Shown here piece by piece: positions 1 through 32,000 of a DNA stretch of 32,000 bases. A program made the position numbers and the translations under genes. Source of the stretch: a bacterium (lineage in GTDB: Bacteria; UBA10199; 2-02-FULL-44-16; JAAZCA01); the NCBI GenBank assembly GCA_041648665.1, contig JBAZOP010000024.1:1-32000 (forward strand), written 5' to 3'. The notes under the pieces were generated by a model, which worked only from the letters and a program-made list of their open reading frames with translations, made no database searches and was not told where the DNA came from. Position 1 is the stretch's first letter. Every line of letters begins with the position of its first letter.

Positions 1-108
1 GTTGCACAGGTCATTCTTCGCGCCGTCTGTTTCGTGCGTGACACCGGGACCCCACTGGCAGCCGTTGTAGGACTGATCGCTGGAGTCGGTGAGCTTGTAG
101 CAGATCAT
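1..108 (-). CDS. Hypothetical protein, N-terminal fragment (runs off the left edge)
   Basis: Minus-strand ATG at 108..106 overlaps the upstream stop (ATGA, 108..105) and is preceded by AAGGAGG (complement of 113-119). It reads MICYKLTDSSDQSYNGCQWGPGVTHETDGAKNDLCN with no stop up to the window edge. Not in the ORF track because it is truncated. Confidence 0.55.
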   Translation of the reverse strand, partial: MICYKLTDSSDQSYNGCQWGPGVTHETDGAKNDLCN

Positions 109-1589
109 GTGGCCTCCTTGGCGGGCTTGTCGCACGCATCGGCCAACTTGCGAAACGAGTCGGCTGTCGCCTTCCAATCGGTGCCGTCGTCCGGCGCGTT
201 TCCGTACGTGGCGGGATCATCCGAAACAACCGTATGCGGCAGGTCGTGCCCAGCAGCAAGTATGCACGCGCGGCCCTCGATCACGGCGGGGCAGCGGGAG
301 GGCGTGGCGGGGGAGAGGGCGTCTACGGCCTGTGCTAGCGCGATCTTGGCGTCCCAATACTTCCCCGAATGGATGGGACCGCTGAACAATGCGCGCCACT
401 TCCTCGCCTTATCCACAACCGCTCGCAGCTTCGCCAGTTCTGCCTCGTACCAGGCGCGCTGCTTGTGCGCCCTGATCTCGACCGCGCTGATCAGCTCGTC
501 CAGAGTCAACACGGGCTGCGGCCCCCATGCCTCATCCACGACGGTTTGCAGACGGGTGCGGGCCTCCGCAAGCTCGGCGCGGGCAGAGTCGCGCTCACGC
601 ACTTCTTCGCGGCGCAGTGACTCGCGATTGCGAATGCCCGTCTCGATGAGAGCGAGTTTGGAATACAGCGTCATGTCGTTGGGAAGCGTCTCTGGGCTCA
701 GCTCCAGCAACGACACGGCGATGCCATCGAGGAGGGCGTGGACGTCACAAAGCACCTTGTCGATCACCGCCGCTTGACGCTTCGCCTCTTCGAGCTTCAC
801 CGACACATCACCAGTTTGTTTTATTGCGCGTTCGCGGTCTTCCCGGGCCCCCGCAAGAGCCTTCTCCAACTCGCACTTGTACTCGATGTCACGGCGCACC
901 TGAGCCTGCGCGGCTTCCAGCGCGTCCAGGTGCATGAAGTCCTGCATGCGGACGATGGGGCATGCCTCGCGCGCCTCCGAAAGCTGGGATTCGAGGGTCG
1001 CGCACCGCTTCTCCGCAGCCTCGGCGCGGGCGGTGGCGGCTGCAAGAGCGCGCTCCAGTTCCGTCCTCTTTGCCGCGTAGTCTGCCGCTTGCTCGTCCGC
1101 TCCCGGCTGCGAAGGGGAGGGGTGGGTGAATACCGGGACGCAAACGGATCCTTTCGGCTCCGCGTCGATCGCTTGCCAATGCTTCGACACGCCTTTCCTG
1201 GCGCGACAGTCCGCCAAGTAGTCTATTGCATATTGCGACATGTACCCCACCGCCTCCCCGCTCGGCTGCGGGGCGGGGTGCAGGGGCTGGTAGTTGGGGT
1301 GGTGGTCGGCCGGCGGGGCGGATGTCGCCATCTTGTTGGGCTTGATCCTGCCCAGCGACGCCTGTTCAAGTTCGTCGATGCGGGCGTGCAGTTTCGCCAC
1401 CTCGGGCGGCGCTAGCAACTCGGAAAGGATCGTGCGCCATCCGATCATGATCGGGTGCTGCTCGCCAATCTTGCGCAGCAGTGCCGCGAAGTCGTCGGTA
1501 GTCATTCGGCGAACGGGCGACCCGCGTTTGTCGAGCATGTACGGATTCAGTTCGCGTTCATCGGTGATGCTGGGAAGGTCGTTCATCAT
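105..1589 (-). CDS. Large coiled-coil protein of unknown function (about 494 aa)
   Basis: Long minus ORF with balanced, E/A/R/L-rich helical sequence (for example ELERALAAATARAEAAEKRCATLESQLSEAREA). AAGGAGG (complement of 1596-1602) precedes four tandem ATGs at 1595-1584, so the start is taken at 1589, not the track start at 1643. No family recognised. Confidence 0.8.
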   Translation of the reverse strand: MMNDLPSITDERELNPYMLDKRGSPVRRMTTDDFAALLRKIGEQHPIMIGWRTILSELLAPPEVAKLHARIDELEQASLGRIKPNKMATSAPPADHHPNYQPLHPAPQPSGEAVGYMSQYAIDYLADCRARKGVSKHWQAIDAEPKGSVCVPVFTHPSPSQPGADEQAADYAAKRTELERALAAATARAEAAEKRCATLESQLSEAREACPIVRMQDFMHLDALEAAQAQVRRDIEYKCELEKALAGAREDRERAIKQTGDVSVKLEEAKRQAAVIDKVLCDVHALLDGIAVSLLELSPETLPNDMTLYSKLALIETGIRNRESLRREEVRERDSARAELAEARTRLQTVVDEAWGPQPVLTLDELISAVEIRAHKQRAWYEAELAKLRAVVDKARKWRALFSGPIHSGKYWDAKIALAQAVDALSPATPSRCPAVIEGRACILAAGHDLPHTVVSDDPATYGNAPDDGTDWKATADSFRKLADACDKPAKEAT

Positions 1590-1649
1590 CATCATCCTCC
1601 TTCGGTGCCCGGCTGGCCTGCTACGATGTACCAGCCGGGCCACGGATCA

Positions 1650-1892
1650 TCAGACGGTTCCCCAGTCCTCCGCCAGCACATCGGTCTGCGAGGCAAGCCA
1701 CGGCACGAGCATCCCCTGCGCGTCCTTCATCACGATGCACGGTCGCGCAATCATGCCGCTCGTCTCCGGGTGCGGAAGGCTCGGCGCAAAGCAGATGACG
1801 AGCCACATCCCCCTGCCGTTCCAGCCATCGCGCGCCACCTTCGCGCCCTCCTTCAACTGCATCAACGCCCATCCAAAATCACAAGGTCCCAT
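1650..1892 (-). CDS. DUF2829 family protein (Thoeris anti-defence Tad2-like), 80 aa
   Basis: MGPCDFGWALMQLKEGAKVARDGWNGRGMWL...PCIVMKDAQGMLVPWLASQTDVLAEDW matches the DUF2829 signature as I remember it (FG.A...lk.GkkvaR.GWng...; PWl.sq.DlLAeDW). The internal ATG at 1892 is preceded by GAAAGGAAA; the 31-aa upstream extension in the track looks non-coding. Confidence 0.75.
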   Translation of the reverse strand: MGPCDFGWALMQLKEGAKVARDGWNGRGMWLVICFAPSLPHPETSGMIARPCIVMKDAQGMLVPWLASQTDVLAEDWGTV

Positions 1893-2095
1893 ATCGATTT
1901 CCTTTCTCGCTATCAGCGGTGCCCAGTCGTGGGTCCGGGACACGTCGCGCCCACGCTCGGCATGGGCACGGGGCAGGCGGGGCACAAGACGCTCGTGCCC
2001 CTTGTGGTTTCACTGACGCGCACCTCCGGGTAGCTGAGAGGCAACGGCTACACCGCAGAGGGGGAGGAACGGCGTAGCGGCGTTGGGATGCATGG

Positions 2096-2506
2096 TCAGC
2101 CTTCCTCGCCGGGCTCGCGGGCGGCCGGCTCGGGTTCGGGCGGAAGTTCATCCTCCACCACAACCCCGTCGCTATCGTGTTTGACGGCGTCCGGGCTGCC
2201 CTTGATGCGGATGCAGTCCACCATCTTGCCTCCCATGCGATCGCGGGTAGGGAACATCGTGATCCGCTTGCCGGTCCAGTTGTCCGTTTCGGGTCCGAGC
2301 AGTTCCGCGATCGCCATCGCATTGGTCTTGTTCATCACCAGCATCTTCTTGGCGTCCGAGAACGTGATCACCGGCTTGGTTTCGTGCTTGCCGCCGCGCA
2401 TCTGCAGCTCGTCCATCGCGACGCTGGCGATCGTATTGGTGACGGACTTTCCGCCGAAGTCTGCGGCCTTTAAATAGCGGCTTGGGAACATCAGTTCTAC
2501 GCGCAT
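2096..2506 (-). CDS. Conserved phage protein of unknown function (136 aa)
   Basis: ATG at 2506 is preceded by GGAGG. The sequence (RYLKAADFGGKSVTNTIASV...KPVITF...LVMNKTNAMAIAELLGPETDNWTGKRITMFP...GGKMVDCIRIK) resembles a widespread uncharacterised phage family I recall only loosely. The C-terminal tail is acidic and Pro-rich. Confidence 0.75.
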   Translation of the reverse strand: MRVELMFPSRYLKAADFGGKSVTNTIASVAMDELQMRGGKHETKPVITFSDAKKMLVMNKTNAMAIAELLGPETDNWTGKRITMFPTRDRMGGKMVDCIRIKGSPDAVKHDSDGVVVEDELPPEPEPAAREPGEEG

Positions 2507-2976
2507 GTGTGCCTCCTATATCGGTTTCCGCGAATCGCCCCAGCGGGTATCGAGAGCGTGTCTTCTACGCTCCACCCAAGGGCATTGAGCCGGCGCTGAG
2601 CCGTGTTGTAGGACAGTCCAAGGATCTCGCACGCCTCGCGCAGGCACACGATCCTTCCGCCCATGTCGATGTGCATGGTGTTTCGCTTGTTTCGCGCCTG
2701 CTCAAGCGATGTGGCCCACCTGCAGTTACCGGGCTCGTAGTTCCCGTCGTTGTCGATGCGATCGATTGAGTGCAGCGGGGATGGTTTCCTTCCCATGTCG
2801 GCAAGGAAGTTCTCGTAGCTGCGCCACCTGTCGCACACTCCGATCCCTCTTGCCCCATAGCACTTGTGCTTTGGGAAGTTCGGGTTTGTGCATCTGGACA
2901 GCATGACCGCCCACGTCCTGTATTCTGGGGTGGTTCTGCCGCCCACGGTGTCCCTGTGGGTGAAATGGCCTCTCAC
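2497..2976 (-). CDS. HNH/homing-endonuclease-like DNA-binding protein (159 aa)
   Basis: Motif string EYRTWAVMLSRC...YGARGIGVCDRW..FENFLADMGRKP...SIDRIDNDGNYEPGNCRWAT..EQARNKR is typical of phage proteins usually annotated as HNH endonuclease. The GTG start overlaps the upstream stop (GTGA at 2976..2973). Confidence 0.7.
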   Translation of the reverse strand: MRGHFTHRDTVGGRTTPEYRTWAVMLSRCTNPNFPKHKCYGARGIGVCDRWRSYENFLADMGRKPSPLHSIDRIDNDGNYEPGNCRWATSLEQARNKRNTMHIDMGGRIVCLREACEILGLSYNTAQRRLNALGWSVEDTLSIPAGAIRGNRYRRHTCA

Positions 2977-3932
2977 AGTGCCACCCCCCTTCCGCCGATT
3001 ATCAGCGAAACTTCATCCGTGGACCCGTCTTCCTTCACGGCCCACGCTGGCAGCTCCATTTGAAGTTCACTCGGCGCAACCCCGGGCCAGCAGCCCGACG
3101 CGCGACACTCGACAACGCGCGCCAGCCAACCGCGGTACAGGTCACGCCCCGCCGAGAGCACCTCGGTTGTCGCGGTGTACACGGCCACGTCGTAGGGCGC
3201 GGACTGCTCGACGTAGATCCAGCAGAACCCGTGCGGGCCGTGGCCCATCGCCTCCAGCCCGTCGCAGTAGAAGGCCGCCTGCGCGTGGTACGCAAGCGCG
3301 ACCAGGCCGCGTTGGACGGCCCGGGGCGAGATGTCGCGGGTGGTCTTGAGGTCCACCACATCCGCGGACGGCGCGATCCAGTCCGCGCGGCCCTTGCACA
3401 GAAGGCCGGTATCCCGATCCGTCCAGCGCAGGGTTTGCTCGGCCTTGCCCGACCGCAGGTAGCGGGACGCAACGGGATGGGCCTGGACCGCGGCGGCAAC
3501 GGCTTCGGCGGCTTCCCAGTCTTCGGGGGCGCGGATCAGTTCCTTGCCGACGTTGGCTGCGAGGAACGCTTCCCATTCCTTGCCCGCCCGCCGGCCACCG
3601 TCCCACACAACCCAGTGCGCGTCGATCGTGTCGGGCTCGAACACCATGGCGTGCATCAGCCTGCCTAGACGCATGCTGTCCGTATCGGGGCGGGGGCAGG
3701 ACAGGGCGTGCTGGTAGTGCCTGGGGCTGACGGCCATGGACTTGAGCGTCGAGATGTTGACGGCGTCGACCGAGTCGTACTCGGCACGGGTCAAGTCTTC
3801 GATCGCCGCAAGCACCCTGGACCTTGCGGGCTCGGCCACAAGCGCGGCCACGGCGCCCCGGTCCCGCACCGGATCGTCGGTGATGATGCCCGCTTCGGTG
3901 CAGGCGGCAACGGCGGCCTCACGCGGCGTCAT
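2973..3932 (-). CDS. PD-(D/E)XK exonuclease, RecE / exodeoxyribonuclease VIII-like domain (319 aa)
   Basis: Motifs GRADWI...VVDLKTTRD (D...D-x-K) and YHAQAAFYCDG (QxxxY) are present. The ATG at 3932 is preceded by GAGGAGGG and overlaps the upstream stop (ATGA). The 514-aa track ORF is an out-of-frame read-through extension. Confidence 0.8.
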   Translation of the reverse strand: MTPREAAVAACTEAGIITDDPVRDRGAVAALVAEPARSRVLAAIEDLTRAEYDSVDAVNISTLKSMAVSPRHYQHALSCPRPDTDSMRLGRLMHAMVFEPDTIDAHWVVWDGGRRAGKEWEAFLAANVGKELIRAPEDWEAAEAVAAAVQAHPVASRYLRSGKAEQTLRWTDRDTGLLCKGRADWIAPSADVVDLKTTRDISPRAVQRGLVALAYHAQAAFYCDGLEAMGHGPHGFCWIYVEQSAPYDVAVYTATTEVLSAGRDLYRGWLARVVECRASGCWPGVAPSELQMELPAWAVKEDGSTDEVSLIIGGRGVAL

Positions 3933-4576
3933 GGTGCCCTCCTCTTCGCAATTGCATCCTCGATGGCCTTCAGCGGAACGTGCTGAAGCACCAGTTCCGC
4001 GCAGCGCGCGAGCGCTTCGGCTCGCGCTGCGCTCCGCTGCGGAGAGCCGCGGGCGGCGGCGTAGGCGGCGTAGGCGGCGGCGCTGGCAGCGTTGGCGGCG
4101 GCGGCGGCGGCGTAGGCGGCGTAGGCGGCGGCGCTGGCAGCGTTGGCGGCGGCGTCGGCGGCGCTGGCGGCGTAGTAGGCGGCGCTGGCGGCGGCGCTGG
4201 CGGCGGCGTCGGCGGCGCTGGCGGCGTAGTAGGCGGCGGCGTTGGCGGCGGCGGCGGCCTTCCGCACATCTTCCGGCGCTACGCCGGCATCGCCGCGGCA
4301 CCATGCCTCCGCGGTTTCGATCGCCTTCAGGGGCCGCGTCTCGCCGGCCTTGACGTATTGGAGCGCGGTTCGCGCGCATTGGCACGCAGCGAACACAAGC
4401 ACCTTGCGATCGACACCCAGCCGACCCGCCAGCCACAAGATCCATTCGGCGCGCTTGCAGCCGTGGTAGGCGCAGCGCAGCGACTTGCGCCCCACCCATT
4501 CGCGGGCTTCGTGGCACGCGTGAACATCAATCAGCAGCGATCGAAACGATTGACCTTTGGTTACCTTGATTTTCAT
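3929..4576 (-). CDS. Alanine-repeat protein of unknown function (215 aa)
   Basis: Translationally coupled at both ends (ATGA at 4576..4573 and 3932..3929). It has a Cys/Trp-containing N-terminal domain (HACHEAREWVGRKS...RAEWILWLAG...ETRPLKAIETAEAWCRGD). A run follows of the type AAYYAASAADAAASAAASAAYYAASAADAAANAASAAAYAAYAAAAAANAASAAAYAAYAAA. Confidence 0.75.
   Translation of the reverse strand: MKIKVTKGQSFRSLLIDVHACHEAREWVGRKSLRCAYHGCKRAEWILWLAGRLGVDRKVLVFAACQCARTALQYVKAGETRPLKAIETAEAWCRGDAGVAPEDVRKAAAAANAAAYYAASAADAAASAAASAAYYAASAADAAANAASAAAYAAYAAAAAANAASAAAYAAYAAARGSPQRSAARAEALARCAELVLQHVPLKAIEDAIAKRRAP
4061..4250. repeat. Two tandem duplications inside the Ala-repeat gene (51-nt unit x2, then 54-nt unit x2)
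   Basis: Units starting at 4061 and 4112 are identical over their first 43 nt (gtaggcggcgtaggcggcggcgctggcagcgttggcggcggcg). Units starting at 4154 and 4208 are identical over their first 31 nt. All units are multiples of 3 and in frame. Confidence 0.9.
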
Positions 4577-4788
4577 TCCGCAGCCTCGCATTCAGGCATC
4601 GGCCCGTCGTATTCAGGCTCAGGCGCAGGCTCGCGGTCCTCATCCTCGGCCGGGTCGTCCACCCAGCCGCAGTCCTCCATGTGGCCGCGGACGGGCCGGA
4701 GCGTGCAGATGCACGGGTGGCTGACGTTGTCCGCGTCGCGGTACGTACCGGAGCCTTCACACATGTAGCAGTCCCGGTTGTCTTTCAC
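4573..4788 (-). CDS. Small Cys-rich zinc-finger-like protein with an acidic tail (71 aa)
   Basis: CYMCEGSG (DnaJ-type CxxCxGxG-like) plus HPCIC. The GTG start overlaps the upstream stop (GTGA at 4788..4785) and the stop overlaps the next start. Confidence 0.7.
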   Translation of the reverse strand: MKDNRDCYMCEGSGTYRDADNVSHPCICTLRPVRGHMEDCGWVDDPAEDEDREPAPEPEYDGPMPECEAAE

Positions 4789-4967
4789 GGCTCCACCTCC
4801 TGCGTGTGTTCATCGACCACGCGCGGCTGCAGCATGTCGAGCAGCTCGGTGAGGCGCTTCGCGACCTCCCACGCCGCGCTGCCACCAGTGCCCTGGCCGT
4901 GCGCAATCTCCAGGTCATCACGGGCGGCACGTACGGCACGCTCTACCTGCTCCCAGGGGCGGGTCAT
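4785..4967 (-). CDS. Hypothetical protein (60 aa)
   Basis: The internal ATG at 4967 overlaps the stop of the 45-aa ORF (ATGA at 4967..4964). It reads MTRPWEQVERAVRAARDDLEIAHGQG... The upstream part of the 122-aa track ORF is Pro/Arg-rich and implausible. Confidence 0.6.
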   Translation of the reverse strand: MTRPWEQVERAVRAARDDLEIAHGQGTGGSAAWEVAKRLTELLDMLQPRVVDEHTQEVEP

Positions 4968-5101
4968 GATGCCACCAACCCGATCCGGTGCTGCCGAGCG
5001 CTCTCCCGGGTGATCTGCTGCTGGAGCTGCTGCAGGGTGCGGCGGCTGTCGTGTGCCGCTAGGATGCGGATTGCGGCGGGCGTGAGGCGGTAGCGCTGCA
5101 T
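4964..5101 (-). CDS. First gene of the leftward operon, 45-aa basic protein (possible small regulator)
   Basis: Below the ORF-track size cutoff. ATG at 5101..5099 is preceded by AAGGAGG (complement of 5108-5114). Third codon positions are G/C-rich. It reads MQRYRLTPAAIRILAAHDSRRTLQQLQQQITRESARQHRIGLVAS, and its stop overlaps the next start. Confidence 0.55.
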   Translation of the reverse strand: MQRYRLTPAAIRILAAHDSRRTLQQLQQQITRESARQHRIGLVAS

Positions 5102-5222
5102 GGGATCCTCCTTGTGATGATCCCCTTGTAACCCGCGTGACCCGCGGGGTCAAGCAAAAAAAAGTTACCGCATTGACTTTTTTTGGTTGCGCTCACGGGT
5201 AGCAGGGGATACGGTCAGGGGC
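5102..5222. promoter_or_regulatory. Divergent early control region (candidate back-to-back promoters and operators)
   Basis: The only AT-rich stretch in the window. Leftward candidate: -35 TTGACC (complement of 5148-5153), 17-bp spacer, -10 TACAAG (complement of 5125-5130), with inverted repeat CCCGCG-N5-CGCGGG (5132-5148) in the spacer. A 9-bp A/T inverted repeat A7GT-N10-ACT7 lies at 5157-5184. Rightward candidate: TTGCGC (5187) - 17 bp - TACGGT (5210), placing the transcription start next to the ATG at 5223. Confidence 0.45.
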
Positions 5223-5492
5223 ATGGTAACCTCGTCGCGCGGTCGGGCGCTCCTGACCGCCTACCTGCAGGAGCATCGTCTCAGAAAAGTCGCCGTTGCG
5301 CGGGCCATCGGCACGAGTCACGTGGCTGTCCTCTACTATCTGACTGGCGCGAAGCGCCCAGATGCGTCCCGACGCGCGGCCATTGAGCGGTGGACCGGCG
5401 GCGCGGTCCCCGCTGAGTCGTGGCTCACCGAGGAGGAGCAAGCCGCACTCGCGGCCGTCCAACCCCGAGAAAAAACGGGGACAGACGCATGA
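5223..5492 (+). CDS. Cro/YdaS-like helix-turn-helix regulator (89 aa)
   Basis: LRKVAVARAIGTSHVAVLYYLTGAKRP...IERWTGGAV is a typical Cro/YdaS-type HTH. It is the first gene of the rightward operon. The ATG at 5223 has no convincing SD, so it may be leaderless. The track start at 5187 is TTG. Confidence 0.7.
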   Translation: MVTSSRGRALLTAYLQEHRLRKVAVARAIGTSHVAVLYYLTGAKRPDASRRAAIERWTGGAVPAESWLTEEEQAALAAVQPREKTGTDA

Positions 5493-5803
5493 AGCCCGGG
5501 CTGCGAATGCCACACCTCCGCCACTGCCCCGCGTGTGACCGCTGGCGCCGCCTGTCGGCCTACGACGGCTCCCAGCGAACCTGCAGGGAGTGCCGTCGCT
5601 CCCAGATCATGCGTGCCACCGTAGCGCGCGAGGCCCTGTCCCTGGCCCGTCGCAGCGGCAAGCCCTGCCCAGCGTGTTGCGGCCTGTCCTGGCGCGTGAA
5701 GGGCCCGCGGTGCAGGGCGTGTGGCCTGCTGTACGCCGAAGAGGCGCCGCAGATGGTGGAGTTCCGACACGACTCGGCCTTGGCGGCGGCGGTGGAGGAA
5801 TAG
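5489..5803 (+). CDS. Zinc-ribbon protein with four CxxC pairs (104 aa)
   Basis: The ATG at 5489 overlaps the upstream stop (ATGA). Four pairs are present: CPAC, CREC, CPACC and CRAC. Confidence 0.7.
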   Translation: MKPGLRMPHLRHCPACDRWRRLSAYDGSQRTCRECRRSQIMRATVAREALSLARRSGKPCPACCGLSWRVKGPRCRACGLLYAEEAPQMVEFRHDSALAAAVEE

Positions 5804-6000
5804 TGAGCGACCTCCCCGGCCCCCTGGACCCTCACCGCGGCGGGTGCGCGGACGGTTGGACGTCGTGCAGCAACTGCCCGGTCATCCTGTGCGAGTACAA
5901 CACGCAGGGCGAGAACTACCGCAAGGGGCGGCGGAAGATGAAGCAGATCGAGCTTCCCATATCCGAATCTGGACAGGAGTCTCAACGTGACGGAGACTGA
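5803..6000 (+). CDS. Hypothetical small Cys-containing protein (65 aa)
   Basis: The GTG at 5803 overlaps the upstream TAG by 1 nt. Third codon positions are G/C-rich. It reads VSDLPGPLDPHRGGCADGWTSCSNCPVILCEYN... and overlaps the next gene by 14 nt. The start is uncertain. Confidence 0.45.
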   Translation: MSDLPGPLDPHRGGCADGWTSCSNCPVILCEYNTQGENYRKGRRKMKQIELPISESGQESQRDGD

Positions 6001-6322
6001 GATAAGCCGCACCGTGCTCGACGTGCTCAGGCTCGCGTTCCCCCCACCCGGTGCGTGGTGGCACCGGAACAACACGGGCAAGGTGAAGCGCAAGGGCGGC
6101 TGTTTCGTCGTGTACGGCCTTGGAAACGGAGGGCCGGACATCGTCGGCTGTGTCGATGGCCGATGGGTAGCCGTTGAGGTGAAGGTCCCCGGCAAGTGGC
6201 AGGAGCCTGACCAGCAGGCGTGGCAGGTGCAGCACGAACTATCCGGCGGCGTATACGTGCTGGCACACGACGCGAGGGAAGCGATTGATGGAGTCAAGCG
6301 AGGGCTGGAGGTGGCGGCGTGA
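5987..6322 (+). CDS. VRR-NUC domain nuclease (111 aa)
   Basis: GGPDIVGCVDGRWVAVEVKVPGKWQEPDQQAWQVQHELSGGVYVLAHDAREAI matches the VRR-NUC PD-(D/E)XK core (G.PD...iEvK...Q..w...GG). The GTG at 5987 is preceded by AGGAG. Confidence 0.8.
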   Translation: MTETEISRTVLDVLRLAFPPPGAWWHRNNTGKVKRKGGCFVVYGLGNGGPDIVGCVDGRWVAVEVKVPGKWQEPDQQAWQVQHELSGGVYVLAHDAREAIDGVKRGLEVAA

Positions 6323-6392
6323 GCGCGACTCATGCACCCGAGCGCGGGTTAGGATGCATGCGCCGCAACCATGCGGAGAAAGCAGTAGCAGA

Positions 6393-7013
6393 ATGAGCAA
6401 GGCACAGACGCACCCAACGACGCTGGCAGGACCACAGAAGATCGCGATCACGCTTCGGGGTAGGCCCGGAAGTCTGCTCGTGGTCCACGCCTTCGCGGAG
6501 AAGGCCAAGAAAGAGATCCGCGACAAGCAACAGAAGAAAGCGAAGCAGGCCAAGGAGGAGCGCCGGCCCGCCGAGGAATGCGAGGCCGCGAAGTACATCG
6601 ACACGCAGGGGCGGGAGTGCATCCCGATCACGGCGATCAAGAAGTCGCTGATCAGCGCAGCGACCGCGTTCGACGACCTGACCAAGGTTGCCTTGCGGCA
6701 GGCGATCTTCGTGGCGGTTGCAGACGACCCCGCCGCGGCGCTCGTGCCCGTCGAGAAGCACGACGGTTCGCCCGCGGTTGGGACGATGCGCGAGGATGCC
6801 GTCACCATCGGCATGAACACGCGGGGGCTCGCATACCGACCCGAGTACCCCGAATGGCAGCTTCGCGTTGTGGTCGAGTACAACCCGCGGTTGGTCAGCG
6901 AGGAGCAGCTGCTTGCGCTCGTGGATCACGCGGGCTGGGGTGTTGGCCTGTGCGAGGGAAGACCGGAGCGTTCGAGTGCTCTGGGTTGGGGGCGATTTGA
7001 ACGTGTTGCCTGA
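6393..7013 (+). CDS. Conserved phage protein of unknown function with a Lys-rich N-terminal segment (206 aa)
   Basis: The ATG at 6393 is preceded by GGAGAA. It has a basic segment (AEKAKKEIRDKQQKKAKQAKEERR) and a C-terminus of the form ...PEWQLRVVVEYNPRLVSEEQLLALVDHAGWGVGLCEGRP...GWGRFERV. No family is confidently recognised. Confidence 0.75.
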   Translation: MSKAQTHPTTLAGPQKIAITLRGRPGSLLVVHAFAEKAKKEIRDKQQKKAKQAKEERRPAEECEAAKYIDTQGRECIPITAIKKSLISAATAFDDLTKVALRQAIFVAVADDPAAALVPVEKHDGSPAVGTMREDAVTIGMNTRGLAYRPEYPEWQLRVVVEYNPRLVSEEQLLALVDHAGWGVGLCEGRPERSSALGWGRFERVA

Positions 7014-7443
7014 CATGGCAGGAGAGGCACTCCCGGGCCTGGCCTGGTTCGGTCGGGCACGGCGTGGACTGGCGCGGCTAGGATTGGCAGGACCGGCCTG
7101 GTTTTGCGTGGCACGGACAGGCCGGGTAGGGCGCGGCAGGATTGGCGGGACGTGGCTCGCAGGGGCGCAGCACAGCATGGTGAGGCCGGGCTGGGCTGGG
7201 GCTGGCAGGCAGGGCAAAGCAGGGTTTGTTCCGGCGCGGCAAGGCTCGGTACGGATTTGCAGGCCGGGCGAGGCATACCGCACAGCGGTGGGGCATGCTC
7301 CGGAGCGGTCAGGCAAGGCAGGAATGGCACGGCAAGGCCCAGTGAGGACTGGTGCGGACGGGCGGGGCAGGAGAGGCGCGGCTGAGTCGGGTCGGGAATG
7401 GCCGTGTGCAACACGGCTTGGCAGGAATGGATAGGAGGGTAGC
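7014..7443 (+). repeat. Non-coding G-skewed array with GG phased every 5 nt and seven GGCAGG(A) words
   Basis: Hand indexing gives about 72 GG steps with spacings of 5, 10 or 15 nt, except 4 nt at each GGCAGG (7017, 7086, 7135, 7204, 7317, 7366, 7420). For example, 7036-7090 reads ggcct ggcct ggttc ggtcg ggcac ggcgt ggact ggcgc ggcta ggatt ggcag. G greatly exceeds C on the plus strand. The array is bounded exactly by the upstream stop and the downstream SD. Confidence 0.85.
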
Positions 7444-8403
7444 GTGACCTGGAGCAAGATGTCGGACGATTGGCCGGACCACCCCAAGGTCCTGATGTGC
7501 TCGGACCCCGCCGTGGCGCTCTGGCTCCGGTCCATCGCGTACGCCAACCGGCACCTGACAGACGGGTTTGTGCCCGAGTCAATGCTGCCCAAGCTGTCAT
7601 CTCACCGACACGTTCGGAGCATTGTCAGGGAGCTTGTCGAGTGCATTCCACCGACATACTCGCGGGGTCTGTGGGAGCCGGTCGAGGGCGGGTGGATGAT
7701 CCATGGCTTCCTCGATTACTCCCCGTCAAGACAAGAGGTTATGGCCCGGCGCGCAGCGGACGCAGAACGCCAGTCACGGCATCGGTCACAGTGTGAGTCA
7801 CGGCCAGTGTCACAGCGTGACAACACGCGTGAGTCACACAGTGACAAACGCATGTGTCACACCCCTCCCGTCCCGACCCGGCCCCATACAGATCCAGAGA
7901 TCCCCCCTACCCCCCTTGCTTCGCAAGAGGGGAACGCAGACGGATCGCGCAAGCGCTCACGGACCGGACCCCGGACCATCCGGACCCTGCTGCCCCGGGA
8001 GTGGACCCCGACGCTGGAGCACTTCGAGCAGGCCAAGACAGAGGGAGGCCGGAACGCCGGTTGGGTGCAGGACCAGGCGGAACGGATGCGAGACTACGCC
8101 GCGGGCAAGGGCTGGCGCATGGCCGACTGGGACGCCACGTTCCGGAACTGGATCCGCAAGGCCCTGGATTCGAGGCCGTCGCTTGTCGCCTCCGCAGAAC
8201 CCGACCCATCCCTCGAAGCCGCCCGCCGCATTGCGCAGACCAACGCCCTGACCCGGGACCGCATCCGGCACGTTCCGAGGCCGGTGCACGTCGAACGGGA
8301 GGCGCCCGTGTCGGAGCAGCCAACAGACCTCACGCCCGCTGAGCAAGCAGAACAGGCCCGGGCAGCGCGCGCGCTCGTGGCCGGGATTGGGAGGGCGATA
8401 TGA
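7444..8403 (+). CDS. Replication initiator / replisome-organiser-like protein (319 aa)
   Basis: The GTG at 7444 is preceded by GGAGGG. The N-terminal segment (WSKMSDDWPDHPKVLMCSDPAVALWLRSIAYANRHLTDGFVP) and the C-terminal segment (LPREWTPTLEHFEQAK...RMRDYAAGKGWRMADWDATFRNWIRKA) resemble phage replication protein N- and C-terminal domains. A Pro-rich linker and an internal iteron cluster separate them. Confidence 0.65.
   Translation: MTWSKMSDDWPDHPKVLMCSDPAVALWLRSIAYANRHLTDGFVPESMLPKLSSHRHVRSIVRELVECIPPTYSRGLWEPVEGGWMIHGFLDYSPSRQEVMARRAADAERQSRHRSQCESRPVSQRDNTRESHSDKRMCHTPPVPTRPHTDPEIPPTPLASQEGNADGSRKRSRTGPRTIRTLLPREWTPTLEHFEQAKTEGGRNAGWVQDQAERMRDYAAGKGWRMADWDATFRNWIRKALDSRPSLVASAEPDPSLEAARRIAQTNALTRDRIRHVPRPVHVEREAPVSEQPTDLTPAEQAEQARAARALVAGIGRAI
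7771..7861. promoter_or_regulatory. Candidate origin iterons inside the initiator gene (four ~24-bp units with GTCAC cores)
   Basis: GTCAC at 7773, 7785, 7797 and 7809 (exactly 12 bp apart), and at 7833 and 7856; GTGAC at 7817 and 7841. Palindromes are TGTCACAGCGTGACA (7808-7822) and GTCACACAGTGAC (7833-7845). The units start at 7771, 7795, 7819 and 7843. Confidence 0.5.
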
Positions 8404-8546
8404 TTCCGATGCCCATCTTCGACATGGACGGGATGCGGCGTGTCACCGTTCGAAGCGGGGAGATCGAATACTTCCGAATCTTGCCCAACGGCCGATGGTT
8501 CATCCGCGCCTATCACTTCGTGAACATGCACTGGGGCGAGTCATGA
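8400..8546 (+). CDS. Hypothetical protein (48 aa)
   Basis: Below the track cutoff. The ATG at 8400 overlaps the initiator stop (ATGA) and is preceded by GGGAGGG. Third codon positions are G/C-rich. It reads MIPMPIFDMDGMRRVTVRSGEIEYFRILPNGRWFIRAYHFVNMHWGES, and its stop overlaps the next ATG. Confidence 0.6.
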   Translation: MIPMPIFDMDGMRRVTVRSGEIEYFRILPNGRWFIRAYHFVNMHWGES

Positions 8547-8791
8547 GTTACTGCCGATTCTCCGAACGCAGCAGCGTCTACGTGTACCACGACATCAACG
8601 GCATGCTCCGGTGCTGCTCGTGCTCCCTGCACGGCCCGGAGTTCTACGACACGCGCACGGGCATTCTCGAACACCTGCAAGAGCACATCGACAAGGGCGG
8701 CCGGGTTCCGTCCGATGTCATCGGTGCGCTGCGGGAAGAGATCCGGTTGTTCGGGGACTCGACTTTCGGCGCGGAAGGAAACCAGCGATGA
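8543..8791 (+). CDS. Small Cys/His-containing protein (82 aa)
   Basis: The ATG at 8543 has an ATGA overlap. It reads MSYCRFSERSSVYVYHDINGMLRCCSCSLHGPEFYDTRTGILEHLQEHIDKGGRVP, a pattern seen in small phage proteins of unknown function. Confidence 0.7.
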   Translation: MSYCRFSERSSVYVYHDINGMLRCCSCSLHGPEFYDTRTGILEHLQEHIDKGGRVPSDVIGALREEIRLFGDSTFGAEGNQR

Positions 8792-9033
8792 CCCACGACC
8801 GCCGCGCCTACCAGCGCGCCGTGCACATCGCCCTGTCCTGCGTTCCCCTGCCCGAGGCCGCTGCAGACGAGGTGGCACGGGCACAGGGACTGCTGATGCG
8901 CAACACCGGCTACGACCTCGACGATGCCCGGGAGGCACTGCTGCGGGCCGCGACGCTGATACCGGCGAAGTGGTCGGACGCGATGATGGCCGAGGTGATT
9001 GTTGAACACGAACACAGGAGACTGAACCAATGA
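8788..9033 (+). CDS. Small protein with an ANTAR-like (RNA-binding antiterminator) segment (81 aa)
   Basis: The ATG at 8788 has an ATGA overlap and is preceded by GGAAGGAA. VARAQGLLMRNTGYDLDDAREALLRAA...MAEVIV parallels the ANTAR core (I..AKGiLM...g.se.eAy..Lr..A......vAe.i.). Coding status is confident; the domain call is tentative. Confidence 0.5.
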   Translation: MTHDRRAYQRAVHIALSCVPLPEAAADEVARAQGLLMRNTGYDLDDAREALLRAATLIPAKWSDAMMAEVIVEHEHRRLNQ

Positions 9034-9401
9034 ACGACACAACGATTGAAGCATGTGCAAGAGCGGCTCACGAAGCGAACAGGGCATGGTGCCTTGCCCA
9101 TGGCGACACGTCACAACCCCCGTGGGAGCAAGCGCCGGATTGGCAGAAGTCCAGCGCCATGAACGGCGTGCAGGGCGTTCTGAACGGCAACACGCCTGAA
9201 CAGTCGCACGAGTCGTGGCTTGCAGAGAAGGCCGCAGCTGGGTGGAAGCACGGGCCGACGAAGGACCCGGACAAGAAAGAACACCCGTGCTTCGTGTCGT
9301 ATGCTGAGCTTCCCCCCGAACAGCGAGCGAAGGATCATATTTTTGTGACCGTGGTTCGGGCGATGGTGGATGCGTTCTTTCCTAAGAAGGCGCATGGGTG
9401 A
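9030..9401 (+). CDS. RyR (ryanodine-receptor-type) domain protein (123 aa)
   Basis: AAHEANRAW...SHESWLAEKAAAGWKHGPTKDPDKKEHPCFVSYAELPPEQRAKDHIFV matches the bacterial/phage RyR domain pattern (HE.W....GW.yGp..d...k.HP.lvpY.eLp...k..D). Confidence 0.8.
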   Translation: MNDTTIEACARAAHEANRAWCLAHGDTSQPPWEQAPDWQKSSAMNGVQGVLNGNTPEQSHESWLAEKAAAGWKHGPTKDPDKKEHPCFVSYAELPPEQRAKDHIFVTVVRAMVDAFFPKKAHG

Positions 9402-9426
9402 TTGTCGAGCAAGGGAGGAAAGCGGG

Positions 9427-9699
9427 ATGAGAAATCCAGACGGAAAGGATCCTATGGTTCCTTGGATCGTTGTGCACTACGTAGATCTGATGTTCCCACT
9501 GTGGAAAGACGATGCATTATTCCTTCACTCCGATTTGTGGGTTGGGCAGCACGAATACGGCGGAAGGTGGCGATTCACCGTCGAACTGAAGCGCAGGGGC
9601 AAGCGCCGCACGTTCTCTGGTTGGAGAGACAGCAGATTTCAGGCCATGAGGGCAGCGGAGCAAAGGGCGCGGGAGTGGGAGGCTCGTTTCTTCTCATGA
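9427..9699 (+). CDS. Hypothetical protein (90 aa)
   Basis: The ATG at 9427 is preceded by GGGAGGAAAG, and the stop overlaps the next ATG. No family recognised. Confidence 0.7.
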   Translation: MRNPDGKDPMVPWIVVHYVDLMFPLWKDDALFLHSDLWVGQHEYGGRWRFTVELKRRGKRRTFSGWRDSRFQAMRAAEQRAREWEARFFS

Positions 9700-10037
9700 A
9701 AGCAACGGTGCAGTTCGATGTGGATGACGATCCGAGCGGGTGGCACGCAGACGACCTGGCCCGAGCCGTGGAGAAGGCAGTCAACAGAGTCGGAGTTCTC
9801 ACCCTTGGCCCCGTGCGGGTAAGCATTGAGGCGGAGCCGGAGAGCGGCACGGCGCTGCGCACACAGGCGGACTGGATGGATGCCCGGGAAGACGTGCTCA
9901 AGTCCGCGCACCTCGAATACATCGAAGCCGAGGAAGAAAAGTTGGTGCGTGTTGCGAAGGCAATGGGTCTCATTGGCGACACCTCCAAGCCCCGCTGGTG
10001 GGACGGCACGGGCGAGGAGGGGGGAGGGAGACGATGA
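9696..10037 (+). CDS. Hypothetical acidic protein (113 aa)
   Basis: ATGA overlaps at both ends (9696 and 10034). It reads MKATVQFDVDDDPSGWHADDLARAVEKAV... Confidence 0.75.
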   Translation: MKATVQFDVDDDPSGWHADDLARAVEKAVNRVGVLTLGPVRVSIEAEPESGTALRTQADWMDAREDVLKSAHLEYIEAEEEKLVRVAKAMGLIGDTSKPRWWDGTGEEGGGRR

Positions 10038-10318
10038 GCAACAGGTCCCTGCCCCTGCCGTTGCGCCCAGACCTGCGTGCGTTCTTCGAGGAGACGGCTG
10101 CCCACTACCCGGCGACGACCGAGGAGCAGTGGTATTACGTGGTACGGCCGCGAAAGAGGCAGAGTCGGGTTGAAGTCGCAGCAGACTTGCGCGATGGGGT
10201 GCGCGACTTGGCGAAGAATGTAGGCCGGTGTTTCACCGATGGGGCTCTTGTGTGGTGGCCGAAGGAGCGTGGGCCCAAGGGCGAGCCAGAGATCTGGATC
10301 CGTTGGAGGCGCCGCTGA
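10034..10318 (+). CDS. Hypothetical protein (94 aa)
   Basis: The ATG at 10034 is preceded by GGGAGGGAG and has an ATGA overlap. The stop overlaps the next ATG (TGATG). Confidence 0.75.
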   Translation: MSNRSLPLPLRPDLRAFFEETAAHYPATTEEQWYYVVRPRKRQSRVEVAADLRDGVRDLAKNVGRCFTDGALVWWPKERGPKGEPEIWIRWRRR

Positions 10319-10812
10319 TGCCCCGCACCTGCACCATCTGCGCGCACCCGAAGCGGGGCGACATCGATGCGGCGATGCTCGCGGGTACATCGTTGCGGGA
10401 CATCGCGGGACAGTACGGAACGAGCAAGAGCAACCTCGATCGCCACCGCGATCACATCCCCGCTGCCCTGACCAAGGCCAAGGCTGCAGCCGAGGTTGCC
10501 GCCGCCGACACGCTGCTCGCTCAGGTGATCAAGCACCGGGACGACGCGGCATGGTTCGTGGAGCAGGCCCGCGAGATTGTTGAGGAGGCGCGCGAGGCCA
10601 AGAACACGATCGCGGCCATCGAGGCAATCAAGTCGGTGGCGCCGCACCTACGTGAAGCCAAGGGCGCCCTTGAGCTGCTCGGTCGCGTGACGGGCGAGCT
10701 CCAGGACAAGGCTGCGATCCAGATCGACGCCCGCAGCGTGACCCTGATGTCCGACCGCGAGCTTCTGGAACTGGTCGAGGCCGAGGCGCGCAAACAACTG
10801 GGGCGGGCATGA
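10318..10812 (+). CDS. Putative terminase small subunit (CxxC plus HTH N-terminus, coiled-coil body; 164 aa)
   Basis: MPRTCTICAHPKRGDIDAAMLAGTSLRDIAGQYGTSKSNLDRHRDH is the N-terminal pattern seen in many phage small terminases. It lies upstream of TerL. The call rests on position and motif only. Confidence 0.55.
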   Translation: MPRTCTICAHPKRGDIDAAMLAGTSLRDIAGQYGTSKSNLDRHRDHIPAALTKAKAAAEVAAADTLLAQVIKHRDDAAWFVEQAREIVEEAREAKNTIAAIEAIKSVAPHLREAKGALELLGRVTGELQDKAAIQIDARSVTLMSDRELLELVEAEARKQLGRA

Positions 10813-11243
10813 TCATCCGCCCCGCCGCCCCCGATGACCTCGCGTGGATCTACTCCACGTGGCTCGGTACGGCTACCAGCGACGGGTACCTGGAGCACAC
10901 GACAGACAGGCGCGTACGCGAGTGCCCCAGGGCCGAATTCTTCCCGCGTTGGCGCGCGCTCGCGGGGCGCCTGCTGTCACGGTCGCGCGTCGCCATTGCC
11001 ACGCACGAGGCAGACCCCACGGTCATCTGCGGCTGGCTCTGCTGGACGCCGGGTAGCCCGCCGTGGGTCCACTACGTCCACGTCCGCAGGCGCATGCGCA
11101 GGCATGGGGTGGCCCGCGCGCTGCTGGAGGCGGCCAAGATCGATCGGTCCGCGCGCGCACTGTACTCGCACCGGACGGACTACTCGGACGCAATCGTTCC
11201 TGACGCATGGTCGTATCGGCCATGGCTGCTGATTGGAGTGTAA
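10809..11243 (+). CDS. GNAT-like acetyltransferase (144 aa)
   Basis: WVHYVHVRRRMRRHGVARALLEAA resembles GNAT motif A (R-x-x-G-x-A). ATGA overlap at 10809. Confidence 0.55.
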   Translation: MIIRPAAPDDLAWIYSTWLGTATSDGYLEHTTDRRVRECPRAEFFPRWRALAGRLLSRSRVAIATHEADPTVICGWLCWTPGSPPWVHYVHVRRRMRRHGVARALLEAAKIDRSARALYSHRTDYSDAIVPDAWSYRPWLLIGV

Positions 11244-11247
11244 GGCA

Positions 11248-11499
11248 ATGCTCACCAAGCTCGATACCGCGAAACTCTGTACCCCTATCCAACTCGGTAG
11301 ACGATTCACGCAGCCCGCAACCGATCTCATGGATCCATCCGCGGTCAAGGAAGGCTCGGCAGGCGCATGTGCCGTCAAGGAACTGTCCTACGATGACAAG
11401 CGTCGCATGGTGCTCGCGGTCGGCCCGGACGGGCGCCCGCACCTGATTCCCATCTCGAACGTGGCAGAGATGGTGCCGCACGAGGACGCCCCCGCGTGA
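11248..11499 (+). CDS. Hypothetical protein (83 aa)
   Basis: The ATG at 11248 follows GGAG, and the stop overlaps the TerL GTG (GTGA). Confidence 0.6.
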   Translation: MLTKLDTAKLCTPIQLGRRFTQPATDLMDPSAVKEGSAGACAVKELSYDDKRRMVLAVGPDGRPHLIPISNVAEMVPHEDAPA

Positions 11500-12869
11500 C
11501 CAATCCGCTTCCGCTCGCGCTGTCGGAGTTGCGCCGCAGGGGGCGTTGGGCGTTCCCTTGGCGCGGCACGATGTACCCGGCGCAGCTCGCAATCCTGGAT
11601 GACACCGCCAAGCGCAAGGTCTTCCTGGGCGCGGGCAGGTGTGGCAAGACGTTCGTGAGCAACGCGGGCCTGCTGGAAGCGGCGACCAAGCACCCGGGCG
11701 GTACTGCGCTGTATCTGTCGCTGACGGGCAAGCAGTGCCGCGCGAACCTGTGGCCCAGTCTGCTGGAGTACAACTCACGGTACACGCTCGGGATGACCAT
11801 GCCCGCGAGCGTGATGACCGCCGAGTGCCCGAACGGAAGCAGGATCGAGATAAGCGGCGCCGACGCAGAGAACGCGGTCGAGCGCCTACGTGGCCGTCCG
11901 TTCTCGCGGGTCATCATCGACGAACCGGGTTCGTTCGACCCGGGGCGGCTCGCGTATCTCGTGCAGGAGGTGCTAGGGCCGCGCCTGCGTGACTACGAGG
12001 GCGACCTGTGGTTCGCGGGCACGCCCAGTGCCATCCTGGCCGGCGAGTTCTACGAGGCGTGCGAGGGCGCGCGTGCGTGGGCCGGGCACATCTACCGCGC
12101 CACGATGCGGGACAATCCCTACTTCGCTGGAAGGGCTGAGCGACTGCTCGCTGAAGCGATGGCAGAGTACGGCTGGACGAAAGACACTCCCGCCTACCTG
12201 CGAGAGTATGAAGGCGTGTGGGCGCGCGACACGAGCGCGATGGTGTTCGACCTCGACCCGGCCCGCAACTTCGTGGACGCTCCCCCGCCCGGGCTGCGCC
12301 ACGTCATCAGCGTTGACCTCGGCACCAGCACCACGCGCGAGACTACGGCCTTCGTTGTCACGGGCTACATCGTCGGCGGCATGGCATATCCCGTCTACGC
12401 TCGCAAGCACGCGGGGCTCACACCAAGCGACATCGGCGTCGAGCTCGCGCGCCTGGTCGCCAAGCACGCGCCGCTTGCCATCGTGATGGACCACGGCGGC
12501 TTGGGCGGCGGGTACATCAAAGAGATTCAGCAGCGCTTCGGCCTGCCCGTGCAGCCTGTGCAGAAGCAGGACAAGCTCGGGTACGTGCAGCTACTGGCCG
12601 GCGACCTTCGCACGGGCAAGGTAGCGATCGTGCGGCCCGAGTGTGCGGATCTGATCGCGGAGCTGAACGTGCTGCAGTGGAACGAGAAGCGCGACGGATT
12701 CGACGCGCGGTTCGCGGACCACGCCACCGATGCACTGATCTACGGGTGGCGCGAGTGCCGCCAATACCTGCGTGCGCCCGCGGTGAAGCTCGATACCAGG
12801 ACAGAAGAGCAAATCATGATGGATCGGGAGGACCATATCGCGTCCGTCCCGTGGTGGAAACGGAGATGA
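11496..12869 (+). CDS. terL: Terminase large subunit (457 aa)
   Basis: Walker A GAGRCGKT and Walker B RVIIDEPG are present, with a C-terminal nuclease-like half. Size and position upstream of the portal fit. Confidence 0.85.
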   Translation: MTNPLPLALSELRRRGRWAFPWRGTMYPAQLAILDDTAKRKVFLGAGRCGKTFVSNAGLLEAATKHPGGTALYLSLTGKQCRANLWPSLLEYNSRYTLGMTMPASVMTAECPNGSRIEISGADAENAVERLRGRPFSRVIIDEPGSFDPGRLAYLVQEVLGPRLRDYEGDLWFAGTPSAILAGEFYEACEGARAWAGHIYRATMRDNPYFAGRAERLLAEAMAEYGWTKDTPAYLREYEGVWARDTSAMVFDLDPARNFVDAPPPGLRHVISVDLGTSTTRETTAFVVTGYIVGGMAYPVYARKHAGLTPSDIGVELARLVAKHAPLAIVMDHGGLGGGYIKEIQQRFGLPVQPVQKQDKLGYVQLLAGDLRTGKVAIVRPECADLIAELNVLQWNEKRDGFDARFADHATDALIYGWRECRQYLRAPAVKLDTRTEEQIMMDREDHIASVPWWKRR

Positions 12870-14803
12870 CTATGGATGAGGTACGTGTGCCGATGGCGTC
12901 CATGCGGTGGTGGACCGCGGACAAGGAAGAGGACCGAAACGATACGTGCGGGCGGCGCGTAGCCGATGCGCTGATTGCGTTCTATGACGCAACGGCCGCC
13001 GGTCAGAAGTCGCGAAAGCAGAAGTACGATTGGAACCTCAAAATGTTCAACGGGCGCCAAGAACTCCCGGGCACGAGTGCCAACCGCGGCTGGCTCAGAA
13101 CCCCGAACGGGGAGATCATCTCGCTGAACGTGCTGGCGTCGATCGAGCGCTCCACCCGCGCCCGCATCTGCAAGTCCCGCCCCGCACCGTGGGCGACGAC
13201 GGACGGCGCATCCCGTGCGCAGCAGAAGTCCGCGGACCAGTCGCAGCAGTTCCTGATGGGTGCCATTCGCGAGATTGGCCTCTACAGACACATGCAGCGC
13301 ACCATGGACATAGGGCTCATCTGCGGCGAGTGCGACATCAAGGTGTACCCGGACTTCGAGGGCGAGAAGCTCCGGGCCGGCGTGGTCTACCCGTGGGAGT
13401 CGCCCGTCTCCGAGCAGGACAGCCACTACGGAGAGCCCCGGTGCAGGCTGCAGGTAGCCCACATGGATCGCGCCCGCGCCCGCGCGCTGTACACCACGGA
13501 CGCGACATCGCAGCAGGTGACTGATGCCATCTTGTGCGCGAACCAATCGCACGGCGATCCCATATTCGGATTCAAGGGCGACGACACGGATCAGATTCGA
13601 ATCGTCGAGGGGTGGCACCTGCCGAGCGGCAAGCATTCCGACGACGGCCGCCACGTCATCGCAATCGAGGGCGCGACGCTGTACGACAAGCCCTGGACGC
13701 GCGACCGCTTCAGCATGGCGCGGTTCGTGGCCGAGCCCGAGCCGGTGGGGTTCTTCGGCACGTCTATCTGCGATGAACTCGAAGGGCTGCAGCTCGAAAT
13801 CAACGACGGCCTGGAGAAGATTCGCGAGGGCCACCAGCTCGGCGGCCACTGCATGATCCTGATCCAGGCCGATGGGGACGTGAACGTTGCCGAGGTCTCC
13901 AACCTGTCGCACCAAGTCCTTCGGTGGTCGGGCGTGAACCCGCCCACGCCCATCGTGATCCCCGCCGTGGCGCCCGAGGTCTACCAGTGGATCTGGTCGC
14001 TCGTGGAGCGCATGTACCAGATTTGGGGCGCTTCCCAATTGTCGGCCAATGCGCAGCTGCCCGCGGGTCTGCAGAACGCAAGCGGCAAGGCGTTGCGCGT
14101 CTTCAAGGACAGCGAGACGGAGCGGTTCAGCTACCTGGAACGCGCGTACGAGCAACTCATGCTCGACTGCTGCGACCTGATCCTGGACGCGGCGGAAGAC
14201 CTTGCGCTCGAAGTGCCGGGATTCTCGGTGCGCTACGCCGACAACCGCAGTTTGCGCACGATCAAGTGGTCCGACGTGAGCGCGGCGCGGGACTCCTACG
14301 TGCTCAGCGTCGCGCCCAAGTCGTACCTGGACGAAGCCCCCGGCGGTCGCGTGGCCGCTGTGCAGGAGCGCATCCAGTCGGGCCTGATGGACCCGCGCAT
14401 GGCATCTTCGCTGCTGAACGATCCAGACCTTCGCGCCGCACCCGACCCGTTCACGGCCTCGCTGGATCTGGCCCGGTATCAGGTCGACAAGATGCTTGAC
14501 GATGGCGTGCAGCTGTGGGCCGAGGACTACCAGGACCTCGAGACGGCCCGCGCTGTTGCCCTGACCGAGCTGCAGCGCGCCGAGACATACACCGACGTGC
14601 CCGCGGCGAATCTGCAGCTGATCCGAAACTACGCCGCGAAGATCGCGGCCCAGCTCAAGCCGCCCGCCCCGCCGCCGCAACCCCCGCCCAACCCCGCAGC
14701 GGGACCCACGCCGCCCGGGCCGATGCCGCCCGGGACGATGCCGCCTGACGCGATGATGCCCCCGGGCGCCCCCGCGCCCATGCCCACTGAGGTGACGCAA
14801 TGA
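12866..14803 (+). CDS. Portal protein (about 645 aa) with a Pro-rich C-terminal tail
   Basis: It lies immediately downstream of TerL (ATGA overlap at 12866; alternative ATG at 12872). Size and position are typical of a portal, and a scaffold-like gene follows. No specific motif recognised. Confidence 0.75.
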   Translation: MTMDEVRVPMASMRWWTADKEEDRNDTCGRRVADALIAFYDATAAGQKSRKQKYDWNLKMFNGRQELPGTSANRGWLRTPNGEIISLNVLASIERSTRARICKSRPAPWATTDGASRAQQKSADQSQQFLMGAIREIGLYRHMQRTMDIGLICGECDIKVYPDFEGEKLRAGVVYPWESPVSEQDSHYGEPRCRLQVAHMDRARARALYTTDATSQQVTDAILCANQSHGDPIFGFKGDDTDQIRIVEGWHLPSGKHSDDGRHVIAIEGATLYDKPWTRDRFSMARFVAEPEPVGFFGTSICDELEGLQLEINDGLEKIREGHQLGGHCMILIQADGDVNVAEVSNLSHQVLRWSGVNPPTPIVIPAVAPEVYQWIWSLVERMYQIWGASQLSANAQLPAGLQNASGKALRVFKDSETERFSYLERAYEQLMLDCCDLILDAAEDLALEVPGFSVRYADNRSLRTIKWSDVSAARDSYVLSVAPKSYLDEAPGGRVAAVQERIQSGLMDPRMASSLLNDPDLRAAPDPFTASLDLARYQVDKMLDDGVQLWAEDYQDLETARAVALTELQRAETYTDVPAANLQLIRNYAAKIAAQLKPPAPPPQPPPNPAAGPTPPGPMPPGTMPPDAMMPPGAPAPMPTEVTQ

Positions 14804-15855
14804 CGACCGCAGCCCCCGCCGTATCCCAAGGACCTACCGCGCCTGCAGCACCAGCGCCGGCAACAGTCGAGACGCCCGCGGCGCCGGAGACCTCAGCCGA
14901 GCCGACACAGTCCTACGCCGATCGAATCGCCGCGCTCGTGGCAGAGGACCCGGCCCCCGCCGCCAAGCCCGAACCCGACAAGCCCGCGGACAAGCCGCCA
15001 GAGACGCCCCCAGTGCAGACCGAGCAGGACAAGGCGCTTGCAGACGCTGCGCTGAAGGAGGGCCGCGCGTGGCGCATGCAACAGCAACTCAAACGCGAGC
15101 AGGAAGCGCTGCGAACCGAGCGGGCCGAGTGGGCTCCCAAGGTCGAGGCCGCGCAAAAGCTAGAATCCGCCATCGCCAAGGGCGACGTGATCGGCGCCGT
15201 GCACGACCTGGCCGCGCGCATGGGCAGGCCCTTCCATGAGTTGTATTTCGCCCTGTCCAAGCAGGTGGCCGACACCACAACCGACAAGACTCCGCAGCAG
15301 ATCGCAGAGGAAGCGGCGGATCGCAAGCTGGCCGCCTTCAGGGCCGAGCAGGATGCGGAGCGCCAGAAGGCGCAGGCAGAGCAGCAGGAGGCGCAACAGA
15401 GGCGCATTCGCGAGCAAGAGCAGGGCGAGGTGTACAGGTACGTAACCGAGCAGTTCACTAAGGAGTCGGACCGCTGGCCGGTGCTCGCGGGATACGACCC
15501 GCGCATGGTGGTGGGGCAGGTCCTGCACGAGCTCACGGAGGACTACTCCAAAAAGCGCGCAGAGCACGGCCAGGAGTACGCCACGAAAAACGTCCTTGAC
15601 GTTTCAGTCGCGCTTGATATGCTTGAAAACAGGAAGCAGGCCCAGGCGCAAGCGGACTACGAACGCGCAGCGGCAAAGAAGAGGGCCGCGCAGGGCATCG
15701 GAAACGCAGCACCGGCAGCTTCACCTACGGGTCACACGGACGGCAGACCCAGGACGATTGAGCACGGCCACGTAGCGGACGCGGCAACCCCGCGGAAGCT
15801 CTCCTACCAAGAGCGCCTTGCTCAGTTGATCGCAGAGGACGACCGCAAGGGCTAA
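14800..15855 (+). CDS. Scaffolding protein (351 aa)
   Basis: It lies between the portal and capsid genes. A Pro/Ala-rich N-terminus is followed by A/E/Q/K-rich helical sequence (QKAQAEQQEAQQRRIREQEQ). Confidence 0.65.
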   Translation: MTTAAPAVSQGPTAPAAPAPATVETPAAPETSAEPTQSYADRIAALVAEDPAPAAKPEPDKPADKPPETPPVQTEQDKALADAALKEGRAWRMQQQLKREQEALRTERAEWAPKVEAAQKLESAIAKGDVIGAVHDLAARMGRPFHELYFALSKQVADTTTDKTPQQIAEEAADRKLAAFRAEQDAERQKAQAEQQEAQQRRIREQEQGEVYRYVTEQFTKESDRWPVLAGYDPRMVVGQVLHELTEDYSKKRAEHGQEYATKNVLDVSVALDMLENRKQAQAQADYERAAAKKRAAQGIGNAAPAASPTGHTDGRPRTIEHGHVADAATPRKLSYQERLAQLIAEDDRKG

Positions 15856-15872
15856 CCACCGACAGGGATGTC

Positions 15873-15900
15873 GGACCCGCGCGAGTCGTCGCGAGGGTCC
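15873..15900 (+). promoter_or_regulatory. GC-rich hairpin covering the capsid-gene SD
   Basis: ggacccgcgcga-gtcg-tcgcgagggtcc pairs 11 of 12 positions. The right arm contains GAGGG (15893-15897), 5 nt upstream of the capsid ATG at 15903. Confidence 0.4.
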
Positions 15901-15902
15901 CC

Positions 15903-17141
15903 ATGACCGTCCCGAATACTACCGAGTACGCAAGGCTACTTGAGATTGTCTACGACGATGAGCGCATCGTCGATCGCGTCTACACCGAGTCGGAGGTCGC
16001 TCGCCGGCTTCTGAGTCGCCAGAAGAAAAACTTCGTCGGCGGCCCGCTCACGTTCGACTGGAAGTACAGCGGGAACGAAGCGGTTGCCAACACGATCGCG
16101 GCTGCGCAGGCCCTGATCGATCACACTCACGTTGTGCAGGTCAGCTTGACCCGCAAGACGCTGCTGGCCGTCCACCGGCTGGACCAGGAGCTGTTGGACG
16201 TCGCCAAGCAGGGCAAGGCGGCGTTTGTCTCGGCAGTGACTGAGGAAACGTCGAGCACAGAGAAGGCGTTCGCGGCCTCGCTTGCCGCGCAAATCTACGG
16301 CAACGGCGGCGGCGCGATTGCGCGTCTGAGCGCGACCACGACCGTCAACACCGCAACCATCAGGCTTGCGAACAAGGAGATGGCGGCACGCCTCCGCGTC
16401 GGCCAGACTCTCGAATTTGACGACACCGACGGCTCGGGCGGCGGCGCGGTTCACGTCGGCAGCCAGGTCATCACGGCGATCGACTACCAGACCGGCGATG
16501 TCACCGGCGCCCTGCACTGGGACGACGTGGTTGCTGGCATCGCGGCCAATGACTACGTGTTCCTCCCGGGGCAGTTCGGAATCGGCTGGGCCGGTTTCGA
16601 CGCGTACTGTCCCGCTTCGGCACCCGGCGGCGCCGACAACTTCTACGGCGCAAACCGTAGCGTGAGCCCGACCAAGCTCGCGGGCGTGCGCAAGGCGGCC
16701 AGTGGCGGAACGGTCGAGGATGCGTGGATCGACGCGGCCACGGAAGCGGCCAACCTCGGCTTGAAGCTCAAGCAGATCGTCTGCAACCCCTACCGGCTCG
16801 GCATCGCCGCACGCGAGGCCGCGGGACGCACGACCTTCGTTGCAACGGACTCGTCGGACAAGGCGTTCGGATCGAAGCGCATCACGCTCGCGGTTCCGAC
16901 GACCAACGGCGTGCTGGAGATCATCCCCGATCCGATCTGCCCCGTGGGAACCGACTACTTCCTGGACCTGGAGGACTTCTCCATCCACTCCAGCCCGAGC
17001 GGCGCGCCCCACATGCAGCGCACGCTGGACGGCAACATCTGGCACCCGGTGTCGACCGAGAACCAGGTGGAGATGAGGTGGGCCAGCTACGCGAACATGA
17101 AGGATCGCGACCCGGGAAACATTATGCGGGTCGACTTCTGA
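15903..17141 (+). CDS. Major capsid protein (412 aa)
   Basis: Its position directly after the scaffold, its size and the absence of low-complexity sequence fit a major capsid protein. The long antisense ORF 15936..17297 is a shadow. Confidence 0.75.
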   Translation: MTVPNTTEYARLLEIVYDDERIVDRVYTESEVARRLLSRQKKNFVGGPLTFDWKYSGNEAVANTIAAAQALIDHTHVVQVSLTRKTLLAVHRLDQELLDVAKQGKAAFVSAVTEETSSTEKAFAASLAAQIYGNGGGAIARLSATTTVNTATIRLANKEMAARLRVGQTLEFDDTDGSGGGAVHVGSQVITAIDYQTGDVTGALHWDDVVAGIAANDYVFLPGQFGIGWAGFDAYCPASAPGGADNFYGANRSVSPTKLAGVRKAASGGTVEDAWIDAATEAANLGLKLKQIVCNPYRLGIAAREAAGRTTFVATDSSDKAFGSKRITLAVPTTNGVLEIIPDPICPVGTDYFLDLEDFSIHSSPSGAPHMQRTLDGNIWHPVSTENQVEMRWASYANMKDRDPGNIMRVDF

Positions 17142-17196
17142 TGACCATGGCGAGGGGGTGGCCGCGGGGCTTCCCCCAAGCCGAAAGGAGCTAGCC

Positions 17197-17574
17197 ATGA
17201 GTCTGAAGAACCTTTCCCCGATGTTCGCCCCTGCCTCGCAGCAGGTCGAGTGCATCATCATCTTCCGTCCGAAGGGCGCGGGCGTTCCGTCTCTCATCTA
17301 TGGCCCAATGGTGTCGAGCGTGGTCCGCGCCGCGCAGGGCATTTTCACCCTCACGCTGAAGGACACGATCGTTGCCCTCGGCGGAATCACGCACGTCAAT
17401 TCCCCGGTGGGCGCGGCCCGCCTGGACGGCTACCTGGAGCACACTGCCGGGACGGCGGTTATCACGCTCACGCTTGTGGACACTGCCGGCGTCGCACAGG
17501 ACATCGACCTCACGGCGGCCGGGGAAGTGGTGATCAAGTTCACCGCGAGCCAGTTGCCCACGGTGGTCAAGTGA
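17197..17574 (+). CDS. Small virion protein, possible capsid decoration/cement protein (125 aa)
   Basis: The ATG at 17197 is preceded by AAAGGAG. The sequence is beta-rich and the gene lies directly after the capsid gene. The function is positional inference only. Confidence 0.6.
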   Translation: MSLKNLSPMFAPASQQVECIIIFRPKGAGVPSLIYGPMVSSVVRAAQGIFTLTLKDTIVALGGITHVNSPVGAARLDGYLEHTAGTAVITLTLVDTAGVAQDIDLTAAGEVVIKFTASQLPTVVK

Positions 17575-17795
17575 AACCCTCGGCGGCGCTTCTGGACGAT
17601 CTGGCCGGTGAGCAGGACTCGCCGGCCGCGACCGTCACTGTGACAGTCGAGAAAGCGCCCGACTGGAAGTCCATGGGCAAGGCGCTGCTGAGCGCCATCG
17701 CGGCCAAGGACGAAGGGGCAGCGGCGCAAGCCGTGCGCGCAATCGCCATGTGCTGCGATGCAGGAGAGTCGGAGGACGCAGAGGCCGAAGACTGA
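17571..17795 (+). CDS. Hypothetical acidic protein (74 aa)
   Basis: The GTG at 17571 overlaps the upstream stop (GTGA). The C-terminus is acidic (ESEDAEAED). Confidence 0.55.
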   Translation: MKPSAALLDDLAGEQDSPAATVTVTVEKAPDWKSMGKALLSAIAAKDEGAAAQAVRAIAMCCDAGESEDAEAED

Positions 17796-17806
17796 GGAGG
17801 CGCTAG

Positions 17807-18520
17807 ATGCGCACGTATACCGCGACGGAGCTCGAAACGAAGATCCGCACCGAAGCGGGGCTCACGGGCTCCACCGCGGTCACGTCTGCCGAGATCCTCT
17901 CTCTCATCGACACGTACTACTCCGAGCTGTATGACCTGCTGATTGCGGCGTACGGGCAACCGTACTTTCGCAGCACTCTGACCATCGCAACCGTCGCCGG
18001 CACGAGCGAGTACGAGTTGGACCTTACTGGGGGCGGCGCGGAGCGCGACGTGCTCGACGTGCTCGGCGTGCAGATTGCGCTGGACGCGAGCACGGACGTG
18101 ATTCTGGACCCGGCGGACTACTTCGCCATCCGGGCCACGCTTGCCGCGTGCAAGAACTCCTCGTGGAGGGCTCTCGGAATCCAGCCGATCTACAACCGCG
18201 CCGGCTCAAAGCTCATCATCGCGCCAGCCCCCGACGGGGTGTACACGATGACCGTCCACTACGTGCCGTGTGCGGCGAAGATCACGGCGGGCGGAACCAG
18301 GATTGACGGCTGCAACGGCTGGGAAAGGTACATTGTAGCGGCCTGTCTCGCGGCACTGGCCGGGGCTGAAGAGGCCGATCCCTCCGTATGGCTGGCCGAA
18401 CTCGCTCGGCTCAAGGACCGCATTCAGCGACGCGCCCCTAAGCGTGTTGCCGACGGGCCTGTGCAGATCACTCGAAGGCGCCGCACGCGCCCGCGGGGGT
18501 TCGGATATGCCAACGAGTGA
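17807..18520 (+). CDS. Putative head-tail adaptor / tail tubular A-like protein (237 aa)
   Basis: The ATG at 17807 is preceded by GAGGAGG. The N-terminus (ELETKIRTEAGLTGSTAVTSAEILSLIDTYYSELYDLL) resembles head-tail connector proteins. It lies upstream of the large tail protein. Confidence 0.5.
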   Translation: MRTYTATELETKIRTEAGLTGSTAVTSAEILSLIDTYYSELYDLLIAAYGQPYFRSTLTIATVAGTSEYELDLTGGGAERDVLDVLGVQIALDASTDVILDPADYFAIRATLAACKNSSWRALGIQPIYNRAGSKLIIAPAPDGVYTMTVHYVPCAAKITAGGTRIDGCNGWERYIVAACLAALAGAEEADPSVWLAELARLKDRIQRRAPKRVADGPVQITRRRRTRPRGFGYANE

Positions 18521-18824
18521 TCGCACTGAGCTGCAGGTAGTCCGCGTGAAAGACACGGACACGCAGAGGGCGCTCGAAGATGCCCGCGAACGCAACAAGG
18601 CGGCGCAGGCGCAAGGCTTCGCGGGTGTGGACGTCACTGTGACCTTTACCGCTGCGGCGGCCCAGACCTTCTCTCACAAGCTCGGGCGCCAACCGATTGG
18701 CTGGTTCGTGCTGGACGCCACCGGAGGCGCTCCGCTTCTGCACCGCACCGCCTGGGACACCAGAACCCTTACCCTCTACTACGCCGGCGGATTCACGGTC
18801 GTGGCGAAGATCAGGGTGTTCTGA
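18507..18824 (+). CDS. Hypothetical virion-module protein (105 aa)
   Basis: The ATG at 18507 overlaps the upstream gene by 14 nt, and the stop overlaps the next ATG (TGATG). Confidence 0.65.
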   Translation: MPTSDRTELQVVRVKDTDTQRALEDARERNKAAQAQGFAGVDVTVTFTAAAAQTFSHKLGRQPIGWFVLDATGGAPLLHRTAWDTRTLTLYYAGGFTVVAKIRVF

Positions 18825-21800
18825 TGCCCCTGCAGCGCCAAATCATCAACATCCCGGTCGGAGCTGGCGTGGACGAAATCGCCGGCAGCATGGGCACGCC
18901 CGCGGGCAAGTTCGCCGTGGCGACCAACGCCCGCATTGTCGACGTGGGGACCATTGAGCAGCGGCCCGGGTATGCGGCCATGGCCGCAACGTGCCTCGAC
19001 GGTAGCAGCGTGGTGAACGCACGGCGCCTCATGCGCTGCGGCGACGAGATTCTTTTGGACGACGGCAACGCGATCTATACCTACGTTGCAGACGCGGACA
19101 AGTGGCGCGCGGTGGATCACATCAGCGAGGCCACCATTGCCAAGCGCATCCCGGGTGAGAAGGGATTCCCCGCGCAGCTCTGCAACTGCGACGCAACGTG
19201 GTGTAGCGGAATGTACGCGCATGCTTGGGTTGGTCCGGTGGCCGGAGCCGCGGGCAGCTACGTCCACGTACGGCTTACCGACGAGATCACGGGCGCACGC
19301 CTTGAAACTACGACTTGGGTCTGTGCGCTCTCGTCGCAGGTTCGCATCTTCGCCCTGCCGTCGACAACGAAGGTCGTTGTTTGGTACACGCGAATCAACA
19401 TCGTTGGCGGGGCTCGTGAGCTTGTCTTCCGATATGTAGACGTTGCCGCGCCGATCACGTGGTCTGCCGAGGTCACCGTTGTTTCCCTCGCGCTCAATAC
19501 GCCGTGGGACGTGCAGCCGATGTCCAGCACGCGCTCTATCGCCATCTATACTGGCGCGGGCGCGGGCGCTGCGGTGATGGCTGAGATTGACACAGCGGGC
19601 ATGGTGTTGGACTCGGTAGCGGTTACCTTCACCACGACAAGCGTCGCGACTATCTGCTACGACTCAAGCGGCGATTGCCTGTACGCATCGTATTGCGCCC
19701 CGACCCCGAACGGGCTGCGCATCGCGAAGGCGACCCGCCTGCTGGGTCTTGCGCTGTCGTGGGACAATCAGCTTGACGCCGACGTGTACACCGCAGCGGT
19801 GCCCATGACCCGTGTTGTGGGAATGACGTACATCAACGCCGTAGGGGCGCGCGTGGTCTGCAGCATCAACGCGGATACTGCCCGCCCGGCGCAGACCCGG
19901 GCCACGATCACGAACAACGCGGGCGTGGTGTCTGCAACGGTATCGACCACCTACCACGTGCAGGCGATGGGCGTTCCGCGGTGGATCGGGACCCGCCTTT
20001 ACGTGGTCGGGTATCTGGCCCCCGCAACATCTGTCGGCACAGGGACCCTGGTCCTTACCAATCCGCCGCAGCACGCCGCGTACCTGTTCGAGGTCCCGGA
20101 TGCTGCGTGGCCCATGCGCCCCGTTGCGCGCATCGCATGGGCTCAAGCGCAGCCTGGCGGGACACAGTCGATGCCGATCGGGCTGAACCTGTGCACCGTT
20201 GGCTACGTGTCCGCGGTCTCGCTGCTGAGTGAGAATTTGTCCGTTGCAGCGACGCCCGCAGAGCAGCAGGAAGGGTTCGACCTGTACGCGCTCGACTGGA
20301 CGCCGGAATACGCCCCGCTTGGGGTTGAGCAGGATGGCGAACTCATCATGAGCGGCGGGGTTCCGAATTGCTACTGCGGAGACCGTGTTGGGGAGTACGG
20401 GTTTCACTACTACCCGAGCGCGGTGCACGAAGTGACAGCGGTTGCCGGGGCACTGCCCGCCGGAAGCTACGGCTACGCATTCTGCTTCGTGCACCGCGAT
20501 GACAGGGGCGTGCTGCACAGGTCCGCGCCAACGTACCTGCGCGCAACGGCCGACGGCTCGCACGAGGTTGCGCTCTACGTCACGCAGTATTGCACCACGA
20601 CCCGGATGGACCTGTCGGACGCAAGCTACCCGGTCGAGATCGAGATGTACCGCACCCTCGATGCCGGGTACGTCTATTACCACGTAAGCACGGCACAGGG
20701 CAACCCGGCTGCGCACACCTGCGTATTCAGCGACATCGGCACCATTACGGCGGCAACGCTGATCGCTCGAAGGCAGCTGTACACGAACGGTGACGTGCTT
20801 CCGAACAAGGCCCCGCCAGCGTTCAGGCACGTTGCGGTTCACAACAACCGCCTATGGGGTATCTCATGTGACGATGTTGACAGAATCTGGCTGTCGAAGC
20901 TGGCGTCACTGCGCGAGGGGCAGGGGTTCGACGAGCGCTTGTCCACGCGCGTGCTCGGGTCCGAGCTTATGGCCCTTGCTTCGCTGGACGGCAAGCTGCT
21001 TGCGTTCGGGCGCCATGAGATATCGGTGTTCTTTGGTTCGGGCCCCACGGACACAAACCAGAACAGCGACCTGTCAGACCCGCAACCGGTGTCGAGCGAG
21101 CACGGGTGCGTGGACGCCCGGAGCGTGTGTGTGTTTCCCGGTGGCGTCACGTTCCAGGGCAACGACGGTCTGCTGTACGTGGTCGAGACCTCGATGCAGG
21201 TCAAGTGCGTCAGCCTCCCCGTCTACGACACGCTGCATACCTATCCCATCATCAACTCCGTTTCGTACTCGCCTGACGATCATGAGCTGCGCGTGGTCTG
21301 CACCAAGTCGGCAATCGCCACCAGCTGCGTTCTGGTGTGGAACACACTGATGGATCAGTGGCACGTGTGGATGCCCAAGAATGCGGCGGGCGCGTATCCC
21401 CCGGCCGTTGGCGGTACGATGATAGCGTGGTCGGGCGAGCCGGACCGGTTCGCTATGCTGCTCACGTCGGGCGTTGTCCTGCGTGAGAGCGGGTATGTGG
21501 ACGCAGACGCAACGTACCCGACCGTTACCCTTCGCACGGGGCCGCTGGCCCTGTCGGGCGTGCAGTCGTTCCAGCGGGTGTGGGACGTTGGCGTTCTGTT
21601 CGAGAAGCTGGTGCAGGCGTCCAGCAGCGACGTTGTGCTTACCGCCTACAACGACCATCTGACGGGCTCCAGCACCTGGACCAGCACGTGGACCGCAGCC
21701 GAATGCACGTCGGCGCAGACCATGCCCCGACTGCAGCTCAACGCACACGTGCCTGTTAGCTCGCAGAAGTGCGAAGCGATCGCGCTGCAGATCGCGTGGA

Positions 21801-21901
21801 CGCCGGTCGGCGGCAAAAACCAGCGACTTCAGGCGCTTTCGCTGCTGATTGGCGCGAAGGCCGGAAAGCCCCGGATCCTGCCGGCGGCTGCGAGGAAGTG
21901 A
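18824..21901 (+). CDS. Large tail structural protein (nozzle / tail tubular B-like; 1025 aa)
   Basis: A 1025-aa beta-rich ORF that follows the adaptor-like gene and precedes the internal-protein genes, as in podovirus virion modules. The function is inferred from order and size. Confidence 0.6.
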   Translation: MPLQRQIINIPVGAGVDEIAGSMGTPAGKFAVATNARIVDVGTIEQRPGYAAMAATCLDGSSVVNARRLMRCGDEILLDDGNAIYTYVADADKWRAVDHISEATIAKRIPGEKGFPAQLCNCDATWCSGMYAHAWVGPVAGAAGSYVHVRLTDEITGARLETTTWVCALSSQVRIFALPSTTKVVVWYTRINIVGGARELVFRYVDVAAPITWSAEVTVVSLALNTPWDVQPMSSTRSIAIYTGAGAGAAVMAEIDTAGMVLDSVAVTFTTTSVATICYDSSGDCLYASYCAPTPNGLRIAKATRLLGLALSWDNQLDADVYTAAVPMTRVVGMTYINAVGARVVCSINADTARPAQTRATITNNAGVVSATVSTTYHVQAMGVPRWIGTRLYVVGYLAPATSVGTGTLVLTNPPQHAAYLFEVPDAAWPMRPVARIAWAQAQPGGTQSMPIGLNLCTVGYVSAVSLLSENLSVAATPAEQQEGFDLYALDWTPEYAPLGVEQDGELIMSGGVPNCYCGDRVGEYGFHYYPSAVHEVTAVAGALPAGSYGYAFCFVHRDDRGVLHRSAPTYLRATADGSHEVALYVTQYCTTTRMDLSDASYPVEIEMYRTLDAGYVYYHVSTAQGNPAAHTCVFSDIGTITAATLIARRQLYTNGDVLPNKAPPAFRHVAVHNNRLWGISCDDVDRIWLSKLASLREGQGFDERLSTRVLGSELMALASLDGKLLAFGRHEISVFFGSGPTDTNQNSDLSDPQPVSSEHGCVDARSVCVFPGGVTFQGNDGLLYVVETSMQVKCVSLPVYDTLHTYPIINSVSYSPDDHELRVVCTKSAIATSCVLVWNTLMDQWHVWMPKNAAGAYPPAVGGTMIAWSGEPDRFAMLLTSGVVLRESGYVDADATYPTVTLRTGPLALSGVQSFQRVWDVGVLFEKLVQASSSDVVLTAYNDHLTGSSTWTSTWTAAECTSAQTMPRLQLNAHVPVSSQKCEAIALQIAWTPVGGKNQRLQALSLLIGAKAGKPRILPAAARK

Positions 21902-21903
21902 CC

Positions 21904-22833
21904 ATGAGCGTATTCGAACCCGGTTCATCGGACGACACGCGGTACAACAACAACGTCACGTCGGGCGGGGCGTGGGGCTCTATCAAGCACGACGCGGGCG
22001 CAGCGTGGGACAACACCTACGGCGGCATCTTCGACGCGCTCAAAGGCCCGCAGGCCCCCGAAGTCAATCCGGTGAGCTACGACTGGAGCGGGTACAACAA
22101 GGGTCAGCAGAATCAGCAGGCACTCAACGAGATGCTGCTGGCTCGGGCGCGCGGACAGGGCCCGTCCGTTGCAGAGGGCCAACTGGCGCAGGCAACGAAT
22201 GCGAACATGGCGGGGGCGCGGTCCATGGCCGCATCGGCCCGGGGCGGCGCCATGCAGCAGCAAGCGGCGCAGCAACAGGCGCAGATGCAGGGCGTGAACA
22301 CGCAGCAGCAGTCGGCGGGGCAGGCCGCAACGCTGCGCGCACAAGAGCAGCAGGCCGCTATGAGCCAGTATGCCAACGCGCTGCAGGCCCAGCAGAACAC
22401 CGAGGCCCAGCGACAGATCGCCCTTGGAAATACGCAACTCGGAATGACCAACGCCGAGACGGGCAGATTTGAGCAGAAGCGCCAGGCGCAGTCGCAGGGG
22501 CTTGGAAATATCGCCGGCATGGCGATGGGCGCGGCCTCGATATTCAGTGACGAGCGCGCCAAGACCGACGTTCACGACGCGGAGCGCGACGTAGCCGAGA
22601 TGTTCCAGGCGCTGCACGCCAAGCGGTTTGAGTACAAGCCCGGCATGGGCGAACCCGGGGAGCACGTGGGCGTTATCGCGCAGGACCTGGAGCGCACGCC
22701 CGCAGGCAGAACGCTTGTTGAGCACGACACGGACGGCATGCGAACGATTGACCCGCAGCGCGCCCTGATGTCGCTGCTGGCGGCGGGCGCGGACATCTAC
22801 GACCGGCTGCGCAGGCTGGAAGGGGGCCGGTGA
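21904..22833 (+). CDS. Q/A-rich coiled-coil protein with a C-terminal intramolecular chaperone (Peptidase S74-like) domain (309 aa)
   Basis: SDERAKTDV...FEYKPG...EHVGVIAQDLERTPAG...VEHDTDGMRTIDPQRALMSLLAA...RLRRLE matches the auto-cleaving chaperone domain of phage fibres and spikes (S-D-x-R-x-K cleavage motif at aa 215). Residues 70-200 are Q/A-rich. Confidence 0.75.
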   Translation: MSVFEPGSSDDTRYNNNVTSGGAWGSIKHDAGAAWDNTYGGIFDALKGPQAPEVNPVSYDWSGYNKGQQNQQALNEMLLARARGQGPSVAEGQLAQATNANMAGARSMAASARGGAMQQQAAQQQAQMQGVNTQQQSAGQAATLRAQEQQAAMSQYANALQAQQNTEAQRQIALGNTQLGMTNAETGRFEQKRQAQSQGLGNIAGMAMGAASIFSDERAKTDVHDAERDVAEMFQALHAKRFEYKPGMGEPGEHVGVIAQDLERTPAGRTLVEHDTDGMRTIDPQRALMSLLAAGADIYDRLRRLEGGR

Positions 22834-24725
22834 TGGCTAATCCGTTCACGCCTGGAACCCAGGAGTTCATTCAATACCAACTGGCCCACCCGGAAGACGT
22901 GCCGCCTTCACAGGCCGCTGCGCCGATGCCGATGGCGCAGGCCGCCCCGCCTTCCCCTGCGCAGGGAACGCCCGGCGCGATCCAAGCGCAACTGGCGGGC
23001 GCTGCACCGCAGGGTGAGTCCTACGTGCCGGGTGGCAGGCTGTCTGTGCCTACCGTGCCCGCCAACGCGCCGCCGCAGGGCAACGTGGCAGTGGCAATGG
23101 GCCTACCCGCCGCGGATATGAATGCCCCACAGGTAATGGCGAGTCCGAAGCCGGGCACCATGGACCCAAACTCCCGCGTGATGTTTCCGCAGGGCGGCCA
23201 ACCGCAGCAGGCCGGCACATCTCCCCTGCCCTTGCCCCCCAGCGGTGGCGGCGGCGGACCCGTTCGCGTCATCCCGGGCAGGCGCACGCCGCAGTCCTGG
23301 GCCACCACGACGGAGCAGGGCGTGCAACTCAGTCCCGAGACACTGGCATCCTACGAGCAGGCCGCGGATCAGCGGAAGCAGGCGCAGCAGATCGCGGAGT
23401 CGGCGGCGACAGACGAGCGCTACGTGAGAGAGGAAGCGGGCGAGCGCGAGGTAAACGCCGCGATGACTGCCGCGGAGAAGCGAGAGCGGGCCGACAAGAT
23501 GCGCGCCTACGACATGGAACAGGCGCAGAAGAAATACGAGGCTGCGAAGGTCATCGACCCGAATCGACTGTGGGAGAATAAGAGCGGGTTCAGTAAGGCA
23601 ATGGATGTAGTTGGGGCGATTGCGGGCGGCATCCTGGTGGGCATGGGGCGCACGTCGACGAATCAATACCTCGACGCGATGGAGCGCGCGGCGCAGCGTG
23701 ACGTGCAACTGCAGCTCAAGAACCTGGAGCTCGCTGGCGACGACATCAAGAGCATGTACGGCCAGTGGGACCGCGAGGATCAGAAGGTCGCTGCGGGCGA
23801 AAAGGCCCGGCTGGAAGATGCCCTGAAGCAACTGGACTACCAGCTGTCTGGCGTCAAGGGCCAGCAGCAGCAGGCCGCCTACCTCAACGCGCGGGCAGAC
23901 CTGCAGGAGCGCATCGGAGACCGCGATCTCGCCCTCGCGAAGCAGACGCAGGGCAAGACCGTTGTGCAACGCCACGACGTGATGACCAAGCCGCAGACGA
24001 TCGGCGGGGGCGGGGGCGGGTCGCGCGACTGGATGCGGACCGTTGCCGGCATTCCTCCCGAGAAGCTCAAGGACTTCTGGGCAGCATACAAGCTCAACGC
24101 CGAGACACCGGGCATGACCAAAGACAAGGCGATGGAGGCCACTGTCCGGCAGTTCAACGCCAGCGGCGGGATTACGCTTGGTTCGGGGAAGGAAGGAAGC
24201 GGCCCCGCTGCACCAGGAGATCAGTCACTGTATGTGGCGGGCGCGTTCGGCGGAAAGGGCGGATACGCGCGCACGCCCAAGGACGCGGAGACGCTCAAGG
24301 TGGGAATGACGGCTGCCAACCTATACCTTTCCAACATCAGGCGGCTGCGGCAACTGCGCCAGGAGACTTTCCTCAACCGGATTCCGGGCAGTCAGGCACG
24401 CAAAGAAGCTGAGATCCTTGTGTCGCAGAACATAGTGGCGCGCAAGAAGATGGACGAACTCGGCGTCATTGCCGGCCCAGACATGGGCATCATTCTGCCG
24501 CAGACCGGCGAGGGCGCGCTCGACATAATCTCGCCGAACATGGACAGGGCGCTTGATGTCATCGAGAGTTCCACCGTAAATGGGCTGGAGACCACTCACC
24601 GAAACTACGGAATGGTCCCCGGGACAGAGAGCGTGCAGAGTGGATCCCTCACCGGCACCGTGACCGGCACGAGCGCACCCGCCCCGAGGACCGGCACCAC
24701 CCCCTTCCGGAAGGCCGGCGAATGA
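22833..24725 (+). CDS. Internal virion / ejection-type protein candidate (630 aa)
   Basis: A Pro/Ala/Gln-rich N-terminus is followed by a coiled-coil body. The start is ATG at 22833 (TGATG) or GTG at 22830 (GTGA). It lies between the needle-like gene and the 960-aa gene. Confidence 0.6.
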   Translation: MANPFTPGTQEFIQYQLAHPEDVPPSQAAAPMPMAQAAPPSPAQGTPGAIQAQLAGAAPQGESYVPGGRLSVPTVPANAPPQGNVAVAMGLPAADMNAPQVMASPKPGTMDPNSRVMFPQGGQPQQAGTSPLPLPPSGGGGGPVRVIPGRRTPQSWATTTEQGVQLSPETLASYEQAADQRKQAQQIAESAATDERYVREEAGEREVNAAMTAAEKRERADKMRAYDMEQAQKKYEAAKVIDPNRLWENKSGFSKAMDVVGAIAGGILVGMGRTSTNQYLDAMERAAQRDVQLQLKNLELAGDDIKSMYGQWDREDQKVAAGEKARLEDALKQLDYQLSGVKGQQQQAAYLNARADLQERIGDRDLALAKQTQGKTVVQRHDVMTKPQTIGGGGGGSRDWMRTVAGIPPEKLKDFWAAYKLNAETPGMTKDKAMEATVRQFNASGGITLGSGKEGSGPAAPGDQSLYVAGAFGGKGGYARTPKDAETLKVGMTAANLYLSNIRRLRQLRQETFLNRIPGSQARKEAEILVSQNIVARKKMDELGVIAGPDMGIILPQTGEGALDIISPNMDRALDVIESSTVNGLETTHRNYGMVPGTESVQSGSLTGTVTGTSAPAPRTGTTPFRKAGE

Positions 24726-27604
24726 GGGTTGTTGACGCCAAGGGCCAGATCCTCGACCTGCCCGATGAGCAGGCGTGGGCGGGGCTGCGATCGGGCGACT
24801 ACGGGCTGCAGCCGGGCTCTGAGGTAGCGGTCCGGTCCGACAGAGGGACAATCGGCACCGTCAAGGCCGAGAACTTGGGCACGGCGCTGCAGGAAGGCTA
24901 CGCGCCCATTGCGCAGGCTGAACTGCAGCATGAGGAAAAGCGCCTACGAGCCGAATCGGTCGGCGGGGTCGCGGGCACCATCGGGGCGGGACTCCTTCGA
25001 GGAGGCACCCTTGGCGGGTCCGACGAGGTGATTGCAGCCCTTGGCGGGCCCGAAGCACAGCGAGCCCTGAACGAATACCGCGAGATCAACCCTTGGCTAT
25101 CCGTGGGGGCCGAGGTCGGTGGGGCGTTGATTCCCGCGCTGCTTTCGGGCGGCTCATCCGGCGCTGTCACGGCGGCAGAGGAAGGCTCCGCACTGGCCCG
25201 GGGCGCGTCTGCCATTGGCCGCGGAGTGCTGGCCCCGGCTAGGCTGCAGCAGGGCTTGGGCACGCTCGCAGAACACGGCGTGGCCGCGCTTCTGCCCGAA
25301 GGCGGCAGCCTGCTTGCCCGGGGCGCCCGCACCGTCCTGCCCGACATGGCCCGGGGCGTGGCAGAGGGCGCGCTGCAGGGTGTGGGCAACACCATTACCG
25401 AACACGCGCTTGGCAACCGCGACCTTACCGCCGAAGCGTTGATCGCCAACATCGGACACGGCGCCGTCATGGGCGGGGCGCTTGGCGGCGGTATCGGAGC
25501 GCTTCGGTTCGGGGCCGGTGAGGCGCGCAAGGGGCTGGCTGCCCTATTGAGCCGAGGGGCCACAGAATCGCCGTTGCCGGCCCTGGGGACTGCCGCGGAG
25601 GACGCGCTCACCACCCGCACAAGGGCCATGATCGGGCAGGATGCGGAATCGGCTGCAGCCGTTGGGATGCGCGACACCATGACCGCGCAGGGCGGCGGCG
25701 GACAGATGACCGCCAAGGTCTACCACGCGCTGCACGACACGGACGGGGAGATCGCGGGCGCACTCAGGTCGCAGCAGACGCGCGAGATCATGCTCCGCAA
25801 TGCGGACCGTGAGGCAGACAGGCTCGCGATGGACGCGACCCGGCACTACGACGCGGGCGCGCGAGCTACTGAGATGGTTCAGGAAGGCGTACTGCGCGGC
25901 ACGGCCAAGGATGCGCAGATGGCGAGACTAGTCGATGAAACCCGTGCGCCGCTGGCCGCAGACCGCGCACAGGGCGTTCTGGCTGACGTGTACGCGCTGC
26001 GGGACACGATCGCCATGGACCCGCTTGCGCCGAAGCCGCTCATCGGCAAGGTCAACGCTATTGCCGAGGGGTACAACACGCTGCTTTCGCGCGCCATGGC
26101 CGCAGACGATGGCGTGGCTGGAAAGCTGTTCGCTGAACTCGACAACCTGAAATACGACGTTGGTAAGCTCGCGTCGAACACGGGCGGAAAACACGGGCTC
26201 GTGCTGGAAGGCTTCTACAACAACAGCCTAAAGCCGCTTCTGGAAGACTCCACGATATGGTCCAAGGCCGCCGAATCGCAGAGGGCCATCAACGGACCGT
26301 ACTCGGCGTGGATCGGGTACAAGCGCGCGGCAATCAGCCGGTTTGAGGATTCGTTCGGCAAGAAGCCAGCGGCTACCTCGTTTGACGAGCTGCTGGAGTC
26401 GGACCCGGCCACCCTAAAGTCCCTGTTCAAGCAGATCGGTGGCGCCGAGTCCGTCAAGCGGATGGAGCTTCTGGATAACCTCGCCAACGCCCAGAAGCAA
26501 CTGGCCGCCGCCGCGGAATCCGCCTACGCGCTCACGCCCGCTCAACGCAAAGCCGTACAGGCCATGCGCGACTCGACCGACGCTTACCACGGCACGGTCA
26601 AAGAGGCGCAGGCCAACATGGCCCTGATTCGCAAGGCCGAGGAAGCGGAGGCGCAGGCCGCTTCCCCCCTGTCCAAGGCCGTCGGCAAGATTCCCGGGGC
26701 CGGTCCGCTGCTAGAGCTCGCGTTCTCAACCAACCCCGTCACGCTCGCGCGGCACACCGAAAGCGTGATGGCGCTCGGCCAGCGCATCAAGACCCTTGTC
26801 GGTATCGACTCCGTAGCGCGGGCCACCACCACGCGCGTTACCGATGCTGCGAAGAAGATCGTCGGCGGGTCCGGCCATGGCCCAGGGAAACGCATCCAGC
26901 ATGTTGCCGAGAAATCTACAGAGAAGGCGATAGAGGAGCACGGTAGACCACCGCGATATCCGTCGGCCGTGTCGTTTGCGGTCAAGACGATCGGGCCCAA
27001 TCCAGAAGACCGCGCCAAGGGCTACGAATCCAAGCGCAAGGATCTGGAAGCCATCGTCAACGACCCGCGCCGCGCCCGCTCGGCCGCGGCGCACATATCG
27101 CAGGATGCGCCTGGCGTGGCCGACGCGGTAGCCCGTTCGCTGCAGCAGCAGGCGAAGTATCTGCTTGACAGCGCGCCCAAGGGACCACCCGTGAGCGCAC
27201 TTCAGCCCGAAGTGACGATGCCCCCAAGCGACGCGCAGATCCTGTCATGGCTGCAGCGGCTATCAGCAGTGGACCACCCGGACGCCACGCTACGGGACAT
27301 CTCCGAAGGCGTAGCGCCCGCAGAAACGATCGACGCGTTCGCGGCAACGAATCCCGCCCTGTATGGCCTGCTCCGCGCGACTGTGATTCAGCAGATCTCG
27401 CAGCAGACGGGGCCGCTGGACGCTGAAGCGGAGCGGCGCATTGCCGCGGCCCTCGGCATCCCGGCCGACCCCGGGCGCGTGCAGTCGTACCAGCAGACAT
27501 ACGCGGCGGCACACGAAGCGCCGCGACCGAAACCAATGCCGCAAGGCAAGAACACGGATCGGCTGTCTTCAGCCGCCGATCGGATTGAACGAGGAGAAGA
27601 CTGA
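24722..27604 (+). CDS. Large internal virion / ejection-type protein candidate (960 aa)
   Basis: ATGA overlap at 24722. It has Gly/Ala-rich segments (GGVAGTIGAGLLRGGTLGG) and a long helical body. Size and position resemble podovirus internal core proteins. No enzymatic motif recognised. Confidence 0.6.
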   Translation: MRVVDAKGQILDLPDEQAWAGLRSGDYGLQPGSEVAVRSDRGTIGTVKAENLGTALQEGYAPIAQAELQHEEKRLRAESVGGVAGTIGAGLLRGGTLGGSDEVIAALGGPEAQRALNEYREINPWLSVGAEVGGALIPALLSGGSSGAVTAAEEGSALARGASAIGRGVLAPARLQQGLGTLAEHGVAALLPEGGSLLARGARTVLPDMARGVAEGALQGVGNTITEHALGNRDLTAEALIANIGHGAVMGGALGGGIGALRFGAGEARKGLAALLSRGATESPLPALGTAAEDALTTRTRAMIGQDAESAAAVGMRDTMTAQGGGGQMTAKVYHALHDTDGEIAGALRSQQTREIMLRNADREADRLAMDATRHYDAGARATEMVQEGVLRGTAKDAQMARLVDETRAPLAADRAQGVLADVYALRDTIAMDPLAPKPLIGKVNAIAEGYNTLLSRAMAADDGVAGKLFAELDNLKYDVGKLASNTGGKHGLVLEGFYNNSLKPLLEDSTIWSKAAESQRAINGPYSAWIGYKRAAISRFEDSFGKKPAATSFDELLESDPATLKSLFKQIGGAESVKRMELLDNLANAQKQLAAAAESAYALTPAQRKAVQAMRDSTDAYHGTVKEAQANMALIRKAEEAEAQAASPLSKAVGKIPGAGPLLELAFSTNPVTLARHTESVMALGQRIKTLVGIDSVARATTTRVTDAAKKIVGGSGHGPGKRIQHVAEKSTEKAIEEHGRPPRYPSAVSFAVKTIGPNPEDRAKGYESKRKDLEAIVNDPRRARSAAAHISQDAPGVADAVARSLQQQAKYLLDSAPKGPPVSALQPEVTMPPSDAQILSWLQRLSAVDHPDATLRDISEGVAPAETIDAFAATNPALYGLLRATVIQQISQQTGPLDAEAERRIAAALGIPADPGRVQSYQQTYAAAHEAPRPKPMPQGKNTDRLSSAADRIERGED

Positions 27605-30324
27605 TGGGAACCGATCTATTGACTGTCACGCCTGCGTGGGTGGAGCATTCCGCAAACCGGCTCGCAATCGCCGGATGGGAATCGATCGCGATCAACCACC
27701 CCGAGCTGTCCGTGCTGCTGCAGACCATGCTGGGTCGCGAGGCCTACGCCAAGGATGCGGCGGCTACGGCGCAGTCCACCGCGAACGACGCGCACGCGCA
27801 CGCCGTTGCGGCCCTCGGGTATCTCGGCTCGCTCGGTACAGATATGCTGGCCACGGACGACGACGGGCTGGCGATCAAGATCAAGAATCGCACGGGCGCC
27901 GCCACGGTCAAAGGCCAGGTTGTGCAGCTTCACCGTACCCTGCGCGAGATGTCGGGCGACGCGGGCGCACAGTGCAGCGCATGGGCCACCGCTGGCGAGA
28001 GCGAGGCCAACACGGACGCGGGCCAGCTCTACTTCGATGTGACGGTTCCCAATACCGTCACCTACTATTACGGCGGCCTCACGGACGCGCCCACGGTCTA
28101 CCACTACCACGGCGTCACGGACGCCCCCACGGTCTACCACTACCACGGCGTCACGGACGCCCCCACGGTCTACCACTACGAGGGCGTCACCGATGCCCCG
28201 GTGGTCCTGTACTGGGAACTGACGGTTGACGCCCCAGTGGTCCTGTACTGGTCCCTGTGGCTCGACGGCGCCGACGCGACGGTCACGGTCTACAGCGATG
28301 CGGCGATGACCGTTGCCGTGGCCGAAGGCGCACTGGTGGGCGACGGCGGCGGCGCAATCGTCCTGGCAGAGGTGGGCGGTTCGGGCATCACCGGGACGGT
28401 CACGGTAGCGGCGGGAATCACCCCCGACACCGGGACACTGAGCATCCTCGATGACGTGATCACCGAGGGCGGCGACTCGCTGGCGCAGTGCTCTCTGTGG
28501 ACGATCGTCGGCGAGGCGCAGACGATGACAACCGTCAACGTCTACTCCGATGCAGCCAAGACCGTACTTGAGTGCACCGGTACGGTCGATCACGACACCG
28601 GCGGCGCGATTGTGCTCGCAGCGACCGGCGCAATCAGCGGGACGGTCACGGTCGACGCGGATGCAGTGGAGGATACCGACGGGGCCAACACCCTGTCATG
28701 CCTCGACGACGTGATCACGCCTGCCGGCGACGCGCTGGGGCAACTCACGCTCTGGACCGTCGTGGGCGAGGCGCAGACCCTCTACACCGTCAACGTCTAC
28801 GACGACCTGGCCCACACCACGCTGCTCTGCACCGGAACCGTCGACCACGATACCGGCGGCGTAGCCGTTGTCCTGGCCGAATTTGGCGGCTCTGGCATCT
28901 CCGGTACCGTCGATGTCGTGGCCTCTGCCGTGGACTCCACCGCAAATGCCAACACCCTCTCAATCCTGGACGATGCAATCACCGAGGGCGGTGACGCGGG
29001 CGCAGCGTTCGCGAACTGGACGATCGCGGGTGAGCCGCAAACCATGTACACCGTCACGGTCTACGATGATGTGGGCCACACCACGGTTCTTTGTCAAGGC
29101 ACCGTAGACCACAGCACTGGCGGCGCGGGCGTCGTGCTGGCCGAGGTGGGCGGAAGCGGTATCAGCGGTACCGTCGACGTTGCTGCGGCTGCAGACGACT
29201 CGGTAGCGGACGGAAACACGCTGTCCATTCTCGACGATGTGATCACCGAAGCCGGCGACGCAACGAATGAGTTCCTGAACTGGGCAATCGCTGGCGAACC
29301 CCAGACCCTATACACCGTGTCGGTCTACGACGACGTGGCGCACACCACGCTTCTTGCACAGGGAACGGTGGACCACGACACGGGCGGCATCGCCGTCGTG
29401 CTTGCAGCGGTCCCGCCGTCCACAGTGGCCCTCACCGTTGACGTGATTGCGAGCGCGACCGATTCGACGGCGGACGGAAACACGCTCTCGATTCTCGACG
29501 ACATCATCACCGAAGGCGGCGACGCGGGCAACTGCTTCGCCAACTGGACTTGCGGCGGCTACCCCCCGACCATGTACACCTTGTCGGTCTACAGCGACGA
29601 CGCGGGCGCGCACCTTTTGTGTCACGTCGTTGTGGACCACGTTGCCGGCGGCGCAGGGCTTGTGCTTGCGTCCGACAGCGCGGAATTGGTCACGGGCACC
29701 GTCGATGTGATTGCGCTGGCCACCGACGATGCCGTCGCAGCCGCGAACACACTCACGATCACTGCGGGCGTGCTGGTGGAGGCTGGTGACGCTGGCGGCT
29801 GCTTCAGCAACTGGACGATTGCCGGCAGCGACCAGACGCACGTCTACGTGTACATGGACGCCGCGAAGACGGTTGTGGTCTGCCACGGCTCGATCGACAA
29901 CACGACGGGTGGAACCATCACCCTTGCGGCTGTGGGCGGCTCGGGCCTCACCGGAACCGTGGTTGTGATTCCCGCCGCCATCGCAGACGCCGCCGCAGAC
30001 AACATCTTGTCATATTCCTACGGCGGCTCGTTCCAGCTCACGCCCGCCAACGGCGACGACGTGGCCGGTGTGGTCTACGAGGCCGGGGTCGCGGACGGGG
30101 CCGACACGTGGGTCACAATCGCGGGCAAGGCATACGTGCTGCGAGAGCCCCTGAGTGGAATCGCTGCTTCGTCTTGGGTCCGCACCGGGGCGACTACGCC
30201 CGGCTATTGCGAAAGTGAGTGGGACTTCGCTGCGGCTCGTGCGCAGCAACAGATCGGATACGCATTGGAACGGGTTGCCGCGGGCGGCGCAGCGACGGTG
30301 CTCGTAGAACTGGCTAGGAGGTAG
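27604..30324 (+). CDS. Repeat-rich tail fibre / appendage protein (906 aa)
   Basis: TGATG overlap at 27604. It has five 12-aa repeats (GVTDAPTVYHYH type) followed by about 6.5 repeats of an ~88-aa module (TLSILDDVITEGGD..F.NWTIAGEPQT.YTV.VYDD.AHTTLLC.GTVDHDTGG..VVLAEVGGSGISGTVDV). Confidence 0.8.
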   Translation: MGTDLLTVTPAWVEHSANRLAIAGWESIAINHPELSVLLQTMLGREAYAKDAAATAQSTANDAHAHAVAALGYLGSLGTDMLATDDDGLAIKIKNRTGAATVKGQVVQLHRTLREMSGDAGAQCSAWATAGESEANTDAGQLYFDVTVPNTVTYYYGGLTDAPTVYHYHGVTDAPTVYHYHGVTDAPTVYHYEGVTDAPVVLYWELTVDAPVVLYWSLWLDGADATVTVYSDAAMTVAVAEGALVGDGGGAIVLAEVGGSGITGTVTVAAGITPDTGTLSILDDVITEGGDSLAQCSLWTIVGEAQTMTTVNVYSDAAKTVLECTGTVDHDTGGAIVLAATGAISGTVTVDADAVEDTDGANTLSCLDDVITPAGDALGQLTLWTVVGEAQTLYTVNVYDDLAHTTLLCTGTVDHDTGGVAVVLAEFGGSGISGTVDVVASAVDSTANANTLSILDDAITEGGDAGAAFANWTIAGEPQTMYTVTVYDDVGHTTVLCQGTVDHSTGGAGVVLAEVGGSGISGTVDVAAAADDSVADGNTLSILDDVITEAGDATNEFLNWAIAGEPQTLYTVSVYDDVAHTTLLAQGTVDHDTGGIAVVLAAVPPSTVALTVDVIASATDSTADGNTLSILDDIITEGGDAGNCFANWTCGGYPPTMYTLSVYSDDAGAHLLCHVVVDHVAGGAGLVLASDSAELVTGTVDVIALATDDAVAAANTLTITAGVLVEAGDAGGCFSNWTIAGSDQTHVYVYMDAAKTVVVCHGSIDNTTGGTITLAAVGGSGLTGTVVVIPAAIADAAADNILSYSYGGSFQLTPANGDDVAGVVYEAGVADGADTWVTIAGKAYVLREPLSGIAASSWVRTGATTPGYCESEWDFAAARAQQQIGYALERVAAGGAATVLVELARR
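28075..28254 (+). repeat. 36-nt (12-aa) tandem repeat x5 inside the fibre gene
   Basis: Units start at 28075, 28111, 28147, 28183 and 28219. Units 2 and 3 are identical except for their last 3 nt (ggcgtcacggacgcccccacggtctaccactac..). Confidence 0.9.
28267..30003 (+). repeat. ~264-nt (85-89 aa) domain repeat, about 6.5 copies, inside the fibre gene
   Basis: TLS(I/C)LDD anchors fall at aa 278, 363, 451, 539 and 627, with degenerate versions at 716 and about 801. NWTIAGEPQT, GTVDH.TGG and GGSGI(S/T)GTV blocks are conserved in each unit. Confidence 0.85.
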
Positions 30325-30328
30325 AGAG

Positions 30329-31531
30329 ATGAGAAGGGTACTGTTTGATTTCCACAACGCGGCAGCGGCGACCACGTATTGGCCTTCAGCAAGCGGTGTA
30401 CAGGCCGCCCCGGGCCTGACAGAGTTTCACACGCAACTGGACCTCGTGGGGTCCGGCGGCGTCACCTACACCGTAGAGTGGACTGGCGACGACTCCAGCA
30501 GCACGGGGGCGCAGCTCACCGCGGACGCCTGGAAGGACGTGACCAGCTCGTGCCGCAACCTCGTCACGGGCGGCACAAGGTTCGCGGCCTCGTGGGTGGA
30601 CTCCACATGCGTCCTGGATATCTCGCACATCACGTCGGGCCGGTGGCGTGTCAAGCGCGTCACCTCCGACGCGACCAACGACGGGCGCGGATCGATCATG
30701 ACGGGGGCGGCTGCCCACAACGGACTTGTGGACGTGGCGTCCTCTGCCCTTCCCGACGACGCCGCGACCGAAACGACACTTGCCGCCATCGAGGGCGACA
30801 CCTCCAACATGTCCCCGGCCTACTACCCCACCCGCGGCGCAACCGGCCCGGCGGGCGGGGTGTGTTTGACGCTGCCGATTGCCGGCACGAGCTCGTACAA
30901 TGCGCCGCTTGTCCACGATATGGACACCGGTGCAGGTACGGCGTATGGCCTCGGCGTCTCCATCCGCAAGGCCGGCGCGGGCGGGTCTTCGGCCCTGTTC
31001 GTCACCGCAACGGATCGTGGGTTCGTCGGTATCACCGATGGCACCAACAACATGCCCACGATGGACGCGGCGGCGCGTGCGGGCTACATGCAAGTGACGG
31101 ACGGCACAACGACGGCGAAGGTCACCGCGGCATCGACGGCGGCTGTGGCGACCGACCCTGGGCAGGTCGTGTCCCTGTCCCCCAACAGCCCGATCCGCTC
31201 GCATTGCGGTACGTGGACGCCCGCAACCGCTGCGGCACCGGCTGACTCGGCGGTCATCAGCGCAGCAGCGTGCAAGGTTGGGCGCGTGATGGCGGTCAAC
31301 ACGCACGCGACCATCACCTACTACCTGATGATCTTCGACTTGGCGGCGGTACCCGCCGACGCAACCGCTCCCCGGTACCCCGCAATCCCGCTCACCCCGG
31401 GGCAGGCTGTGGTGCTGGACTTCGGCGGAACGGCGCACGCGAACGGGCTGTGCTGGTCCGATAGCACGACGGTCGCGACCAAAACGATCGCAGCCACGAC
31501 GCCTTTCCAGGTGTCGGCCGAGATCGTCTGA
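30329..31531 (+). CDS. Tail fibre / receptor-binding candidate (400 aa)
   Basis: The ATG at 30329 is preceded by AGGAGG. The sequence is Thr/Ala/Gly-rich and beta-type, in the distal part of the virion module. No family recognised. Confidence 0.7.
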   Translation: MRRVLFDFHNAAAATTYWPSASGVQAAPGLTEFHTQLDLVGSGGVTYTVEWTGDDSSSTGAQLTADAWKDVTSSCRNLVTGGTRFAASWVDSTCVLDISHITSGRWRVKRVTSDATNDGRGSIMTGAAAHNGLVDVASSALPDDAATETTLAAIEGDTSNMSPAYYPTRGATGPAGGVCLTLPIAGTSSYNAPLVHDMDTGAGTAYGLGVSIRKAGAGGSSALFVTATDRGFVGITDGTNNMPTMDAAARAGYMQVTDGTTTAKVTAASTAAVATDPGQVVSLSPNSPIRSHCGTWTPATAAAPADSAVISAAACKVGRVMAVNTHATITYYLMIFDLAAVPADATAPRYPAIPLTPGQAVVLDFGGTAHANGLCWSDSTTVATKTIAATTPFQVSAEIV

Positions 31532-32000
31532 TGCGCCGCATGGGTCCAGGGATCGGGGTCCTTGTCCCGGGCTGGGACCCCGATTCTCACAGCATGGGCA
31601 TCCAGTCCGGCGATTCGTTCGTCCCCTGGCGTATCCCCGGCTGTGCGCTTGCCGCCTGCACCAACTCGGGCGTGTACGGCTCGACGGTGGTCGCGTTTCC
31701 GGCGGATCCGTGCGTAAACGGGACGTTCGCCGTCGATGCGACTTGGGCCAAGGGCGCGGACTGGACGATCAACGGCGGTGTCGCAAAGCACGCGGCAGTC
31801 GGCGCCAACGATCTGACGCAGGCGTGTCTCACCGTCGGCAACACGTTCATCATCACGTACACCGTCACGCAGCAAACCGCGGGCAATATCACGGTGTACG
31901 CGGGCACGACCGCGGGCACTGCGCGAACCGCACCGGGCACGTACACCGAAACGCTCCTTTGCGCGGGCAATACCACGCTCGCGTTCAAGGCGGATGCGGC
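31531..32000 (+). CDS. Tail fibre / receptor-binding candidate, N-terminal fragment (runs off the right edge)
   Basis: The frame is open from ATG 31531 (TGATG overlap; alternative in-frame ATG at 31594) to the window end. It reads ...ATWAKGADWTINGGVAKHAAVGANDLTQACLTVGNTFIITYTVTQQTAGNITVYAGTTAGTARTAPGTYTE, a pattern common in phage fibre tip domains. Absent from the track because it has no stop. Confidence 0.65.
   Translation, partial: MRRMGPGIGVLVPGWDPDSHSMGIQSGDSFVPWRIPGCALAACTNSGVYGSTVVAFPADPCVNGTFAVDATWAKGADWTINGGVAKHAAVGANDLTQACLTVGNTFIITYTVTQQTAGNITVYAGTTAGTARTAPGTYTETLLCAGNTTLAFKADA

What the first reader, a model, noticed from the sequence alone, without database searches (positions are those of the whole stretch)
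7014..7443. 430-bp non-coding G-skewed array: GG phased every 5 nt (~70 steps), punctuated by seven GGCAGG words, abutting the replication initiator gene
Seen directly: between the TGA at 7011-7013 and the SD/GTG of the initiator gene (7434-7446), the plus strand is G-rich and C-poor, and GG dinucleotides sit on a 5-nt lattice. For example, 7036-7090 reads ggcct|ggcct|ggttc|ggtcg|ggcac|ggcgt|ggact|ggcgc|ggcta|ggatt|ggcag. My hand count gives about 72 GG steps. Successive spacings are 5 nt, or 10/15 nt where a step is missing. The exception is a 4-nt step at each GGCAGG word (7017, 7086, 7135, 7204, 7317, 7366, 7420), which shifts the lattice phase by -1 each time. Longer degenerate units also recur: GGCCTGGTT-N6-GGCACGG at 7041 and 7095, and AGGCCGGG at 7119, 7183 and 7261. 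A 5-nt period is incompatible with codon structure, so the ORFs the track shows here are composition artefacts. I know of no described phage element with this architecture. The following hypotheses are inference only. (a) The G-rich transcript or non-template strand forms R-loops or stacked two-tetrad (G2N3)n quadruplexes that prime or license the neighbouring origin, comparable to the G-run of ColE1 RNA II or pentameric immunoglobulin switch repeats. (b) It is a registry track for an oligomeric RNA- or ssDNA-binding protein that reads one GG(C) triplet plus a 2-nt spacer per subunit, as TRAP reads (G/U)AG triplets with 2-3 nt spacers. (c) It is a C-poor, hence Rho-resistant, long untranslated spacer inside an operon. 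(d) It is a CAGGA-rich protein-sponge RNA.
Basis: partly seen in the sequence, partly recalled or inferred. Interest (0 to 1): 0.85.

Follow-up and report, generated by a model that had tools for sequence, protein, structure and literature searches.

The report
VIPR guide-RNA array beside its vipr gene
The strange 430-base stretch with GG every five bases is real and non-coding, and it is the guide-RNA array of a VIPR system, a phage-borne RNA-guided DNA-silencing system first described in 2026 preprints; its partner is the 206-residue protein encoded just upstream, not the replication initiator downstream.

Summary
Positions 7014-7443 carry a strict N-G-G-H-N pentamer lattice of 86 units, 70 of them with GG. 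Autocorrelation at lag 5 has z of about 9-10, there is no period-3 signal, and the feature is unique in the window. Eight one-base phase slips occur at GGC|AGG words, 49-69 nt apart.

The element is not tied to the replication initiator. A pattern scan found the same lattice in at least 120 viral contigs. In 54 of them it sits next to one protein family, which includes the window's upstream gene (6393-7013). Starting from that protein alone, 42 of 46 viral loci have an array beside it.

A profile of the family hits PDB 36pp, 'SUSP1 Vipr protein' (E=7e-6). The AlphaFold model matches Cas7-type RAMPs. Two 2026 bioRxiv papers describe this system as VIPR. Vipr protomers polymerise on vrRNAs made of 9-16 GGY/NN repeats. 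The NN dinucleotides pair with dsDNA, skipping every third target base, and silence competing phages. The slips match the papers' 'staggered arrays'.

The window has seven vrRNAs of 10-14 repeats. I found no target above chance.

Verdict: a new, unannotated member of a recently described kind.

The parts
6393..7013 (+). vipr gene: 206-aa Vipr (RAMP-fold) protein, the partner of the array
   Evidence: phrog_4652, unknown function. A profile of 40 homologues hits PDB 36pp_D 'SUSP1 Vipr protein' at E=7.3e-6, residues 83-192 against 73-181. Pairwise BLASTP against phiSUSP1 Vipr gives E=5e-8. The AF2 model has pLDDT 81 and pTM 0.77. Its top 50 Foldseek PDB hits are almost all Cas7-type RAMPs (Csm3, Cas7-11, type VII, Cmr6, Cascade Cas7; one row is a Cas5-HNH Cascade chain), with TM about 0.5. 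The family lies next to a GG lattice in 54 pattern-found loci and in 42 of 46 protein-found loci.
7014..7443 (+). Staggered vrRNA array: 86 N-GG-H-N pentamers, G-rich on the sense strand, non-coding
7020..7088 (+). predicted vrRNA 1, 14 repeats; NN code GA AC CG CT CT TC CG AC GT CT GC TA TT
   Evidence: HMM parse between 4-nt steps
7089..7137 (+). predicted vrRNA 2, 10 repeats; NN code CC CT TT GT AC CA CG AG GC
7138..7206 (+). predicted vrRNA 3, 14 repeats, several of them degenerate
7207..7260 (+). predicted vrRNA 4, 11 repeats
7261..7319 (+). predicted vrRNA 5, 12 repeats, three of them degenerate
7320..7368 (+). predicted vrRNA 6, 10 repeats; NN code AT AC AA CC GA CT GC CG GG
7369..7422 (+). 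predicted vrRNA 7, 11 repeats
7423..7443 (+). Truncated last block (AGGAA TGGAT AGGAGGG) that merges into the Shine-Dalgarno sequence of the next gene
7444..8403 (+). Replication initiation protein gene: a neighbour, not part of the system
   Evidence: phrog_2447. Its closest relative (66% identity, L001) has no array upstream. It is not a conserved neighbour of vipr in 18 close loci.

Best explanation
Positions 6393-7443 are a minimal VIPR (Viral Interference Programmable Repeat) locus. It consists of a vipr gene followed directly by a 'staggered' array of seven vrRNAs plus a stub.

By homology with the characterised SUSP1 and P. fulva systems, the G-rich sense transcript is coated by Vipr protomers, one per pentamer. 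Each protomer pair flips out and holds a GGY triplet and presents the two variable bases. The 9-13 NN dinucleotides of one vrRNA pair with a double-stranded DNA target read as NNxNNx..., skipping one target base per repeat. The filament then blocks transcription of the target, typically a competing phage, satellite or prophage.

The GGC|A|GG words, where only one base separates two GG(Y) motifs, mark where one guide ends and the next begins.

Shown here: the lattice, its non-coding nature, the near-obligate linkage to the protein family, the homology of that family to Vipr, its RAMP fold, and the class-wide boundary word and guide length. Inferred from the papers: RNA expression and processing, filament assembly, the 1-nt-skip pairing and silencing. 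Unknown: what this phage's guides target.
For: Lattice statistics.

The same lattice occurs in at least 120 viral contigs with locus GC of 30-71%. Pooled over 164 arrays and 7,972 units, position 2 is G in 93%, position 3 is G in 90%, and position 4 is Y in 91% with G at 0%; the flanking positions vary.

Class-level non-coding test: 54 of 65 arrays of at least 300 nt have stops in all three sense frames.

Linkage: one protein family lies next to the array in 54 pattern-found loci, on the G-rich strand in 51 of them, and it includes the window's gene. In the reciprocal test, 42 of 46 loci found through the protein alone have an array beside the gene.

Homology: PDB 36pp 'SUSP1 Vipr protein' at E=7.3e-6. 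The thumb Arg is kept (SUSP1 R138 = invariant R149 in a YRP motif), as are G-loop D177->E188 and R179->R190, and clamp K88->K98. The fold matches Cas7-type RAMPs.

Positive control: my period-5 statistic picks out one upstream and three downstream vrRNAs in phiSUSP1, as published.

Boundary word: 599 4-nt steps have consensus N-GGC-A-GGY and are spaced mostly 9-12 units apart. This matches the paper's 9-16 repeats per vrRNA and its 'staggered arrays ... 1 nt overlapping positions'.

Pairs of loci with 99.6-100% identical vipr genes have arrays only about 74-80% identical. NN positions are less conserved than GGY positions, for example 0.31 against 0.79.

The RNA folds no better than shuffles, z=-0.33, as expected for a protein-coated linear guide.
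Against: No target was found. Exact 1-nt-skip patterns for guides 1, 2 and 6 gave either nothing or matches whose flanking NN agree only at chance level. My local scan could not reproduce the skip rule independently.

The window's array is more degenerate than the class: GG occupancy is 82-88% against 90-93%, and A rather than Y follows GG in 6 of the 8 repeats that follow a boundary. Some guides may therefore be decayed.

SUSP1 G-loop W178 aligns with Gly in this family, and the G-loop carries a 6-residue insertion, so GGY recognition may differ in detail.

There is no vap accessory gene, no 3' tail or pseudoknot, and no recognisable promoter or terminator. According to the paper, staggered arrays were not among the architectures confirmed by sRNA-seq.
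Confidence: 0.9

Rival explanations
1. G-rich R-loop or two-tetrad G-quadruplex element that primes or licenses the origin served by the downstream initiator.
For: The array abuts the initiator gene and has strong G skew. (GGN3)n can in principle form two-tetrad G4 structures (established chemistry; not tested here).
Against: The nearest initiator relative lacks the array. The array co-varies with vipr across unrelated phage backbones. Position 4 excludes G and the NN positions turn over freely, which G4 or R-loop formation does not require. The slip word and the 9-12-unit guide length have no role in this model.
Confidence: 0.02
2. A real gene: the 139-codon ORF from ATG 7015 to TAG 7434, encoding a Gly/Arg/Ala-rich protein.
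For: The ORF fills the gap exactly. In Gordonia phage UmaThurman an equivalent array is annotated as CDS gp40.
Against: Codon-position GC is flat. An open frame arises in 37% of unit shuffles. There is no period-3 signal. The 5-nt register with -1 slips ignores the reading frame. 54 of 65 sister arrays have stops in every sense frame. Public gene calls leave it empty. It has no Pfam or PHROG hit.
Confidence: 0.01
3. CsrA/Rsm-type protein-sponge RNA built on CAGGA words.
For: There are six CAGGA words in 430 nt, which resembles the CAGGAxG repeats of CsrB (from memory).
Against: Across 599 boundaries the consensus is GGC-A-GGY, with A at the position after GG in only about 9%, so GGA is a local quirk. 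The words lie exactly at the lattice slips. The linked protein is a RAMP, not CsrA.
Confidence: 0.02
4. Decaying or inactive VIPR remnant: homologous to a vrRNA array but no longer functional.
For: 16 of 86 units lack GG. Guides 3, 5 and 7 each contain three or more degenerate repeats. No targets were found.
Against: The vipr gene is intact and 72-84% identical to hundreds of homologues. [quoted passage not shown] Guides 1, 2 and 6 are nearly intact.
Confidence: 0.1

Closest known systems
VIPR systems (Vipr protein plus GGY/NN vrRNAs; bioRxiv 10.64898/2026.04.26.720920 and 10.64898/2026.04.26.720927), reference locus Escherichia phage phiSUSP1
   Same: A RAMP-fold protein of about 200 aa that is homologous to SUSP1 Vipr. 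Pentamer GGY/NN repeats, 10-14 per guide. The array lies in the intergenic DNA flanking vipr on the sense strand. The locus is phage-borne. NN positions are variable and GGY positions are conserved.
   Different: The array is continuous and 'staggered', with guides delimited only by GGC|A|GG. It lacks the conserved leader and the 3' tail/pseudoknot that separate SUSP1 vrRNAs. There is no vap gene. GGC predominates over GGT, and GGA follows the boundaries. G-loop Trp178 is not conserved and the loop has a 6-residue insertion. The type (I-VII) could not be assigned because the paper's supplementary data are not held.
CRISPR class 1 Cas7 backbone on crRNA (Csm3/Cmr4/Cas7)
   Same: The same fold. 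According to the papers, the same logic applies: a RAMP filament on a guide RNA, with thumbs that periodically flip bases out.
   Different: There are no CRISPR repeats or spacers, no cas1/cas2 and no other cas genes. The guide information is non-contiguous (2 of every 5 bases) rather than a continuous spacer with every 6th base flipped.
TRAP with (G/U)AG-N2-3 repeats in the trp leader
   Same: An oligomeric protein reads a short G-containing triplet at roughly 5-nt spacing, about 11 repeats per assembly.
   Different: TRAP is an unrelated fold forming a closed ring. Its spacers carry no information, and it performs RNA attenuation rather than DNA targeting. This is an analogy only.

Membership tests
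VIPR | A Vipr protein: a small single-RRM RAMP homologue with a thumb and a glycine-rich loop | tested here: met
   Profile hit to PDB 36pp SUSP1 Vipr, E=7.3e-6. BLASTP against phiSUSP1 Vipr, E=5e-8. The AF2 model matches Cas7-type RAMPs. A C-terminal Gly-rich loop, GWGVGxCEGRPE...GWGRF, is invariant in the family.
VIPR | Residues that hold the GGY motif (SUSP1 H17, R138, D177, W178, R179) | tested here: inconclusive
   R138->R149, D177->E188 and R179->R190 are conserved, but W178 aligns with G189. H17 lies outside the aligned stretch; an invariant H32 exists in the first strand.
VIPR | vrRNA made of tandem YNNGG (GGY/NN) pentamers next to vipr | tested here: met
   86 units, 70 with GG, 53 with GGY and 69 with GGH, starting 1 nt after the vipr stop codon.
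VIPR | 9-16 repeats per vrRNA | tested here: met
   Seven blocks of 10-14 units between boundaries. The class-wide spacing peaks at 9-12 units.
VIPR | GGY conserved and NN hypervariable between related systems | tested here: met
   In pairs with 88-100% identical vipr genes, NN identity is lower than GGY identity: 0.31 against 0.79, 0.70-0.77 against 0.89-0.92. The pooled PWM agrees. No near-identical relative of the window itself was available.
VIPR | Staggered array architecture (adjacent vrRNAs overlapping by 1 nt) | tested here: met
   Eight 4-nt steps at GGC|AGG. The same word occurs at 599 boundaries in 164 arrays. The match to fig. S18 rests on its legend only, because the figure is not held.
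VIPR | vrRNAs are expressed, processed and bound by Vipr | not testable with these tools
   This needs sRNA-seq and a pull-down.
VIPR | NN code matches natural DNA targets under the 1-nt skip rule, with no self-targeting | tested here: inconclusive
   No self-target in the window. Guides 1, 2 and 6 gave no match above chance in IMG/VR, nor did guide 1 in JGI metagenomes. Mismatch-tolerant searches of large databases were not possible.
VIPR | A vap accessory gene (typical but not universal) | tested here: not met
   No gene other than vipr is conserved around 18 close relatives. The ~160-aa family seen next to other arrays is absent from the window. The paper says loci 'typically' have a vap, so this is not disqualifying.
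CRISPR-Cas | Repeat-spacer array and cas1/cas2 or other cas genes | tested here: not met
   No direct-repeat array and no cas-like neighbours.

The most novel reading that the evidence does not exclude
This clade is vap-less, has no tail, and shows the G-loop Trp->Gly change plus an insertion. It may represent a distinct and experimentally uncharacterised way of making and measuring guides. In this reading the single-base GGC|A|GG junction alone terminates one Vipr filament and starts the next, or directs cleavage. Guide length of 9-12 protomers would then be set by a 1-nt deletion in the lattice, rather than by a structured tail, ribozyme or leader.
Probability: 0.35. Interest if true: 0.55.

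Novelty: new member of a known kind. Interest (0 to 1): 0.4.

Why it matters
VIPR is a very recently described, minimal RNA-guided DNA-recognition system, proposed to pre-date CRISPR. This locus is an unannotated example in an uncultured phage. Every public copy of the protein is labelled 'hypothetical', it has no Pfam family, and the array is left uncalled.

The work gives three practical results.

- A simple period-5 G-lattice statistic, or the pattern (GGHNN)7GGH, finds VIPR arrays directly from DNA. More than 120 viral contigs were found this way.
- The boundary word of staggered arrays is defined quantitatively: N-GGC-A-GGY, every 9-12 repeats.
- Such arrays are sometimes mis-annotated as genes, for example gp40 of Gordonia phage UmaThurman.

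The work adds no new mechanism.

Tried and rejected
- Global Fourier analysis at period 5 gave a weak signal because of the phase slips. Autocorrelation was the right test.
- Tandem Repeats Finder found nothing, Rfam found nothing at E<=1, and blastn of the locus against GenBank phages found nothing.
- Pfam, NCBIfam and PADLOC gave nothing for the 206-aa protein.
- The initiator's relatives were checked for arrays, and the closest one lacks it. The origin link was dropped.
- The coding hypothesis for ORF 7015-7434 was rejected.
- RNA secondary structure is no more stable than in shuffles.
- Sigma-70 promoter and intrinsic-terminator scans found none.
- Target searches used the 1-nt skip rule:
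  - Local loci gave nothing.
  - IMG/VR scans for guides 1, 2 and 6 gave six chance-level hits for guide 1 and none for guides 2 and 6.
  - A JGI metagenome scan for guide 1 gave seven hits. The best, L179 at 22/26, is compatible with chance after selecting on an 18-base core.
- An attempt to reproduce the skip rule with 338 guides against 1.5 Mb of fetched loci was dominated by microsatellite artefacts.
- The ~160-aa neighbour family shows no sequence similarity to SUSP1 vap1 and has no Pfam hit.
- The paper's supplementary tables are not held, so the VIPR type could not be assigned.

Full report
**1. Observation**

The stretch 7014-7443 lies between the TGA of the upstream gene (7011-7013) and the GGAGGG/GTG of the next gene (7434-7446). 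Its composition is G198 C103 A71 T58.

I compared the autocorrelation of G, GG and GGC with 1000 dinucleotide-preserving shuffles.
- At lag 5, z is 9.2-10.7.
- At lags 10, 15, 20, 25 and 30, z is 3.5-7.5, and no shuffle reaches the observed value.
- Lag 3 is depleted.
- The signal leaks progressively into lags 4, 9, 14, ... 29, as occasional -1 slips predict.

A single Fourier term at period 5 is weak (z 1.1-1.7), because those slips scramble the global phase.

A cyclic HMM parse gives 86 units of the form N-G-G-H-N.
- Position 2 is G in 82% of units and position 3 is G in 88%.
- Position 4 is C in 60% and G in 2%.
- Positions 1 and 5 are near random.
- 70 units carry GG.
- There are eight 4-nt steps, at 7016, 7085, 7134, 7203, 7257, 7316, 7365 and 7419. 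All read xGGC|AGG except the one at 7257, which is a degenerate TTGC|AGG. They are spaced 49-69 nt apart.

A sliding period-5 score is about 9 SD above the window mean only here.

**2. Coding or not**

An ORF from ATG 7015 to TAG 7434 fills the gap exactly, so I tested it.
- Its codon-position GC is flat (0.72/0.72/0.66). The flanking genes show 0.67/0.47/0.80.
- An open frame appears in 37% of shuffles that merely permute the pentamers.
- The gene calls on record for the two public copies of this contig list no gene there.
- Among sister arrays of at least 300 nt, 54 of 65 have stops in all three sense frames.

The region is non-coding.

**3. What it travels with**

The downstream gene is a replication initiator (phrog_2447). 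However, its closest relative (66% identity) has an ordinary 121-nt upstream region.

I then scanned IMG/VR for eight consecutive GGH-NN units. These arrays are 170-1680 nt long, in contigs of 30-71% GC. To the eye they look the same, including the recurrent GGCAGG words. The G-rich strand is usually the sense strand of the flanking genes: 91 against 23 for the upstream gene.

All-against-all BLASTP of the flanking ORFs gave one dominant family with a median length of 218 aa. It is present in 54 loci, lies on the G-rich strand in 51 of them, and usually ends where the array begins. It includes the window's gene 6393-7013.

The reciprocal test started from that protein alone. It retrieved 46 viral loci, and 42 of them carry a G-lattice array beside the gene. 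Most sit directly downstream, four sit upstream, and one subgroup has the array about 420 nt downstream.

In 18 close relatives (69-78% protein identity) nothing else around the gene is conserved. The unit is therefore protein plus array, and the initiator is an incidental neighbour.

**4. Identity**

The protein has no Pfam, NCBIfam or PADLOC match and belongs to PHROG 4652, 'unknown function'. It has 903 homologues in the metagenomic protein collection. The 120 listed carry no Pfam domain and are named, if at all, only 'hypothetical protein'; they are 72-84% identical to the query.

A profile of 40 of them hits one PDB sequence, 36pp 'SUSP1 Vipr protein', at E=7.3e-6 over residues 83-192. 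Pairwise BLASTP against the phiSUSP1 gene product gives E=5e-8.

The AlphaFold model has pLDDT 81 and pTM 0.77. Its best Foldseek matches in the PDB are almost all Cas7-type RAMPs (Csm3, Cas7-11, type VII Cas7, Cmr6, Cascade Cas7), with TM about 0.5.

**5. The literature**

A literature search on 'Vipr' found two bioRxiv papers from April-June 2026.
- VIPR systems pair a roughly 20-kDa ancestral RAMP, Vipr, with vrRNAs made of 9-16 YNNGG repeats.
- One protomer binds per repeat and forms a helical filament.
- The GGY bases are flipped out and held by the thumb and the G-loop.
- The NN bases pair with dsDNA that is read as NNx (the '1-nt skip rule'), forming an R-loop triplex that silences transcription.
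- Natural targets are satellites, prophages and other VIPRs.
- Seven types are described. [quoted passage not shown]

**6. Testing the defining features here**

- **Residues.** SUSP1 R138 (thumb), D177 and R179 (G-loop) and K88 (non-target-strand clamp) align with R149, E188, R190 and K98. R149, E188 and K98 are invariant in the 40-sequence alignment and R190 is nearly so. W178 aligns with Gly, and the loop has a 6-residue insertion.
- **Repeat motif, pooled.** Over 164 arrays and 7,972 units, position 2 is G in 93%, position 3 is G in 90%, and position 4 is Y in 91% and never G. The two flanking positions are variable.
- **Boundaries.** 599 4-nt steps have the consensus N-GGC-A-GGY. They are spaced mostly 9-12 units apart, with most of the rest at 8-16. 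This matches the published guide length and the staggered architecture.
- **The window's guides.** The window contains seven such guides of 10-14 repeats, plus a stub that runs into the next gene's Shine-Dalgarno sequence.
- **Hypervariability.** Loci whose vipr genes are 99.6-100% identical have arrays that are only about 74-80% identical in several pairs. NN positions are always less conserved than GGY positions. In a pair with 89% identical vipr genes the values are 0.31 against 0.79.
- **Positive control.** On the reference phiSUSP1 locus, my statistic picks out one upstream and three downstream repeat tracts, as published. Unlike the window, those tracts are separated by a conserved leader and a tail.
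- **RNA folding.** The window's RNA folds no better than shuffles (z=-0.33).
- **Accessory gene.** No vap gene is present.

**7. Targets**

I derived each guide's NNx pattern.
- There is no self-target in the window.
- Exact scans of IMG/VR for guides 2 and 6 (18 specified bases each) found nothing.
- A 16-base core of guide 1 gave six hits in IMG/VR, and an 18-base core gave seven hits in JGI metagenomes. In all of these the remaining NN positions agree at chance level. The best is 22/26, which is not significant after selecting on the core.
- A scan of 338 guides against the fetched loci was dominated by microsatellite artefacts. It neither confirmed nor contradicted the skip rule.

What this phage targets remains unknown.

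**8. Verdict**

The origin/R-loop, Rho-resistance and sponge ideas are not supported.

The element belongs to a kind described only months ago. This particular locus is probably outside the published set of 664 loci, because the NCBI copy of the contig is 10.3 kb and that study discarded contigs under 20 kb.

It is a new member of a known kind. It has local peculiarities: no tail, no vap, GGA after the boundaries and a variant G-loop. These touch the least characterised (staggered) architecture.

Noticed in passing
L186 3071-3394 (Gordonia phage UmaThurman NC_031249.1, 33362-33685): The annotated CDS gp40 ('hypothetical protein') is really a staggered GGY/NN array. It lies directly after gp39, a homologue of the window's Vipr (32% identity), and begins TGACATGGCAGG exactly as in the window. 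W-like Vipr genes also occur in Gordonia phages ODay, Ecliptus and Pipp, Pseudomonas phage LESphi2 and Cyanophage Cy-LDV1.
   Followed up: partly
window 1650-1862 (-): This small gene carries a precomputed PF11195 Tad2-like hit (the anti-Thoeris sponge family). It may be a second counter-defence or conflict gene on the same phage.
   Followed up: no
window 2973-4517 (-), 5987-6322 (+), 9030-9401 (+): RecE-like exonuclease VIII (phrog_412, DUF3799), a VRR-NUC-like endonuclease (phrog_93) directly upstream of vipr, and a RyR-domain protein. The nuclease is not a conserved neighbour of vipr in relatives, so it is probably not a vap.
   Followed up: partly
L023, L029, L049, L053, L062, L069, L097 and 11 other loci: A second family of about 160 aa sits between vipr and the array, or just after it, in 18 loci. 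It is probably a vap. It has no Pfam hit and no sequence similarity to SUSP1 vap1.
   Followed up: partly
L008 3891-4650; L016 8241-8740; L185 2036-2200 and 3316-3760: Other VIPR arrays have repeat tracts separated by conserved spacers: a hairpin-like 'gggtagcgtgctacccc...ccagtgc' in L008, and a 'TAAGAGGGT' leader shared by L016 and phiSUSP1. This contrasts with the spacer-free window array.
   Followed up: no
L017, L121, L045: The GGH-NN pattern scan also catches true microsatellites, such as (GGYAT)n. These are not VIPR arrays and they produce spurious 'targets' in skip-rule scans.
   Followed up: yes
L179 639-676 (-) (JGI Ga0214472_10083436): This is the best candidate target for guide 1, with 22 of 26 NN bases under the 1-nt skip rule, in frame with an ORF (…ELLSRTVLAY…). 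It is statistically compatible with chance after selecting on the core.
   Followed up: partly
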